A DNA stretch of 64,000 bases from contig CATLHA010000001.1 in the NCBI GenBank assembly GCA_949948745.1, positions 17,919 through 81,918 of the forward strand, read 5' to 3'. This document shows positions 1 to 64,000 of this stretch, one piece after another. Each line of letters opens with the position of its first letter. The first letter of the stretch is position 1. Source of the stretch: an uncultured Bacillales bacterium. Lineage in GTDB: Bacteria > Bacillota_I > Bacilli_A > RF39 > UBA660. Below the pieces are notes generated by a model. The model was given only the letters and a program-made list of their open reading frames with translations. It had not been told where the DNA came from and did not search any database. The translations under genes were made by a program, and so were the position numbers.

Positions 1-35
1 CTTCCATCATAGGAAAAAGTAATTTTATATCTCAT
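1..35 (-). CDS. truA: tRNA pseudouridine synthase A, first 11 codons only (gene runs off the left edge)
   Basis: Hand translation of the minus strand from the ATG at 33-35 gives MRYKITFSYDG, a typical TruA N-terminus. A GGGGAGG Shine-Dalgarno sits just upstream, overlapping the ecfT stop. This is the expected position after ecfA-ecfA-ecfT. Confidence 0.5.
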   Translation of the reverse strand, partial: MRYKITFSYDG

Positions 36-38
36 TTT

Positions 39-698
39 TTACCTCCCCAAAAGAAATGTAACAATGAAAATTAGTATGTGAAATAATAAATATTTTGTAT
101 CCCATCTTTCCCAGGTAATTTTTTCTATATAAGTTCTTTCCTTAGAATAATTATAGAATCTTAAATCATTCATCATTATGAATTCTTTCATTTCATATCT
201 TGTTTTTTTCCAAGCTTTCTTGAATGAAAAACGAATATAAAAGAAATCTTTTGCCATACCATATTCATCTCTTAAACGATCAAAAATATTAATATTTTTT
301 CTTAGTTGTTTGAAAAAGTAAATTATATTTAATATTTTGAAAGTAATCTGCTTACTTTGAAATTTATATAATGTCACTTCTAGAAGATATCTCAATTCTG
401 ATGTCTTAGTAAATTTTTTTACTAATAATAAATACACCAATAATAGAATCAATTTTGGTAACCATAAGATTCCTTCTATGAAATTTGCGGCTATGGCGAA
501 TAAAATGGCTATCATTGCGATTACACTCGTATTCTTTAACGGAAATGCAATAATTAATGTGATTAATCCAAAGGCTACAAGGAAAGTTGGTTGCTGTAAA
601 GCAATTAATGAAATGATTACTAAAATTAAGCTAATCGCTTTACTAAGAATATTAATATCATAAATAATAGAATTACTCTTAAACATGTTTATACACAT
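39..698 (-). CDS. ecfT: ECF transporter transmembrane (T) component, divergent
   Basis: 219-aa ORF with a multi-pass hydrophobic N-terminal half and a basic C-terminal half. It overlaps the stop of the second ECF ATPase and sits in the canonical ecfA1-ecfA2-ecfT-truA slot. The start could also be the ATG at 686 (MFKSNS). The call rests mainly on synteny and topology. Confidence 0.6.
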   Translation of the reverse strand: MCINMFKSNSIIYDINILSKAISLILVIISLIALQQPTFLVAFGLITLIIAFPLKNTSVIAMIAILFAIAANFIEGILWLPKLILLLVYLLLVKKFTKTSELRYLLEVTLYKFQSKQITFKILNIIYFFKQLRKNINIFDRLRDEYGMAKDFFYIRFSFKKAWKKTRYEMKEFIMMNDLRFYNYSKERTYIEKITWERWDTKYLLFHILIFIVTFLLGR

Positions 699-1488
699 CC
701 TTTATTAGATCACGAATGTCTTTGTGATATGATAATTTCACATGTTTTTCTCTTGCCTTGTATGTAAAAAGAACTATTTCTGGAATCTCTATATTATTAT
801 TTAATAGAAATTCTACATCTTGATATATCATTTCTGTCTTATCCGCTGCAATGATATGACTTCCTTTTATTACAACCAAATCTTCTGTTAATTCATAAAG
901 CATACTATTATCATTACTTGCGATAATAATTGTTTTATGATATCTTTCATGAAGCATTTTAATTAAACGAATCATTTTTTTCTTATTTGTATAATCTAAT
1001 TCTGCAAATGGTTCATCAAATATAATTACTTTTGGATTATATATTAAACTGATAGCGACCTGAATTAATTTCTGTTCTCCTGATGATAATTGATAAATTT
1101 CTTTATCTAAATATTCTTCTGTTAACCCTACAATTAATAAGGAATCTTTCATTTTCTTTTGAATATTTTTGTTCTTATAATCTAATCTTCCAATTAAAAA
1201 TTCCATTTCTTCTTTCACATTCGTAGTAAAGAATTGTTCCATTGGTTTTTGATGAATTAGGCATACAGTTTGTCTAATACTGATTAAGTTCTCACGATTG
1301 ATTATTTTTCCACCAACTTTTATTTCTCCACAACTTGCTAAAGTTAATGCATCTATTAATTCAATTAATAATGTTTTGTTATCTCCTGTAATTCCAGTAA
1401 TTGATTCAGATTTAATTTTTAAATTAATTTTGTCTAAATATTTTTTTCCTTTGTATTGGTAACCAACATTCTTAAGAATTATTTCCAT
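679..1488 (-). CDS. ecfA2: ECF transporter ATPase subunit (EcfA2-like), degenerate Walker A
   Basis: 269-aa ABC ATPase with Q-loop IHQKP, signature LSSGEQK, Walker B VIIFDEP and an ECF-type C-terminal region (IEIPEIVLF). Walker A reads GITGDNKT. Its start overlaps the ecfA1 stop by 10 nt. Confidence 0.8.
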   Translation of the reverse strand: MEIILKNVGYQYKGKKYLDKINLKIKSESITGITGDNKTLLIELIDALTLASCGEIKVGGKIINRENLISIRQTVCLIHQKPMEQFFTTNVKEEMEFLIGRLDYKNKNIQKKMKDSLLIVGLTEEYLDKEIYQLSSGEQKLIQVAISLIYNPKVIIFDEPFAELDYTNKKKMIRLIKMLHERYHKTIIIASNDNSMLYELTEDLVVIKGSHIIAADKTEMIYQDVEFLLNNNIEIPEIVLFTYKAREKHVKLSYHKDIRDLIKDVYKHV

Positions 1489-2288
1489 AAAGTAGTCACC
1501 ATCCTGTCCATATCTGTGATTACTCCATTTAGTAATTCATAAAATTCTAATTTTAAGGATAAATCTATCATAAATGGTAGTTCTAAACCTACCTTATTTA
1601 ATAAACGTTCCTCTTTTAAAACACTTAGTGGAGATCCTTCCATTACAATATTACCATTGTTTAATACATAAGTATAATCTGAGTCTACTATTTCTTCTAA
1701 ATTCATAGTTGTTAATATAACAGTAAGTTTATCCTTTTTAATTCTTTCTTTTAATATTTTTAATACCTTTTCTTTTGTTTTTTTATCCATCATTGATAGT
1801 GCATTATCAAGAAGCAAAAGTTTTGGATTATGAAGAAGGGAAATTACAATTAAAAGCTCTTGTTTTTCTGAATTTGTTAAATCCTCTATTTTTTTATCTA
1901 ACATTTCAGTAATTCCAAACTCTTTTGCTATATCGATAATCATATTTTCAATCTTATCAATAGGTGTATTTAAGTTTTCTAATGGAAAAGCCATTTCTTT
2001 ATAGACATTATCAAATAAAAATTTTCCATCCACATCAGAGAATACAACGCCAAAAAAACGAGAATTATCGTGAATTCGCGCATTATTTACATAAGCATAT
2101 CCGAGAACTATAGACTTCTTTGCATCAAGAAGACCACAGATTAATTTAATTAATGTTGTTTTACCACTTTGGTTATTTCCTATAAAAGTAACAAATTTTC
2201 CTTGTTCAATAGACAAAGAAAGTCCATGAAAAACATTTTTCTTCGGATAACTGAATTGTAAATTGTTAATCTCTAATGCTTTTATCAT
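1479..2288 (-). CDS. ecfA1: ECF transporter ATPase subunit (EcfA1-like), degenerate catalytic motifs
   Basis: ABC ATPase with Walker A GNNQSGKTT and an ECF-type C-terminus (GLELPFMIDL). Start set to the ATG at 2288 (MIKALEINNL) behind GGGGTGGA, rather than the ORF-track start at 2300. Confidence 0.8.
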   Translation of the reverse strand: MIKALEINNLQFSYPKKNVFHGLSLSIEQGKFVTFIGNNQSGKTTLIKLICGLLDAKKSIVLGYAYVNNARIHDNSRFFGVVFSDVDGKFLFDNVYKEMAFPLENLNTPIDKIENMIIDIAKEFGITEMLDKKIEDLTNSEKQELLIVISLLHNPKLLLLDNALSMMDKKTKEKVLKILKERIKKDKLTVILTTMNLEEIVDSDYTYVLNNGNIVMEGSPLSVLKEERLLNKVGLELPFMIDLSLKLEFYELLNGVITDMDRMVTTLWK

Positions 2289-2466
2289 AGTCCACCCCAT
2301 CGTAGATTTATATTATACTAAAAAGTGTATATATTTTCAACGAAATTTGTCATTACAATAATTATTATTATTGAATTTTATTCTTATGATTTTTTTTCTA
2401 GTTATTTCTTTGCTTTTAACGGCTATATTATAGCACAAAACTTAAAAAAAAGGAAGAAAAAGCGTT

Positions 2467-3219
2467 TTAATTCTTTTTCTTCTCTTGAATTTTATAAGTA
2501 ATTGCCATTAGTTTTTTATCTGATATAAATCTTCCGAAAAATCTAGCACATTTCATTTTAAATCCTGGAATGATTACTAGTTTATTTTTAAGCATTTGAT
2601 CTACTGCATAACGAGCTACTTTTTCAGCTGATAACGGTTTTACCGCAAAATTTACTCCTGCTACAGTATTAAAATTGGTATCTACAGGTCCTGGACAAAG
2701 ACAAGAAATATGAACCTTTGATTTTTGCTTTTTTAACTCATAGGCAATTGCCTCTGTTAATCGAAGTACATAAGCCTTTGTACTATAATAAGTTGCCATT
2801 AGTGGGCCTGGCTGAAAAGATGCAGAAGATGCCACATTTAAAATATATCCGCTATCTTTTTTTACCATTTCTTTTAAAAACATCTTTGTCAACATATGAA
2901 CAGATTTAATATTTAAATCAATCATTTCCAATTCTTTGTTTATGTCTGTTTCTGTGAAATATCCAAAATCACCGAACCCTGCATTATTAACTAAAATATC
3001 AATATCCTCATTTTTGGTTAAAACATAAAGGGATTTAATGTTAGACTCTGTTTCTATGTCCATTACTATAATCTTTGCTTTATGTTTTAATCTTGATGCT
3101 AGATCTTCTAATTTTTCCTTATTTCGAGCTACTAGGATTAAATGATAACCAAGCTCATCTAAATATTTAGCGATTTCTAATCCAATTCCTGAAGAAGCTC
3201 CTGTAACTAATGCTTTCAT
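2467..3219 (-). CDS. short-chain dehydrogenase/reductase (SDR) family oxidoreductase
   Basis: 250 aa with the N-terminal TGASSGIGLE dinucleotide motif, NNAG, and catalytic YSTKAY (YxxxK). Confidence 0.85.
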   Translation of the reverse strand: MKALVTGASSGIGLEIAKYLDELGYHLILVARNKEKLEDLASRLKHKAKIIVMDIETESNIKSLYVLTKNEDIDILVNNAGFGDFGYFTETDINKELEMIDLNIKSVHMLTKMFLKEMVKKDSGYILNVASSASFQPGPLMATYYSTKAYVLRLTEAIAYELKKQKSKVHISCLCPGPVDTNFNTVAGVNFAVKPLSAEKVARYAVDQMLKNKLVIIPGFKMKCARFFGRFISDKKLMAITYKIQEKKKN

Positions 3220-3401
3220 GACACCACCCTAATTTTATTATATTACCTATCTTTATTTTTATAAAGTACTTTTTTGTACGGATCATTTGTATTATATTGT
3301 TTTTTGTACTTTATCCCCTTTAATTCAACTTTTTGTTGGTTCTATTATAATTAATACCCCTTTAAAATGCAAGAAAAAGAAGCTTATTAGCATAAACTTC
3401 T

Positions 3402-4217
3402 CTATATTTTAATCACTTTATTTTGACTTATTACATGATTCTTATATTCTTCAAACAGCATATTATCAATTGATTTAGTAACACTATCTGGCATTCCAAA
3501 TAATGTTTTTACTGAATTTTTTTTCATTAAATATTCTAAATTTCCGCTTAATGGTGTATCAAATACTTCATAAAGAATAAAGTCATGGTTTTTAAAAAAT
3601 TCCGGATTTTCCTCTGGATATGAAAATACCTGTTCTGGAACGCTAGACATATCATACCCATCCTTAACCACTGTTACTATGGTTCCTGTTCTTGCCTCTG
3701 TGAAGTGAATTTTTTCTGAGTGTGTACCCATTCCTACTACAGTATAATTTCTATCTAAAATCTGAATCGAATAGTTAACAAGTTCTTTTTCTTCCATCAA
3801 AGCTTTAATAATATTTAACCACTCTTCGTTTGTTTTTTTCATACGTAATAAACTTATAGAATCTTTTGCATTTACAATGGCATCTTTGTCTTCTTGAAGT
3901 ATATGTACTTCTTCCTCTTTCGGTTCATTTTCCTTTTGTAGTTCTGCTAATTTTAAATCACGTTCTTGATATAATTGCTGCCTTTTTTCTTCCATCTCTT
4001 TTATTTTTTGGTAATATTCTTCATCTTTTACACTTTCTAATTTTTTTATTTGATTTCTCAATGAACTTAGCTTTTCATATCTTTCTTTTTTAAGACTTTT
4101 AGTTAATGATGTTTTAGAACCTATAACCTCCATACTTAAATCATATATTCTTTCTGCTATTCTCTCATAATGTTGCTCTAGCTCTTCAAAAGTTTCAATT
4201 TTTAATATATCAATCAT
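3402..4217 (-). CDS. hypothetical protein, coiled-coil-like N-terminal half
   Basis: 271-aa ORF. Residues about 40-110 are Lys/Glu-rich and heptad-like, and the C-terminal half looks globular. I recognise no motif. The ATG lies about 12 nt after the end of the SDR-fragment homology. Confidence 0.55.
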   Translation of the reverse strand: MIDILKIETFEELEQHYERIAERIYDLSMEVIGSKTSLTKSLKKERYEKLSSLRNQIKKLESVKDEEYYQKIKEMEEKRQQLYQERDLKLAELQKENEPKEEEVHILQEDKDAIVNAKDSISLLRMKKTNEEWLNIIKALMEEKELVNYSIQILDRNYTVVGMGTHSEKIHFTEARTGTIVTVVKDGYDMSSVPEQVFSYPEENPEFFKNHDFILYEVFDTPLSGNLEYLMKKNSVKTLFGMPDSVTKSIDNMLFEEYKNHVISQNKVIKI

Positions 4218-4232
4218 TTAATTTTTTCCTTT

Positions 4233-4365
4233 TTTCCTTATTTCGAGCTACTAAGATTAAATGATACCCAAGTTCACCTAAACATTGACTATTTCTAAAC
4301 CAATTTCTAAAGAAGCTCCTGTAATTAACGCTTTCACAACCCACTCTAAATTCATTATACTATTT
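4233..4365 (-). pseudogene. remnant of an SDR paralogue: 5' UTR plus about the first 35 codons
   Basis: About 130 nt align at roughly 85 percent identity to 3112-3245, the 5' end and upstream leader of the intact SDR gene. ATG is replaced by GTG (4335-4337), and the frame reads VKALITGASLEIGLEIVNV then a stop. The intact gene reads MKALVTGASSGIGLEIAKYL. Confidence 0.65.
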
Positions 4366-4404
4366 ATGTCTTTATAAAACATTTTTACCATCGAGTTTTT
4401 GATT

Positions 4405-5301
4405 TTATCTTTTTTTGAACAAAGTATGTACCTGTTTGATTTCTTCACTTTTCCATGTGTCATTCCATGGTCTTATATAAAATAAAGTGTTTTCATATTG
4501 ACTAACAAGTGACTTATAAATATCTAAAATTTCTCTATCACTCATTCTTTTTGTGTATCCGAGTTCTCCATCACTTAAATAAGTATCATGTGTTTCAATG
4601 TATTTGACCATTTGAGATCTATCTGATGTATCATAATTTCCTAAAACATGCATATACTTTGCGTATTCATCTAAAACTCTTTGGTTTTCTTCAAATATTA
4701 CTTCCCCATACAGAAATAATCCATACTTTTTTAAACGATAAATTAATTCTGGCCAAAAGTTATATCCTTCACTTGGTAAACCAATTGACTTAGCAGCATC
4801 AAAACGAAACCCTTCAATACCACAATCAATTAGTTCATTTAGAAAATCTACAATTTTATCCTGTAACATAGGATTATAAACGTTGAGACCGGGTAAGTCC
4901 ATACACCTATTGACTACTTCATAACGATTTTTCCAATCTTGAACTCTCTCTTTTGGTTTCCAAAAATCTAAACGATTTCGTAATTCAGGATCCACTTTTT
5001 GATGGGGTGTCAAATTATCCTCAAGACTTGCTCCCATATGATTGATAACAACATCACTGATAGGTAGTAATCCTACTTTCTTACATTCATCACAAAATAA
5101 TTTTAGTTCTTCCTTTGTACCAAAAAAATTTCCTATTTTAAAAGCAATTGGTTGGTAAGACATCCACCATTCTTTTAAACCATCTTCTTTTAATGGCTGA
5201 ATAGGATTGATCTGCACTGCATCAAACTCTTGTTCTTTTATTAACCTTAAATTTGGAATAATATCAATTAATCTCCAATTAAAACACTGTACAATTCTCA
5301 T
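4405..5301 (-). CDS. GH13 alpha-amylase-family catalytic domain protein, compact, no signal peptide
   Basis: 298 aa with the four GH13 conserved regions visible: DVVINHM (I), GFRFDAAKS (II), YGEVIFE (III), YIETHDTY (IV). It starts MRIVQCFNW and ends about 55 aa after region IV, so no domain C is present. Confidence 0.75.
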   Translation of the reverse strand: MRIVQCFNWRLIDIIPNLRLIKEQEFDAVQINPIQPLKEDGLKEWWMSYQPIAFKIGNFFGTKEELKLFCDECKKVGLLPISDVVINHMGASLEDNLTPHQKVDPELRNRLDFWKPKERVQDWKNRYEVVNRCMDLPGLNVYNPMLQDKIVDFLNELIDCGIEGFRFDAAKSIGLPSEGYNFWPELIYRLKKYGLFLYGEVIFEENQRVLDEYAKYMHVLGNYDTSDRSQMVKYIETHDTYLSDGELGYTKRMSDREILDIYKSLVSQYENTLFYIRPWNDTWKSEEIKQVHTLFKKR

Positions 5302-5387
5302 TTTTACCTCATTATTTTACATTTAACTTTATATTTTCATTTTAGCATAAGTTAAATCCACTTACTATATATTGGTATGTTTACTTA

Positions 5388-5807
5388 CTACTTTGTGGGT
5401 ACATTATGCCTTAAAAGAATTTTACATCCATCCTCTGTTTCTACGTGTTCAAATTCTACTATCATATTGCCAAAAGAGACTCTATTATATTCTAATGATT
5501 CATATCCTTTCATATCTTGATATTCTTTATAATCAATATTTGAAGTTCTATATTGCTCATCCCATAATTTTGTACGATAGACTACACCTGTTGGACTATT
5601 ATCGTCATGCTTTATATATACATCTATTCCGTCTTTAATATTTCTTATTTTCCCACATTCATCTAATAGAATCCACGCATTCTTTTGTTCTTTTTCACGA
5701 TCTAATTCAATGTTTATTGCTTGTGTTGCCAAGACTCCTACAGCTAGACCAATAAATAAATTTCTAACTCCAGTAGACTTTTTTTGGTTATTTTTTTTCT
5801 TTTCCAT
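5388..5807 (-). CDS. hypothetical membrane-anchored protein
   Basis: 139-aa ORF with a basic N-terminus followed by one hydrophobic helix (LFIGLAVGVLATQAI). No recognisable motif. Confidence 0.5.
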   Translation of the reverse strand: MEKKKNNQKKSTGVRNLFIGLAVGVLATQAINIELDREKEQKNAWILLDECGKIRNIKDGIDVYIKHDDNSPTGVVYRTKLWDEQYRTSNIDYKEYQDMKGYESLEYNRVSFGNMIVEFEHVETEDGCKILLRHNVPTK

Positions 5808-5902
5808 TCTTATCCCTCGCTTTATGTAAGTTTTATTATAACTTTTTTTTACATTATGTCAAATATTTTAAACTAAAAAGAATAGATTTCTCTATTCCTT
5901 TA

Positions 5903-6805
5903 TTATTTTATATTTTCTATTTGTAGGAAGGTATAAGTTCCATCCTCATTCACTTGATAAGTATATCGATAAATACTTCCTTGATTTTTAAAACTATCTA
6001 TCGTTACATATTTATAATAATCTTCTGAACTATTAAAATCTTTTTCTCCCAATAATTGAGTTTTATTATAATCTTTATAGTATTTTACAGTATCTAGCTC
6101 TTCATTTTTTTGTGTATATTCTGTAAATATGATTTCTTGATCTAAATATATTTTATTTCCTTTTTGTATTCCTTTGATGAATTCATTTTCATTTTCTGAC
6201 ATACAGATATCTGCACCACATGACCAATCGACTGAGTATTCTCCATCTTTCTCTGGATAAAATTGTTGATAATCACCATTATCAAGCATTTCAAAAGATG
6301 TATTTTTACCTAAAACATGATTTTTTACTTCAATAATTTGTTCTTTTGTATATTTCGGATTGCTATTAGGTTCCTTTTCTTTAGCTAGATTCATGATTAC
6401 TATATAATTTTTTTCTAAATTACTAAAATCATCTGGTGTTATTTTTTTACTTCCAAAATGTGAATATAATCTATTGCCACAATACATGGAATCATATACC
6501 ATATTAAAAAGCTCTTCTATAAGCTCCTTTGATATTTCTATTTCTTCCTCTTCTTTTTTCTTAATATCATTTTCTTGTGTTGGTTTGGAACTTTCTGATG
6601 GATTTTGCCTCTTATCTGTTATGTTATTCTTTTCTTCTAGGCTATCTTTTAAGAATATTTCTTTTATAACTACTCCTCCTAATGCAAGTACCATTATTAC
6701 TAGTAATGCATTAATAACCTTCAGTTTTTTTAATATCTTCCTTTCTACCTCTGGATCCATTTCTATTTCGATTTCATTGAAATCTTCTTCTTTCATTTTT
6801 TTCAT
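5903..6805 (-). CDS. hypothetical membrane-anchored protein
   Basis: Start moved to the ATG at 6805 (MKKMKEEDF) behind a GGGGGAAAA RBS. One TM helix (VINALLVIMVLALGGVVI) followed by an extracytoplasmic domain. No recognisable motif. Confidence 0.5.
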   Translation of the reverse strand: MKKMKEEDFNEIEIEMDPEVERKILKKLKVINALLVIMVLALGGVVIKEIFLKDSLEEKNNITDKRQNPSESSKPTQENDIKKKEEEEIEISKELIEELFNMVYDSMYCGNRLYSHFGSKKITPDDFSNLEKNYIVIMNLAKEKEPNSNPKYTKEQIIEVKNHVLGKNTSFEMLDNGDYQQFYPEKDGEYSVDWSCGADICMSENENEFIKGIQKGNKIYLDQEIIFTEYTQKNEELDTVKYYKDYNKTQLLGEKDFNSSEDYYKYVTIDSFKNQGSIYRYTYQVNEDGTYTFLQIENIK

Positions 6806-6952
6806 TTTTATTTTCCCCCTTTTACACCTTGATTGTATCATGAGATATTTTTAAAACAAATATATTTTCATAAAATAATATTTCTTTACACCTCTCATGA
6901 CAAAATAAAAAGAATACCAAATCTTCATTCAGTATTCCTTATTATTTTAAAA

Positions 6953-7297
6953 TTATTTTACTAATTCTAAGATAACCATTAACGCGTCATCTCCACGTCT
7001 TTCAGTCATCTTTAAAATTCTAGTATATCCACCATTACGGTTTTCATATCTTTTTGCAAGATCATCAAATACTTTTTTTACAGCTTCTGTATCATTTTGA
7101 AGGAATGCTAAAGCTTTTCTTCTAGATACTAGGCTTCCATTTTTTCCGTAAGTAATCATTTTATCAACGAATTTACGTACTTCTTTTGCTCTTGTTTCAG
7201 TTGTTGTAATCTTTTCGTGCATAATAACATCTTTTACTTGGTTAGCAAGTAAGCTTCTTCTATGTTTATTATCGCGACCTAATTTTCTATATGCCAT
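6953..7297 (-). CDS. rplQ: 50S ribosomal protein L17
   Basis: 114 aa, [20 protein letters not shown]. Last gene of the alpha operon. Confidence 0.96.
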
Positions 7298-7314
7298 AAT
7301 TAACCTCCTTACTA

Positions 7315-8265
7315 TTAATCTTCATCTCTAAGTACTAAACCTAAATCTCTTACTTTGTCTAATACTTCTTTTAATGATTTCTTTCCTAAGTTACGGATTT
7401 TCATCATGTCAGATTCAGATTTGTTTACTAAATCTTGTAAGTTATGGATTCCTGCTCTCTTTAAGCAATTGTAAGCACGAACTGAGAAATCTAAATCCTC
7501 AATTGTTGTTTCTAGCGCTTTTACTTTTGGATCTTCTGCCTTTTCAATCATTAATCCTGTAACATCAGCGATATTACTTAAATCAGTTAGGATTTCAAAA
7601 TGTTCAATTAAGATACGAGATGCTAAGGCAACAGCCTCTTCTGGTTTCATAGAACCATTTGTCCATACACTTAATACTAATTTATCATAACTTTCATCTT
7701 GACCAACACGAGCTGGTTCAACTTCGTAAGAAACTCTTTCAATTGGAGAATATAATGAATCGATAGCAATTGTTCCAACTTTCTTATCAGTTAACAATTT
7801 CTTGTTATCGTCACTCTTAACATATCCTCTACCATTTCCTACAGTCATTTCCATTACTAAACTTCCGCCTTTAGCTAAGTTAGCAATAACTTTATCAGGA
7901 TTTAAAATTTCAATATCTGCATCATGTTCAATGTCCCCAGCAGTAACTGCTCCTTCTGTTGTTGCATTGATACGAATTACTTTCTTTTCTCCCGAATGAT
8001 TCTTAATTACTACATCTTTTAAATTTAAGATAATTAATGAAACATCTTCAATTACTCCATCAATTGTTTGAAATTCATGAGATACTCCCTCAATTTTTAC
8101 ACTTGTAATTGCACTACCTGGAAGAGATGATAACATAACTCTTCTTAATGCATTTCCTAAAGTAGTACCGAATCCTCTTTCTAATGGTTCTAATTCAAAC
8201 TTTCCATAGAAATTATTTTCAATATAATCTGTAATTTTGTAGATTGGTTTTTCAAATTGTAACAT
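7315..8265 (-). CDS. rpoA: DNA-directed RNA polymerase subunit alpha
   Basis: Typical RpoA N-terminal domain and C-terminal domain ([17 protein letters not shown]). Start set to the ATG at 8265 (MLQFEKP) behind AAGGAGGAAAG. The longer ORF-track start would overlap rpsK. Confidence 0.95.
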
Positions 8266-8285
8266 GAAACTTTCCTCCTTTTCAA

Positions 8286-8669
8286 TTACCCACGAGGGCG
8301 TTTTGGTGGACGACATCCATTATGTGGAATTGGTGTTACATCTGAGATTGCTGTAACTTCAAGACCTGCAGTTTGTAATGAACGAATTGCTGTTTCACGT
8401 CCTGGACCCATACCTTTAACAAATACTTCTACCTTACGCATTCCCATATCGTAAGCAGCTTTTCCTGCAGCTTCTGCAGCCATACCAGCAGCGAATGGTG
8501 TTGATTTTTTACTTCCTTTAAATCCGATTGCTCCACTACTAGCCCAACTAATAGCGTTACCATCTTTATCACTTATTGTAACAATTGTGTTGTTAAATGT
8601 TGAATGAATATGTGCAACACCTTCTGGTACATTCTTTTTGACTTTTCTTTTTCTTGTCTTATATGCCAT
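8286..8669 (-). CDS. rpsK: 30S ribosomal protein S11
   Basis: 127 aa, [18 protein letters not shown]. Confidence 0.96.
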
Positions 8670-8692
8670 AAGTCTGACCTCCTAACTATTTA

Positions 8693-9058
8693 TTATTTCT
8701 TTTTATTAGCAATTGTTTTTGGTTTACCTTTACGAGTACGTGCATTTCTATTAGTTCTTTGTCCTCTTACTGGTAATCCTCTTTTATGACGGATTCCTTC
8801 ATATGAATTAATTTCCATCTTAGTTTTGATGTTCATATTAACTTCACGACGTAGGTCACCTTCAGTTAAGTATTTAGATACTTCATCACGAATTCTAGCT
8901 AATTCATCATTATCCAAATCCTTTGCCTTTTTACTAGGTTCTACTTTTGCATCTTCGCAAATCGTTAAAGCTAATTTTCTTCCGATACCATAAATATAAG
9001 TTAATGCGATTGATATATGTTTATCGTTAGGTACATCGATTCCTTTAATACGTGCCAT
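8693..9058 (-). CDS. rpsM: 30S ribosomal protein S13
   Basis: 121 aa, [14 protein letters not shown], with a basic C-terminus. Confidence 0.96.
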
Positions 9059-9076
9059 AAATACACCTCCTATAAA

Positions 9077-9190
9077 TTATCCTTGTGTTTGTTTGTGCTT
9101 TGGATTTTCACAAATAACCTTGATTTTACCTTTTCTTCTGATTATTCTACATTTTGCACAAATTGGTTTAACTGATGCTTTTACTTTCAT
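9077..9190 (-). CDS. rpmJ: 50S ribosomal protein L36
   Basis: Absent from the ORF track because it is under 60 aa. Hand translation gives [37 protein letters not shown] (37 aa, CxxC...C...H zinc ribbon), between infA and rpsM. Confidence 0.93.
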
Positions 9191-9200
9191 AATTTCCCTC

Positions 9201-9419
9201 CTATTTTCTATAGGTTATACGCCCACGATTTAGGTCATAAGGCGTCATTTCTATAACTACGGTGTCTCCTGGTAAAATACGGATATAGTTCTGTCTTATT
9301 TTACCAGAAGGGTGAGCGTCTTCTACAATGTGTCCATTATCAAGTTGTACTTTGAAATGTCCACCTGGTATTATTTCTAGAACTTTTCCTTCCATTTCAA
9401 TAATATCATTCTTCGCCAT
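9201..9419 (-). CDS. infA: translation initiation factor IF-1
   Basis: 72 aa, [16 protein letters not shown]...GRITYRK. Confidence 0.96.
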
Positions 9420-9571
9420 TTTTTCACACTCCCGTCAAAAATTTCGTATTTTATTTTGCTACAGTAATATTTTGGAATTCCGTGAACTACTTGTCTAAAG
9501 CAAATCGATCCCGGAAAACCCTGTAACCTTCCAAAGAAAATTTCTTTTCTTCTTCCGTGGTTTTCTATAGA

Positions 9572-10234
9572 CTAAAATAATTGTTTATTGTTTTCTATTA
9601 TCTTGCAGATGCTATCAAAAATTATTTCTTTTTGTTGATTACTATCAATACGATATAATTTTTGTTTATCTTGATAATAGTTAATTAATGGACTTGTTTT
9701 TTCGATATATTCTTGATAACGAATCTTAAATGCTTCTTCGTTATCGTCACCTCGTTGATATAACATTTCTCCACATTTATCACAAGTATTCTCTTGTTTT
9801 GGATTTAATGCTTCGATATTTACGTTGTATACAGAGTTGCAATTTTTGCAAATTCTTCTACCTGTTATTCTCTTTTTCAAGATATCTTCTTCTACATCTA
9901 ATAGAAAAACATAGTTTATTTTGTCATTTTTCTTTTCTAACATTTCATCCAAGAGTTCTGCTTGGTGAATAGTTCTAGGAAATCCATCGAACAATAAGTT
10001 ATGATTTGTACTTTGTTCTAGATGTTTTTCTAGAAGTTCTAGTACAATTTCATCACTTACTAAGGCACCACTTGCCATAATTTCCTTTAATTTTTTACCA
10101 AAATCATCTTCTCTACTGGCAGCACTTCTTAATAGGTCACCAGTAGATATATGATTTAAATGATATTTTTTATCTAATAATTCAGCTTGGGTTCCCTTCC
10201 CAGCAGCGGGTGGGGCAAGTAAAATAATGTTCAT
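9572..10234 (-). CDS. adk: adenylate kinase (zinc-lid type)
   Basis: P-loop PPAAGKGTQ and a lid with CKNC...CDKC. Located downstream of secY. Confidence 0.94.
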   Translation of the reverse strand: MNIILLAPPAAGKGTQAELLDKKYHLNHISTGDLLRSAASREDDFGKKLKEIMASGALVSDEIVLELLEKHLEQSTNHNLLFDGFPRTIHQAELLDEMLEKKNDKINYVFLLDVEEDILKKRITGRRICKNCNSVYNVNIEALNPKQENTCDKCGEMLYQRGDDNEEAFKIRYQEYIEKTSPLINYYQDKQKLYRIDSNQQKEIIFDSICKIIENNKQLF

Positions 10235-10238
10235 TTAA

Positions 10239-11522
10239 TTATTTTCTCCTATAACTTTTCTTATAACTTCTAGTTACTAAACTTCCTTCAAGCTGCTTAT
10301 ATGTCTCTAGAGCAACACCTACAACGATTAGTAATCCCGTACCACCGATTGTTACATTGCTTGATAAATTAATTTTATCAGAGATATTTACAAGTGCAGT
10401 AAATGCAATTGGTAGACCTGCAATAATAATTAGGAAAATAGATCCAACTACTGTTAACCTTGAAATGATTTTAGAAATATAATTTTCTGTATCTTTTCCT
10501 GGACGAATACCTGGAATATATCCTCCACCTTGTTGCAAATCTTTTGATAATTCTTCTGGTTTAATTTGAATAAATGTATAAAAATATCCAAAGAAGAAAA
10601 TTAATACTACATAAATCAAGAATCCAACCGGTTTTGTATATGTTAAATAACTATTGCAAAAATTAATGAATCCTTGATTCTTAGTAAATTGTGCAATAGT
10701 TGCCGGAATTGCTAAGAAACTTGATGCAAAAATTACTGGTACAACTCCTGCTGCATTAATTTTCATTGGCATAAAACTTTGTGCATTTCCATATGCACTA
10801 GTTGATTTATTTGCATATTGTATTGGAATCTTTCTGTCTGCTTCTTGCACCCAGATTACTCCAATAATGATTAAGAAATATACAATTATAAATACAATAA
10901 ATAGTAAGATACCTAACCACTGTACAAGAGAAGAATCGATTACTAATCCATTAAATGCTGATATAAACATTTGTGGAAGTGTTTCAATAATTCCTGCCAT
11001 AATGATTAGTGACATTCCGTTTCCGATACCTTTTTTAGTGATTTGATCCCCTAGCCATAGGGTAAAAGCAGTACCAGCTGTAAGAATAGTTGCAACATAT
11101 AAATATTCAACTGCACCTACTCCATTACCAAGAAATGCAAACGAGAATGCAAATCCTTCGATAAAGGCAAAGATAATACCCATATATCTTGTTATTTGAT
11201 TTATTTTTTGTCTTCCTACTGGACCTTCTTTTGCTAATTCGCTAAAGTATGGAACGATATCTAATTGTAATAATTGCATAATGATGGATGCTGTAATGTA
11301 TGGCATTACACCTAATGCAAAGATTGAAAATCTTTTAAGGGAACCTCCACCCATTGCATCCATGATTTCTAGAAATCCTAAATTTCCAGTGATATTAGGT
11401 GTTCCCGGAACTCTAATTGATGTTCCAATAACAAAGATCATTAATGCAACCAACGTAAAACCGATTCTTTTTCTTAAATCTTTGTTAGTTGGTGCAAATA
11501 ATTGTTTCATATTATGAAACAT
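10239..11522 (-). CDS. secY: preprotein translocase subunit SecY
   Basis: 427-aa polytopic protein with a typical SecY sequence (GVMPYITASIIMQLL). Position in the spc operon. Confidence 0.95.
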   Translation of the reverse strand: MFHNMKQLFAPTNKDLRKRIGFTLVALMIFVIGTSIRVPGTPNITGNLGFLEIMDAMGGGSLKRFSIFALGVMPYITASIIMQLLQLDIVPYFSELAKEGPVGRQKINQITRYMGIIFAFIEGFAFSFAFLGNGVGAVEYLYVATILTAGTAFTLWLGDQITKKGIGNGMSLIIMAGIIETLPQMFISAFNGLVIDSSLVQWLGILLFIVFIIVYFLIIIGVIWVQEADRKIPIQYANKSTSAYGNAQSFMPMKINAAGVVPVIFASSFLAIPATIAQFTKNQGFINFCNSYLTYTKPVGFLIYVVLIFFFGYFYTFIQIKPEELSKDLQQGGGYIPGIRPGKDTENYISKIISRLTVVGSIFLIIIAGLPIAFTALVNISDKINLSSNVTIGGTGLLIVVGVALETYKQLEGSLVTRSYKKSYRRK

Positions 11523-11523
11523 A

Positions 11524-11967
11524 TTAGATCACCTCGGCTTTACTTCCTGACTTTTCAATCTTTTCAATTGCACTGCTAGAAAATTTATTTGCTTGAATTG
11601 TTATTTTCTTTTCTAATGTACCTTCTCCAAGTACTTTAATTCCGTCATAACTTTTCTTTACTAATCTACTTTCTTTTAATAAAGCTGGTGTTACAACTGT
11701 ACCATCTTCAAATCTATTTAAATCATCTAAATTGATTACTGCATATTCAACTTTGAATTTTGCATTTGTAAATCCACGTTTTGGAAGACGTCTGTATAAT
11801 GGTAATTGTCCACCTTCGAATACAGCACCTTTTCCTCCACCGCTACGAGCTTTTTGTCCTTTTTGTCCTTTACCACTTGTTTTTCCTAAACCACTTCCTG
11901 GTCCTTGACCTAATCTTTTCTTTTTTTGTCTAGAACCTTCGCTTGCTTTTAATTCATGTAATTTCAT
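11524..11967 (-). CDS. rplO: 50S ribosomal protein L15
   Basis: 147 aa, [12 protein letters not shown], with a Gly-rich N-terminal region. Confidence 0.95.
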
Positions 11968-12482
11968 TATCCTAAAATCTCCTCTTCTGTTTTTCCTCTA
12001 AGTCTTGCAACTTCTTCAACTGATTTTACTGATTTTAAGGCATTAATTGTAGCAGCAGCCATGTTTAGTTTTGTACGGCTTCCAAGTGATTTTGACAAAA
12101 TATCGCGAACTCCAGCAAGTTCTAAAACAGAACGAACTGCACCTCCAGCGATTACTCCAGTACCAGCACTGGCAGGTTTTAAGAACACTTTTGCAGCTCC
12201 GGCAACACCGGTAACTTCGTGTTGAATTGTTCTTCCATCAACTAAAGAGATTCTAACTAGATTTTTATTAGCAGCTTGAATAGCTTTTTTAATTGCATCA
12301 GGTACTTCATTTGCTTTTCCAGTACCTAATCCAACGCGACCTTTTCTATCCCCAACAACGACAACAGCAGAGAATCTTCTTTGACGTCCACCTTTGTTAA
12401 CTTTAACAACTGATTTAACTTCAATTACTAATTCTTCTAACTCTTTTTCTTTTTGTTTTGGGTCATTATTTCTATTTTGCAT
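11967..12482 (-). CDS. rpsE: 30S ribosomal protein S5
   Basis: 171 aa with a typical S5 core (GRRFRF-like [15 protein letters not shown]). Its stop overlaps the rplO start. Confidence 0.95.
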
Positions 12483-12495
12483 AAATACCCTCCTA

Positions 12496-12852
12496 TTAGA
12501 ATTCTAATCCTTTGCTACGTGCAGCTTCTGCTAATGCTTCTACACGTCCATGATAAAGGTACCCACCTCTATCAAATACTACTTTAGTAATTCCTGCTTT
12601 TTTACAAGCTTCTGCGATTGCTTCTCCAACTTTTGTAGCAGCTTCGATATTTCCACCGTTAGCTAACTTTAATGTTAAAGAAGAAGCGCTTGCTAAAGTA
12701 ATACCATTTTCATCATCTATGATTTGCGCTCCGATATTTTTGTTAGATCTGTATACGCAAAGTCTTGGAACTTCAGGAGTACCAACGATTTTACTTCTTA
12801 CTCTTTCATGTCTAATCTTACGCATTTCATTGCGAGATACTTTATTTATCAT
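12496..12852 (-). CDS. rplR: 50S ribosomal protein L18
   Basis: 118 aa, [17 protein letters not shown]. Confidence 0.95.
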
Positions 12853-12880
12853 AAGTAACTTCTCCCTTCTACTTATTTAA

Positions 12881-13417
12881 TTAAGCAGCTTTCTTTCCTT
12901 CCTTACGTTGTACATGTTCGTCTTTGTAACGAATTCCTTTTCCTTTGTAAGGTTCAGGTTGTCTTACTTTACGAATATTTGCTGCGAATTCTCCAACTTT
13001 TACTTTATCAATTCCTGATACTGAGATTTCTGTATTTGAAATAGCTTCTACAGTTAATCCAGCAGGAACTTCTAATTCTACTGGATGAGAATATCCAGCA
13101 TTAATTACTAATGTATTTCCTTTCATAGTGAAACGGTAACCTACACCAATAATTTCTAGTCCTTTTTTGAAACCATGTGTAACACCTTCAATCATATTTT
13201 TGATGTTAGCATTTGTAGTTCCATGCATAGCCTTTGTTGTTTTTTCTTCATTTGCTCTTGTAACAACAACTGCGCTATCTTCAACTTGAACAGTAATGTT
13301 TTCTCTAATTTCTAATGATAATTCTCCTTTAGGTCCTTTTACAGTTACTTGATTATTTTCTACTGTAATAGTTACACCTTCAGGTACTACAAGTTTTCTG
13401 TTTCCAATACGGCTCAT
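12881..13417 (-). CDS. rplF: 50S ribosomal protein L6
   Basis: 178 aa, MSRIGNRKLVVPEGVTI. Confidence 0.95.
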   Translation of the reverse strand: MSRIGNRKLVVPEGVTITVENNQVTVKGPKGELSLEIRENITVQVEDSAVVVTRANEEKTTKAMHGTTNANIKNMIEGVTHGFKKGLEIIGVGYRFTMKGNTLVINAGYSHPVELEVPAGLTVEAISNTEISVSGIDKVKVGEFAANIRKVRQPEPYKGKGIRYKDEHVQRKEGKKAA

Positions 13418-13442
13418 TTATGACACCTCCCTTATTTTTGTA

Positions 13443-13844
13443 TTACCAAATATAAGCTAAAACTTCTCCACCTAAGTTTTGTTTACGTGCTTCTTTATCA
13501 GTCATGATTCCCTTTGATGTAGAAATGATTGCGATTCCTAAACCATTAAGTACTTTAGGAATTTCATCAGCTTTTGCATAAACACGTAATCCTGGTTTTG
13601 AAATTCTCTTTAATCCTGTAATTACTCTTTCTTTCTTTTCTCCATATTTAAGTGTTAGTAAAATTGTTCCTTGAACATTTTCTTCTAATACTTTGTAGTT
13701 TTTAATAAATCCTTCTTCTTTTAAAATTCTAGCAAGTTCTAATTTTAGTTTAGAAGCAGGTACTTTCACTTCCGTATAACGCATACTGTTTGCATTACGG
13801 ATTCTTGTAAGCATATCTGCGATTGTATCTGTTACTACAGCCAT
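13443..13844 (-). CDS. rpsH: 30S ribosomal protein S8
   Basis: 133 aa, [14 protein letters not shown]. Confidence 0.95.
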
Positions 13845-13863
13845 ATCCTAAATCCTCCTTCCT

Positions 13864-14049
13864 TTACCAGCTTGATTTTTTAACACCTGGTATTTGTCCT
13901 CTATTTGCTAATTCTCTAAAACAAATACGACAGATTCCGAATTTACTCATAACAGCATGAGGTCTTCCACATCTTTCGCAACGAGTATATTCACGTACTT
14001 TGAATTTTTGTTTACGACTAGCTTTTACTTTCATACTTTTTTTTGCCAT
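13864..14049 (-). CDS. rpsN: 30S ribosomal protein S14, type Z (zinc-binding)
   Basis: 61 aa from the ATG at 14049 (MAKKSMKVK), with CERCGRP...CRIC. Confidence 0.94.
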
Positions 14050-14061
14050 AATATCCTCCAA

Positions 14062-14601
14062 TTACTTTCTAAAAGGAATTCCAAGTTCATTTAATAAGTC
14101 AAATGCTTCTTCATTAGATTTTGCAGTTGTTACGAATACGATATCCATACCACGTACTTTCACTACATTATCATAATCAATTTCAGAGAAAATTAATTGT
14201 TCTTTAATTCCTAATGTATAATTTCCACGTCCGTCAAATGCCTTTGGTGAAACACCACGGAAATCACGTACACGAGGCAATGCAATTGAAACTAATTTAT
14301 CAATAAAGTTATACATGTTTTCTCCACGTAATGTTACTTTACATCCGATTGCTTGCCCTTCTCTTACTTTAAATCCTGCGATAGATTTACGAGCCTTTGT
14401 AATTACTGGCTTTTGTCCAGCGATTAACTCTAAATCTTTAACAGCAGCTTCAATTAATTTTGAGTTTGATGTTGCATCTCCAACACCGATATTGATTACT
14501 ACCTTTTCTAATTTAGGTACTTCCATAATTGACTTATAATTATGTTTCTTTTGTAAACTTGGAACTATTTCGTTTAGATATTTTTCTTTTAGGCGGTTCA
14601 T
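14062..14601 (-). CDS. rplE: 50S ribosomal protein L5
   Basis: 179 aa, [14 protein letters not shown]. Confidence 0.95.
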
Positions 14602-14619
14602 ATATTACCCTCCTTCCAA

Positions 14620-14931
14620 TTAATCAATCTTCTCGTTTGATTTTTTTGAAATTCTTACTTTTTTATTTGATTTTTCATCAATTGTATAACCAATTCTAGT
14701 TGGTTTTTTTGTTTTTGGATCAATTAACATAACGTTTGATGCATCGATTGGTGCTTCTACTTCTAGAATTCCACCAGTTTCTTGTCCGTTTCCTTTTTTA
14801 TGTTTCTTAACGATATGTGCACCTTCAACGATCACTTTATTTTCTTTTCTAAGTGTCTTGATAATTTTTCCTTCTTTTCCTTTACTAGATCCGGCTATTA
14901 CTCTTACTTTGTCTCCAACTTTAAGTTTCAT
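14620..14931 (-). CDS. rplX: 50S ribosomal protein L24
   Basis: 103 aa, MKLKVGDKVRVIAGSSKGKEGKI (KOW motif). Confidence 0.95.
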   Translation of the reverse strand: MKLKVGDKVRVIAGSSKGKEGKIIKTLRKENKVIVEGAHIVKKHKKGNGQETGGILEVEAPIDASNVMLIDPKTKKPTRIGYTIDEKSNKKVRISKKSNEKID

Positions 14932-14942
14932 AATATCCTCCT

Positions 14943-15311
14943 TTATAGCACTTCTTTCGCTAAAGATACTATTTTCATGAAATCTTTGTCACGTAATTCA
15001 CGAGCAACAGGTCCAAATACACGAGTTCCGATTGGACTCTTGTCGTCTTTGATGATTACGCAAGCATTGTCATCGAATTTGATGTAACTTCCGTCATCAC
15101 GACGAACACCTTTTCTACTTCTTACGATAACAGCTTTTACAACTTTTCCTTTTGCTACAGTTCCATTAGGTGTGGCATCTTTTACTGTACCAACAACTAT
15201 GTCACCGATATTTCCTGTTTTTCTTTTACTTCCACCTAGTACACGAATTACTAATAATTCTTTTGCACCAGAGTTGTCAGCAACCTTTAAACGGCTTTCT
15301 TGTTGTAACAT
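14943..15311 (-). CDS. rplN: 50S ribosomal protein L14
   Basis: 122 aa, [18 protein letters not shown]. Confidence 0.96.
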
Positions 15312-15337
15312 AAATTATATCCTCCTTCACCTAAGAG

Positions 15338-15595
15338 TTATAGAATAACTGCTTCTTTTACGATTTCTGCTAAATAGAAATGTTTTGTTTTAGAAATTGG
15401 TCTTGTTTCAACAATTCTAACTGTATCTCCTACTTTAGCTTTATTTGATTCATCATGAGCGGCATATTTCTTTGAATATCTCACTCTTTTTCCATATTTT
15501 GGAAGTTTTTTATAAGTTTCAACTTTAACAGTAATTGTCTTGTTATTGCAAGCACTAACAACTGTTCCAACTAATTCTTTTCTAACTTTTTCCAT
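15338..15595 (-). CDS. rpsQ: 30S ribosomal protein S17
   Basis: 85 aa, [20 protein letters not shown]. Confidence 0.95.
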
Positions 15596-15609
15596 TTGTG
15601 AAACCCTCC

Positions 15610-15804
15610 TTATTGATCTAATTCACGTTCACGTAGTACTGTTTTTAAACGTGCTACTGTATGACGTAAATCTCTTATTCTTGAAGGCTTTTCTAAATTT
15701 CCTGTTGCTTGTTGGAATTTTAAGTTGAATAATTCTTCTTTACATTCCTTAATCTTTGCAACAATTTCCTCAGTGGTTAGTTCTCTAATTTCCTTAACCT
15801 TCAT
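15610..15804 (-). CDS. rpmC: 50S ribosomal protein L29
   Basis: [14 protein letters not shown]. Start placed at the second ATG (15804). The ORF-track start at 15819 is also possible. Either start overlaps the rplP 3' end. Confidence 0.92.
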
Positions 15805-16225
15805 TTTTTTCACCACCATTTTCTCTCATAACAAATTTAGTTTTGATAGGTAGTTTGTGAGAAGCAAGTCTTAATGCCTCACGAGCGACAGCTTCGTCTA
15901 CTCCTTTGATTTCGAACATTATCTTTCCTTCTTTAACTACAGCTACCCATGCTTCAACATTTCCTTTACCTTTTCCTTGACGAGTACCAATTGGTTTCTT
16001 TGTTAAAGGTAAGTGTGGGAAAATATTAATCCACACTTTTCCACCACGTTTCATATAACGTGTCATGGCAATACGTGCAGCTTCGATTTGATTTGCTGTA
16101 ATCCAAGCTCCTTCTTTTGCCATTAGTCCATAGTCACCTTTGTCTAACTTTGTATTTCCTTTTGCATGACCTTCGTAAGGTAATCTATGAACACGACGGT
16201 ATTTAGTTCTTGATGGGATTAACAT
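15794..16225 (-). CDS. rplP: 50S ribosomal protein L16
   Basis: 143 aa, [14 protein letters not shown]. Confidence 0.96.
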
Positions 16226-16227
16226 AA

Positions 16228-16881
16228 TTAATTACCTCCTTTAGTCTTTTTAGATGGAAGAATTTCTCCTTTGTAAATCCATACTTTAACACCAATTTTT
16301 CCGAATGTTGTATCAGCTTCACTTGTAGCATAATCAACATCTGCTCTTAAAGTATGTAGAGGAATTGTTCCTTCTGTATATCCTTCGCTACGAGCCATAT
16401 CTGCTCCACCAAGACGTCCAGATACTAATGTTTTAATACCCTTAGCTCCTGATTTCATAGCATTACGGATTGCTCTTTTTTGTGCCATTCTGAATGATGC
16501 ACGATTTGTAATTTGATTTGCGATTGAATCTGCAACGATTTGTGCATTCATATCTGGCTTTTTGATATCTACGATTGAAATTTGAATTTCTTCATTTACT
16601 AATTTAGAAATTTCTTTCTTTAATTTTTCGATTGCTTCACCACCACGTCCGATGATTACACCAGGTTTTGCAGTGTGAACAATAATTTCTGTTCTCTTAG
16701 AATTTCTTTCAACTTGTACTTTTGCAATAGCTGCATCTTTAAGATTTGTTTCAAAGTAACGACGAATTTTGATATCGTTGTTTAATAATTTTGAATAATC
16801 TTTTTTATCAGCATACCATTTTGAGTCCCAGTCTTTGTTTATTCCAAGTCTAAGTCCATTAGGATTCACCTTTTGACCCAT
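16228..16881 (-). CDS. rpsC: 30S ribosomal protein S3
   Basis: 217 aa, [13 protein letters not shown] (KH domain). Confidence 0.96.
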
Positions 16882-16899
16882 GATTTACCCTCCTTTGGT

Positions 16900-17232
16900 T
16901 TATCTAGTAGCCACAACAATTACGATGTGACTTGTTCTTTTGTCTTTGTGTCCAATATGACTACGTGAATCAAACATATGTCTTTTTAATACTGGACCAG
17001 CATCTACTCTTGCTTCTTTTACATAAAGTTCAGCTTGATTTGCTCCGTTATTATTTACTGCGTTTGCAATAGCTGATTCTAGAACTTTCTTTGTAAGACG
17101 AGCAGATTTTTTATTCATATTATTTAATATTACTAACGCATCATCTACGTTTTTACCACGAACTAAATCTACAACTAAACGAGCTTTAATTGGTGATACT
17201 CTAAGAGTTTTTGCGATTGCTCTTGCTTCCAT
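16900..17232 (-). CDS. rplV: 50S ribosomal protein L22
   Basis: 110 aa, AKTLRVSPIKARLVVDLVRGK. Confidence 0.95.
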   Translation of the reverse strand: MEARAIAKTLRVSPIKARLVVDLVRGKNVDDALVILNNMNKKSARLTKKVLESAIANAVNNNGANQAELYVKEARVDAGPVLKRHMFDSRSHIGHKDKRTSHIVIVVATR

Positions 17233-17251
17233 ATTATTCTCCTCCTAGTCA

Positions 17252-17521
17252 CTATTTCTTTTTATTATCGCCGTGTCCACCAAACTTACGAGTTTGTGAA
17301 AATTCTCCAAGCTTGTGTCCTACCATATCTTCGGTTACATAAACTGGAATAAATTCTTTTCCGTTATGTACTGCGAATGTATGTCCAATAAATGCAGGAT
17401 AGATAGTTGAACGACGTGACCATGTTTTAATGACTTCTTTTTTTCCAGATTCATTTAATTTTTCTACCTTAGCTAGTAATCTTCCGAATACATAAGGTTT
17501 TTTCTTTAAACTTCTTGCCAT
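17252..17521 (-). CDS. rpsS: 30S ribosomal protein S19
   Basis: 89 aa, [11 protein letters not shown]...HKLGEF. Confidence 0.96.
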
Positions 17522-17539
17522 AAATCACTCAATCCTTTC

Positions 17540-18370
17540 CTATTTACTATTACGACGACGAACGATAAATTTATCAGACGTTTTCTTCTTTCTTGTTTTA
17601 TATCCAAGTGCTGGTTTACCCCAAGGAGTAACTGGACCTTTACGACCGATTGGCGCACGTCCTTCACCACCACCATGTGGGTGATCATTAGGGTTCATAA
17701 CAGATCCACGTACTGTTGGGCGAATACCCATATGACGTTTACGTCCTGCTTTTCCTAATCTTACTAATTCTTGGTCTTCGTTTCCAACAATACCGATTGT
17801 TGCATAGCAAGTTCCAAGGATTAATCTTTGTTCTCCACTAGATAATCTTACCATTACGTAATTTCCTTCACGTCCTAAGATTTGTGCAGATGAACCAGCA
17901 CTTCTTGCAAGTTCTCCACCTTTTCCTGGACGAAGTTCGATGTTGTGTACCATTGTACCAACTGGAATGTTCATAATTGGTAGTGCGTTTCCTACTTTAA
18001 TATCAGCAGCTTCTCCACTAACAATTTTGCTTCCTACTGTTAAACCTTTTGGAGCGATGATATATCTCTTTTCACCATCGTTATAATTAATTAATGCAAT
18101 ATTTGCAGTTCTGTTTGGATCGTATTCAATAGCAGCTACTGTTCCAGGAATATCGCGTTTATTTCTTTTGAAATCGATAATTCTGTATTTTCTTTTTGCT
18201 CCTCCACCTTGATGTCTTACAGTAATTCTACCTTGATTGTTACGACCACCATTTTTCTTTAGACTAACTACTAAGCTTTTTTCTGGAGTAGTTTTAGTAA
18301 TATCAGTATTTACTAATGTACTCTTTTTTCTTTGCCCATTTGTAATTGGTCTGTAGCTTTTTACTGGCAT
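17540..18370 (-). CDS. rplB: 50S ribosomal protein L2
   Basis: 276 aa, [14 protein letters not shown]. Confidence 0.96.
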
Positions 18371-18384
18371 GAGTAACCCTCCTT

Positions 18385-18666
18385 CTAATTAAGTTCGATT
18401 TGTTGACCTTCTGCTAATGTAACAATCGCTTTTTTAGTACGATTTGTTAATCCTGTGTAACGACCAACTCTTCTTTTCTTTGGTTTTACATTAATAGTAC
18501 GAATAGCTTCAACTTTAACATTGAATAACTTTTCGATTGCTAATTTAATTTCTGTTTTGTTTGCTCTTGAATCAACTTTAAATACATATTGATTTGATTG
18601 AGCTAAGTTTCCAGATTTTTCTGTAATTACTGGCGCTTTAATGATTTCTAAATATTTTGTATCCAT
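18385..18666 (-). CDS. rplW: 50S ribosomal protein L23
   Basis: 93 aa, [11 protein letters not shown]. Confidence 0.95.
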
Positions 18667-19262
18667 TATTTAAGCACCTCCTCGATATCTTTTAATGTTT
18701 CTTTTGTAGTTAATACTACTGAAGCATTTACTAAATCTAATACATTCATTTCAGTTGGTTCAATTACCATAACGTTTGATAAGTTTCTAGAAGCTAAAAT
18801 AATATTTTCTTCTAATTCTTTTACAACGATTAGTACTTTCTTATCAGCGATTTCTAATGTATTTAAGATTTCTACCATTTCTTTTGTTTTTGGAGTAGAT
18901 ACTGTTAATTCATCTACAACCATAATTGCTTTCTCATTATATAAGTTTAAGAAAGCTGTTTGTAAAGCTAATCTTCTTTCTTTACGATTTTGTTTAATTG
19001 AGTAGTCTCTAGGAACTGGTGTACCATATCTTCCTCCACCTACCCATTGAACAGAACGGATTGATCCTTGACGAGCATGTCCTGTTCCTTTTTGACGCCA
19101 TGGTTTTCTTCCACCACCGCTTACTTCACTACGTGTTTTTGTTGAATGAGTTCCTTGTCTTAAAGATGCTTGAGATAAAATAATCGCATCGAATAAAACG
19201 TTTTGGTTAGGCTCAATACTTGTTAACTCTTTATTTAATTTAACGTCCTTTAGTTTTTCCAT
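18666..19262 (-). CDS. rplD: 50S ribosomal protein L4
   Basis: Start set to the ATG at 19262 ([10 protein letters not shown]) behind GGAGGAAAT, with [20 protein letters not shown]. Confidence 0.95.
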
Positions 19263-19322
19263 CTTTAATTTCCTCCTTATCAATCACATTTTTTAATTTT
19301 CATTTTTTAACTTCTGTGATGA

Positions 19323-20060
19323 TTATTCGCTTACTTCTTCGCTTGATTCTTCTGTTACAGGAGCTTCTTCAGTAGTTTCTACTACTTCTTCAACTACTTC
19401 ATAAGAAATTAATTCTTCTGTTTCGTTTACTTTTTCTCCTTTTTTAACTGAAGTTCTAATCATAACTAAAGATTTTTTAGGACCTGGAACGTTACCTTTA
19501 ATTAAAATAACATTGTTTTCTAAGTCAACATCTACTACTTCAAGATTTTGAACAGTAGTCATTACATTACCCATATGCCCTGGAAGTTTCTTTCCTTTTA
19601 ATACGTGCATTGGTAACATTGTACCAAGAGAACCTACTCCTCTATGATATTGAGAACCATGTCCCATTGGCCCACGTGATTGGTTGTATCTTTTGATTAC
19701 ACCTTGGAATCCTTTACCTTTACTGATTCCGCTTACGTCAACAATTTCTCCTTTTGCAAATACACTCGCATTAAGTTCTTGACCTAATGTGTAATCTGAA
19801 GCGTTTACTCCCCTGATTTCTCTTAAGAAGCGCTTAGGTTCTGTACTTGCTTTTGCTGTATGACCCATTTTAGCTTTGTTACTATTTTTAGGTTTTACTG
19901 TTTCATATCCTAATTGGATAGCGCTGTAACCATCTGTTTCAACAGTTTTGATTTGTGTAACAACGTTAGGTTGTACTTCGATTACTGTAACTGGAATTAA
20001 TTTTCCTGATTCAGTAAATACTTGAGTCATCCCGATTTTTCTACCTAAGATTCCTTTCAT
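19323..20060 (-). CDS. rplC: 50S ribosomal protein L3 with acidic C-terminal extension
   Basis: 245 aa, [15 protein letters not shown]. The core ends near residue 208. An acidic tail of about 37 aa follows ([31 protein letters not shown]). Confidence 0.95.
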
Positions 20061-20075
20061 ATTTTTTTCCTCCTA

Positions 20076-20390
20076 TTATTTTTGTACTTTGATTTGAATA
20101 TCAACACCGCTTGGTAAATCTAAGTGCGCTAAGGCATCTACTGTTTCCTTGCTTGGATTTTTGATATCAATAAGTCTCTTATGCGTACGCATTTCGAATT
20201 GTTCACGACTATCTTTATATTTGTGAACAGCTCTTAAAACAGTATATTTTTGAATTTCTGTTGGAAGTGGTACTGGTCCACTAATTTCTCCACCAGTTCT
20301 TTTAACTGTTTCAACGATTTTTCTTGCAGCATTATCTAGAATTCTATGATCATATGCTTTTAAAGTTACGCGAATCTTGTCTTTTGACAT
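20076..20390 (-). CDS. rpsJ: 30S ribosomal protein S10
   Basis: 104 aa, [14 protein letters not shown]. First gene of the S10 operon. Confidence 0.96.
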
Positions 20391-20506
20391 TTTGAATCCT
20401 CCCTTCGCCTATATCTAGTATAGACTTGCTCCGTGTGAATTACTCGATTTTACCGAACAACTTAACCCGGTGTATCGACAACCTCCCACATCTAAGCAGC
20501 CACACG
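20391..20506 (-). promoter_or_regulatory. long, relatively GC-rich 5' leader of the S10 operon (possible r-protein autoregulatory RNA)
   Basis: About 115 nt lie between the predicted promoter and the rpsJ ATG. The region is clearly more GC-rich than its flanks. Complementary segments are CGTGTG/CACACG and CTATA/TATAG, and a GGGAGG copy repeats the real SD. Confidence 0.4.
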
Positions 20507-20512
20507 CATAAA

Positions 20513-20541
20513 ATTATAGCACAGACCCCCTTATTTCGCAA
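20513..20541 (-). promoter_or_regulatory. sigma-A-type promoter of the S10 ribosomal operon
   Basis: The minus strand reads TTGCGA, a 17-nt spacer, then TATAAT (-35 at 20536-20541, -10 at 20513-20518). Confidence 0.6.
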
Positions 20542-20706
20542 GCATTTTTTTTCATTTATTTTATTTTTTTGAGATTTTTTATTATAATTCCTTAAATTTA
20601 TAAAACTGACCTATTAGAATTATAAATTTTATTCTTATATTTGTTTATCAATATAGATTTTGATATAATACTAGTACTTTTAACTTTTTGTGAGGAAGTG
20701 TTTTTT

Positions 20707-21867
20707 ATGGATTTAGAATTTGAATTAAAAATGTATAACGAGTTTTGGAATGCATTTTATTATAAAATGGAACCCCTACTGATTGATAGTTTTATAGAAT
20801 TTTATGGAGAAAATCATAGATTAAGGATTGAAAAATTGTTTGAAGAATTATTAATTGTACGATGTGATCATATTGGTAAACTTGATCCTAAGGAAAAATC
20901 TGAGTATATTCAATATTTTGAAAATCAAGAAGAAAAATATATCGATAAAGTTTCTAATGTTATCTATCAAGGAGAAGAGGTATATCTTTTTGAACTTTCA
21001 GAAAAAGAAATATTAGATTTACTTTCTAAAAATCATTCTTTATCTTTTGATGATTTTATTAATGCAAAGCGTTCTGTTATGGAATCAATTTATCAAAAGT
21101 GCATTCTTTCTTTATCAGAAAAGTCATCAGAAAAGCAATTTGTACTAGTTGGGGTCAATACTACAGATGAAGAACATTTTGAGGATATAAAACCTATCAT
21201 TGAGTCTTTTATTAGAAAAAAAGGATTAAACGAAAATGAATTAGGTTATGCGCTTCTTGGCATTGATATTCTTTCATTCATTCAAATACGCGGATATGGT
21301 ATTCCAATTCATACGATTATTCACGAAGCAAATCATTTGCTTAGTAGATCTTCTCTTATCTTTAATCCAAGTACCAATCTAAATATTGTTTCAAGTGGAA
21401 TCAGCTATAATGCTTCGAAAGATTTAATTTATGAGATGATTAATGATCTTATGGCTGATGAAATCGAAGAAATATTCATGCGAAAATTTAAAGAGTGTAA
21501 ATTAGAATTTTGTAGTTATATTTTTCCACCTTCATCTGCTCCTAAATCTATTTATCCAATTCTTGATAATATTTGTAATCATGTTGTACTGGATTTCTAT
21601 TCTTCAGAAAAGGACTTAATTAAGGATTCTATTATTCGTGGTGAAGGAAGAAAAATCTATAAAATTATTGGTAATAAGTTCTATGATGAGATTAATTCTA
21701 AATATCAGTGTGTTATCGATGCTATGAGAAAGAATCCAGGTAGTCCTATTTTATTGGATGATAAATTTTCGCAAAAATTTAATTCTTATAAGACTTTGTT
21801 GAAAGAATGTTTTCAAAACTATTATCAGTATGAAGAACAGATGAAACAATATCGAAAAAATTTCTAA
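20707..21867 (+). CDS. hypothetical protein with HExxH motif (possible zinc metallopeptidase)
   Basis: Start set to the ATG at 20707 (MDLEFELKMY) behind GAGGAAG. The only motif I recognise is IIHEANHLL. A hairpin terminator follows. Confidence 0.55.
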   Translation: MDLEFELKMYNEFWNAFYYKMEPLLIDSFIEFYGENHRLRIEKLFEELLIVRCDHIGKLDPKEKSEYIQYFENQEEKYIDKVSNVIYQGEEVYLFELSEKEILDLLSKNHSLSFDDFINAKRSVMESIYQKCILSLSEKSSEKQFVLVGVNTTDEEHFEDIKPIIESFIRKKGLNENELGYALLGIDILSFIQIRGYGIPIHTIIHEANHLLSRSSLIFNPSTNLNIVSSGISYNASKDLIYEMINDLMADEIEEIFMRKFKECKLEFCSYIFPPSSAPKSIYPILDNICNHVVLDFYSSEKDLIKDSIIRGEGRKIYKIIGNKFYDEINSKYQCVIDAMRKNPGSPILLDDKFSQKFNSYKTLLKECFQNYYQYEEQMKQYRKNF

Positions 21868-21872
21868 AAAAA

Positions 21873-21897
21873 ATATCTTGGCTATCAACCAAGATAT
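21873..21897. terminator. bidirectional intrinsic terminator between the HExxH gene and gpmI
   Basis: ATATCTTGG, loop CTATCAA, CCAAGATAT, flanked by an A-run upstream and a T-run downstream. Confidence 0.7.
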
Positions 21898-21900
21898 TTT

Positions 21901-23400
21901 TTATACTAATGGCATTCCAGTCATCTGTTCTGGAATTTCTATATTCATGATTTTTAACATAGTTGGAGCGATGTCTCCTAGTTTTCCGTCTTTTACTTGA
22001 TAATTTTTATCACAGACAATAAATGGTACTTTATTGGTAGTATGAGACGTAATAATATTTCCTTCTTCATCTATCATTAATTCACAGTTTCCATGGTCTG
22101 CTGTTACGATTAAAGTTCCATTCAATTCTTTTATTTTATTATAAATTTTTCCTAAATTTTCATCTACTGCTTCTACGGCCTTAATCGCAGCTTCTAAAAC
22201 ACCAGTATGCCCTACCATATCACAGTTAGCAAAGTTTAAAATAATTACATCATAGGTATTTTCTGTTAATTCTTTTATTAGTGTATCTGTTAGTTCATAA
22301 ATACTCATTTCAGGTTTCAAGTCATATGTTGCTACTTTCGGAGATGGGATTAGAATTTTCTTTTCGTTTTTATAATCTGCCTCTTTTCCACCATCAAAGA
22401 AGAATGTTACATGGGCATATTTTTCTGTTTCTGCGATTCGAAGTTGAGAAAGTCCCTTTCTTTCTAAGTATTCTCCTAATATATTGGTAAGTTCTGGATC
22501 ATTAAATGCATGGGGTGCGATTACTGATTCTACTACTGGTAACATAGTTACTAGTTTTACATTATGAAAACGTTTTACTTCCATATCATTAAACTCTGGA
22601 TTCGTAATTGCTGTTAGTATTTCTCTTAAACGATCTTTTCTATAATTAAATACAATTACTCCATCATTTTCAGAGATATTTCCCGATTCTTCAAATACTG
22701 CTGGTATTAAAAATTCATCTGTTACTCCCTTTTGGTAACTTTCCTCGATATAATCTTTTATGGATAAAGATTGATTCCCTATTCCATTTACAATGGCATC
22801 GTATCCTTTTTTTAGTCGATCATAGTTGTTATCTCTATCCATTCCATAGTATCTTCCACCAATGCTTGCAATTTTTCCGATTCCAAGTTCTTTTAGTTTG
22901 TCTTCTATCCTAGAAATATATTTATATGCACTTTGTTTATCTACATCTCTTCCATCTGTAAATAAGTGAAGATATAAATTATCTATTTTTTCTTGCTTGC
23001 ACATTTCTAAAAGAGCTATTAAATGGTCAATATGAGAATGTACTCCCCCATCACTAATAAGTCCCATAAGGTGAAGTTTTGACTTATTTTCTTTTGTATG
23101 ATTCATCACTTTTAAAATTTCTTCATTATGAAAGAACTCACCACTTTTAATATTGGCATTAATTAGTTCTTGAGGTTGATAGACTAATCTTCCAGCTCCA
23201 ATATTCATATGTCCTACTTCTGAATTTCCCATTTGTCCATCGGGAAGTCCTACAGGTTCTCCACTGGCATCTAACGTGCTATGTGGATACTCTTCCCATA
23301 AATAATCAAAATTAGGTTTATTTGCTAGCTTTACAGCATTTCCTACTTCTGTTTCTCGAATTCCAAAACCATCTAATATGGCTAATAATACTGGTTTCAT
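21901..23400 (-). CDS. gpmI: 2,3-bisphosphoglycerate-independent phosphoglycerate mutase
   Basis: 499 aa, MKPVLLAILDGFG...NSEVGHMNIGAGR...TADHGN. Confidence 0.94.
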   Translation of the reverse strand: MKPVLLAILDGFGIRETEVGNAVKLANKPNFDYLWEEYPHSTLDASGEPVGLPDGQMGNSEVGHMNIGAGRLVYQPQELINANIKSGEFFHNEEILKVMNHTKENKSKLHLMGLISDGGVHSHIDHLIALLEMCKQEKIDNLYLHLFTDGRDVDKQSAYKYISRIEDKLKELGIGKIASIGGRYYGMDRDNNYDRLKKGYDAIVNGIGNQSLSIKDYIEESYQKGVTDEFLIPAVFEESGNISENDGVIVFNYRKDRLREILTAITNPEFNDMEVKRFHNVKLVTMLPVVESVIAPHAFNDPELTNILGEYLERKGLSQLRIAETEKYAHVTFFFDGGKEADYKNEKKILIPSPKVATYDLKPEMSIYELTDTLIKELTENTYDVIILNFANCDMVGHTGVLEAAIKAVEAVDENLGKIYNKIKELNGTLIVTADHGNCELMIDEEGNIITSHTTNKVPFIVCDKNYQVKDGKLGDIAPTMLKIMNIEIPEQMTGMPLV

Positions 23401-23486
23401 TTTTCCTCCGTTTTTCTATTGTATTTATTCTTAAAAATGTATATACTATAAATGTAGAGCATATTTGAGGGGTTATCAAAGTGCTC

Positions 23487-23509
23487 ACGTTTTGGGACAT
23501 TTGATAAAC
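23487..23509 (+). terminator. hairpin plus T-run, oriented for the plus strand
   Basis: ACATTTGAT, loop AAAC, ATCAAATGT, followed by TTTTTTT. No annotated plus-strand gene lies upstream. A possible promoter (TTGTAT, 17 nt, TATACT) sits at 23419-23447. Confidence 0.4.
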
Positions 23510-23548
23510 ATCAAATGTTTTTTTATTTTAACCAAACTCCCCTGAATT

Positions 23549-23638
23549 CTAGTTTTGAGTTAAAAGAACCACTAGAATTATTATTATTGTAAACAAGAAA
23601 ATAATAATACTAATTAGTCTGTTTATTACTTTCGTCAT
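23549..23638 (-). CDS. 29-aa hydrophobic small protein (candidate small membrane peptide or toxin-like)
   Basis: Hand translation gives MTKVINRLISIIIFLFTIIIILVVLLTQN. An AAGAGGTGA RBS sits 6 nt upstream of the ATG. Absent from the ORF track because it is under 60 aa. Confidence 0.45.
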   Translation of the reverse strand: MTKVINRLISIIIFLFTIIIILVVLLTQN

Positions 23639-23733
23639 AAACATTCACCTCTTTCTAGTGAACATTTGATTCAAACATACTCTAATATACATTATTTACA
23701 AATTTTACCAATTCGGTAAAATTTTTTTAATTT

Positions 23734-25008
23734 TTATAAATTTTCTTTTAAACAGAAAGTAGCATAGGCTGGTATATAACGAATTCCTTTTTTTACGCTG
23801 AAGTTATCTTCAGTAATTCTAATTCCTTCTGCAATATCAAATTTGCTCATAAATAAGGTTAGCGACTTTGCCTTGGATACATTTTTATTTACAACTTCAA
23901 TTGGAATAATCTTTCCAGCCCTTGTTTGAATTACAAATGGAACCTCAGCTTTTCCTTCTGATTGATAATAATATAAATTGTATCCGCAAGATATGATTGT
24001 ATTCGCAATATTGTTTTCATATAAGATATATTTTAAACTATCGTCCATTAATATTTTATTTTTAGATAAATGCATCATCATAAACAATAGACCTGTATCA
24101 TTTAAATATAACTTAAAACTTTCTGGATCTTTACAACTACTAAGTGGCGTTTTTACCTCACTAATCTTATGACATTTATAAGCAATCCCATTAGCATTTA
24201 AAAAGTTCAAGGCTTTTTCATAGTCTTTACTTCTTCCACCAGTGCGCATTAATCCATATTGAAATTTACGATTTGATTTTAAAAGCTGATAAGGTAAAAT
24301 GTTTAATACATCTACCGCACGTTGAACATCAATTAAAGTATCGATAGATAGTAATTCCTTTTTATAACAATCTAATATTTTTTCTTGAATCATTTTTACT
24401 TTTAAATCTGATTCCTTATCAATTGTGGCCTTAATAGCCTCTGGAAATCCTCCCATAATTAGATAATTCTCATAGTATTCCATCGCAACACTATGAAAAG
24501 GCATCGCTTTGTTATTTCGATAAGATGCGCGGATGAAGTCAATTAATTCAACATTTCCTACCGCTCTTAAATACTCCTCAAAATCCATAATATACATACT
24601 ACGGTATTGAAGTTCTTCTCCTCTAAATAATGATAGTTTTTCACGACAGGATGTAATTAGTATGATGTGGTAATCATTTTTTTCTTTTCCAAATGTTTTA
24701 AATGCTTTGATTATATCTTCATCGGTGATATTATCTACAATAACTAAAGTATCCTCTTTTAGAATAGTCTCTCCTACTAATACTGTAAGCCTTGCGATAA
24801 TTCTATCCACTGTTCTTTCCTTTTGAATAATACTTTGAAGTGCAATATTGTTGTCGCTGTTGATATAAGCAACTGTCTTATATTCTTTTTCTCCAAATTC
24901 TAGCGCTGTATATGTCTTCCCTACCTGCTTATTTCCGTAAAGTAAAAGTGGTTTCCTATTAACGTCTTTTTTCCACTTTTGTAAGTCCTGATATATTTTT
25001 CGTTCCAT
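23734..25008 (-). CDS. AAA-type ATPase, DUF4143/COG1373-like
   Basis: Start set to the ATG at 25008 (MERKIYQDL) behind AAGGAGAG. P-loop GNKQVGKTYT and Walker-B-like LVIVDNI. Size and layout resemble AAA_14 plus DUF4143 ATPases. Confidence 0.65.
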   Translation of the reverse strand: MERKIYQDLQKWKKDVNRKPLLLYGNKQVGKTYTALEFGEKEYKTVAYINSDNNIALQSIIQKERTVDRIIARLTVLVGETILKEDTLVIVDNITDEDIIKAFKTFGKEKNDYHIILITSCREKLSLFRGEELQYRSMYIMDFEEYLRAVGNVELIDFIRASYRNNKAMPFHSVAMEYYENYLIMGGFPEAIKATIDKESDLKVKMIQEKILDCYKKELLSIDTLIDVQRAVDVLNILPYQLLKSNRKFQYGLMRTGGRSKDYEKALNFLNANGIAYKCHKISEVKTPLSSCKDPESFKLYLNDTGLLFMMMHLSKNKILMDDSLKYILYENNIANTIISCGYNLYYYQSEGKAEVPFVIQTRAGKIIPIEVVNKNVSKAKSLTLFMSKFDIAEGIRITEDNFSVKKGIRYIPAYATFCLKENL

Positions 25009-25125
25009 AAATCGTACTCTCCTTACATTATTTTTCAATTTCATTATAGTTTTTTCCACAGAAATTGTCAATTATTTCTAGGGAATTCCTTGAAAAATAA
25101 AAAGAAAAGAGCTTTAAAAAAGCTC

Positions 25126-25695
25126 CTACTTACTACCTATCTTTTTTATTTGTTTATCTTCTATAATCATTGGGATTAATTCTTGCATTTCATTTCTACT
25201 ATAACTATCTTGGTCTCCATAATATAAAACTGCATAATTATAAGCGTAATTCCTATCTGTGATTTGTGAAATCATATAGGAAATATCGAATTCACTTTCT
25301 TTAAATACATGGTTATCTCTTTTAATATATTCTACGGAAATCAAATCTCCTTCGAATGCATCAAAATATAAATAAATGTTGTCTGCATAGTATCCATTCT
25401 TATGATATTTTCTATACTCCTCAGAAGAGCTATAGTTGTTTCTTCGATTTGAATTTATTAGGTTATCTAAACGTTCCCTATGGACAAACTTTACTTCCTC
25501 TTTTCCCATAGCATCTACTGTTGTGATAATGAATTTATTTTCATCTTGTAACAGATTAAAATCTTGTGTTTCCTGCATTACTTCAACAATTGTTGGTTTT
25601 TGTTCTTGTTTTTCTCCACATCCAACGGAAGTTACTGCAATTGTACCTGCTAATACTAGAGCCCCAATATTTTTATTAATCTTAAAATTGTACAC
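25126..25695 (-). CDS. putative lipoprotein
   Basis: GTG start at 25695 behind GGGGGAGAG. Signal peptide NIGALVLAGTIAVTSVGC with a lipobox-like SVGC. The mature part is unassigned. Confidence 0.55.
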   Translation of the reverse strand: MYNFKINKNIGALVLAGTIAVTSVGCGEKQEQKPTIVEVMQETQDFNLLQDENKFIITTVDAMGKEEVKFVHRERLDNLINSNRRNNYSSSEEYRKYHKNGYYADNIYLYFDAFEGDLISVEYIKRDNHVFKESEFDISYMISQITDRNYAYNYAVLYYGDQDSYSRNEMQELIPMIIEDKQIKKIGSK

Positions 25696-25872
25696 ACTCT
25701 CTCCCCCTCTATAAAATAATACGCATATTATAATATATTTCTCTATTATTATCAAACTTTTTATAAAATGTTCTTTTATAGAATGGTTGAATTGAATAAT
25801 TTTTTATTAAATTTGTTTTTATTATTAAAAAGGTTCCTTTTGAAATAAAGAAAAGAACTTTCTAAAAAGTCC

Positions 25873-26646
25873 TTACTTGCTATAATTTCTTTGAAACTCT
25901 AACCTCAATTTATCTGCTACTGTAACGATAAATTCAGAATTCGTTGGTTTTGCTTTATCGATATCTACACTATGTCCGAAGATATCTTCCATTAAATCCC
26001 AATCTCCTCGATTCCAGCTTACCTCAATCGCATGACGAATTGCTCTTTCTACTCGAGATACTGTTGTATCAAATTTGCTTGCGATACTTGGATAAAGTTC
26101 CTTGGTAATACCACCTATTACATCTGGATTATCATAAATAATAGAAATACCTTCTCTGATATATTGATATCCTTTAATATGAGATGGAATTCCTAATTCA
26201 TGCAAAATCTTTGTAATAGAAATTTGTAGATTATTATGATAAATGTCAATTGATGTATTACGATAATTATTATCTTCTTGACATTCCTCTAATCTTCTTT
26301 CCAAATCAGATAGCTCAAACGGCTTCAAAATAAAGTAATTTACTCCATATTCTGATACTCGTCTTATGATATCCTGTGAATTATAAGAAGTTAAAACAAT
26401 AATTTTTTTATCAATTTGTTCTCTCTTCATTGTTTCTAGGATAAATAAACCATCTCTTTTTGGCATAATTAAATCCAAAATAACAGCATCATACTCCGCT
26501 TGATGATTTCTTACTAAATCTAGACCTTTCTCACCGTCATTTGCTTCTAATACTAACTCTATACTAGCGTGACTACTAAAATACTCCTTAATCATTCCTA
26601 CTAACTCGATATTATCATCGATCATAAGTACTCTGATTTTTTTCAT
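25873..26646 (-). CDS. spo0A: sporulation master response regulator Spo0A
   Basis: The receiver domain has DD, the phospho-acceptor D in VILDLIMP, and K in ILKPF. The Spo0A-specific C-terminal domain has the signature [17 protein letters not shown]. Confidence 0.92.
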
Positions 26647-26735
26647 ATTTTCCCCTTTCTTACTACACGCATCCTCATTATATAATATTTTTTTACAAAA
26701 TGATACAGCGAATATACACTAGTTTTGTAAAATAA

Positions 26736-26742
26736 TGTCGAA
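26736..26742. promoter_or_regulatory. consensus 0A box (TGTCGAA) upstream of spo0A
   Basis: Exact TGTCGAA lies about 90 nt upstream of the spo0A ATG. A one-mismatch copy, CAGCGAA, is at 26706-26712. Confidence 0.4.
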
Positions 26743-26766
26743 TCGTTGGGTATTTTATCAATATTC

Positions 26767-26931
26767 CTATTTTGATAGAGTATTATAGGCCATTGCTACC
26801 ATAAATAAAATTCCTGCGACAACAAAAATCCACAATAATGGATTCGAAGAGTTATTGGCAATTAAGTCTTCTAATTGTTGAAATGTTTGATCTAACCAAG
26901 TAATAAAATCATTTATAATATTTAAGCTCAT
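26767..26931 (-). CDS. 54-aa small protein with C-terminal TM helix
   Basis: Hand translation gives MSLNIINDFITWLDQTFQQLEDLIANNSSNPLLWIFVVAGILFMVAMAYNTLSK. The GGAGG RBS lies inside the last codons of tpiA, 8 nt before the ATG. Confidence 0.45.
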   Translation of the reverse strand: MSLNIINDFITWLDQTFQQLEDLIANNSSNPLLWIFVVAGILFMVAMAYNTLSK

Positions 26932-26935
26932 ATAT

Positions 26936-27646
26936 TTATACCTCCAATATATCTATCATTTGTTTTAATTTATTTAGCTTTAAACTTGCTCCGCCAATTA
27001 AATATCCATCGATACTTTGTATTTCTTTTAGATTACTAATATTTTCTTCATTTACGCTTCCACCATAAAGTGTTTTACAATCTACTTGATAATTGTCTTT
27101 TATATATTTCTTTATCCAAGAAAGTGTTTCTTCAATTTCTTCCTTCGTGGGTACGAGCCCAGTTCCTATTGACCAAATTGGTTCATAAGCAATTACAATA
27201 TTTTTTCTATCATCGCCTATGTCATCAAAAGCAGATTTTAATTCTGCTGTTAGTATTTCTTCTTTTTGATTAATCTCTTCTTTCTTTTCTCCAATACAAA
27301 GAATTGGAATAATATTATTTTCTAAACAAATTTTTACTTTTTTATGAATTAATTCAAAACTTTCATTTAAAATATTTCTTCTTTCAGAGTGACCTATAAT
27401 CGCATATTGAATACCAAGACTCCTTAACTGACTAGCAGATACTTCTCCTGTATATGCCCCCATCTTTTGATCTGATACATTTTGACTACCTACGAAATAG
27501 TTTTTTCCATCAAAGAAAGATAAATATGGATAACTTGGACAAAATATTAGTTTGTTACTACTTTTTATTTCTGAAATTTCTTTTATATAAGATAAAATTT
27601 CATCTTTTGTTAAATTCATTTTATGATTGCTTACTATCAGTTTCAT
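26936..27646 (-). CDS. tpiA: triosephosphate isomerase
   Basis: 236 aa, SNHKMN, IIGHSERR, AYEPIWSIGTG. Confidence 0.93.
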   Translation of the reverse strand: MKLIVSNHKMNLTKDEILSYIKEISEIKSSNKLIFCPSYPYLSFFDGKNYFVGSQNVSDQKMGAYTGEVSASQLRSLGIQYAIIGHSERRNILNESFELIHKKVKICLENNIIPILCIGEKKEEINQKEEILTAELKSAFDDIGDDRKNIVIAYEPIWSIGTGLVPTKEEIEETLSWIKKYIKDNYQVDCKTLYGGSVNEENISNLKEIQSIDGYLIGGASLKLNKLKQMIDILEV

Positions 27647-28880
27647 CTGTATCTACCTTTTCTCCTTTTAGTTTTTCCACAATTTTTCCGAATACACCTA
27701 AACGATTTTCTTTATGATCTAAGGCATACTGATAAACATCTAGCACTGATTCAGCAAAGTATTTTGAACTGTATCGATTTACACTAATTCTTGCTTGCTT
27801 TCCTAGCTTTTCGTTTTCTTTTCGATCATTATATAGTTCTTCTATAATCTTTTTACATTCTTTAGGGGTTGTGAATAATTTTCCATTTAAGTCATTGATT
27901 ACAGTATTTCTAAAGCTTTCATCATCAATGCATATTGGTGTTACTTCTGCAGCCATGGCCTCAATAACAGTTAATCCCTGTGTTTCTGTTGTAGAGGCTG
28001 TTAAAAAGATATCTGCTAGATGGTAGTAGTATGGAGTATCTTCCCAAGCAGTTTTTCCTGTCATAATAATTTTATCTTCTAATTTGTATTTATTAATTAG
28101 ATTTTGATATTCTTCCTTATCAGGTCCATCTCCTACAATTAACATTTTGATGTTAGGACATTCTTTCATTACTTCTTTCATTACATCAATTAAATATACA
28201 ATATTCTTTTCTTGCGCTATTCTTCCTATAAAAATGGCTACAAAATCTGTATCTGTCAACTCATATTTTTTTCTTAAATCTTTTAGTTTTTTCTTATCTA
28301 ATGATTCTTTATAGAAACGTTCTAATTCAATTCCTGTTGGTATGATATGAATATTTTTATCTACTTTATACTTTTCTTTAAATAAATCATAGGTTTTTTT
28401 AGTTGGTACAATTAGTTCACTGGTTGATTTATCACAGTAGAATTTCGTTAGATACTCTACAATTTTTTTACTTGATTTATCAAAGTATCCCTTTGTTACA
28501 TAGTGAACGTAATCTTCATACATTGTATGGTAGGTATGAACCACAGGAATATCTAGCTGGTATGCGATTAGTCTTGCAAAAGTTCCTATTGCAAATTCTG
28601 TTTGGGAATGAATGATATCCAAATTCCATTTTTTTATCATATTTACAGCTTTAATTGGATAGATTCCTGTTAATCTAGAATCATAAATTCCTGTTGGAAT
28701 TCCTGGAATCCTTAAAATATGTTGCTCTTCATCATAATCATAGTGAAATCCCTCTAAATTCGCTGTTACTACATAGACAGTATGCCCTAATTTTTCTAAT
28801 GCTTTTTTTAACATTACTTCACTTGTTACTAATCCACTAATATATGGTGTATATGCCTCTGTAAAAATACCTATTCGCAT
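27621..28880 (-). CDS. GT4-family glycosyltransferase, diacylglycerol glucosyltransferase-like (glycolipid synthase)
   Basis: 419 aa with N-terminus MRIGIFTEAYTPYISGLVTS and the E-x7-E motif ETQGLTVIEAM. The 3' end overlaps the tpiA start by 26 nt. Confidence 0.7.
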   Translation of the reverse strand: MRIGIFTEAYTPYISGLVTSEVMLKKALEKLGHTVYVVTANLEGFHYDYDEEQHILRIPGIPTGIYDSRLTGIYPIKAVNMIKKWNLDIIHSQTEFAIGTFARLIAYQLDIPVVHTYHTMYEDYVHYVTKGYFDKSSKKIVEYLTKFYCDKSTSELIVPTKKTYDLFKEKYKVDKNIHIIPTGIELERFYKESLDKKKLKDLRKKYELTDTDFVAIFIGRIAQEKNIVYLIDVMKEVMKECPNIKMLIVGDGPDKEEYQNLINKYKLEDKIIMTGKTAWEDTPYYYHLADIFLTASTTETQGLTVIEAMAAEVTPICIDDESFRNTVINDLNGKLFTTPKECKKIIEELYNDRKENEKLGKQARISVNRYSSKYFAESVLDVYQYALDHKENRLGVFGKIVEKLKGEKVDTDETDSKQS

Positions 28881-29887
28881 TTCTTTTCACGTCCTTTAAT
28901 ATTAAAAATAACTGCTCCTACAATCATTAAGAAATAATATGATATAAATCTCCAAATTAGTAGAGATGCCTTTAGTATACTTCCTTTAATGAAGGAACCA
29001 AAGAACCTCAAATAGCCATATTCAATTCCTCCTGATGCTCCTGGAATTGGGACAAAGGAACCGATAATTAAAATATAGGCTGAAGAGCAAATTGCATCGA
29101 TTGCAGTTACTGGGTTATGCCAACCAAGCAAAGATGCTACGACAAAGAATGGCATTAAATAATTTAATGTTAAATAGATAATATTATAAAAATAGGATTG
29201 GAGACATAATTTTTTGTGTTTCTTTAGGTAGGTTGTCCCCTCATGGAAATCATCTACTTTTTCACTCCATTCTGCTTGTTTTTTTTCTTTATCTTTGACT
29301 ATTTTCATTTTTGATAATATAGCAATTACTTTATCTATTATTAAATGGTTGAACTTACTACTAAAACTAATAATAATTAATCCAATCATGACCAATGTAT
29401 TCATTAAAAAGCCAATTACAATTAAGTTTTTTAATAGGTTTACTTCAGGAAATAGATTCCATTTCCAATTTACTAGTAATGCAAAAATTCCATATGTTAC
29501 AAGTGCTGCTTGATACAATATAAAATTTTGCATAATAATATTCGTTGCCTTAGTTAATCTAAATCCTTCCTTTTTTAATAAATAAATTTGCATCGGTTGT
29601 CCACCTGTTGAAAATGGAGTAATCCCATTAAAAAATTTCGTAATAAACTGCATTTTCAAGGCACTTTTGTAAGAGTAGTTATCTGTATAACTATCTACTA
29701 CTTTTTTATATGCGAGTGCCTCAAACATTAAAGCTACAATTTGGCATAAAAAAGCCAAAATAAGTATAAGAATATTTGCTTTTAGTAATGCTTCTATAAT
29801 CGCACTAAAATCGTCTTTTAAGACAAAACCTACAATTATAATAGTTACTACTAATAATATGATACTGTTCTTCTTTATGCCTTTCAT
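28871..29887 (-). CDS. polytopic membrane protein, UPF0104 / flippase-like (LPG-synthase TM domain family)
   Basis: 338 aa with about 8 hydrophobic helices. Overlaps the GT4 start by 10 nt. The family call is by resemblance and by the common GT4 partnership only. Confidence 0.5.
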   Translation of the reverse strand: MKGIKKNSIILLVVTIIIVGFVLKDDFSAIIEALLKANILILILAFLCQIVALMFEALAYKKVVDSYTDNYSYKSALKMQFITKFFNGITPFSTGGQPMQIYLLKKEGFRLTKATNIIMQNFILYQAALVTYGIFALLVNWKWNLFPEVNLLKNLIVIGFLMNTLVMIGLIIISFSSKFNHLIIDKVIAILSKMKIVKDKEKKQAEWSEKVDDFHEGTTYLKKHKKLCLQSYFYNIIYLTLNYLMPFFVVASLLGWHNPVTAIDAICSSAYILIIGSFVPIPGASGGIEYGYLRFFGSFIKGSILKASLLIWRFISYYFLMIVGAVIFNIKGREKKCE

Positions 29888-29909
29888 AGTCTACTCCCAC
29901 CCTATAGTT

Positions 29910-31091
29910 TTATTTTTCGTTAATTACTTTTAATCCTGGTAATTCTTTTCCTTCTAGATATTCTAGTGTTGCTCCTCCACCTGTTGATGCATGGGATACT
30001 TTATCTTTATATCCTAATTTTGCACTAGCTGCTACAATATCTCCTCCACCTAAGATTGTTTCGATATTATTTTCAGTTAGATATTTTAAAATTTGATTTG
30101 TCCCAATGCTATATTGATCAATTTCATACATTCCTAATGGACCATTCCATATGACTGTTTTTGCTCCTTCCAAAGCTTTGATAAAAGAATTAATTGTATC
30201 TGGACCGATATCCAATCCCATTTCATTAGGTCTAAGTTCGTTTACCTTAATAATCCTACTAGAACTTAATTTATTGGTATCAAGAGAAGCAGTTACATCG
30301 ATTGGTAAAACAATTTTATCTTTATATTTGGCGAGCATTTCTTTACAAAAATCAACGTTTTCACTATCTAGTATAGATCCTCCAATATTATATCCCGCTG
30401 CTTTTAAAAAAGTAAATGCCATTCCTCCACCAATAATTAGTTTATCTGCCTTTTCCCCTAAAGCCTGTATAACACCAATTTTATCAGATACTTTACTTCC
30501 TCCAAGAATTACGACGTATGGTCTTTCTGGATGATCAAGAGCACTTAATGCATTTAATTCCCTTTCTACTAAAAAACCAATCGCATTTGGTAAAAGACTT
30601 GCGATTCCAACATTGGATGCATGGGCTCTGTGAATTGTTCCAAATGCATCATTAATAAAAATATCTCCAAGACTAGCCCAGTAGGATGCAAGCTCTGGAT
30701 CATTTTTGCTTTCCTTTTTACCATCCAAATCTTCAAATCTCGTATTTTCAATTAAAAGAACTTCGCCATTTCTCATATTTTTTACTGTGTCTTTTAATGT
30801 GTCACTTCTTGTGCGATTAATAAATTTGATTGGTCTTTTTAAGTATTCACTTAGACAAATCGCAACTGGTGTTAAAGAATTTTTTTGTAAGTCGCTTTCT
30901 TCTTTTACTCTACCTAAGTGAGATAATAGAATAACCTTTGCTTGCTGGTCTAGTGCATAACGAATCGTATCAAGACTTTCTACAATTCTCGTATCATCTA
31001 CAATTTTTCCATCTTTTAATGGTACATTAAAATCACAACGGATGATTACTCTTTTTCCTGTCAAATCTAAATCCATAATTGTCTTTTTCAT
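29910..31091 (-). CDS. pgk: phosphoglycerate kinase
   Basis: 393 aa, IRCDFNVPLKDG, HRAHASNVG, STGGGATLEYLEGKELPG. Confidence 0.94.
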   Translation of the reverse strand: MKKTIMDLDLTGKRVIIRCDFNVPLKDGKIVDDTRIVESLDTIRYALDQQAKVILLSHLGRVKEESDLQKNSLTPVAICLSEYLKRPIKFINRTRSDTLKDTVKNMRNGEVLLIENTRFEDLDGKKESKNDPELASYWASLGDIFINDAFGTIHRAHASNVGIASLLPNAIGFLVERELNALSALDHPERPYVVILGGSKVSDKIGVIQALGEKADKLIIGGGMAFTFLKAAGYNIGGSILDSENVDFCKEMLAKYKDKIVLPIDVTASLDTNKLSSSRIIKVNELRPNEMGLDIGPDTINSFIKALEGAKTVIWNGPLGMYEIDQYSIGTNQILKYLTENNIETILGGGDIVAASAKLGYKDKVSHASTGGGATLEYLEGKELPGLKVINEK

Positions 31092-31198
31092 ATCTATGCT
31101 CCTTTTTATTCATATTCAGTATACCATAGTTTTATAGGATACGCACTTTTTTCGCTCTTGTTTTACTTACAATTTTGTCACATTTTTACAATTTAGCA

Positions 31199-31227
31199 TT
31201 GACTTGTGTATTAATTACACATATAAT
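31199..31227 (+). promoter_or_regulatory. sigma-A promoter of nrtR with a palindromic operator filling the spacer
   Basis: TTGACT (31199-31204), 17-nt spacer TGTGTATTAATTACACA (16 of 17 positions palindromic), TATAAT (31222-31227). Confidence 0.6.
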
Positions 31228-31244
31228 GAGATTGTGGTGATGAT

Positions 31245-31919
31245 ATGGAAACTAATAATCCAAAATATAAAGGTCAAGGAATTCATGTAATGGCAGCCAT
31301 CTTTACTGTTGATCATGGAATTACAAAAGTTCTTCTAGTAGAAAGACGAAACGAACCATTCTATGGGATGTGGGCTTTGCCTGGAGGTGCTTTATATAAT
31401 GATGAGAGTGTCGAAGATGGAATGAATCGCGAATTATTAGAAAAAACTGGGTTAACTGTTCCAAATTTGAGACTTTGTAATGTGTTTGGTAGAGTTGATC
31501 GTTCTCCTTGTATGCGTATGGTTGGTGTTTCTTATCTAGGAGTAATCGATCGATTTAAAGTTCAATTACTTACATCTACTTTGAAAACTTCAAATGCAGA
31601 TTGGTTTTCTATTGAAGATATCCCACCACTTGCCTATGATCATGAAGAAATACTTAAAGATGCTTTAGAAAAACTTAAGGAGAATATTGTGGAATCGGAT
31701 CTTTTGGAGACTCTATTCCCAAAAGAATTTACTCTTCCTGAAGTACAAAAAGTATATGAATCTATTTTAGGTGTTACTTATGATCGTAGAAATTTCAGAA
31801 AGAAAATGCTTTCTTTAGACTTAATTGAAGATACAAATCAAACAGCGAAATTTGAAGGAAAAAAACCTGCAAAGCTTTATCGTTTTAAGAAAGGTAGAAA
31901 GCAAAAAAGAATCTTGTAA
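31245..31919 (+). CDS. nrtR: NrtR-family Nudix-related transcriptional regulator
   Basis: 224 aa. The N-terminal Nudix fold has the box GGALYNDESVEDGMNRELLEKTGL. The C-terminal winged-helix region has the NrtR-typical FTLPEVQKVYESILG...YDRRNFRKKMLSLDLIE...PAKLYRF. Confidence 0.7.
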   Translation: METNNPKYKGQGIHVMAAIFTVDHGITKVLLVERRNEPFYGMWALPGGALYNDESVEDGMNRELLEKTGLTVPNLRLCNVFGRVDRSPCMRMVGVSYLGVIDRFKVQLLTSTLKTSNADWFSIEDIPPLAYDHEEILKDALEKLKENIVESDLLETLFPKEFTLPEVQKVYESILGVTYDRRNFRKKMLSLDLIEDTNQTAKFEGKKPAKLYRFKKGRKQKRIL

Positions 31920-31929
31920 AGGAGGTATC

Positions 31930-32553
31930 GTGGCAAAATTAATTTATTTCTATAGTGCGATGAAAGGCGGAAAAAGTAGTATTTTAATTCCAATGGCCTA
32001 TAATTTAGAAGAAAACAATAAACGTGTTTTAATTGTGAAACCTGCTTTAGATACTAAGGGTGAAGATTATATTCTTTCAAGAGCAGGAGCGAAAAGGAAA
32101 ATTAATCTTTGGATAGGGAAAGAAGATAGCTTTTTATCTAATCAAAATCTTTCACTCATCTTTGAAACAGATACTATTCTTATTGATGAGGCACAGTTTT
32201 TAACTGAACATCAAGTAGAAGAACTATGGGCAATTTCAAAAAAATTAAATGTTCAAGTTTTAGGCTTTGGACTTAAGACTAATTTTAAAGGAAGACTTTT
32301 TGATGCTAGTAAAAGATTTTTTGAACTAGCAGATGAAGTAAAGGAACTTCCAATTATCCCACTTTGTAAATGTGGAGAACGTGCTATATTTAATGCACGG
32401 TTAGTAGATGGAAAATATGCAATCGATGGGGAAGAATGTGTCATTGAAGGGAGCCAAGAGAAAATAACTTATGAGCCTCTTTGTGGAAAATGCTTTTTAA
32501 AAAATGTAGTTCTGCCTCAGAAAAATATGCAGTATTTAAAAAAACTGAACTAG
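31930..32553 (+). CDS. tdk: thymidine kinase
   Basis: GTG start at 31930 behind AAGGAGG (VAKLIYFYSAMKGGKSS P-loop). LIDEAQFL, plus zinc-ribbon cysteines CKCG...CGKC. The longer ORF-track start would overlap nrtR. Confidence 0.88.
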   Translation: MAKLIYFYSAMKGGKSSILIPMAYNLEENNKRVLIVKPALDTKGEDYILSRAGAKRKINLWIGKEDSFLSNQNLSLIFETDTILIDEAQFLTEHQVEELWAISKKLNVQVLGFGLKTNFKGRLFDASKRFFELADEVKELPIIPLCKCGERAIFNARLVDGKYAIDGEECVIEGSQEKITYEPLCGKCFLKNVVLPQKNMQYLKKLN

Positions 32554-32586
32554 ATGAAGAAATTCATCCATATTTTAATTTCATTT

Positions 32587-32605
32587 AAGTGTATTTTATA
32601 CACTT
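32587..32605. promoter_or_regulatory. 19-bp perfect palindrome AAGTGTATTTTATACACTT, copy 1 (putative NrtR operator)
   Basis: Perfect inverted repeat. It is identical to the copy at 32645-32663, and the shared identity spans 22 nt. The core GTGTAT-N3-ATACAC matches the nrtR promoter palindrome in 11 of 12 positions. Confidence 0.55.
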
Positions 32606-32644
32606 TATGACAATAAAAAATTGTCAATATTTTTAATTAAAAAT

Positions 32645-32663
32645 AAGTGTATTTTATACACTT
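32645..32663. promoter_or_regulatory. 19-bp perfect palindrome AAGTGTATTTTATACACTT, copy 2 (putative NrtR operator)
   Basis: Ends 2 nt before the AGGAGG RBS of the histidine-phosphatase gene. Same sequence as copy 1, 58 bp away. Confidence 0.55.
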
Positions 32664-32674
32664 TAGGAGGAAAG

Positions 32675-33232
32675 ATGATTTATTTTATAAGACATGGATT
32701 AGATGATGAAAGATTTATTGGAGGATGGAGTAATGGTGGCCTTATTTACAAAGGTAGAGAACAAGTAAATGAAGCAATCGAATTTTTAAAGGAAAATCCA
32801 GTTCATTTTAATCAGATATATAGTAGTGATATTGAAAGAGCTAAAGAAACTGCCGAAATGATACAAAAAGAATTTCCAGTTCCAATCTCTTTTGATGAAA
32901 AACTTCGTGAACAAAATAAAGGAGACTTCAATGGTATGTTTGAGATAAAAGCGAAGATAGAAAACCCAGAATTTTTCTCAAATATTAATGAAGATACTAT
33001 TTATCCTAATGGAGAATCTTTAAGAGGTTTCCAGGAAAGAATTCAGCTTCATCTTCCTTATTTTCTTGAAAAAGATAATTCTTTAATTGTAACACATCGT
33101 GGCGTGATTAATGCCCTTTATTATCAATTAGAAAATATTCCAATTAGTATGGATAAAAGTCGATTTGGTGTTACATTTGCTTCCATTCATGAGTATAATC
33201 CAAAAACAAAGAAAATGAAAAAGATTTATTAG
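32675..33232 (+). CDS. histidine phosphatase family protein (phosphoglycerate-mutase-like)
   Basis: Start at the ATG at 32675 (MIYFIRHGLDD) behind AGGAGG. RHG catalytic motif and a downstream VTHRGVI. Confidence 0.75.
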   Translation: MIYFIRHGLDDERFIGGWSNGGLIYKGREQVNEAIEFLKENPVHFNQIYSSDIERAKETAEMIQKEFPVPISFDEKLREQNKGDFNGMFEIKAKIENPEFFSNINEDTIYPNGESLRGFQERIQLHLPYFLEKDNSLIVTHRGVINALYYQLENIPISMDKSRFGVTFASIHEYNPKTKKMKKIY

Positions 33233-33243
33233 GAGGGAAAACC

Positions 33244-33975
33244 ATGTATTACATTAAACAAATAAAAAATGCACTTATTAAATATGAAGTTACCTTTGAT
33301 GAGAAGGAACTTCATGCATTAAAATATAAAATCATTTATGATTGTGGAGAAATAAAACATTTTTCTTATGAAAATACTAGATGCAACCATAATCCCATGA
33401 GTTGGCATATGAAAAATTTTTCTGAGGATTTTGTAAGAGTACAAGAGTATAATGATTTTTACTCATCCCCTGAAAAAGTTTATCATTATTCTTATGACCT
33501 ATATGAGGATACTCCTCTTACTAAGTTAATTGATAGACTGTTAGGAGGTGATACTTCAGTCATTGCACTATTAGAGAATCAACAGCCAATAGAAAATGAA
33601 AATACACCTGAAGCAAATCTTCATGCAAGGGAAGAAGAGCTCCGTGCTAAAATATCAGAATTATTGACAGTTAGTACAACAAATATTAGTACTTGGGAAT
33701 TAGAAAATTTAAAAAATCAACTAGATGAATTTCAAATCAACTATAAACTTAATGAAAATAGAAAATCAGATTCCTCTTATTATCAACAAGTTTTAGAACT
33801 TATTACTATGGAGGAGATTCGTAGAATTGATAGTGAAAAAATTGAAAAAGCAAACACTTTATTAATGGAAGCAGAAAAATTAATTGGTGAAGTTAGGCCA
33901 TTCTTTGAAGATACTGCTAAAGATCAAATTACTGTTACTGGTTATCAAAAAGTAATATCTAAAATATTTAATTAA
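33244..33975 (+). CDS. hypothetical protein
   Basis: 243-aa ORF behind a GGAGGG RBS, packed tightly between the phosphatase and kinase genes. No motif recognised. Confidence 0.55.
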   Translation: MYYIKQIKNALIKYEVTFDEKELHALKYKIIYDCGEIKHFSYENTRCNHNPMSWHMKNFSEDFVRVQEYNDFYSSPEKVYHYSYDLYEDTPLTKLIDRLLGGDTSVIALLENQQPIENENTPEANLHAREEELRAKISELLTVSTTNISTWELENLKNQLDEFQINYKLNENRKSDSSYYQQVLELITMEEIRRIDSEKIEKANTLLMEAEKLIGEVRPFFEDTAKDQITVTGYQKVISKIFN

Positions 33976-33989
33976 AATGGGAGGTTTTT

Positions 33990-35099
33990 ATGATTCGTAA
34001 AATTGTTTTAACTGGAGGTCCTTGTGCTGGAAAGTCCACAGCTTTATCAAAGCTAGAAAGTGAATTTTTAGAAAGAGGTTTTGCTGTATTGGTAGTTCCT
34101 GAAAGTGCTACTGAATTAATTCAAGGTGGTGTAAGACCTTTTGGAAATCAGGCTATCTATGGTGTAGACTTTCAAAAAATTATTCTTGACTATCAATTAA
34201 ATAAGGAAAAATCTTATAATCAGGCTGCTAAGTTTCTAGAAGCAACTGGTAGAGATGTTATTATTCTACACGATCGTGGTGTTATGGACAATAAGGCATA
34301 TTTGGACTTAACGGATTGGAATCATATGTTACACGAAAAATCTCTTTTCGAAACAGATCTAGTAGAACGCTATGATTTGGTTATTCATATGGTTACTGCT
34401 GCCTTAGGAAAAGAGGCAGCCTATACACTCGCAAATAATGGAGCTCGTACAGAAACAAAAGAGGAGGCAATCGAACTTGATGGAAGGACTCTTTCTGTAT
34501 GGTCTTTGCATTCTAATTTAAAAGTTATTGATAATTCTTGTGAGTTTGAAGAAAAGGTAGAAAATGTTCTAAACGAATGTCTAGCTTTAATTGGAGAAAG
34601 AACAAGTATTAGAGAACAAAGAAAATTTGTGGTTGATCCAAATGTTATCAATTTAGACTTATGGAAGGATTGTCGTTCTAAATCCGTTATTGAACAGTTT
34701 TACTTAGATTATCCAAATAATTCATATGAATATAGGATTAGAGACCGTGAGATTGATGGAAACCACTATTATTCCATGACTGTACAAGAAAAATTAGAAG
34801 ATGGACGTTCCATATTAGTTCAAAAAAGAAAACTATCTCAAAAAGAATATCTTCACTTTTTAAAAAATGGACCTATTTCAGGTTCTATTAAGAAAACTAG
34901 ATATACTTGTCTTCAAGGAAAAGAACAAATTCGACTTGATTTGTTTGAAAGTGGATTAACCCTTTTGGAAGTGGAACCTATTAGTAAGAATCATAAAATT
35001 GAAATTCCTAATGGAATCATTGTTTTAGAAGATGTATCTAGAAATAAAAATTATCAAAATAAAAGACTAGCTAAAACGATGGGAAAAATTGCAATTTAA
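33990..35099 (+). CDS. P-loop kinase (AAA_28 / NadR ribosylnicotinamide-kinase-like) fused to a CYTH (triphosphate tunnel metalloenzyme) domain
   Basis: 369 aa. The N-terminal half has LTGGPCAGKST, VVPESATELI and LHDRGVMDNKAYL, an AAA_28-like pattern. The C-terminal half begins EQRKFVV (CYTH ExExK-type start) and continues with YRIRD, KKTRY, LDLFESGL..LEVE and NYQNKRLA. Confidence 0.6.
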   Translation: MIRKIVLTGGPCAGKSTALSKLESEFLERGFAVLVVPESATELIQGGVRPFGNQAIYGVDFQKIILDYQLNKEKSYNQAAKFLEATGRDVIILHDRGVMDNKAYLDLTDWNHMLHEKSLFETDLVERYDLVIHMVTAALGKEAAYTLANNGARTETKEEAIELDGRTLSVWSLHSNLKVIDNSCEFEEKVENVLNECLALIGERTSIREQRKFVVDPNVINLDLWKDCRSKSVIEQFYLDYPNNSYEYRIRDREIDGNHYYSMTVQEKLEDGRSILVQKRKLSQKEYLHFLKNGPISGSIKKTRYTCLQGKEQIRLDLFESGLTLLEVEPISKNHKIEIPNGIIVLEDVSRNKNYQNKRLAKTMGKIAI

Positions 35100-35120
35100 A
35101 AGGAAGATATTTCTTCCTTT
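35099..35120. terminator. bidirectional terminator between the kinase-CYTH gene and gap
   Basis: AAAGGAAGA, loop TATT, TCTTCCTTT, followed by TTCTTTT. Confidence 0.65.
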
Positions 35121-35125
35121 TTCTT

Positions 35126-36133
35126 TTACATAAGTTCCATTAATTTTTTTGCTGTACGAACCATTTGACTTGTATATGAATTTTCATTATCATACCAAGA
35201 AACAACTTGTACTAATGTTTTACCATCACCTAGAGAGATAGCTTTTGTTTGTGTAGCATCAAAAATTGAACCATGGGTATCTCCAATGATATCGCTTGAT
35301 ACAATTGGATCTATCGTATACCCATAAGACTCTGATTCAAATTCTTTCATTTTTTCATTGATTTCTTCTTTAGTGATTTCTCTTTCTACTACAGCATCTA
35401 AAATCGTTAAAGATCCATCTGGTACTGGAACACGTTGTGCCCCACCAATTAATTTTCCAGCAAGTTCTGGGATTACCAAACCGATAGCTTTTGCAGCTCC
35501 AGTAGAGTTTGGAACAATATTAATTGCACCTGCTCTGGCTCTTCTCAAATCTCCCTTACGATGTGGACCATCTAAAATCATTTGATCTCCTGTATAGGCA
35601 TGAACTGTTGTCATAATTCCTGATATAATTGGAGCAAATTTATTTAAGGCATCGGCCATTGGAGCAAGACAGTTTGTTGTACAAGATGCTGCAGAAATGA
35701 TAGAGTCTTCTTTGGTTAGAATATCTTCATTTACTCCATATACAATGGTAGGCAAATCATTTCCTGCTGGTGCTGAAATAATTACTTTTTTTGCTCCTGC
35801 TTTGATATGTGCTTCTGATTTCTCACGCGATGTAAAAAATCCAGTACATTCTAATACAACATCAACATCTAATTCTTTCCAAGGTAATTCTTCAGGATTT
35901 GCTTTAGCATAGACTGGAATTTCTACCCCATTTACTTTAATACCTTTTTCTGTAGCGAATACAGTATCTGCCAATTCATATTTTTTTTGAGCCGAATCAT
36001 ATTTTAATAGATGTGCTAACATTTCTGGGCTTGTAAGGTCATTTATTGCGACAACCTCTACATTCTCACTCCCAAACATTTGACGAAATGCTAAACGTCC
36101 GATTCTTCCAAATCCATTAATTGCGACTTTCAT
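35126..36133 (-). CDS. gap: glyceraldehyde-3-phosphate dehydrogenase
   Basis: 335 aa, [22 protein letters not shown]. Confidence 0.95.
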
Positions 36134-36157
36134 TTTATCATCCTCTCTTCTAGTTTC

Positions 36158-36186
36158 AATATATAGTTTTTGATTTTTCTTGTCAA
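36158..36186 (-). promoter_or_regulatory. sigma-A promoter of gap
   Basis: The minus strand reads TTGACA (36181-36186), 17 nt, TATATT (36158-36163). Confidence 0.55.
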
Positions 36187-36230
36187 TATATTCAAAAAAA
36201 TTGATTGGATGGTTGTCACTTTTTTATATA

Positions 36231-36635
36231 TTATTTTAACTTTTGTAAATATCTTCTATTTTCTTGTTGTAATTGTTTTCTTTTATTTTTATTTTTGCAT
36301 GGCATTTTTTTAACTGATTCCTCTACACATTTACCCGCTTCCATTAGACCAAAGTCCTCTGGGGTTTTCATTGTTTTGCCACTCATCAATTCCAAATCCC
36401 CATTTTCAAATAAGCCGAGTAAATCATCCAAAGATTTCTCTTTCATCTCTTCTTTTAATCTCACATTGATCATTGAATCCAAATATTCTTTGAATTCATA
36501 AAATCGCAAAATCAAGTTGGGACTGTGTATTTCGTTATCTACTTTTACATAAGAAATTCCTTCTACACATAAAAATCTTTCAATTTCTGACATTACATAC
36601 TCTTTTTGTTCTACTAGTATATTTTTTATTTGCAT
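36231..36635 (-). CDS. hypothetical protein
   Basis: 134-aa ORF with a basic C-terminal tail (KNKNKRKQLQQENRRYLQKLK). No motif recognised. Confidence 0.45.
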   Translation of the reverse strand: MQIKNILVEQKEYVMSEIERFLCVEGISYVKVDNEIHSPNLILRFYEFKEYLDSMINVRLKEEMKEKSLDDLLGLFENGDLELMSGKTMKTPEDFGLMEAGKCVEESVKKMPCKNKNKRKQLQQENRRYLQKLK

Positions 36636-36705
36636 ATTTGTCTTTCCCTTCTACTTTCTAAATCTATTCCCCGTTTAAAATGGATGTAGAGATATTAATA
36701 TATAA

Positions 36706-37716
36706 TTAGTTATTATTATTTCTTATTAAAACTTTATTAGAATTGTGTCTGCTTAATAGTTGATTTTTTATCAATTTTATTTTTTGGTACCCTATTTGTA
36801 TTACTGTAGGGTAACATAGAAGTCTATCAATTTTTGAAGGTTCTACTTCTACTTTATAGAATGATTTAATTTTTTCTAATTGTTCTTTAGATTTTCCTGA
36901 TATGTAATGTAATTCACTTTCACTCATATTTGTTAGTTCTTCTAGACTGAAAATGCTCAATATATCTTTAATCTCCGGAGAAAGGAAAGGGTGGAAGGAT
37001 TCCTCCTTAGAAAAAAAGTCATCTTTCATTGTACATATATCCCCAGCTTTTTGATAAAATTCATCCTCCAGTGGAGGAAAGATATATTTACTCTTCATAA
37101 TGGTATCTAAAATTTGATGATATGTATTTTCTGGTAAGCTACCTATAAACTCAGCAGACAATAATTTAATATTTCCAACTAGATTTGCTCCTAAGTTTCC
37201 ATATTTTATCATATCCTCTTCAAACAGATTTTCTAATTTTTGACAAGTCTTTATATCCGCATTAAGATATGCAGAATAGAATATCAAAAATTGATCTGTT
37301 AAAAAAGAATCCTGTGACCATGCAATTGTATCCCTTATATCCTGTATATTATGACAATCTATCTTTCTTTTTTTAAATTTACGATCAAATAGTTGACTTG
37401 CTATATTTAAAATAATTAAATCTGCATGTGATAATTCATCAAATGATGTATCAGTATTTGTCTTTTTTCTGACTTCATCTAAAAAATTATAAATTGCATT
37501 TTGCTTTAAATCTAATCCGTCATTCCTTCTTGTTATTCCAAAAATAACACTGCGTGCTTGAAAATCTGGTCTGGAATAATTCTCAAAATTAAATTCATTA
37601 ATATCAATATGATAGTGTTTTAAAAAGTTATTAAAACAAGCTATTTTTTCATCTTGAGGTAACACATTTTTTTCTTCTTCTTTGCTTTTTTGAGATGAAT
37701 CAATATTTTTTTTCAT
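36706..37716 (-). CDS. hypothetical protein
   Basis: 336-aa ORF. No motif recognised. Confidence 0.5.
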   Translation of the reverse strand: MKKNIDSSQKSKEEEKNVLPQDEKIACFNNFLKHYHIDINEFNFENYSRPDFQARSVIFGITRRNDGLDLKQNAIYNFLDEVRKKTNTDTSFDELSHADLIILNIASQLFDRKFKKRKIDCHNIQDIRDTIAWSQDSFLTDQFLIFYSAYLNADIKTCQKLENLFEEDMIKYGNLGANLVGNIKLLSAEFIGSLPENTYHQILDTIMKSKYIFPPLEDEFYQKAGDICTMKDDFFSKEESFHPFLSPEIKDILSIFSLEELTNMSESELHYISGKSKEQLEKIKSFYKVEVEPSKIDRLLCYPTVIQIGYQKIKLIKNQLLSRHNSNKVLIRNNNN

Positions 37717-37757
37717 AATAAACTCCCTTCTAATGGGTTTTATTATAACATATCAAA

Positions 37758-37791
37758 AACAGATATCCACAATTTTTTGATGATATCTGTT
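37758..37791. terminator. intrinsic terminator after the uridine-kinase-like gene
   Basis: AACAGATATC, 14-nt loop, GATATCTGTT, flanked by A- and T-runs. It is nested inside a second inverted repeat, GATATCCACAA/TTGTGGATATC. Confidence 0.55.
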
Positions 37792-37827
37792 TTTTTATTT
37801 ATTTTTTCCACAACTCTTGTGGATATC

Positions 37828-39486
37828 TTATATTTTAAAACATCCTCCCCCAATAAATTCTCTTAGAATAGAATCTGTTGGGATGCTTTCTGACGGAATT
37901 GGTAGGAAAACTCTTAAGAAATTAATTAATCTTAAAGCCTCATTATAATATGGAGATTCTGGAGAAACTGAATATAATAATGGTTCTACATACGTCTTTA
38001 AAACACCTAATTCATAAATCATTGCGGTATTATATGTATAATCAGCTACATCTTGATATGGGAAAATATATAGTTCTTCCCCATTTCTTACCTTTTTCCA
38101 TTTTTCTAATGTGTCTTCTACCGAATTTCCTCTTGTTCTGTTGTCTCTGACAATTCTACGAAGAAGTCTATTATCTGTTGTAGATACACGAGTATGATTA
38201 TCTATATTTAATTCCGTTAACGCTGATAAATAAATAGTAATCTTTTCTTCTTTTGGAATATGGGATAATACTTTTGGATTTAAAGCATGGATTCCTTCTA
38301 TTAATAGTAAATCCCCCTCATCTAATTTCATTTTACTTTTGAATTCTTTTTTTCCTAGAATAAAATTATAGGTTGGAACTTCAACCTCTTCTCCCGCAAT
38401 TAATTTTTTAATTGTTTTTTCGAATAAAGTTAGATCTACAGTTTCTAATCTTTCGTAATCTGGATTTCCCTCTTCATCAAGTGGTGTCTCTTCACGATTT
38501 ACAAAGTAATCGTCCATAGAAATCATTTTAGGATTACATCCCAAACTCTTTAGACATAAAACTAATTTATTGGTGGTTGTTGTTTTTCCTGTAGATGATG
38601 GTCCTGATAATAAGACGATTTTTGTCTTATCTTTTCTTAAAGCAATATTCTTTGCTAAATCTAGTAACTTTGCATTTTTTACTAGTTCATCTATTCTGAT
38701 TAAATCTTCAATTTTACTTTCTGATACTCTTCTATTTAAATCTACTACATTTTCTAGATTTAGTAATTTTGCCCATTCTCTAGACTCTTTAAATAAGTTA
38801 TAAATTTTTTCTCTATGTTGATATGGCTTAATTCCATCTTTCATATAAATTGTTGGAAATCTTAAAATAAAGCCATTTTTGTGTAAGTATGTAAGTTCAA
38901 AATGAGATAAACATTTTGTATTGATTGGCATCTGACTATACAAATAATTATAGAATGGTCCTAATTTATAAAGTGTAACATGTGTTGATGGTATATAGGT
39001 CATAATATCTTTTTTTGTCTGATCTCCTATTTTTTCGAAATAATTCATCGCATCAAATCTTGTTACTGTAACTTTAGTAATTGGCAAATCATCTTGAACG
39101 ATTTTTCTCATTTCCATTTCTAACTTTTGGATAGATTCCTCTGTAATTCTTCTACTTGTTTCAATATATAATCCCTTATCTAGTGAATGGTTTACTTTGA
39201 TTTCAATTTGATTTCCAAATAACTTTTTAGTTGCGTAGATTACCAAATAAATTAACCCATTTAAAAATACTTGATTGGCACCTTTTTCAGTCAAATCAAA
39301 AAATTCTACTACACAATCTCTCGTTATTACTTTGGTTAGTTCTTCATAAATTCCATTTACTTTGGCCAAAATAATCTCGTATTTAAAATCATTCTGATAT
39401 AATTTTGACAATTCTTCTAATGTAGTACCTTTGGTAACCTCTAATGTATTTCCATTAACTGTTACTTTTACACTATCCATATTCAT
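37828..39486 (-). CDS. uridine-kinase/PRK-family P-loop kinase with N-terminal TGS / ThrRS-like domains
   Basis: 552 aa. N-terminal beta-grasp-like VTVNGNTLEVTKGTTLEEL, P-loop LLSGPSSTGKTTT, and IEGIHALNP. Confidence 0.65.
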   Translation of the reverse strand: MNMDSVKVTVNGNTLEVTKGTTLEELSKLYQNDFKYEIILAKVNGIYEELTKVITRDCVVEFFDLTEKGANQVFLNGLIYLVIYATKKLFGNQIEIKVNHSLDKGLYIETSRRITEESIQKLEMEMRKIVQDDLPITKVTVTRFDAMNYFEKIGDQTKKDIMTYIPSTHVTLYKLGPFYNYLYSQMPINTKCLSHFELTYLHKNGFILRFPTIYMKDGIKPYQHREKIYNLFKESREWAKLLNLENVVDLNRRVSESKIEDLIRIDELVKNAKLLDLAKNIALRKDKTKIVLLSGPSSTGKTTTTNKLVLCLKSLGCNPKMISMDDYFVNREETPLDEEGNPDYERLETVDLTLFEKTIKKLIAGEEVEVPTYNFILGKKEFKSKMKLDEGDLLLIEGIHALNPKVLSHIPKEEKITIYLSALTELNIDNHTRVSTTDNRLLRRIVRDNRTRGNSVEDTLEKWKKVRNGEELYIFPYQDVADYTYNTAMIYELGVLKTYVEPLLYSVSPESPYYNEALRLINFLRVFLPIPSESIPTDSILREFIGGGCFKI

Positions 39487-39626
39487 AAAAATCCACCCTA
39501 TTCTTTTTACTCTAATGCTATTGTATCATATAATTTATTTTTTTATTACTTTTTTATCGGATTTTGTTTTCTTGTTTTCTGTATAAAATTATATGCATAA
39601 ATCTAAAATATTATTAGGTGATAAAC

Positions 39627-40208
39627 ATGAATTTAGTTCCTATGGTTGTCGATAAAGAACAAAACGGTGAACGAAGTTATGATATTTATTCGAAGTTATT
39701 AAAGAATAGAATTATTCTTTTATCTGGAGAAATTACAGATGATACGGCAAATTGTATCATCGCACAAATTTTATATTTGGATTCTATAAACCATGATGAT
39801 ATTAATTTGTATATTAATTCTCCAGGTGGTTCTGTTACTGCTGGTATGGCTATTTACGATACAATGAATTTTGTAAAGAGTGATGTTTCTACGATATGTC
39901 TTGGAATGGCCGCTAGTATGGCTGCATTTTTACTTTCTTCAGGAGAAAAGAAAAAACGTTATATTTTGCCAAATGCTGAGGTTATGATACATCAACCATT
40001 GGGTGGTGCACAAGGTCAAGCAACAGAAATAAAAATTGCGGCAGAACATATTTTAAAACTTAGAAAGAAGTTAAATGATATGCTTGCGAAAAATACAAAT
40101 CAATCAGTTGAAACAATAGAACGAGATACAGAACGAGATAATTTTATGGATAGTGGAGAAGCTTTAGAATATGGATTGGTAGATAAAATCATAGAAAAGG
40201 AGCACTAA
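39627..40208 (+). CDS. clpP: ATP-dependent Clp protease proteolytic subunit
   Basis: Start at the ATG at 39627 (MNLVPMVV) behind AGGTGA. Catalytic GMAASMAA (Ser) and MIHQPLGG (His). Confidence 0.94.
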
Positions 40209-40223
40209 ACAAAAGTGTTCCTT
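40197..40223. terminator. bidirectional terminator shared by clpP and the convergent 134-aa ORF
   Basis: AAGGAGCACT, loop AAACAAA, AGTGTTCCTT (one G-U pair), with T-rich flanks on both strands. Confidence 0.55.
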
Positions 40224-40236
40224 TTCTATACTCTTT

Positions 40237-40641
40237 TTATTTAAATGTTTTATTAGTAGTTAATCTTGCTTCGCCTTTTTGTTCTGGATGATATATTTTA
40301 TAGATTTGTTCTACATCATATTTACTTAATCCTACCATAAAACTAATTGCTTCTCTTGATAATCCATTTTCCATTAACTTTACTGCTTCATCAATTTTTT
40401 CTCTCATCTCATTTGATAGTCCTACATTTTTTTGATTCATTTTATCAGATGAAGTTGATCTTACAATTTGTAGTTTCTCTGGAATCACTATTCCATTTAC
40501 ATTTAGATTTTCACTAGAGAAACCTGTCTCTCCTTCTACTGCTGATAATGAAATATCCGTCATGCCATTAGGAATTTCTATTTTCTCTAGATTTGTGTAA
40601 TCAACAAATGGTTCTAGTAATAAATCTGCAATTTCTTCCAT
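40237..40641 (-). CDS. hypothetical protein with HTH-like C-terminus (possibly the 3' part of a frameshifted gene)
   Basis: 134-aa ORF whose C-terminal LSREAISFMVGLSKYDVEQIYKIY resembles a helix-turn-helix. The reading frame stays open and protein-like for 23 codons upstream of the ATG. Confidence 0.45.
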   Translation of the reverse strand: MEEIADLLLEPFVDYTNLEKIEIPNGMTDISLSAVEGETGFSSENLNVNGIVIPEKLQIVRSTSSDKMNQKNVGLSNEMREKIDEAVKLMENGLSREAISFMVGLSKYDVEQIYKIYHPEQKGEARLTTNKTFK

Positions 40642-40804
40642 AATTTCTCTATTTTCCCCTTTTGCTTCTTCGATTTTTTTCGCATAGAATTTTTCATTCC
40701 TACTAAAAATCTATTTTTATAATCTTTACTCAAAGATTGTTTGTCCATTTCTTCCTTTTGTTTTTTCACTAAATTTATTTTTTCTTCTATTAAATCTTTG
40801 AAAC

Positions 40805-40918
40805 CTATTCACCCATTTCAATAATAAATGAAACGTCTATATCCATAATGTTATCGATATATTGTTCTCCTTCTTGTAATCCCTTAAAACTTTCTTGATA
40901 ATTTTCTATTTTTTTCAT
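40805..40918 (-). CDS. 37-aa small ORF downstream of the Fic-like gene (possibly the 5' part of a frameshifted gene)
   Basis: Hand translation gives MKKIENYQESFKGLQEGEQYIDNIMDIDVSFIIEMGE. GGGGGAAA RBS. Confidence 0.35.
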   Translation of the reverse strand: MKKIENYQESFKGLQEGEQYIDNIMDIDVSFIIEMGE

Positions 40919-40940
40919 ACTATTTCCCCCTATAAATTTT

Positions 40941-41852
40941 TTATTTTAGCTTTTTATATTTTTCTAATTTGCTATCCATATAATATGTTTGATCTTCTAT
41001 ACGATTTAAGTTGAAATTAATCCAATTATTCCAAGTTTCTTCATTTGGTTCGATTGCAATATCTCCTAATTTGTTACGATATTGTTCTCTGTATTGTTTA
41101 TAAGCACGACTACTATATAATACTGGACTTGGTAAATCTACTTTCATATTTCTCTTAGTTAATTCATATACTTTTGCATTTTGTAGGATACGACCACATC
41201 TAGTATTTCCGTCATCAAACATTTGTAATGCTCCTGTTAGTCCATGAATCATAACTGGTTTAATTAAAGTATATTGATTATGAAAATTACTATTGTAGTA
41301 TAATGTTAAATTCATAATTCCTTGTTCAATATTATGATAGTCTAAAGCAAAATAATGAACTTTAGTTTCCCCATAACCACTTTTAGAAACATAAGTTGTG
41401 TTACTTGTTCGATATTCCTTATCCGCATATATTGCGCTTGGTGTTCCTTCTAAGATTTTTTGATGTGTCGTTATAACTTTTTCACGTGTTAAATCAGTAG
41501 TTGGGTATTTTTGTGAAGTTAATAGGTAATCTAGTGCACTTAATTTATGTTGCTCTAGATAAATTTTCATTAAATATGAATCCTCTGATTCTAATAATTG
41601 AGTATCTAAGATTTCCATCTTTTTGATGGCTGTTAAATAATTTTTTAGTTCTGTCTGCCTCATTGAAAGAACGTGATCAAGGTATACTCTATATTTTTCA
41701 ATTGCTTCTTGTTCATGTTCTAATGTATAATCATTTAGTTTTAAGTCTGCTACCGTTTCAAATATGTTAAGGTTTACTATTGGATAAAGCCCACTATTTC
41801 TCATGTCTTCATATTTGTTTATTGTTTCTCCTTCTGACCTTTTTGTTTCCAT
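40941..41852 (-). CDS. Fic/DOC-family-like protein with non-canonical active-site motif
   Basis: 303 aa. FDDGNTRCGR matches the F-x-[DE]-G-N-x-R-x-x-R part of the Fic motif, but H-P-F reads Q-M-F. The nearest His is 9 residues upstream (MIHGLTGALQMF). Confidence 0.55.
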   Translation of the reverse strand: METKRSEGETINKYEDMRNSGLYPIVNLNIFETVADLKLNDYTLEHEQEAIEKYRVYLDHVLSMRQTELKNYLTAIKKMEILDTQLLESEDSYLMKIYLEQHKLSALDYLLTSQKYPTTDLTREKVITTHQKILEGTPSAIYADKEYRTSNTTYVSKSGYGETKVHYFALDYHNIEQGIMNLTLYYNSNFHNQYTLIKPVMIHGLTGALQMFDDGNTRCGRILQNAKVYELTKRNMKVDLPSPVLYSSRAYKQYREQYRNKLGDIAIEPNEETWNNWINFNLNRIEDQTYYMDSKLEKYKKLK

Positions 41853-41877
41853 AATTCCACCTCTTTATTTGTTGCAC

Positions 41878-41906
41878 ATTATACCACATTTTTTACGTTT
41901 TGTCAA
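41878..41906 (-). promoter_or_regulatory. consensus sigma-A promoter of the Fic-like gene
   Basis: The minus strand reads TTGACA (41901-41906), a 17-nt spacer ending in TGG (extended -10), then TATAAT (41878-41883). Confidence 0.65.
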
Positions 41907-41967
41907 AATATTCTTTTGATAGGATAGTGTTTCCAAAGTGGGGAGATTTATAAAATCAATTATATAA

Positions 41968-42004
41968 AAAGATTTGTATACATCCTCTACATATACAAAT
42001 CTTT
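41968..42004 (-). terminator. intrinsic terminator after whiA
   Basis: 13-bp stem AAAGATTTGTATA/TATACAAATCTTT with an 11-nt loop, followed by a U-run on the minus strand. Confidence 0.65.
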
Positions 42005-42018
42005 CCCAGAATTCTATT

Positions 42019-42954
42019 CTAATTATCTTGTTCCTTCATCTTATTAACTAGTTCTTTAATCTTTCTAAAACGATGATTTAATCCTGATTTCGTAATTGTT
42101 TTTCCTGTTTCATAACTAATAATTTCGCTTAATTCTACTAGGGAAGCTTCTGGATACTTTTCACGATATTCAATTACTTCTTTGGTTTTATCATCTAAAA
42201 GTTCTACTCCTAGATTTTCTTTTAAATATTCAATATCTTCTAATTGTTTGGTTGCAGTACCAACAATTTTATCGATATTTGCCTGTTCACAATTGTTCAG
42301 TCTGTTTGTCATGTTCTTATGATCTCTATATATTCTGATATCTTCATAATATAATACCGCATTAAAAGCCTGAATTAGTCGTAAGAAATCTCCTATTTTT
42401 TCTGCCTCTTTGATATAAACCATATATCCTTTTTCTCGATTTAAAACTTTACTGTTTAAATAAAATTCATTTAATAGTGATTGAATAAAGTAAGCTTCTT
42501 CCTTTTCATCTATAATCATTTCTAGGTGATATCTAGATGTTTTTGGATCATTCACGCTTCCTTTTGCAAGAAAAACACCACGTAAATAAGCTCTTTTTTC
42601 TTCTTCTGAATCAACAATATATGATTTTGGTACTTTTAAATATTCCCCTTCTTCCGATAAAACTGATAAATCCTTTAAAATTAAATTTGTCTTTTCATCA
42701 ATCATGACTAAGTATAAATTATTTTTACTAAAATTGTTTCCTTTTCTTGTTTCTATTTCACAGGTAATATCATATAAATCCTTAAATAATTTATAGATTC
42801 TTTTTACTACCGTTGCATTTTCTGAAATTAAGTCTATTGTATCTTCTGTATAACTTCCATTACTCCTTAAAAATCCAGATAATTCTGCGATACTTTCTGA
42901 TTTTGGACTTTCAATTCTAGAGATTTCTTCTTTAATTGTTGTTGTAAATGACAT
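42019..42954 (-). CDS. whiA: DNA-binding protein WhiA
   Basis: 311 aa with N-terminus MSFTTTIKEEIS, a LAGLIDADG-like region YLRGVFLAKGS, and a C-terminal HTH. It follows yvcK, as is usual. Confidence 0.88.
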   Translation of the reverse strand: MSFTTTIKEEISRIESPKSESIAELSGFLRSNGSYTEDTIDLISENATVVKRIYKLFKDLYDITCEIETRKGNNFSKNNLYLVMIDEKTNLILKDLSVLSEEGEYLKVPKSYIVDSEEEKRAYLRGVFLAKGSVNDPKTSRYHLEMIIDEKEEAYFIQSLLNEFYLNSKVLNREKGYMVYIKEAEKIGDFLRLIQAFNAVLYYEDIRIYRDHKNMTNRLNNCEQANIDKIVGTATKQLEDIEYLKENLGVELLDDKTKEVIEYREKYPEASLVELSEIISYETGKTITKSGLNHRFRKIKELVNKMKEQDN

Positions 42955-42958
42955 AGAA

Positions 42959-43903
42959 TCACCTCATTAAATATGAGAAAATAATTGAACTAACTTTTAA
43001 TCCGTTATGCTTAATGGTACCATCTTCTAAAGTAATTAAATCATCCTCTATTAATTCTATTTTCTGTTTTTCTAAATTTTTCTTATCTATTAAAACTAGT
43101 TCTTTTTGTTCTTTTTCATATTTTTTAATCATTTCTTCTGAAATTTCTTTGTTATTTGCGATAACAATATTAATTTTTCTTTTTCCTAAATATTTATTTA
43201 ACACTGATACGTATTCACTTACCTTATTACTTTCAGTTTCTCCAGGTTGATTCATAATATTACATAAATACATAATTGGTGCTTTTGATTTATCTATGGT
43301 TTTTATGATATCTTTGCAAATTAAATGTGGCATAATGCTTGTATATAAACTACCCATACTTAAAATGATTAAATCGGCCTCTTCAATTGCATTTTTAGTT
43401 TCTTCTAGAATATGAGGTGTTTCTTTATAATAAATTTTTTCAAACTTTTTATAAGATTTCATAATCTGTGCTTGACCTGTAATTACTTCTTTATCTGTAG
43501 TCCTTGCCATTAATGTTAGATAATCTTCTGATAATGGAAGTACTTTATGTTTAATGTCTAATAATTTACTTAAGTATTCGATGCTTGTTTTTAGTGAATT
43601 ATTTTGATTTTGTAGCCCAGTCAAGATTAAATTGCCAATAGGATGCCCATTTAAATCACTATAGGTATCAAATCGGTACTCCATAATACTTTTTATTTCA
43701 TCTGGTAAAGGAGAGAGATTTGTTAATACTTTTCTAATGTCTCCAACAGCTGGAGTTAGAAATTCTTCTCTTAGTTTTCCTGTTGATTTTCCATTATCAG
43801 AAACTGTAATAATCGCTGTGATTTCTACTGGAAAGTCTTTTAGTCCTCTTAATAGATGACTCATTCCAGTCCCTCCACCTAGTACTACAATTTTCTTTTT
43901 CAT
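42959..43903 (-). CDS. yvcK: YvcK-family gluconeogenesis factor (UPF0052/CofD-like)
   Basis: 314 aa, VVLGGGTGMSHLLRGLK, TVSDNGKSTGKLR. Confidence 0.88.
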   Translation of the reverse strand: MKKKIVVLGGGTGMSHLLRGLKDFPVEITAIITVSDNGKSTGKLREEFLTPAVGDIRKVLTNLSPLPDEIKSIMEYRFDTYSDLNGHPIGNLILTGLQNQNNSLKTSIEYLSKLLDIKHKVLPLSEDYLTLMARTTDKEVITGQAQIMKSYKKFEKIYYKETPHILEETKNAIEEADLIILSMGSLYTSIMPHLICKDIIKTIDKSKAPIMYLCNIMNQPGETESNKVSEYVSVLNKYLGKRKINIVIANNKEISEEMIKKYEKEQKELVLIDKKNLEKQKIELIEDDLITLEDGTIKHNGLKVSSIIFSYLMR

Positions 43904-44024
43904 AAGAATCGCCTTCTTCTCTTACTTCTTTATATATATTTTTATTTTGTATTAGTATACCACAGATATCAATATTTTTCTTAAAAAGCATTTCTTTATT
44001 TTATTTTATTTCATAGAAAAAGTT

Positions 44025-44762
44025 CTAGAAACCTCTAGAACTTCCTCCTCCACCAGAAAATCCACCGCCTCCAGAGAATCCTCCACTAGAAAATCCGCCT
44101 CTACTAGAAGAGCCTCCTCTATAAGATCTTCCACCATAATAGAAACCTCCAGGTCCCCTACCATTTTTAATAAACCCTATTACAATGATAATAATTCCAA
44201 CATACATAACTATCGCTACAATTTCTATGATTTGAGAAGTATCCTCCTCTATTGGTTCATCAATATCTTCTGTGTATCCATAAAATGTAGCTACTTCTTT
44301 ATAGAATGCTTTATATCCATTTAACATTCCTTCATCAAAGTTATCTTCTTTAAAATACGGAATCATGTATGTATCCTGAAATCTACCAGTTTTAGCATCA
44401 GGTAGAACTCCTTCTAATCCATATCCTACTTCTATTCTACTTTGTCTTTCCTCTAGGGAAACTAGTAATAATAATCCATTATTTTCTTTTTTATCCCCGA
44501 TACCAAAAGACCTGAATAAATCTGTTGCATAAGATTCTAAATCTCTTCCCTCTAAATTTTTTACCGTAACAACTACGATTTGTGCTTTGGTTTGTTTGTG
44601 TAAGGCACTACTTTTTTGGACTATATAGTTTTCTGTTTCTTCCGATAGTATATCTGCATAATCATTTACATAAAACTCTTTGGTTGGTTTAACTAAAGCA
44701 AGTACAGTTGTTGGTAATAAGAGAAAAGAAACTAGCAAATAAATAATTAGTTTCTTTTTCAT
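44025..44762 (-). CDS. TPM-domain protein with Gly-rich C-terminal tail
   Basis: N-terminal signal/TM, TPM-like core (VNDYADILS), a second TM, and the tail GGFSSGGFSGGGGFSGGGGSS. Paired with lemA. Confidence 0.7.
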   Translation of the reverse strand: MKKKLIIYLLVSFLLLPTTVLALVKPTKEFYVNDYADILSEETENYIVQKSSALHKQTKAQIVVVTVKNLEGRDLESYATDLFRSFGIGDKKENNGLLLLVSLEERQSRIEVGYGLEGVLPDAKTGRFQDTYMIPYFKEDNFDEGMLNGYKAFYKEVATFYGYTEDIDEPIEEDTSQIIEIVAIVMYVGIIIIVIGFIKNGRGPGGFYYGGRSYRGGSSSRGGFSSGGFSGGGGFSGGGGSSRGF

Positions 44763-44764
44763 AA

Positions 44765-45328
44765 TTAAAATTCAACGTTAGGAACTTGAGCAGAACCCTC
44801 TTTTGCCTCAAAATATTCTTTTTGTTCAAATCCAAACATACTAGCAAAAATATTCATTGGGAATTTCTTAACTGCTGTATTATATTCTTTTACAGCATCA
44901 TTATAGTCTTTTCTAGCTACTGCAATTCTATTTTCTGTTCCTGCTAGTTCATCTGATAATTGAATAAAGTTTTCACTAGATTTTAAATCTGGATAGTTTT
45001 CTACCACTACCATTAAAGCTTGTAATGAATTTGTTAATTCATCATTTGCCTTTGACATTTCATCGATATCTTTTGCGGAAAGCAAATTCTTTCTTGCTGT
45101 TGTGATTTTATCGATAATCTCTGTTTCATGCGTTGTATACCCTTTGACTGTACTTACTAAATTTGGTATCAAGTCTGCTCTTCTTTCTAACATTATTGAT
45201 ATATTAGAATATTCTGTATCTACATGTTCTTTTTTTGTTACTAATGAATTGTAACTTCCTCCTACTAGAGATATTAATACTATGATAACAGCTAATATTC
45301 CTACAATAATTCCTGCTTGTTTTGACAT
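44765..45328 (-). CDS. lemA: LemA family protein
   Basis: 187 aa with an N-terminal TM and a LemA-like core (YNSLV, RRADLIPNLV, ENYPDLK). Confidence 0.8.
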   Translation of the reverse strand: MSKQAGIIVGILAVIIVLISLVGGSYNSLVTKKEHVDTEYSNISIMLERRADLIPNLVSTVKGYTTHETEIIDKITTARKNLLSAKDIDEMSKANDELTNSLQALMVVVENYPDLKSSENFIQLSDELAGTENRIAVARKDYNDAVKEYNTAVKKFPMNIFASMFGFEQKEYFEAKEGSAQVPNVEF

Positions 45329-45416
45329 TTTCTCACCCTTTCTTTATTTTATTATAATATAGATGATTCACATAAAATATGTTTTAATTATGTTATTTTG
45401 CCTGTTTACATAAATT

Positions 45417-47705
45417 TTATTTGATATTATGGGATAATTCTGGTTCGCTCTTTATAATACTATCACTAGATTCTATAATTTTTCCATCCATCAATTCAAT
45501 GAATTCTTCTGATTCCAAGAATTCTCTTTCCATAGAAAATCTATACTTTTCTATTTCTGGAATAACTTCTGATAATGGAACTGTTTTTTGATTGATACAT
45601 TCTGATATTTGGGTTTCTGTTTTGTCAATATCTGTTAATATAAAACCTTTCTCATCGTCAGAAGCAGAACATGTTCCTAGATGATATCTTATCCCGCCAT
45701 CTTCTTCTATCATATAGATAACTGCATTTTGAGATAGATAGTCATAAAACTCTTGTTGATCTTCTATTATTATTCTCTCATCCCCTATATCTTTTATTAA
45801 ATCAATACACTTCAGTAGAGCTTCTGGATTTCTTTCTTCCAATAGTTCCATGGCGATAGGTATATCCTGTTCCTCTTGAACGTTTTCTAGTATCATACGA
45901 ATCATTTCTAAATCTGTATTCTTGTTTTCAATCGCTTCTTCTATTTTCGGTAAAATCGATATAGATAATTTTTGTTTTCTTTCTAATCTTTCTTCTTCTC
46001 TTTGTTTTGATATTTCCCTTTGCTTTAAAACATTTTCTTCATGACGCGTAAACTCTTCTTGTAAAATTTCACAGAAATCTTCTGTTTCTAAAATTTCGTT
46101 TTGTATTTCATAATCATAGAAAGGAAGAATCCCTACTAGTGAAATCATATCAATCTCATCAATTTCCAATAGATTTCCTGTTTCAAAATCTCTTATTTTT
46201 TCCTCTTCCTTGTGGCCAAAATGATACTCTATCCCGTTATCTTTTTTCACTCGATATACTTTTAAATCTGGAAGAAACCCTTGATATTTCTCTGTTTTAT
46301 CTTTTCCAACTATTAGAATAGTTGAAACTTTATTTATAATCTTTTTTGTTTCTGTTCCTTCTTCATTTTGAATTGTTATCCATACCTCATTTAAAGTTTC
46401 ATTTACATCAATTGGACGAATGAATTCATTTTCTGGATCTTGATTTAAAATGATTTCTACATATTGATTTTTATTTCCGATTTTATCTGGAATTACTTCT
46501 ACCATCTTTAACTTTTTAATCACACTTGGCTCTTTTGCAAGTTCTCGTATTAAATTTGATTCATATATAGATTGTTTTAAATCCACATATTCCCTTTGTT
46601 CTTCTATTGTTATTTCTTGGTCATTGTAAATAGAATTATGAAAAGTATCCAATATGTCTATAGCATTATTAAGTGCATTATTCTTTAGCTTTGTTTCTAA
46701 ATAAGAAATGTCATAATGAATAAAGTCATTTAATGTATATGTTCCGTCTAGTAACTTCATCACTTGATAACAAAAGGAACTTGTTTCATGATAGGATGCA
46801 TAGGAACCATCTTCTTTAGAAAAATAATCTTTATAGTCCTCTGTTAATAAATAATCTGTAAGAATCGTAGTAAGAGATTCTGAAAAACTATTTCCATAAT
46901 TTCCAATAGAAAAATCTTTATGTATTATTATTATGTTATTTACATCATTTTCTAATTCAAATTCCCCATAGTTTAGAGTATGTGTTAATTCATGAAAAAC
47001 AACTGTTTTTTCTCTTTCTAAATCCTCATTCCCATTTTTGTCTAAATATTTTTCTTTCACATTGATAATTCCATTTATTGAATCAAAATTCCCATCATAT
47101 TTATCGCTTATATAATCGTTATGAAAGATGAGTCTCTTTAAATTTAGATTAAATACTCGATAATCTGCATCAGGTAATCGTTCCTCCAGACAATCTATAT
47201 ATTCGTTGATATATTCTCTATACTTTGGTTCAATTTGTTGATTTAGAGAAAGGGTAGTTCTTAAGTCTTGGAAAGTGACTGATTTTATTCCAAAGTCATC
47301 TAGTTCTTTGCATGTCTTGATTTTTACTACTTGAATTTCTGGCTCATCTTCGATTTTCACTTTATAATTTGCCATTTCTGTTTGAAGTTTATAACTTTCA
47401 TTTATCTCATGAAGTCCTGCAATACTAGCTAATGTTAGGACTACTCCTACTCCAATCGCTGCAATATATACTTTTCTTTGAAATGTATACTTAGACTCAT
47501 ATAAAATTCCATCAAATGGTTTATTATAAATATTATTTAATTCAATATAATCTTTTAGTAAAGGATAACAATATTTTTCATTCCCGTTTTCTACTTTTAC
47601 TTCGAGAAATGCTTTTCGATGTTCTTGATCAGAAAAAATATCAAATGTTTTATCTAAATATCGAATTCTAATTAATTTTGTATACCATTCTTTTTTACTA
47701 TTCAT
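45417..47705 (-). CDS. large membrane-anchored hypothetical protein with HExxH motif and an internally repeated C-terminal module
   Basis: 762 aa. TM at about residues 80-100 (VYIAAIGVGVVLTLASIAGL) and VVFHELTHTL. Two related modules are present (VYRVKKDNGIEYHFG...ETEDFCEIL and IYMIEEDGGIRYHLG...ESEEFIELM). Confidence 0.55.
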   Translation of the reverse strand: MNSKKEWYTKLIRIRYLDKTFDIFSDQEHRKAFLEVKVENGNEKYCYPLLKDYIELNNIYNKPFDGILYESKYTFQRKVYIAAIGVGVVLTLASIAGLHEINESYKLQTEMANYKVKIEDEPEIQVVKIKTCKELDDFGIKSVTFQDLRTTLSLNQQIEPKYREYINEYIDCLEERLPDADYRVFNLNLKRLIFHNDYISDKYDGNFDSINGIINVKEKYLDKNGNEDLEREKTVVFHELTHTLNYGEFELENDVNNIIIIHKDFSIGNYGNSFSESLTTILTDYLLTEDYKDYFSKEDGSYASYHETSSFCYQVMKLLDGTYTLNDFIHYDISYLETKLKNNALNNAIDILDTFHNSIYNDQEITIEEQREYVDLKQSIYESNLIRELAKEPSVIKKLKMVEVIPDKIGNKNQYVEIILNQDPENEFIRPIDVNETLNEVWITIQNEEGTETKKIINKVSTILIVGKDKTEKYQGFLPDLKVYRVKKDNGIEYHFGHKEEEKIRDFETGNLLEIDEIDMISLVGILPFYDYEIQNEILETEDFCEILQEEFTRHEENVLKQREISKQREEERLERKQKLSISILPKIEEAIENKNTDLEMIRMILENVQEEQDIPIAMELLEERNPEALLKCIDLIKDIGDERIIIEDQQEFYDYLSQNAVIYMIEEDGGIRYHLGTCSASDDEKGFILTDIDKTETQISECINQKTVPLSEVIPEIEKYRFSMEREFLESEEFIELMDGKIIESSDSIIKSEPELSHNIK

Positions 47706-47720
47706 GTTACTGTTTCAATC

Positions 47721-48629
47721 CTACTTCTTATTACTATCTTTTTTTAGAATTTCTTCTGCAATAGTCGCACCATCTGCACAGGCTGTAACGATTTGATAAA
47801 GATTCTTTTTAATACAATCTCCACCTGCATATAGATTGGGAACTTCTGTTTCGAAATTTTGATTTACCTTAATATATCCATCTTGATCTAAAATATTAAG
47901 ATTCTTACAAATAGCAGTTGATGGCTCCTGACCAATAAACTCGAAACATCCATCTACTATTATTTCTTTTCCATCTTCTAAAATTAACTTTTTTAATTTT
48001 TCTTCTTCTTCTACAAATTCTACTACTTGATTTGGAACTTCTAATTCTATGTTTTTTGTTAATTCTATTTGCTCAACTAAGCTATTTTCTGTACGAAACT
48101 CATCTCTTCTATGAATTAATGTTACATTAGAACACATTTTAGATAGATAAAGTGCTTCTTCTAAAGCTGCTCTTCCACCACCAATTACTGCGACCTTTTT
48201 ATTTCTATATAAAGGTCCATCACAAATCGCACACCAACTAATTCCTTTTCCTGAAAGTCTTTGTTCATTTTTGATACCTAGTCTTTTAGGATTTCTACCT
48301 AGTGTTAGAACTATGTTTTCACTTACCACTTCACCATTATTTGTTTTTACGATAAATTTTTCTTCCTTTTTCTCAATACCAGTTACTTCTTCAAAAATAA
48401 ATTCTACGCCAAGAGAAGTTAATTGTTCATACATTTGAAATGCAAGCTCTGGTCCTTCTATCTTTTTGATACCTGGATAATTTTCTATTGTTGCTGTTCT
48501 GGTGATTTGTCCTCCTGGTGCCTCTTTTTCAAAAATAACAACTTCTTTTCCAGCTCTTTTTAAATAAAGTGCAGCTGTCATTCCAGCTACACCTCCACCA
48601 ATTATAATTGTATTTAATCCTTTTTCCAT
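47721..48629 (-). CDS. trxB: thioredoxin-disulfide reductase
   Basis: 302 aa. FAD motif GGGVAGMTAA, redox CAIC, NADPH motif GGGRAALEEA. Confidence 0.92.
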   Translation of the reverse strand: MEKGLNTIIIGGGVAGMTAALYLKRAGKEVVIFEKEAPGGQITRTATIENYPGIKKIEGPELAFQMYEQLTSLGVEFIFEEVTGIEKKEEKFIVKTNNGEVVSENIVLTLGRNPKRLGIKNEQRLSGKGISWCAICDGPLYRNKKVAVIGGGRAALEEALYLSKMCSNVTLIHRRDEFRTENSLVEQIELTKNIELEVPNQVVEFVEEEEKLKKLILEDGKEIIVDGCFEFIGQEPSTAICKNLNILDQDGYIKVNQNFETEVPNLYAGGDCIKKNLYQIVTACADGATIAEEILKKDSNKK

Positions 48630-48641
48630 GTTCTAATCTCC

Positions 48642-49451
48642 TTAGAAATTAATTTCCTTTTCTTTTTCTTTATATAGATTATCAAATCTTGTACCCTTTT
48701 TACAAAATATTAAAAGTAAAAATCCTATAATAATTCCTGCGATTGATACTAATTGTGCCATTTTAATAGGTCCAAGCATTAAACTATCCATTCTCATTCC
48801 CTCAATTAAAAATCTTCCAATGGAATACCAAATTAAATAGCATCCCGTTAGTTGTCCCGTCTTTAAGTATTTATAATTTCTAATAATTACCAATGCGATA
48901 AATCCTGCAATGCACCAAATAGATTCATATAGGAAAGCAGGATGTCTATATGCCCCTTGGATATACATTCCATTAATAACAAAATCTGGTACTCCTAATC
49001 CTTGAAGCCTTTCTAATGAAGTAATTGCACCATAAGCTTCTTGATTAAAGAAATTTCCCCAGCGACCAATTGCTTGTCCAATAATTAATCCAACTACTGT
49101 AATGTCAAATACTTTTAAGAGTTTGGCATTATACTTTTTACAATATAAAGTCATACATAAGAGTCCACCAATAATTCCTCCATGGATTGCAAGTCCACCA
49201 TTCCATATTTCTAGTATTTCAAAAGGATATAATCTATAATAATCTAGATTAAAAAGAACATAATAAACTCTCGCACCAATTAATCCGCAGATGACTGTAT
49301 AAAAAATTAAATTTATAATAAAGTTTTCGTTTATATTTTGCTTTTTACATTCTAATAAGATAAGACAAGATGCTATGAATACCCCAAGAAATATAAATAT
49401 GGAATACCAATATATTTGTATAAAACCTAAATCTAACGCTATTCTACCCAT
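48642..49451 (-). CDS. lgt: prolipoprotein diacylglyceryl transferase
   Basis: 269-aa polytopic protein, GGLAIHGGIIGG, GRWGNFFNQEAYG. Confidence 0.92.
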   Translation of the reverse strand: MGRIALDLGFIQIYWYSIFIFLGVFIASCLILLECKKQNINENFIINLIFYTVICGLIGARVYYVLFNLDYYRLYPFEILEIWNGGLAIHGGIIGGLLCMTLYCKKYNAKLLKVFDITVVGLIIGQAIGRWGNFFNQEAYGAITSLERLQGLGVPDFVINGMYIQGAYRHPAFLYESIWCIAGFIALVIIRNYKYLKTGQLTGCYLIWYSIGRFLIEGMRMDSLMLGPIKMAQLVSIAGIIIGFLLLIFCKKGTRFDNLYKEKEKEINF

Positions 49452-49854
49452 TTTTCTTTATTCTCCTCATTATTGGTTCTGTAATAATACATTCAACAAA
49501 CTTATTCATAATCGATATTAAAATTGCTAGTAAGAATGCAATAAAGATATTGGTAATTTGAAAATGACTTCCCAAGATCCAGTCTGTTAATTTTAGTATA
49601 AATAGATTAATACAAGGATAAAAGATTCCTATTGTAATACCTGTAATTGGTATTGTTAAAAAGAATAGAATTGGTTTAATTGTTTTATTTAATACGAAAA
49701 TTATTAGTGTTGCTAGTAATCCATATAAATACAGGTGTTCATCATCAATACAAAATGTATCAAAATATGTAGCCACAAAGACAAGGATTAATGCATAACC
49801 TAATATTTGTAATGCCCACTCAATTAAATTTTCTAATCTTTTTTTTGTAATCAA
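49444..49854 (-). CDS. YvlD-like small membrane protein (phage-holin-4_2 superfamily)
   Basis: 136 aa with 4 hydrophobic helices and NKTIKPILFFLTIPITGITIG, typical of this family. Overlaps the lgt start. Confidence 0.55.
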   Translation of the reverse strand: MITKKRLENLIEWALQILGYALILVFVATYFDTFCIDDEHLYLYGLLATLIIFVLNKTIKPILFFLTIPITGITIGIFYPCINLFILKLTDWILGSHFQITNIFIAFLLAILISIMNKFVECIITEPIMRRIKKNG

Positions 49855-49868
49855 TTTTAGTCTCTCCT

Positions 49869-52682
49869 CTAAGAATTTAATATTTTATGAAGGAACTCTC
49901 CTGTTGCCGATTCTTTTACTTTAGCAATTTCTTCTGGTGTACCTGTTGCAATAATTTGCCCACCATTGTCTCCACCTTCTGGTCCTAAATCGATAATATA
50001 GTCCGCACATTTTATAACATCTAAGTTATGTTCAATGATTACTACGGTATCTTTATTATCTACTATCTTCTTAAATATTGCAAGTAGTCTTTTGATATCT
50101 GCTGAATGAAGACCTGTTGTTGGCTCGTCAAGTATGTAAAGAGTCTTTCCAGTAGGTCTTTTTTGTAGTTCCTTTGCTAGTTTTACTCTTCCTGCTTCTC
50201 CTCCAGATAAAGTTGTTGCACTTTGTCCTAATTTAATATAACCTATTCCAACATCTTCCAAAACTTGCAATTTATTTTTAATTTTTGGAACATTTTCAAA
50301 AAACTTTAATGCTTCTGATACCCTCATATCTAAAACATCTGCAATATTCTTGTCCTTATATTTTATTTTTAAAGTTTCACTATTATATCTTGTTCCATGA
50401 CATACTTCGCATGGAATGTATACATCTGGAAGAAAATGCATCTCAATTTTCTTAACTCCGTCTCCTCTACAGGCTTCACATCTTCCACCCTTTACATTAA
50501 ATGAAAATCTATTTTTTTCAAATCCATACATTTTTGCTTCTTTTGTATTTGTAAATAAATCACGAATCTCATCAAAGACGCCTGTATAGGTTGCTGGATT
50601 ACTTCTTGGAGTTCTTCCAATTGGATTTTGTGTAATTTCTACAACTTTATCAATATTTTCTAGTCCAAGAATTTTTTTGTGTTTTCCTGGTTTTTCTTTA
50701 CTTTTATAAACCTTATTGTATGCCGCTCTACATAATGTTTGATTAATTAATGTACTTTTTCCGCTTCCTGAAACTCCAGTAATACAAGTTAGTGTTCCTA
50801 GAGGAATCTTCACATCTATGTTTTTTAAATTATTTTCAGAAGCTCCTTTTATTTCAATATATTTTTTATTTCCTTTATTACGTTTCTTTGGAATTTCAAT
50901 TTTCTCTTTTCCTGATAAGTATCTTCCTGTAACACTATTTTCGTTTTGCATTACTTCTTCAGGAGTACCTGCTGCGACAATGTATCCACCTTCAGAACCT
51001 GCTTTCGGACCAACATCTACTAAATAGTCACTAGCTAGCATCGTATCTGTATCATGCTCTACAACAATTAAAGTATTTCCTAAATCCCTCATTTCTAGTA
51101 ATGATTTTATTAATTTCTCATTATCTCGTTGATGAAGACCAATACTAGGTTCATCTAACACATATAAAACACCTGTTAACTTGGAACCAATTTGAGTAGC
51201 TAATCGAATTCTTTGTGCTTCCCCTCCAGATAGAGTACCAGCAGAACGACTTAGTGTTAAATATTCTAGTCCAACGTTTTTTAAGAAGGAAAGTCTAGAT
51301 TCAATTTCTTTAATCAAGAGATTAGATATTTCTTTTTGTGATTCAGTTAATTTCAGATTGTTAAAAAAGTCAATTAGTTGTTTAATACTTAGACAAGTCA
51401 CTTCATGAATATTTTTCTTTCCTACTAGAACAGATAGAACACTATCTTGTAGTCTGCTACCATGACATGTTTCACACTCTGTTTCTATCATATAATTTTC
51501 TAGCCATTCACGAATCCATTCACTATTTGTTTCCATATATCTACGTTCTAAATTATTAATAATTCCTTCATAGTAATCTTTTTGATTATATTGATTTCCA
51601 CTCTTAGATTGATAATTAAAGTGAATCAACTCATCACTTCCATATAGAATGTAGGATTGTTGTTGTTTTGTAAGTTTAGAAAAACTCTTATTCATATCAA
51701 TTTTATAGTGTTTGCATAAACATTCTAATCGTTTAAAATCTAATGCCTCTGGATCATCAGTTAATGTTTTAATTGCCCCACCATTTAAACTTTTACTTGA
51801 ATCAGGTACTACTAATTCTGGATCTATTTTTAATTTAATTCCTAAACCTTTGCAATCTGGACAAGCTCCAAATGGCGCGTTAAAACTAAACATTCTAGGT
51901 TCTAACTCTGGAAGAGAAAAATCACAATATGGACATGCAAAATTTTCTGAGAATACTACTTCCTTATCTCCCATAAAATCAACAATTACTTTTCCATGAG
52001 ATAACTTTGTTGCAACCTCTAAGGATTCCATTAATCTTCCACGACTGTCTTCTTTTAATACAATTCTATCGATAATGACATCAATATCATCCTTTTTGTT
52101 CTTTTCTAAATTTATTTCTTCACTAAGATCATACGTTTCTCCATTTACACGTACTCGAACAAATCCTTCTTTTCTTAAATCATCCAAAAGCTCCTTATGT
52201 GTTCCTTTTTCCCCATGAACAACTGGTGCCATAATAATGATTTTAGTGCCAACTTCTCTTTCCATAATCTTGTTTGCCATTTCTTCTACACTTTGAGAAG
52301 TAATCGGTACATGATGTATAGGACAGTATGGAGTTCCGATTCTTGCGAATAGTAGACGTAAATAATCATAAATCTCCGTTACTGTTCCTACTGTTGAACG
52401 TGGATTTTTACTTGTTGTTTTTTGATCGATACTAATTGATGGGGAAAGCCCCTCTATAGAATCTACATCTGGTTTTTCAGTTCCTCCTAAAAATTGCCTT
52501 GCATAAGCAGACAAACTTTCTACATAACGACGTTGTCCTTCTGCATAGATAGTATCAAAAGCTAACGAACTTTTTCCGCTTCCTGATACTCCTGTCATTA
52601 CGATTAATTTATTTTTTGGAAGAGTTAAATCTACATTTTTTAAATTGTTCTCTCTTGCCCCTTTAATAATAATTTTATCCAT
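49869..52682 (-). CDS. uvrA: excinuclease ABC subunit A
   Basis: Start set to the ATG at 52682 (MDKIIIKGARENNLKN) behind AGGTGA. Two ABC modules (GVSGSGKSSL, GVSGSGKSTL) and CxxC zinc modules. Confidence 0.95.
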   Translation of the reverse strand: MDKIIIKGARENNLKNVDLTLPKNKLIVMTGVSGSGKSSLAFDTIYAEGQRRYVESLSAYARQFLGGTEKPDVDSIEGLSPSISIDQKTTSKNPRSTVGTVTEIYDYLRLLFARIGTPYCPIHHVPITSQSVEEMANKIMEREVGTKIIIMAPVVHGEKGTHKELLDDLRKEGFVRVRVNGETYDLSEEINLEKNKKDDIDVIIDRIVLKEDSRGRLMESLEVATKLSHGKVIVDFMGDKEVVFSENFACPYCDFSLPELEPRMFSFNAPFGACPDCKGLGIKLKIDPELVVPDSSKSLNGGAIKTLTDDPEALDFKRLECLCKHYKIDMNKSFSKLTKQQQSYILYGSDELIHFNYQSKSGNQYNQKDYYEGIINNLERRYMETNSEWIREWLENYMIETECETCHGSRLQDSVLSVLVGKKNIHEVTCLSIKQLIDFFNNLKLTESQKEISNLLIKEIESRLSFLKNVGLEYLTLSRSAGTLSGGEAQRIRLATQIGSKLTGVLYVLDEPSIGLHQRDNEKLIKSLLEMRDLGNTLIVVEHDTDTMLASDYLVDVGPKAGSEGGYIVAAGTPEEVMQNENSVTGRYLSGKEKIEIPKKRNKGNKKYIEIKGASENNLKNIDVKIPLGTLTCITGVSGSGKSTLINQTLCRAAYNKVYKSKEKPGKHKKILGLENIDKVVEITQNPIGRTPRSNPATYTGVFDEIRDLFTNTKEAKMYGFEKNRFSFNVKGGRCEACRGDGVKKIEMHFLPDVYIPCEVCHGTRYNSETLKIKYKDKNIADVLDMRVSEALKFFENVPKIKNKLQVLEDVGIGYIKLGQSATTLSGGEAGRVKLAKELQKRPTGKTLYILDEPTTGLHSADIKRLLAIFKKIVDNKDTVVIIEHNLDVIKCADYIIDLGPEGGDNGGQIIATGTPEEIAKVKESATGEFLHKILNS

Positions 52683-52797
52683 TGATATCACCTGTTTTCC
52701 TATTATATCACAAATTCTAATTTTCTGTTTTCTTTTCTCTATTTGAAATATATCATACAAACATAAGTTCGTCAAATACTTTTTTCCAATTAAAAAA

Positions 52798-52832
52798 CAT
52801 TTTATCTGATATCTTTCTTATCAAATAAAATG
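52798..52832 (-). terminator. intrinsic terminator after the 214-aa ORF
   Basis: CATTTTATCTGATA, 7-nt loop, TATCAAATAAAATG (one mismatch), followed by a U-run on the minus strand. Confidence 0.55.
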
Positions 52833-52840
52833 CTTTATTT

Positions 52841-53485
52841 TTAAGATAATACTTTTTGATAATTAGCAGATGCTTGCGATTTCCTTTGATTTTGGAATTC
52901 CTGTTCTACTAATTCTATAATAGCTTTTTGATTTTTGCTTATATCACTGCAAACTTCTTTTAATAGATTTGCACTGCTTTCTTTACCCAAAGATTCTAAT
53001 AAAATGTTCTCTATTTCTTTTTTATACATTCCAATTTCTTCTTCTACTGATTTCCCAGTTACATCGATTTCTTTTGTTCCTATAGTTAATCGGCATTTTT
53101 GAATATTTTCTCCTTCTTTTAAAGGTTCCATTTCGTCTAACAATCCACCACTTTGTGTATCTAAACCTGCTTTTTCTTGTAAATTTTTTAGTTTTGTAAT
53201 TTGAGCTTCCCAATCAACAGAAGTATTATGTCCACCAGATACTTCTCCACTTACATTATTGCTTATAAAGTCCTCTAATACTAATCTAGTTAAATGAGAT
53301 GCTGTTGTTTGGTATGCCAGTAGATTGTACTCTGGCATTTTACCTGATTGTTCCATCGCAGCAAAATCAATTTTAGCTTCTGTTCTATAAGGATTTACGA
53401 AGTCTAAAAACTCTCTTCGATCTAAATTATCTAACCATATTCTTTTTGCATATTCTCCTTCTAATATTTGACTAGTTTGGCTCAT
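52841..53485 (-). CDS. hypothetical protein
   Basis: 214-aa ORF behind a GGAGGGG RBS. No motif recognised. Confidence 0.5.
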   Translation of the reverse strand: MSQTSQILEGEYAKRIWLDNLDRREFLDFVNPYRTEAKIDFAAMEQSGKMPEYNLLAYQTTASHLTRLVLEDFISNNVSGEVSGGHNTSVDWEAQITKLKNLQEKAGLDTQSGGLLDEMEPLKEGENIQKCRLTIGTKEIDVTGKSVEEEIGMYKKEIENILLESLGKESSANLLKEVCSDISKNQKAIIELVEQEFQNQRKSQASANYQKVLS

Positions 53486-53584
53486 AGTACCCCTCCTATT
53501 AATTTAATCTTACTGTTTTTTCGTTTTTGATGCAATAAAATTAAAAAAAAGAATTGTCAACATTGTAAAGAAAAAAGCTACTTA

Positions 53585-53923
53585 TTAAGCAGCTTTCTTA
53601 AGTACCTTTTCACGAGGTTCTATATCTAATACTTTGGCTTCTTCTAATCCAGTTCTTTCTAGTACTTCCTCTATCTTTCCAAGACTAATAAACCAACCAA
53701 TTTCTTTATCTTTCATGTAAGAAGCAATTGGTATTACTTTATTTACATTATGATATTCATATGGTTTAATTGGTTCCATTCTATTTTGTGATTTTTTTTC
53801 TAAAACTACAATTTTAGGAACTATTTGGCTTTCACTTATACTAGCATTTGGATTTATAGTATCTGCAAGTCCTAAGAAGATTTTTTCTGTATCAAAATAA
53901 TTTCCAATTCTCAAGTTTGACAT
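53585..53923 (-). CDS. hypothetical protein
   Basis: 112-aa ORF. No motif recognised. The stop is embedded in a terminator-like hairpin. Confidence 0.45.
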   Translation of the reverse strand: MSNLRIGNYFDTEKIFLGLADTINPNASISESQIVPKIVVLEKKSQNRMEPIKPYEYHNVNKVIPIASYMKDKEIGWFISLGKIEEVLERTGLEEAKVLDIEPREKVLKKAA

Positions 53924-54003
53924 AAAATCAATCCCCCATTCCTAAATTTATTGAGGTTTATTATACAATAAAAGTTCATTTTTGTAAAGCTTTTTCTATC
54001 TTC

Positions 54004-54849
54004 TTATCGATTAAATTTTTCTTTAAAATTACAATGTTTACATAACTCTTCGCTTACTTTACGAGATTTAAATCCTTCTATCATATTTTTAGTTCTATCA
54101 TTAGACATAATTTCTTCCATAGTACTTTCATATATATTTCCTAAATTGATGAATCCTTCTCCATCTAGACAACAAGGAATTACTGTTCCATCTACTAATA
54201 TCGCGATTTGGTCTTTTAAAGCATGACAATAACCATAAGGTTCATAATATTCATTTTCTAAGTCAGGCCAAAGGAATTCATTGTCTTTATTCACATAAAT
54301 ATTTTCTTTTATTTTAATATTAGAATTTGTATATAATTTTTCCACAGTTTCTGGGGATAAATGATAGTATGAATTAATTTTTTTCACAGTTTCTGTGGAT
54401 TTTTCATTGAGTATTCCTTTATGAAGTGTCCAAAATCGATATACAATATTCATTTTTTTTAATAATTTATCTACTGATGAGAATATTTCTTCTAAATAAT
54501 CCTCCTTATTATTCTCACTGTGTAAAGATAAATTCATTTGTCTAATACAAGAGCTTTCTAAAAGTATAGACTCTTTTTCTTTTAGTAGTGTTGCATTTGT
54601 TGTAATGGTTACTTTTTTTTGATATTTGGATGCAATATTTAAAATTTCTTTTAAATTTTGGTGAATTAACGGCTCTCCTTTTACGTGTAAATAAATGTAG
54701 TCTGTATAATCATCAATCTTTTTTAAAATTTCCTCAAATTCTTCTGGACTCATCGATTTTCTTATTCTTTTAGTTTGTTTACAAAAGGAACAAGATAAAT
54801 TACAGATATTGGTGATTTCTATGTACACTCTTTTCCATCTTTTTTTCAT
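54004..54849 (-). CDS. radical SAM protein with Cys-rich (SPASM/twitch-like) C-terminus
   Basis: 281 aa. CNLSCSFC (CxxxCxxC) at residues 16-23 and GEPLIH. C-terminal cysteines are C...CC...CKHC. It starts 10 nt after the uvrB stop. Confidence 0.75.
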   Translation of the reverse strand: MKKRWKRVYIEITNICNLSCSFCKQTKRIRKSMSPEEFEEILKKIDDYTDYIYLHVKGEPLIHQNLKEILNIASKYQKKVTITTNATLLKEKESILLESSCIRQMNLSLHSENNKEDYLEEIFSSVDKLLKKMNIVYRFWTLHKGILNEKSTETVKKINSYYHLSPETVEKLYTNSNIKIKENIYVNKDNEFLWPDLENEYYEPYGYCHALKDQIAILVDGTVIPCCLDGEGFINLGNIYESTMEEIMSNDRTKNMIEGFKSRKVSEELCKHCNFKEKFNR

Positions 54850-54859
54850 TTTTACTCCA

Positions 54860-56821
54860 TTAAATACTTGTTTTCATTTCAAATAATAAATCTCTTAATT
54901 CCATCGCACGTTCGAAATCCAACTCTTTGGCTGCCTTTTTCATTTCTTCCTCAATATTTTCAATTGTTTTTAATAGTTCTTTTTTATCTTGTTTCTTTTC
55001 TTTCTTAGATTTCTTATTGGTATCTTCATCTATATTAGAAATTAAATCGCGAATTTCTTTCTCAATTGTTTTTGGAATAATTCCATGCTCTTCATTGTAT
55101 TTTTCTTGAATTGTACGACGGCGCATTGTCTCATCAATCGCATGTTTCATACTATCTGTCATCTTATCTGCATACATAATACAATGTCCACTAGCATTTC
55201 TTGCACAGCGTCCGATAGTCTGAATTAAACTTCTTTCACTTCTTAAGAATCCTTCTTTGTCTGCATCTAGTATAGCGATTAAACTTACTTCTGGAATATC
55301 GATTCCTTCTCTAAGTAGGTTAATTCCAACAATACAATCATATTTTCCTAAACGTAAATCACGAATAATTCTCATTCTTTCTAAGGTTTTCACTTCACTA
55401 TGTAAATAAGCTACTTTAATGTCAATATCTTTTAAATAATTAGTTAATTCTTCTGCCATACGAATCGTTAGTGTTGTAATTAAAGTACGTTCATTTCTTT
55501 CCATTCTTTCTTTAATCTCATATACTAAGTCATCTATTTGTCCCTCTGTTTTACGAACTTCAATTGTCGGATCTAAAAGCCCAGTTGGACGGATAATCTG
55601 TTCTACAAAATGATTTGATGTTTTTTCTAATTCATAGTCCCCTGGAGTCGCTGATACATAGATTGCTTGCTTAATTTTCTTCTCAAATTCATCAAATTTT
55701 AGTGGACGATTATCTAAAGCGCTAGGGAGACGGAATCCATAATCTACTAAATTCATTTTTCTTGCTCTATCTCCATTATACATTCCTCTTACTTGTGGAA
55801 TAGTTACATGGGATTCATCGATTACTAAAAGAAAATCTTTTCCAAAGAAGTCAATTAAAGTGGTTGGAGTTTCTCCCTCTCCCCTTAGTGCCATATGTCT
55901 AGAATAATTTTCAATTCCATGACAAAATCCTGTTTCTTCTAGCATTTCTATATCATAATTTGTTCTTTGTTCTAGTCGTTCCATTGCGAGCAATTTATTG
56001 TCATTTTTTAGTTCAATTAAACGATCTTCTAATTCACTTTTTATTCTTTTAATCGCTTCTTTTAATTTGTCATCACTCGTTACGAAGTGACTTGCTGGGA
56101 ACAAGCTTAAGTTTTTTTTGTTTTGAAGAACTACTCCAGTTAATGCATCAATTTCACTAATTCTATCAATTTCATCTCCAAAAAATTCAACTCTAAAACC
56201 TTTGGTACTTTGGTATGCTGGAATAATTTCTAGTACATCCCCTTTTACTCTAAAGGTACCACGCTTAAAATCAAAATCATTTCGATCGTACTGCATTTCT
56301 ACTAGTTTGGCTAATACTTTATTTCTTTCTATCTCTTGACCAACAGATAGTGTTAACATTTTATTTTTATATTCTTCTACTTCTCCAATACCATAAATAC
56401 AGGAAACACTTGCTACTACAATTACATTTTCTTCTGATAGTAAGGCACTTGTTGCTGCATGACGAAGTTCATCGATCTCATCATTAATGGAAGAATCTTT
56501 TTCTATATAGGTATCTGTAGATGGCACGTAAGCTTCCGGTTGATAATAATCATAGTAACTAACGAAGTACTCTACTCTATTATTTGGGAATAATTCTTTA
56601 AATTCACTATATAGTTGTCCTGCAAGGGTCTTGTTATGCGCTAAAATTAGGGTTGGCTTATTTACTTCTTTAATAATATTCGCAATAGTAAAGGTCTTTC
56701 CCGTTCCTGTTGCGCCCAGTAAAACCTGATGTTTTTTTCCCTCTTTGATACCATTTACTAATTCTTCTATTGCTTGTGGTTGATCTCCACTAGGTTTATA
56801 TTTTGATACTAAATTGAACAC
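54860..56821 (-). CDS. uvrB: excinuclease ABC subunit B
   Basis: 653 aa, [14 protein letters not shown], and a C-terminal UVR motif ([12 protein letters not shown]). Confidence 0.95.
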
Positions 56822-56858
56822 ATTATCACCTCAATTACTATCTAAATTATTCTTTTAT

Positions 56859-57365
56859 TTATTCTTCACTTGTTTCATGTTCAAAATAAAATGTTTTACT
56901 TTTAAGTAAAAGTTTAATACTACTATTTCCTACAGGACTAACTTTCATACAATAATCTCTTGTTTCATTAAAAATATTTGTTTTTATTAAAGAAAAATAT
57001 TTATCTGTAGTAAGATTTGGATACTTATTCATAATAGAGCAAATCTGGCTTACTAATTCATCCATAGGTAGAAGTCCATCATATATAGGTAAAAGAATAT
57101 CCAATAATTCTTCTTTCACTTTCTCTATACTTTTACTAGAACACTCATTAGGATTCATTCTAAAAAAAGATTGCGGAGGAATTAATTTGGGATTGGGTTG
57201 AAACATCTTTTTTAGAATCTCTTGCTGAATTAAAGAAATTGATGTTAGTTCAGATTGATTTTCATCCGTTATAACCTCATCGATTATTCTTACTAAATCC
57301 TCTCCTATATTATATTCTTTCTCAAGCTTTGTAAATAAATTTCTTTTTATTTCTTCTAATGGCAT
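56859..57365 (-). CDS. hypothetical protein
   Basis: 168-aa ORF. No motif recognised. Confidence 0.45.
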   Translation of the reverse strand: MPLEEIKRNLFTKLEKEYNIGEDLVRIIDEVITDENQSELTSISLIQQEILKKMFQPNPKLIPPQSFFRMNPNECSSKSIEKVKEELLDILLPIYDGLLPMDELVSQICSIMNKYPNLTTDKYFSLIKTNIFNETRDYCMKVSPVGNSSIKLLLKSKTFYFEHETSEE

Positions 57366-57438
57366 GTTCTTCCTCTTCTTTCTTTATCTTCTTTTGAAAT
57401 CGCCTTTATAATAACATATTAGTTATTTTAAAACAATA

Positions 57439-57462
57439 AGAAGTACCATTTTTAGTACTTCT
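57439..57462 (-). terminator. intrinsic terminator after the SPFH gene
   Basis: AGAAGTAC, 8-nt loop, GTACTTCT, with a U-rich tail on the minus strand. Confidence 0.5.
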
Positions 57463-57475
57463 GTTCGTTATTTTA

Positions 57476-58339
57476 TTATTTAATTAATTTAGTAATATCA
57501 AGTATATTCCCATTGTCTCCCATAACTTTTGGTAACTCTCCATTCCATTTTTCAATAAATTGTTGAGTTAATATTTCATCTGTTATTGTTGAATTTTTAA
57601 TATTATTGGCATCAGCCTCTGCTTGAGCTTCGATTACTTTTTTCTTTGCATTCGCTTCACTAGTTTTTAATTCTTGTTCTGCAGTTAGTGCATTTTGTTC
57701 CGCAATTGTTTTTCTTTCTATACTTTGATTGTATTCCTCACTGAAGTCAAAATTTTTTAAAGAAACAGATATTATATTCAATCCATAATCTTTTACTTTA
57801 CTTGAAACTGTTTCTAATATTGTATTACTTACTTCACTTCTTTTTGTAACTAATTCTTCTGCATTATATAAAGAAATTGCACTTTTAATTGCTTCTTGTA
57901 TTGCTGGTTCTAGAACTATCGAATCATATTTTTCTCCTACTTTTCTATACATATCTGTAACCTTGTTTTCATCTAATTGATAGTTTAATGAAACGATTAC
58001 AGAGTTTACTACTTGCATATCTTTTGTTGATGTTTCCATGCTTTTATCATTTTCATACTTTTGAACTTTAATATTCATTTTAATTACTTTTTGCCATGGA
58101 TATTTAAATTGGATTCCTTCTTTCATATTAACATTTGTTATTTTATTCCAAGTTGTCTTAATACCAACTTCACCTGTTGCGATTGTTGTAATGCATCCAG
58201 GAATTATAAGTAATAATCCAAAAAGCACTATCAAAATCATAGGAAATATTTTTTTCTCATTTTTTCTACAATAATCAATAATGAAAATTGCTAGTCCTAT
58301 CATCACTACTAAACTTAAACCTAACCATATCATATACAT
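57476..58339 (-). CDS. SPFH/band-7 (prohibitin/flotillin-like) membrane protein
   Basis: 287 aa. N-terminal TM helices, an SPFH-like core, and an Ala/Glu-rich coiled tail (AEQELKTSEANAKKKVIEAQAEADA). Confidence 0.75.
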   Translation of the reverse strand: MYMIWLGLSLVVMIGLAIFIIDYCRKNEKKIFPMILIVLFGLLLIIPGCITTIATGEVGIKTTWNKITNVNMKEGIQFKYPWQKVIKMNIKVQKYENDKSMETSTKDMQVVNSVIVSLNYQLDENKVTDMYRKVGEKYDSIVLEPAIQEAIKSAISLYNAEELVTKRSEVSNTILETVSSKVKDYGLNIISVSLKNFDFSEEYNQSIERKTIAEQNALTAEQELKTSEANAKKKVIEAQAEADANNIKNSTITDEILTQQFIEKWNGELPKVMGDNGNILDITKLIK

Positions 58340-58380
58340 ACCTCCTCAGTTAATATAAGTTTATTACTTAAGAAATTAAA

Positions 58381-58405
58381 AACCTCTATGCTTAGCATAA
58401 AGGTT
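58381..58405 (-). terminator. second of two tandem intrinsic terminators upstream of the SPFH gene
   Basis: The minus strand reads AACCTTTATGC, loop TAA, GCATAGAGGTT (one mismatch), then TTTTTAATTT. Confidence 0.55.
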
Positions 58406-58414
58406 AATTTTGTA

Positions 58415-58540
58415 TTAAAAAAACTTTTATGCTTCTACATAAAAGTCTTGTTCTATAGTTTTAAATAATCCGGGTCTTTTATAACCGTATTGACGAATTA
58501 TTACATCATTTTACTGATGGAACTACTCCCTCTTAAGTGA
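58415..58540 (-). ncRNA. candidate 120-nt small RNA or terminator-controlled leader of the SPFH gene
   Basis: Bounded by the promoter at 58545-58573 and by the hairpin at 58423-58446 plus its U7 run. No ORF longer than 2 codons follows the internal GAGGGAG. The segment UAUAAAAG (58476-58483) can pair with the 5' arm of the terminator, in competition with the 3' arm CAUAAAAG. Confidence 0.4.
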
Positions 58541-58544
58541 TTAC

Positions 58545-58573
58545 ATGATACCATATTTTCACCATTTTGTAAA
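58545..58573 (-). promoter_or_regulatory. orphan sigma-A promoter with extended -10
   Basis: The minus strand reads TTTACA (58568-58573), a 17-nt spacer ending in TGG, then TATCAT (58545-58550). Confidence 0.5.
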
Positions 58574-58632
58574 TATTTTTACTTTAGATTAATGGATTTT
58601 CACAATTATTTTTTTAATATTTCTATACTTTT

Positions 58633-59562
58633 TTACAATCTGGGTCTTTTAGATAATACGTTTTCATATTGACTCATAAAGTCATCTACATCTTCAGAGG
58701 AAGTAGAAATATTCTTTACTAGTCTTTCAAAGTTATTATAAGAAGTTTCTTCGAATAAATCTCTAAAATACCAATCACTTTCCTTCAATCGATTTACTTC
58801 TCTTGATAATTCTATCGTATCAAACAATTCTCTTTGAATCGCATCTACCAATTTTAGAGTAAAATTAATATTATTTTGGATTATTTTTTCATTTAAGGAA
58901 CCATTCGCATATCTAACTTCCATTAATTTTTTCTGATCATAATCTTGTAAATTAATCGCATCTCTTCTTGTAAAATAGCCAACTCCTCGATAATGTCTAA
59001 ATTGATATAAACAATCAGGATCATAGAAATTTACATTATTTATATATTCAATCAAGTATCCACTTAATAGTCTTGCATAGTCAAAGGAAGTTGATCTAGT
59101 TAAATAGTCATCTCCCATATAAAATGATTTTATTTCCATTTCATACAACGCTATAATTTTGGATAACACCTCAAAGAAATATGGTTCATTTTTTATACAA
59201 GAAAGATTCACTCTTATGTGGTTGCTACAAGTGTCATTAATAGTTGCTCCTGCTTTTCTTAATAGGTAACAAATATCTTTTAATTCTATCCATATTTCTT
59301 TTTTATCTGTTAGTATTCTACTAGATAATTCTCCTCCAAAAAATCTTCCTTCTTTTCTTTTGGTTACAGTGCTATCCATATCTAAATACCATTCATCATA
59401 TTTTGTAAATCCAGTACTCTTGTGATGAAGGGCATATCTTACAGGAAGGGGAGATTCTCGAAATAATTTTGAAATATCATCTAAATAGACATTTGTAAAT
59501 TCTAATTCTGTTCCAAACAAATATTTGTCATCTAAACCAATACTATATCTATATTTTGTCAT
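58633..59562 (-). CDS. amidoligase-like (glutamine-synthetase-fold COOH-NH2 ligase family) protein, tentative
   Basis: Start set to the ATG at 59562 (MTKYRYSIGL) behind GAAGGGGAG. The pattern FGTELEF, WYLDMDSTV, GGELSSRIL, CSNHIRVNL resembles the Amidoligase_2 motif order. Called by eye only. Confidence 0.4.
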   Translation of the reverse strand: MTKYRYSIGLDDKYLFGTELEFTNVYLDDISKLFRESPLPVRYALHHKSTGFTKYDEWYLDMDSTVTKRKEGRFFGGELSSRILTDKKEIWIELKDICYLLRKAGATINDTCSNHIRVNLSCIKNEPYFFEVLSKIIALYEMEIKSFYMGDDYLTRSTSFDYARLLSGYLIEYINNVNFYDPDCLYQFRHYRGVGYFTRRDAINLQDYDQKKLMEVRYANGSLNEKIIQNNINFTLKLVDAIQRELFDTIELSREVNRLKESDWYFRDLFEETSYNNFERLVKNISTSSEDVDDFMSQYENVLSKRPRL

Positions 59563-59697
59563 AATCTCCCCTTCTTTTTTTCTTGATATTGTACAATAAG
59601 CCACTTAAATTCGCAACATTTTTATCTTTTATTTTCTTTTGCTCAATAAATAAAACATACATATGTTAAAATAAATATTAGCTGAGGTGGAGTTCTT

Positions 59698-60429
59698 ATG
59701 GACAAATATAAAATTTTAATATTTGATTTAGATGATACATTAATAGATAATTTAGAAAATGTCAGGTATGCATATACTAAAATGATTGAATCTGTTGGAG
59801 AAAAATATTCAGAAGATGGATTTAAAAAGTGGTATGAAATAGATAAAAATTTCTGGAAAGATTGGCAAGATGGCTTGATAAAGTTGCCTGCTCATTTAAA
59901 AAATGAAACAGGTAAAAAAAGTGAAGAATTTTTAAATTGGGTAAGAGCACAAAGAGTATTGATTTATTTTGATAATCAAATAAGTTTAGAAAAAGCAATC
60001 GAATTAAATCATCTTTTTATGAATTCATTGACTGAAATAGTAATTGCCATAGATGGTGCTTATGATACATTAAAATATTTAAAAGAAAAATAATATATCA
60101 TTGTTGCGACGAATGGGCCTAAAGTTGCTACAAAAGATAAACTTTCTAAGATAAAATGTTTGAACTTAGTAAATGAAGTTCTATCGGCTGATATGTTTGG
60201 ATATATGAAACCAAGAACAGAATTTTTTGAAGCAATTCAAAATTTATTAAAAAATTATAATAATGAGGAATATCTAATAATCGGTGATTCACTTAAATCT
60301 GATGTTGGATTTGCGATGAACTGTAAGTTCGATAGTTGCTGGTTTAATAAGAATAATGAAAAATTAGATGAGCCTTATAAACCAACTATAGTTATTCAAA
60401 AATTAGAAGAATTAAAAAATATATTATGA
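59698..60429 (+). pseudogene. HAD-superfamily hydrolase (YjjG-type nucleotidase-like) interrupted by one in-frame TAA
   Basis: Motif I FDLDDTLIDN lies in the first ORF. The second ORF, in the same frame, has VATNGP, MKP and IGDSLKSDV. The junction reads LKEK-TAA-YIIVATNGP, with the TAA at 60091-60093. Confidence 0.7.
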
Positions 60430-60472
60430 TTAAGACATATGAAAAGTACATTCTATTTTTACTTGAATGTAC

Positions 60473-61177
60473 TTATTTTTTTATTTTCTTATTAGATATT
60501 TCCCATCTTACTGTATTTAGTAATGAGTTTAGTGTATAAATAATATACATAAATAATATCGCAAGATTAGCATTACTACTATTATAATTGATAGCCCACA
60601 TGACAATTGATAAAATATTAGAAAAGTTAAATAAATACCAAACTTCTTTTTTTCTTTTTATTAAGCAAATATAGGCTCCTATACTTAATACAGTCGTGGT
60701 TGCATCCAAATATGGCTGTGTATCTTTTAACTTTGTTAAAATCACTCCATATAGGAAAATAGATAATATTATTAGTAATAAAAATATTAATCTTTCCTTT
60801 ATATTGAAAGCTGACACTTTTGCTGTTACAGTTTCTTTGCTTGCCTTAAACCATGCTATAAGTCCTATCACACAACATGGACATGAATAGAAAACATTCA
60901 TCATAAAATCCCCATATAAACCATTGTTATATGCTACTAGCCCATACACAAGAGTATTAATGATACCAAACAGAAAAGCGATAGATAGCCTGCAACCATT
61001 TAGGATAACATATATTACTCCCATTATAGAAGCAATAATTGCTAGTGGGCTATTATTTGTTTTTATAGATGTTATTGTTATTCCAATTGTACATAAAATT
61101 AACCATATAATATCGAATTTTTTTAACGATTTTAATTCTAGTATAAACTTTTTTATCCATTTATTTTTCATAGTCAT
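60473..61177 (-). CDS. pnuC: PnuC-family nucleoside (nicotinamide riboside-type) transporter
   Basis: 234-aa polytopic protein with LYGDFMMNVFY and PYLDATTTVLSIGAYICLIKRKKEVWYLFNFSNI, which match the PnuC family pattern. Confidence 0.8.
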   Translation of the reverse strand: MTMKNKWIKKFILELKSLKKFDIIWLILCTIGITITSIKTNNSPLAIIASIMGVIYVILNGCRLSIAFLFGIINTLVYGLVAYNNGLYGDFMMNVFYSCPCCVIGLIAWFKASKETVTAKVSAFNIKERLIFLLLIILSIFLYGVILTKLKDTQPYLDATTTVLSIGAYICLIKRKKEVWYLFNFSNILSIVMWAINYNSSNANLAILFMYIIYTLNSLLNTVRWEISNKKIKK

Positions 61178-61179
61178 CC

Positions 61180-61965
61180 CTACTCTTTATTGAAATTAGA
61201 ATACTTGTATTTATCATAGATACTTTCTAATTTATTTAAAAATTCTGCTCCATAGAGCTCTTTTAATTTATCAAAATATATTTTTTTAGATTCTAATATA
61301 TCTGAATTCCATTTATGACATAAGCATAATAGTAATTTGTTTTCGTCAAAGTTATCCTTCTTTAAAACAATCCCACCAATTTCAGGAAAAATAGTCTCTG
61401 GAAATAATAATTCTCCATTTAACGATGCTAAAATCATTGGATTAGAAGAAGTGCTGTTTAAATTTTCTTTGTATAGGTCAGGATGTCTGCTTTCAATATT
61501 AATATCATCTAAAATAATGATCGTATTTTTTTGAAGACTGTTTTTTAAACATAGGAAGTCTAAAATTTCTCCTGGTACAAAATGTACTGTATCCATAATT
61601 ACTAAATCAAACATACCAATATCATCTACTACTTCTGGAAGTAATTTTCCTTTTATTAATTTAAATTTTTCTAAATCTAAATATTCTTTTAGCTCCAATA
61701 CTTCCGCCGCAACCTGCGGTTTCCCCTTCTTATAAAAAGCAATGGTTTCCTTATCTATACTTACTAATTCACAATCTAAATTAAGCTTTTTTATGCAATT
61801 TAAATAAACTGCCGTTGATCCACCAGTAGAAACACCTATTTCAAGAATTCTTTTTGGCTTATATTTTTCTATTATGCTACATATCCAAAATAAATTTTCA
61901 TCCGATAATGATTTCTGAGTTTTGTTTTTTAGTTTATTTAAAATATCAAGATAATTATTTTTCAT
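61180..61965 (-). CDS. class I SAM-dependent methyltransferase
   Basis: Motif I ILEIGVSTGGST and an acidic post-motif DLVIMDTVH. Start set to the ATG at 61965 (MKNNYLD), which overlaps the upstream stop by 11 nt. The stop lies 2 nt before the pnuC ATG. Confidence 0.7.
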   Translation of the reverse strand: MKNNYLDILNKLKNKTQKSLSDENLFWICSIIEKYKPKRILEIGVSTGGSTAVYLNCIKKLNLDCELVSIDKETIAFYKKGKPQVAAEVLELKEYLDLEKFKLIKGKLLPEVVDDIGMFDLVIMDTVHFVPGEILDFLCLKNSLQKNTIIILDDINIESRHPDLYKENLNSTSSNPMILASLNGELLFPETIFPEIGGIVLKKDNFDENKLLLCLCHKWNSDILESKKIYFDKLKELYGAEFLNKLESIYDKYKYSNFNKE

Positions 61966-63202
61966 ACTGTTTCGCCTTATATTTTGAGTATACAAATTGT
62001 GTCATTAGATAGTAATTACTTGAAACATATTGATCTAACTCAGAAGAATCCATCTCCACTATTTTTATATGCTCAAATTCCTCTCTATTAGGAGTTCCTA
62101 ACTCTTGGTTTTCTGTCTCACCATAGAAGATATATGCTTTTCCTTTACTATTTCCTACGTTTTGATAGAAAGAGCCTAATATTTTAACATTTTGCTTTTT
62201 TAGATTATATCCTGTTTCTTCTTTTACTTCACGAATCCAGGCATCATATGGATCTTCAAGATAGTCCTTACTTCCTCCTGGAAACTCTGTGTTATGTCTA
62301 TCAATTCCATATCTATACTGATCTACCATAATATATTTATTTGTAGATTTATTATATAAGACCCCTACTACATAATCTTCCTGATCATAAATGTATATTT
62401 TATGAAGTTTTTTCGCAATGGCATCATATTCTTCGTATGATCTAATGTTCCCAATTGGAGAAGAATATTCAACTTTACCCCTTTCCTCTGTTTGATATCG
62501 ATCTGTCCATGATCTATCATAATCCCCATTCACATGTCCATTAAATGAAAATGGTTGTTCAAATTTAGGAAGAGATATATCATGTCTTTTTATTGTAACT
62601 CCCCTATAAACATCGGCTTCTATTTGCCCGAATAGACTTATTTTTTCATCGTACTCTAAAGTATCTAAGAATTCTGATACATCACATAATTCCTTAGGAA
62701 ATCTTGGTGTTGGTTCTAGAGTCGCCAAGCGTAAGTGAAATCTATCCTTATATTGATCGATAAAATTATCTAAATCTTTTTGATTATCAAATCGTCCCTT
62801 GTAGATTAACGCCGATAAAGATATATCTGCGTTATAATCTTTCTGATCTGGTAAATCCTTTTGATTATAGTAAGAAATATTAATACTATCTAGATACTTA
62901 TCACACTCTTTAAGAACTTCTGGTTTTGCATAGTTCGTAGTTATTACTGTCTTGAATCCATATTCTTTGCATGTCTTACATATCCATACAATATCTGGAT
63001 GTAGAAGCGGCTCTCCCCCTAAGATGCATACTTCTTTTATATTATTCTCTTTTGCCTTATTTAATATTTTTAAATAGTTTTCCCTTGTTATATCTTTTCC
63101 AAATTTTCGATTCTCATCAAAACAGAATGGACAACGTCTATTACATCTATTGGTAACCATGATATGAATAAAGTCTGATGTTTTAATTTTTACATTAAAC
63201 AT
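61955..63202 (-). CDS. radical SAM domain fused to a C-terminal Nudix hydrolase domain
   Basis: 415 aa. CNRRCPFC at residues 20-27 with GGEPLLHP. The C-terminal part has MVDQYRYG and the Nudix box GGSKDYLEDPYDAWIREVKEETGY, in the style of ADP-ribose pyrophosphatases. Confidence 0.75.
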   Translation of the reverse strand: MFNVKIKTSDFIHIMVTNRCNRRCPFCFDENRKFGKDITRENYLKILNKAKENNIKEVCILGGEPLLHPDIVWICKTCKEYGFKTVITTNYAKPEVLKECDKYLDSINISYYNQKDLPDQKDYNADISLSALIYKGRFDNQKDLDNFIDQYKDRFHLRLATLEPTPRFPKELCDVSEFLDTLEYDEKISLFGQIEADVYRGVTIKRHDISLPKFEQPFSFNGHVNGDYDRSWTDRYQTEERGKVEYSSPIGNIRSYEEYDAIAKKLHKIYIYDQEDYVVGVLYNKSTNKYIMVDQYRYGIDRHNTEFPGGSKDYLEDPYDAWIREVKEETGYNLKKQNVKILGSFYQNVGNSKGKAYIFYGETENQELGTPNREEFEHIKIVEMDSSELDQYVSSNYYLMTQFVYSKYKAKQYEK

Positions 63203-63244
63203 ATTTTCACCCCTTTATTTTTGTTGTTATTTATTTGTTATTAA

Positions 63245-63273
63245 CATTATATTAATAAGTTCAAAAAAAATCA
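63245..63273 (-). promoter_or_regulatory. sigma-A promoter of the radical SAM-Nudix operon
   Basis: The minus strand reads TTGATT (63268-63273), 17 nt, TATAAT (63245-63250). Confidence 0.5.
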
Positions 63274-63335
63274 ACCACTTTTTTTAATTTTATTAAAATT
63301 TTTTTATGACAATCATTTTAAGGGAAAAAATTTTC

Positions 63336-63364
63336 TTGCTAGCAAGGAATAGTCATAGTATAAT
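63336..63364 (+). promoter_or_regulatory. sigma-A promoter of the 128-aa gene, with its -35 inside a 12-bp palindrome
   Basis: TTGCTA (63336-63341), 17 nt, TATAAT (63359-63364). CTTGCTAGCAAG (63335-63346) is a perfect palindrome. Confidence 0.5.
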
Positions 63365-63391
63365 ATATCTCATCTTTAAGGAGAAATTAGT

Positions 63392-63778
63392 ATGAACTTT
63401 GGAATTGGAAATTTAAATTTTTTTAGACTTATTAAGAAGAATATCTTTGGTTCTAATGAAGAAAACAATAATTGTTCTCATGCAATATATATGACTGATA
63501 ACTTAGAACATTTTAAAAAGGTAAGAACTGAACATTCAGATGTCCATGTTGAATATCATAGCGACAGGACTCCCTCTCCTATCCACTTTTATGTAACCAA
63601 AGATGGGAAAACTATGGGAAAAGAAAATCCTGAGTATATTGAATACTTAAAATGGCAAAGACCAGATATCACTGATGAGGAAATATCTGAAATAAAACGT
63701 AGGGCCTATGAGGAAAGAATAGAAGCATGGGAAAAGTCCAAACAGAATGAAAAAGGGTATGAAAAGATTGTAAAATAA
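63392..63778 (+). CDS. hypothetical protein
   Basis: 128-aa ORF behind AAGGAGA. No motif recognised. Confidence 0.5.
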   Translation: MNFGIGNLNFFRLIKKNIFGSNEENNNCSHAIYMTDNLEHFKKVRTEHSDVHVEYHSDRTPSPIHFYVTKDGKTMGKENPEYIEYLKWQRPDITDEEISEIKRRAYEERIEAWEKSKQNEKGYEKIVK

Positions 63779-63814
63779 ATTTAGTCAGATTATAATTTGA
63801 CATTAAAACATGTA

Positions 63815-63838
63815 AAAAAGCGAGTTTCCTCGCTTTTT
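63815..63838. terminator. bidirectional intrinsic terminator
   Basis: AAAAAGCGAG, loop TTTC, CTCGCTTTTT. It serves the 128-aa gene on the plus strand and the convergent partial ORF on the minus strand. Confidence 0.7.
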
Positions 63839-64000
63839 TATTTTTCTACTTCTTTATCTAATAAATCAAACAATATTTTATACTCGTCTTTATATATTAC
63901 TAAATCTGCTTGTTTCCTTTGAATCATTTCTTTAAATTTCTGATACGGTACGAAAAGAATTTCAGATATTTCTTCTTTTTGATAAGTTAACTCCTCTATT
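63838..64000 (-). CDS. 3' end of an unidentified gene (runs off the right edge)
   Basis: Hand translation of the minus strand gives ...IEELTYQKEEISEILFVPYQKFKEMIQRKQADLVIYKDEYKILFDLLDKEVEK then a stop, which abuts the terminator. Product not identifiable from 53 residues. Confidence 0.4.
   Translation of the reverse strand, partial: IEELTYQKEEISEILFVPYQKFKEMIQRKQADLVIYKDEYKILFDLLDKEVEK

Follow-up and report, generated by a model that had tools for sequence, protein, structure and literature searches.

Several described systems resemble parts of the locus analysed here. Viperins are radical SAM enzymes whose target is the ribose of nucleotides, and MoaA, the GTP 3′,8-cyclase, also acts on a nucleotide. 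In the oxetanocin A system, the nucleotide-acting radical SAM enzyme OxsB is paired with a nucleotide phosphohydrolase, OxsA. Nudix domains of the ADP-ribose type can be joined to other enzymes, as in NadM-Nudix, which is associated with the NrtR regulon and in which the partner is an NMN adenylyltransferase. The NrtR family is characterized by ADP-ribose sensing. PnuC is found together with riboside-acting enzymes in the NrtR-regulated pnuC-nadR operons of salvage pathway III and of phage NARP3 (PMC2330246, PMC12735969, PMC13464706).

The locus studied here comprises three genes on the reverse strand of a 64-kb stretch of DNA (hereafter the window). The first gene (61955–63202) is listed as an ORF of 415 aa, in which a radical SAM half (aa 1–234; 62501–63202, with Pfam and NCBIfam matches and CX3CX2C codons at 63122–63145) is fused to a Nudix half (aa 235–415 and stop; 61955–62500, with a Pfam NUDIX match and a complete Nudix box at 62207–62275). 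It is followed by a 261-aa class I SAM methyltransferase of the Methyltransf_24/CmcI-like type (61180–61965) and a 234-aa PnuC-family transporter (60473–61177). The TAA of the fusion (61957–61955) falls inside the start region of the methyltransferase (ATG at 61965), an overlap of 11 nt, and the methyltransferase TAG (61182–61180) is followed 2 nt further on by the ATG of pnuC, whose true start may instead be another ATG 6 nt downstream. The ORFs, overlaps, CX3CX2C and GGE motifs and Nudix box of the original prediction were all confirmed at their positions. A ribosome-binding site, AAAGGGGTG (63208–63216, reverse strand), can be read from the sequence ~6 nt 5′ of the fusion ATG. At the other end of the unit is a terminator-like hairpin with a 10-bp stem followed by UUUU (60444–60474, reverse strand; −10.1 kcal/mol, z −3.7), which was overlooked by the consensus scan because its stem is A+T-rich. 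No riboswitch or other RNA was found in the operon leader; the sole match, to sraA (E 0.19), is not in the operon. Together the three genes make up a single operon and a conserved cassette that occupies differing chromosomal sites.

A sequencing error near residues 235–260, merging two genes, had been named as a possible origin of the 415-aa ORF. This is ruled out, as the full-length fusion is found intact in ~45 protein clusters from independent assemblies at 58–84% identity, and residues 160–275 are among its most conserved stretches. Among 1.84 billion representatives the fusion forms one 50%-identity cluster, and it occurs in 8 GTDB species, every one of them uncultured gut Bacilli. A census of neighbours finds the radical SAM-Nudix gene, the methyltransferase and pnuC retained in all 17 complete loci with varying flanks, which bears out a genuine fusion in a conserved three-gene unit. 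The cassette genes overlap or abut across loci at 58–84% identity, and the 58% relative keeps the three genes together in a different order. No description of a radical SAM-Nudix fusion or of this operon was found in the searchable literature, in keeping with the earlier statement that no characterised fusion of this kind was known. The fusion was not found in IMG/VR; against GenBank phages it gave generic radical SAM matches only, and the methyltransferase and protein P0059 gave none.

The cassette is not intact everywhere. A near-identical strain (L189) carries a nonsense variant, with TGA at fusion codon 235, another locus (L015) carries a frameshift and a third (L018) keeps a 47-aa remnant, all of which suggests a dispensable function. 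Translation of the TGA as Trp under genetic code 4 is ruled out, since the long ORFs of the window are intact under code 11; 2 of 70 window ORFs end in TGA. These lesions are also what gives weight to the view that the genes are decaying or merely juxtaposed, an ordinary NR transporter, PnuC, with two unrelated passengers. That view is very improbable, however, because the three genes stay together despite changes of order and flanks, the fusion protein is the most conserved of the three products, and radical SAM enzymes of this family are again accompanied by NrtR and phosphohydrolases at other loci.

Both domains of the fusion are supported by profile searches, the absence of such support having been a further stated threat to the prediction. 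The radical SAM half carries the motifs CNRRCPFC and GGEPLLHP and matches Radical_SAM (Pfam PF04055) over residues 15–110 (E 5e-14; 53.2 bits against a gathering score of 29.5). Its AF2 model is a partial TIM barrel with a pLDDT of 93, and on motif, score and fold it is a member of the radical SAM superfamily. The full-length AF2 model is poor at residues 165–275, and domain packing is not readable from it. Cys20, Cys24 and Cys27 are invariant together with GGEP, and these three cluster cysteines are the only invariant cysteines among 71 family members. The half is a compact unit of ~235 aa built around one [4Fe-4S]/SAM site, and it lacks an auxiliary cluster; Lys158, Lys205, Arg206 and Lys221 are also conserved.

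Classification of this half, as had been proposed, by profile and by structure places it nearest to nucleotide-acting enzymes. The top Foldseek matches are MoaA (TMq 0.65–0.68), viperin and viperin-like proteins, BlsE, AbmM and DesII, most of which act on nucleotides or nucleotide sugars. The modelled fold is nearest MoaA and viperin, with scores below every curated family threshold. MoaA membership is rejected at 47–52 bits against cut-offs of 231–325, with no cysteines conserved beyond CX3CX2C, and QueE membership at 28 bits against 260 and a Foldseek TMq of 0.43. A glycyl-radical activase of the NrdG/PflA type, to which “organic radical activating enzyme” as the JGI label points, is also rejected: the NrdG2 score of 45 bits is below the cut-off of 131, and no glycyl-radical enzyme was found in the ~25 neighbourhoods examined.

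The top curated match of the radical SAM half is to prokaryotic viperin models (PADLOC pVip, E 1.9e-18, and NCBIfam), and the family is common to bacteria and large phages. NAD is a known phage-bacteria battleground (PMC13464706). Together these points are compatible with a viperin-like antiviral or conflict system, in which the enzyme would respond to phage attack by making a chain-terminating or enzyme-poisoning nucleotide analogue. However, the match to the viperin model NF038283 reaches 54.1 bits against a cut-off of 180 and covers residues 15–111 only, which rules out membership; the pVip match spans 100 of 257 profile positions, and the half is 55–120 aa shorter than viperins. Neighbouring genes give no other PADLOC matches, the flanks hold housekeeping genes (uvrB, DNA polymerase III alpha, pncB), and a vitamin-type transporter with a constitutive-looking metabolic repressor is atypical of defence. 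An antiviral role of this kind is decidedly unlikely.

The radical SAM half aligns end to end with stand-alone homologues of ~235 aa at 36–46% identity. These form a small, unnamed family, mostly on large-phage contigs, where most lie in arrays of small unannotated phage ORFs with no recognisable NAD genes, a setting that weighs against an NAD role. All-against-all BLAST found no conserved neighbours of the stand-alone enzymes, and no methyltransferase, PnuC or Nudix gene was near them in the set first surveyed.

The Nudix half matches NUDIX (Pfam PF00293) over residues 278–399 (E 3e-11; 43.8 bits against a gathering score of 21.1). Its Nudix box, GGSKDYLEDPYDAWIREVKEETGY (Gly310–Tyr332), fits GX5EX7REUXEEXGU exactly, its key residues do not vary among 8 diverse members, and the QYRY element is also present. 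With a complete box and this Pfam score, it is a member of the Nudix hydrolase superfamily. Profile matches in the PDB are to ADP-ribose pyrophosphatases (up to E 5e-13), and Foldseek matches are to NudF, NudK and NUDT14 over 170–200 aligned columns. The Nudix half, with its catalytic box intact, is tentatively assigned on sequence and fold similarity to the ADP-ribose/NDP-sugar pyrophosphatase class, as first proposed. ADP-ribose pyrophosphatases usually carry a signature proline ~15 residues past the Nudix box; the position aligned with this SPG proline is Val349 here and Thr in P0045. Against YffH/AdpP (TIGR00052) the half scores 36.5 bits, with a cut-off of 79.55. This score and the Val at the proline position weigh against the NAD/ADP-ribose reading preferred below. 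No split version was found beside P0077, the closest stand-alone Nudix protein, and no relatives of P0077 were found in IMG/VR.

The methyltransferase matches Methyltransf_24 in Pfam (E 1e-7; 32.8 bits against a gathering score of 26.3), and its motif E-x-G-x-x-x-G-G-S is invariant, as are Asp71, Asp120, Asp125, Asp153 and Asp154. Score and SAM-binding motif I identify it as a predicted class I enzyme of the Methyltransf_24/CmcI-like type; in the PDB the link to CmcI is weak (E 1e-3). The transporter, present at every cassette locus, matches NMN_transporter (Pfam PF04973, E 5e-36), PnuC TIGR01528 of NCBIfam (118.5 bits against a cut-off of 42.45) and the N. mucosa PnuC (PDB 4QTN; E 1e-23 over 207 residues). 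It belongs to the PnuC family by curated equivalog score, and specificity for a riboside is predicted.

Some features of these proteins and their relatives resemble NDP-sugar metabolism. Relative P0088 joins a sugar-type nucleotidyltransferase to a radical SAM domain of the same family, L104 has a DegT/DnrJ aminotransferase gene two genes away from the radical SAM gene, and in L008, L009 and L011–14 PnuC is either fused to or followed by a GT2-like domain. As NDP-sugar-type clues, these three observations run against NAD. They could be brought together as modification of an NDP-sugar, with a DesII-like radical SAM enzyme, a Nudix domain that trims or recycles, a methyltransferase that O-methylates and, in some loci, a GT2-like domain that transfers the sugar. 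In fold, the Nudix half is as good a match to NudK (GDP-mannose) and NUDT14 (UDP-glucose) as to ADP-ribose pyrophosphatases, the methyltransferase is also weakly related to rhamnosyl O-methyltransferases, and DesII, BlsE and AbmM are among the radical SAM fold matches. Such a pathway is nevertheless unlikely. The GT2-like domain is missing from the window, as it is from at least four further cassette types, and is frameshifted in L014; its best GT2 match is weak (E 1e-5), and the PDB and NCBIfam hold no match. Sugar-activating or glycan genes are not conserved beside the cassette, and PnuC with NrtR, pncB or AAA_28 neighbours would be unexpected in glycan synthesis.

Regulation of the operon provides a further comparison with NAD metabolism. 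A sigma-70-like promoter, TTGATT-17-TATAAT, had been predicted to drive the three genes, and it is present (63246–63274, reverse strand) with its −10 box ~45 nt 5′ of the fusion ATG, a position suitable for a promoter. Matches of this type found by the consensus scan number 27 in the window against 28.3 expected in shuffled sequence, so the match alone is no evidence. What stands is the −10 region, as the 24 nt around it, TATTAATATAATGTTAATAACAAA (63234–63257, reverse strand), are identical in cassette loci L001 and L010 despite different flanks. This segment holds an operator-like palindrome, TGTTA-N-TAACA, overlapping the −10 box. Related copies lie 5′ of nrtR (L012–14), at the pncB promoter (L016) and at the promoter of a radical SAM operon (L190). 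The palindrome has a single match in the window, is A+T-rich and lies within chance, and it carries weight only because it recurs at equivalent promoter positions. It does not contain the published NrtR core GT-N7-AC.

In L012–14, the gene immediately 5′ of the cassette, on the same strand, encodes an NrtR paralogue (NF050029, E 1e-50), and in L016 pncB is directly upstream with NrtR 3 kb downstream. In L190, the NrtR found two genes away from a stand-alone radical SAM homologue (45% identity) shares 53% identity with the cassette paralogue and is adjoined by an HD hydrolase. No NrtR gene adjoins the cassette of the window. An NrtR island elsewhere in the window had been taken as a related gene set, but its operator, TGTGTA-N5-TACACA, is different and absent at the cassette. 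With no adjacent NrtR and this difference in operator, it is assumed that a paralogue from another part of the genome regulates the cassette in trans.

Other neighbourhoods hold further genes linked to NAD. In L010 the gene immediately after pnuC encodes a protein with AAA_28, the domain family to which the ribosylnicotinamide kinase of NadR belongs. A stand-alone homologue in L021 lies among PncA-like, NadE and Nudix genes, three NMNAT genes and an NAD-kinase-like gene, the L188 homologue adjoins a NudC-like Nudix and a semiSWEET transporter, and in the phage-like L030 the neighbour is a NADAR gene. Judged by gene context, several independent neighbourhoods point to a tie between the radical SAM family and NAD/ADP-ribose metabolism. 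Salvage of an unusual pyridine or deazapurine nucleoside had been suggested. The pyridine part is favoured by the NrtR, pncB, AAA_28 and NAD-cluster contexts; the deazapurine part is not supported, as the likeness to QueE is generic radical SAM similarity and no que genes occur in any examined neighbourhood of the cassette or its stand-alone relatives. A HAD gene and an amidoligase had been seen as part of the same theme, but both are absent from every other cassette locus, and the HAD gene is a pseudogene. A band-7 gene and a 128-aa ORF are likewise rejected as parts of the system, being in no other cassette locus.

PnuC need not import. Pnu transporters are facilitators for which either direction is possible (PMC5749112), and the patchy, narrow distribution and variable flanks are like those of accessory biosynthetic cassettes. 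The radical SAM and methyltransferase might then build on a nucleotide, the Nudix domain and a phosphatase release a modified nucleoside, and PnuC export it as an antimetabolite or signal, a pairing of radical SAM with phosphohydrolase that recalls OxsB/OxsA. This is quite unlikely given that no phosphatase is conserved, a self-resistance gene is not evident, and linkage to NAD-salvage genes fits uptake better.

The reading preferred here, put forward tentatively at somewhat under an even chance, is that the cassette is a side branch of NAD/ADP-ribose metabolism with five steps. PnuC, by family membership, would admit nicotinamide riboside or a close riboside. A dedicated NrtR-family regulator, suggested by adjacency in related loci and the shared motif, would repress the operon at the −10 palindrome. 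From its MoaA/viperin-like fold and context, the radical SAM half would generate a 5′-deoxyadenosyl radical that modifies the ribose of an NAD-derived dinucleotide, ADP-ribose or NDP-X. The fused Nudix domain would cut the pyrophosphate of the substrate or product, and the CmcI-like methyltransferase would methylate a hydroxyl on the same molecule.

It is also possible, though held with more reserve, that this is a new radical SAM branch of NAD/ADP-ribose metabolism, a viperin/MoaA-like family of gut Bacilli, other bacteria and large phages with its own NrtR-type repressor, making a new NAD-derived nucleotide or nucleoside. We know of no radical SAM enzyme placed in NAD salvage, ADP-ribose turnover or an NrtR regulon, and none was found in the searchable literature. 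If the family does act on NAD or ADP-ribose, it would bring new chemistry to a pathway regarded as completely charted, define a new radical SAM family and give a function to genes of many large phages. The product of such a branch could salvage or repair a damaged pyridine nucleotide, or could be an NAD-based antimetabolite or signal in phage-host conflict, in which the depletion and reconstitution of NAD are now seen as a main front between phages and bacteria. The system is small (three genes, a compact enzyme, and a candidate repressor and operator) and is thus directly testable.

Compared with known systems, the radical SAM half shares with viperin and pVip a single cluster and a similar partial TIM barrel (TMq 0.52–0.64), at 15–18% identity and with ~235 aa against ~290–360 aa. 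Unlike viperin, it carries a fused Nudix domain, and its gene belongs to a pnuC operon and lies outside any defence island. MoaA is the best structural match (E 2e-9), but the half is 100 aa shorter, is without the C-terminal auxiliary [4Fe-4S] cysteines and scores 47 bits against 284; no molybdopterin genes were found near the cassette. OxsB is cobalamin-dependent and much larger than the radical SAM protein of the cassette, and the counterpart of OxsA would be the Nudix domain in the cassette and the HD protein in L190. As in the pnuC-nadR operons, PnuC would share its operon with enzymes for the imported riboside under an NrtR-family repressor. In contrast to those operons, there is no NadR here, the radical SAM-Nudix fusion and methyltransferase stand in its place, and the candidate operator is not GT-N7-AC. 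As in NadM-Nudix, a Nudix domain, here of putative ADP-ribose type, is joined to another enzyme of proposed pyridine-nucleotide metabolism, with a putative NrtR association and in the same domain order, but here the partner is a radical SAM domain of unrelated chemistry.

The three genes of the cassette lie closely packed on the minus strand. The rSAM-Nudix fusion (415 aa) is called as an open reading frame at 61955..63202, the methyltransferase from an ATG at 61965 to a stop at 61180, and the PnuC homologue at 60473..61177. On reading the sequence, the first two genes overlap by 11 nt and a 2-nt gap precedes pnuC, both as predicted originally; also present are the CNRRCPFC, GGEPLLHP and QYRY motifs of the fusion and its complete Nudix box, an exact fit to GX5EX7REUXEEXGU. 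All four domains that had been claimed are backed by profile searches: Radical_SAM (E 5e-14) and NUDIX (E 3e-11) in the fusion, Methyltransf_24 (E 1e-7) in the second gene, and NMN_transporter (E 5e-36) in the PnuC homologue, which also scores 118.5 bits with TIGR01528 (PnuC), whose cut-off is 42.45. The TTGATT-17-TATAAT promoter exists as a match at 63274..63246, but such matches are equally frequent in shuffled DNA. A 10-bp hairpin with a U run stands directly 3' of pnuC, the leader is without an Rfam element, and the base composition of the cassette is the same as that of its surroundings. The system is confirmed as real and is uncharacterised.

In a search of 5.8 billion clusters, the full fusion is present in ~45 clusters of 405-431 aa at 58-84% identity, and beyond these the best match is no better than E 1e-8. 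Residues 160-275, which span the junction, rank with the best-conserved parts of the protein. Given full-length clusters with both domains and a conserved junction, a merger of two genes by error is ruled out. The fusion is rare. When 1.84 billion representatives are searched exhaustively by HMM, it forms one 50%-identity cluster. At E <= 1e-10 the full-length profile matches 667 of the representatives, of which 22 reach E <= 1e-30. The species-representative genomes yield 8 species with the fusion and one remnant; these are without exception MAGs of uncultured gut Bacilli-type bacteria, with mouse, rabbit and human as the sources. The fusion was not found in IMG/VR.

The rSAM-Nudix, methyltransferase and PnuC genes occur together in 17 of 17 complete loci. 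In the most divergent cassette, the 58% relative, the order is pnuC, rSAM-Nudix, methyltransferase, and then a second small rSAM gene (L005:4757-5470, also in loci L006 and L007), which encodes a 237-aa protein with the motif CNYQCAFC that is only distant kin of the fused rSAM. Genes beside other cassettes include pncB and those for an AraC regulator, a helicase, YdjM, ABC transporters and DNA polymerase III alpha. The HAD and amidoligase genes, originally linked to the system by a shared chemical theme, drop out of it, as they are missing from all other cassette loci; nor do the 128-aa ORF, the band-7/SPFH gene or a 168-aa gene recur near any other cassette. The HAD hydrolase gene (59698-60429, plus strand) is a single frame broken by an in-frame TAA (60091-60093), and is therefore a pseudogene or a sequencing error. 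The Amidoligase_2 protein (323 aa; 58633-59604, minus strand) is followed by the band-7/SPFH protein and the 168-aa protein. A 281-aa radical SAM/SPASM protein beside uvrB (54004-54849, minus strand) is unrelated to the cassette. At the other side, a bidirectional terminator hairpin (63812-63841) lies 3' of a minus-strand gene cut at the window edge (63812-64000), whose last 53 residues (...EEISEILFVPYQKFKEM...) resemble, by eye, a Nudix or IDI-type C-terminus.

Several loci carry a damaged fusion gene, which suggests that the cassette may be dispensable. In L189 (Logan SRR32747397), a contig with 99.93% identity to the window, CGA is changed to TGA at fusion codon 235, a position that coincides with the junction of the two domains and is equivalent to 62498-62500 of the window. 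As the genetic code in use is code 11, the change is a natural nonsense variant, and it leaves a 234-aa rSAM like the stand-alone family. In L015 (5386-6631) the fusion is frameshifted near residue 141, and in L018 (1283-1423) only the first 47 codons are kept, which suggests cassette loss in some lineages or assembly errors.

The best profile matches of the Nudix half to solved structures are ADP-ribose pyrophosphatases (E 5e-13), and Foldseek aligns 170-200 columns to NUDT14, NudF, NudK/YffH and a Bacillus methanolicus enzyme. Residues ~235-415 are therefore probably a complete enzyme of the ADP-ribose pyrophosphatase class, including its N-terminal beta domain. Two features depart from strict members of the class: the score falls under the TIGR00052 cut-off, and a Val occupies the position of the usual ‘SPG’ proline. 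The closest stand-alone relative, P0077, is 38% identical, and its phage-like contig has no genes for an rSAM, a methyltransferase or PnuC.

NrtR proteins are repressors of NAD genes that are released from DNA by ADP-ribose (PMC2330246, PMC12735969). In three cassette loci (L012, L013 and L014), a 279-aa NrtR-family protein with a Nudix domain and an NrtR winged helix (NF050029, E 1e-50) is encoded directly upstream of the cassette on the same strand. In a further locus, L016, pncB is directly upstream and NrtR is 3 kb downstream. In L010, pnuC is followed by a protein of AAA_28, the domain family to which the ribosylnicotinamide kinase of NadR belongs. This L010 protein and the AAA_28 protein of the NrtR island in the window are paralogues with 30% identity.

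Three stand-alone relatives of the rSAM half also have neighbours that point to NAD or ADP-ribose. The apparent operon L190:8340-11868 comprises two small ORFs, an rSAM 45% identical to the fusion half, a 191-aa protein of unknown function, an NrtR 53% identical to the cassette's NrtR paralogue, and an HD-family hydrolase, a relative of which, 5DQV, we take to be the nucleotide pyrophosphohydrolase YpgQ. The L190 DNA is A+T-rich, although the record is labelled an Alphaproteobacteria MAG. On a 938-kb metagenomic contig (L021:1-9940), a stand-alone rSAM lies in the middle of a dense NAD cluster, whose other genes encode a PncA-like protein, NadE, a double Nudix, NMNAT (three genes), a protein kinase, a pyruvate-kinase-like protein and an NAD-kinase-like protein. 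In L188 the rSAM faces a semiSWEET transporter and a NudC-like Nudix that matches the NAD+ diphosphatase model (E 2.5e-15).

A shared promoter motif accompanies these genes. A 24-nt segment over the -10 box, TATTAATATAATGTTAATAACAAA, is identical in the window, L001 and L010, despite their differing flanks. Related copies, AATGTTAnTAACAA, are upstream of nrtR in L012-14, and others are at the pncB promoter of L016 and the rSAM operon promoter of L190, where a palindrome of the same type covers the -10 box. Exact ATGTTNNTAACAA matches occur in 12 of 184 loci, 10 of them cassette loci; all except that of L016 stand immediately before the cassette or its nrtR. In L016 the exact match is inside pncB and the promoter copy is a near-match. 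The motif is A+T-rich and not significant alone within the window.

No NrtR gene adjoins the cassette in the window. The window's own NrtR (31245-31919) has a perfect palindrome, TGTGTATTAATTACACA, at 31205-31221 that fits the published GT-N7-AC core. This site is not present at the cassette, which leaves the suggested link between NrtR island and cassette unsupported. Besides NrtR, the island (31205-35099) encodes a thymidine-kinase-fold protein, a His_Phos_1 phosphatase, a 243-aa unknown protein and the AAA_28 protein, with two AGTGTA-N5-TACACT sites at 32588 and 32646.

The best-supported reading, held tentatively at somewhat under an even chance, is that the cassette is an operon serving NAD/ADP-ribose metabolism under the control of an NrtR paralogue. 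The viperin/MoaA-like rSAM and the fused pyrophosphatase would share as substrate a nucleotide derived from NAD or a similar NDP-X compound, with the methyltransferase and PnuC working alongside. Modification of NDP-sugars by the cassette is unlikely, although one rSAM relative is a fusion with a sugar-type nucleotidyltransferase, another has a DegT neighbour, and PnuC itself is fused in L011-13 to a GT2-like domain. This C-terminal (GT-A) domain of ~275 aa belongs to genes at L011:5094-6620, L012:9986-11548 and L013:6066-7589; it is broken by a frameshift in L014 (10037-11570) and is a separate gene in L008 (6935-7408) and L009. To our knowledge, no PnuC fusion to a GT2-like domain has been described. 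That the cassette serves to export a modified nucleoside is rather improbable.

Five stand-alone rSAM relatives come from IMG/VR, on contigs 5-322 kb long, and others lie in 170-195 kb contigs with long one-strand arrays of small unannotated ORFs that include YopX, LAGLIDADG, NAD-dependent DNA ligase, MT-A70, HNH, dNMP kinase, antirepressor and NADAR genes. These contigs look like those of large phages. No neighbour is conserved among these loci, and the family is absent from GenBank phages. Some other relatives carry C-terminal extensions. One member lies within an array of small unannotated ORFs, perhaps a prophage or an array of integron cassettes, on a 329-kb contig of the cultured species Vibrio vulnificus (L019, GCA_032048395.1), and this homologue might be experimentally tractable.

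Stand-alone proteins of 230-255 aa match residues 1-233 of the fusion from one end to the other (E 1e-58 to 1e-24, 36-46% identity). The names given to these proteins in their sources, if any, are only ‘radical SAM protein’ or ‘organic radical activating enzyme’. The AlphaFold model of this half, built on an alignment of 71 stand-alone family sequences, has a pLDDT of 93.4. The only invariant cysteines in the family are the three of the cluster, so there is no auxiliary cluster, and the nearly invariant K158, K205, R206 and K221 would suit a phosphorylated substrate. The closest Foldseek match is MoaA (TMq 0.65-0.68), followed by viperin and fungal viperin-like enzymes (TMq 0.52-0.64), with further matches to the SuiB and PqqE cores, BlsE, AbmM, DesII and SpeY, all at 15-18% identity. 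A viperin-like defence role for the cassette is very doubtful. The top curated models, prokaryotic viperin and MoaA, both score far under their cut-offs, and membership in a named family is rejected. Owing to these scores, the low identity to the fold matches and the lack of an auxiliary cluster, the rSAM half is treated as a new small family in the neighbourhood of MoaA and viperin, outside all named families.
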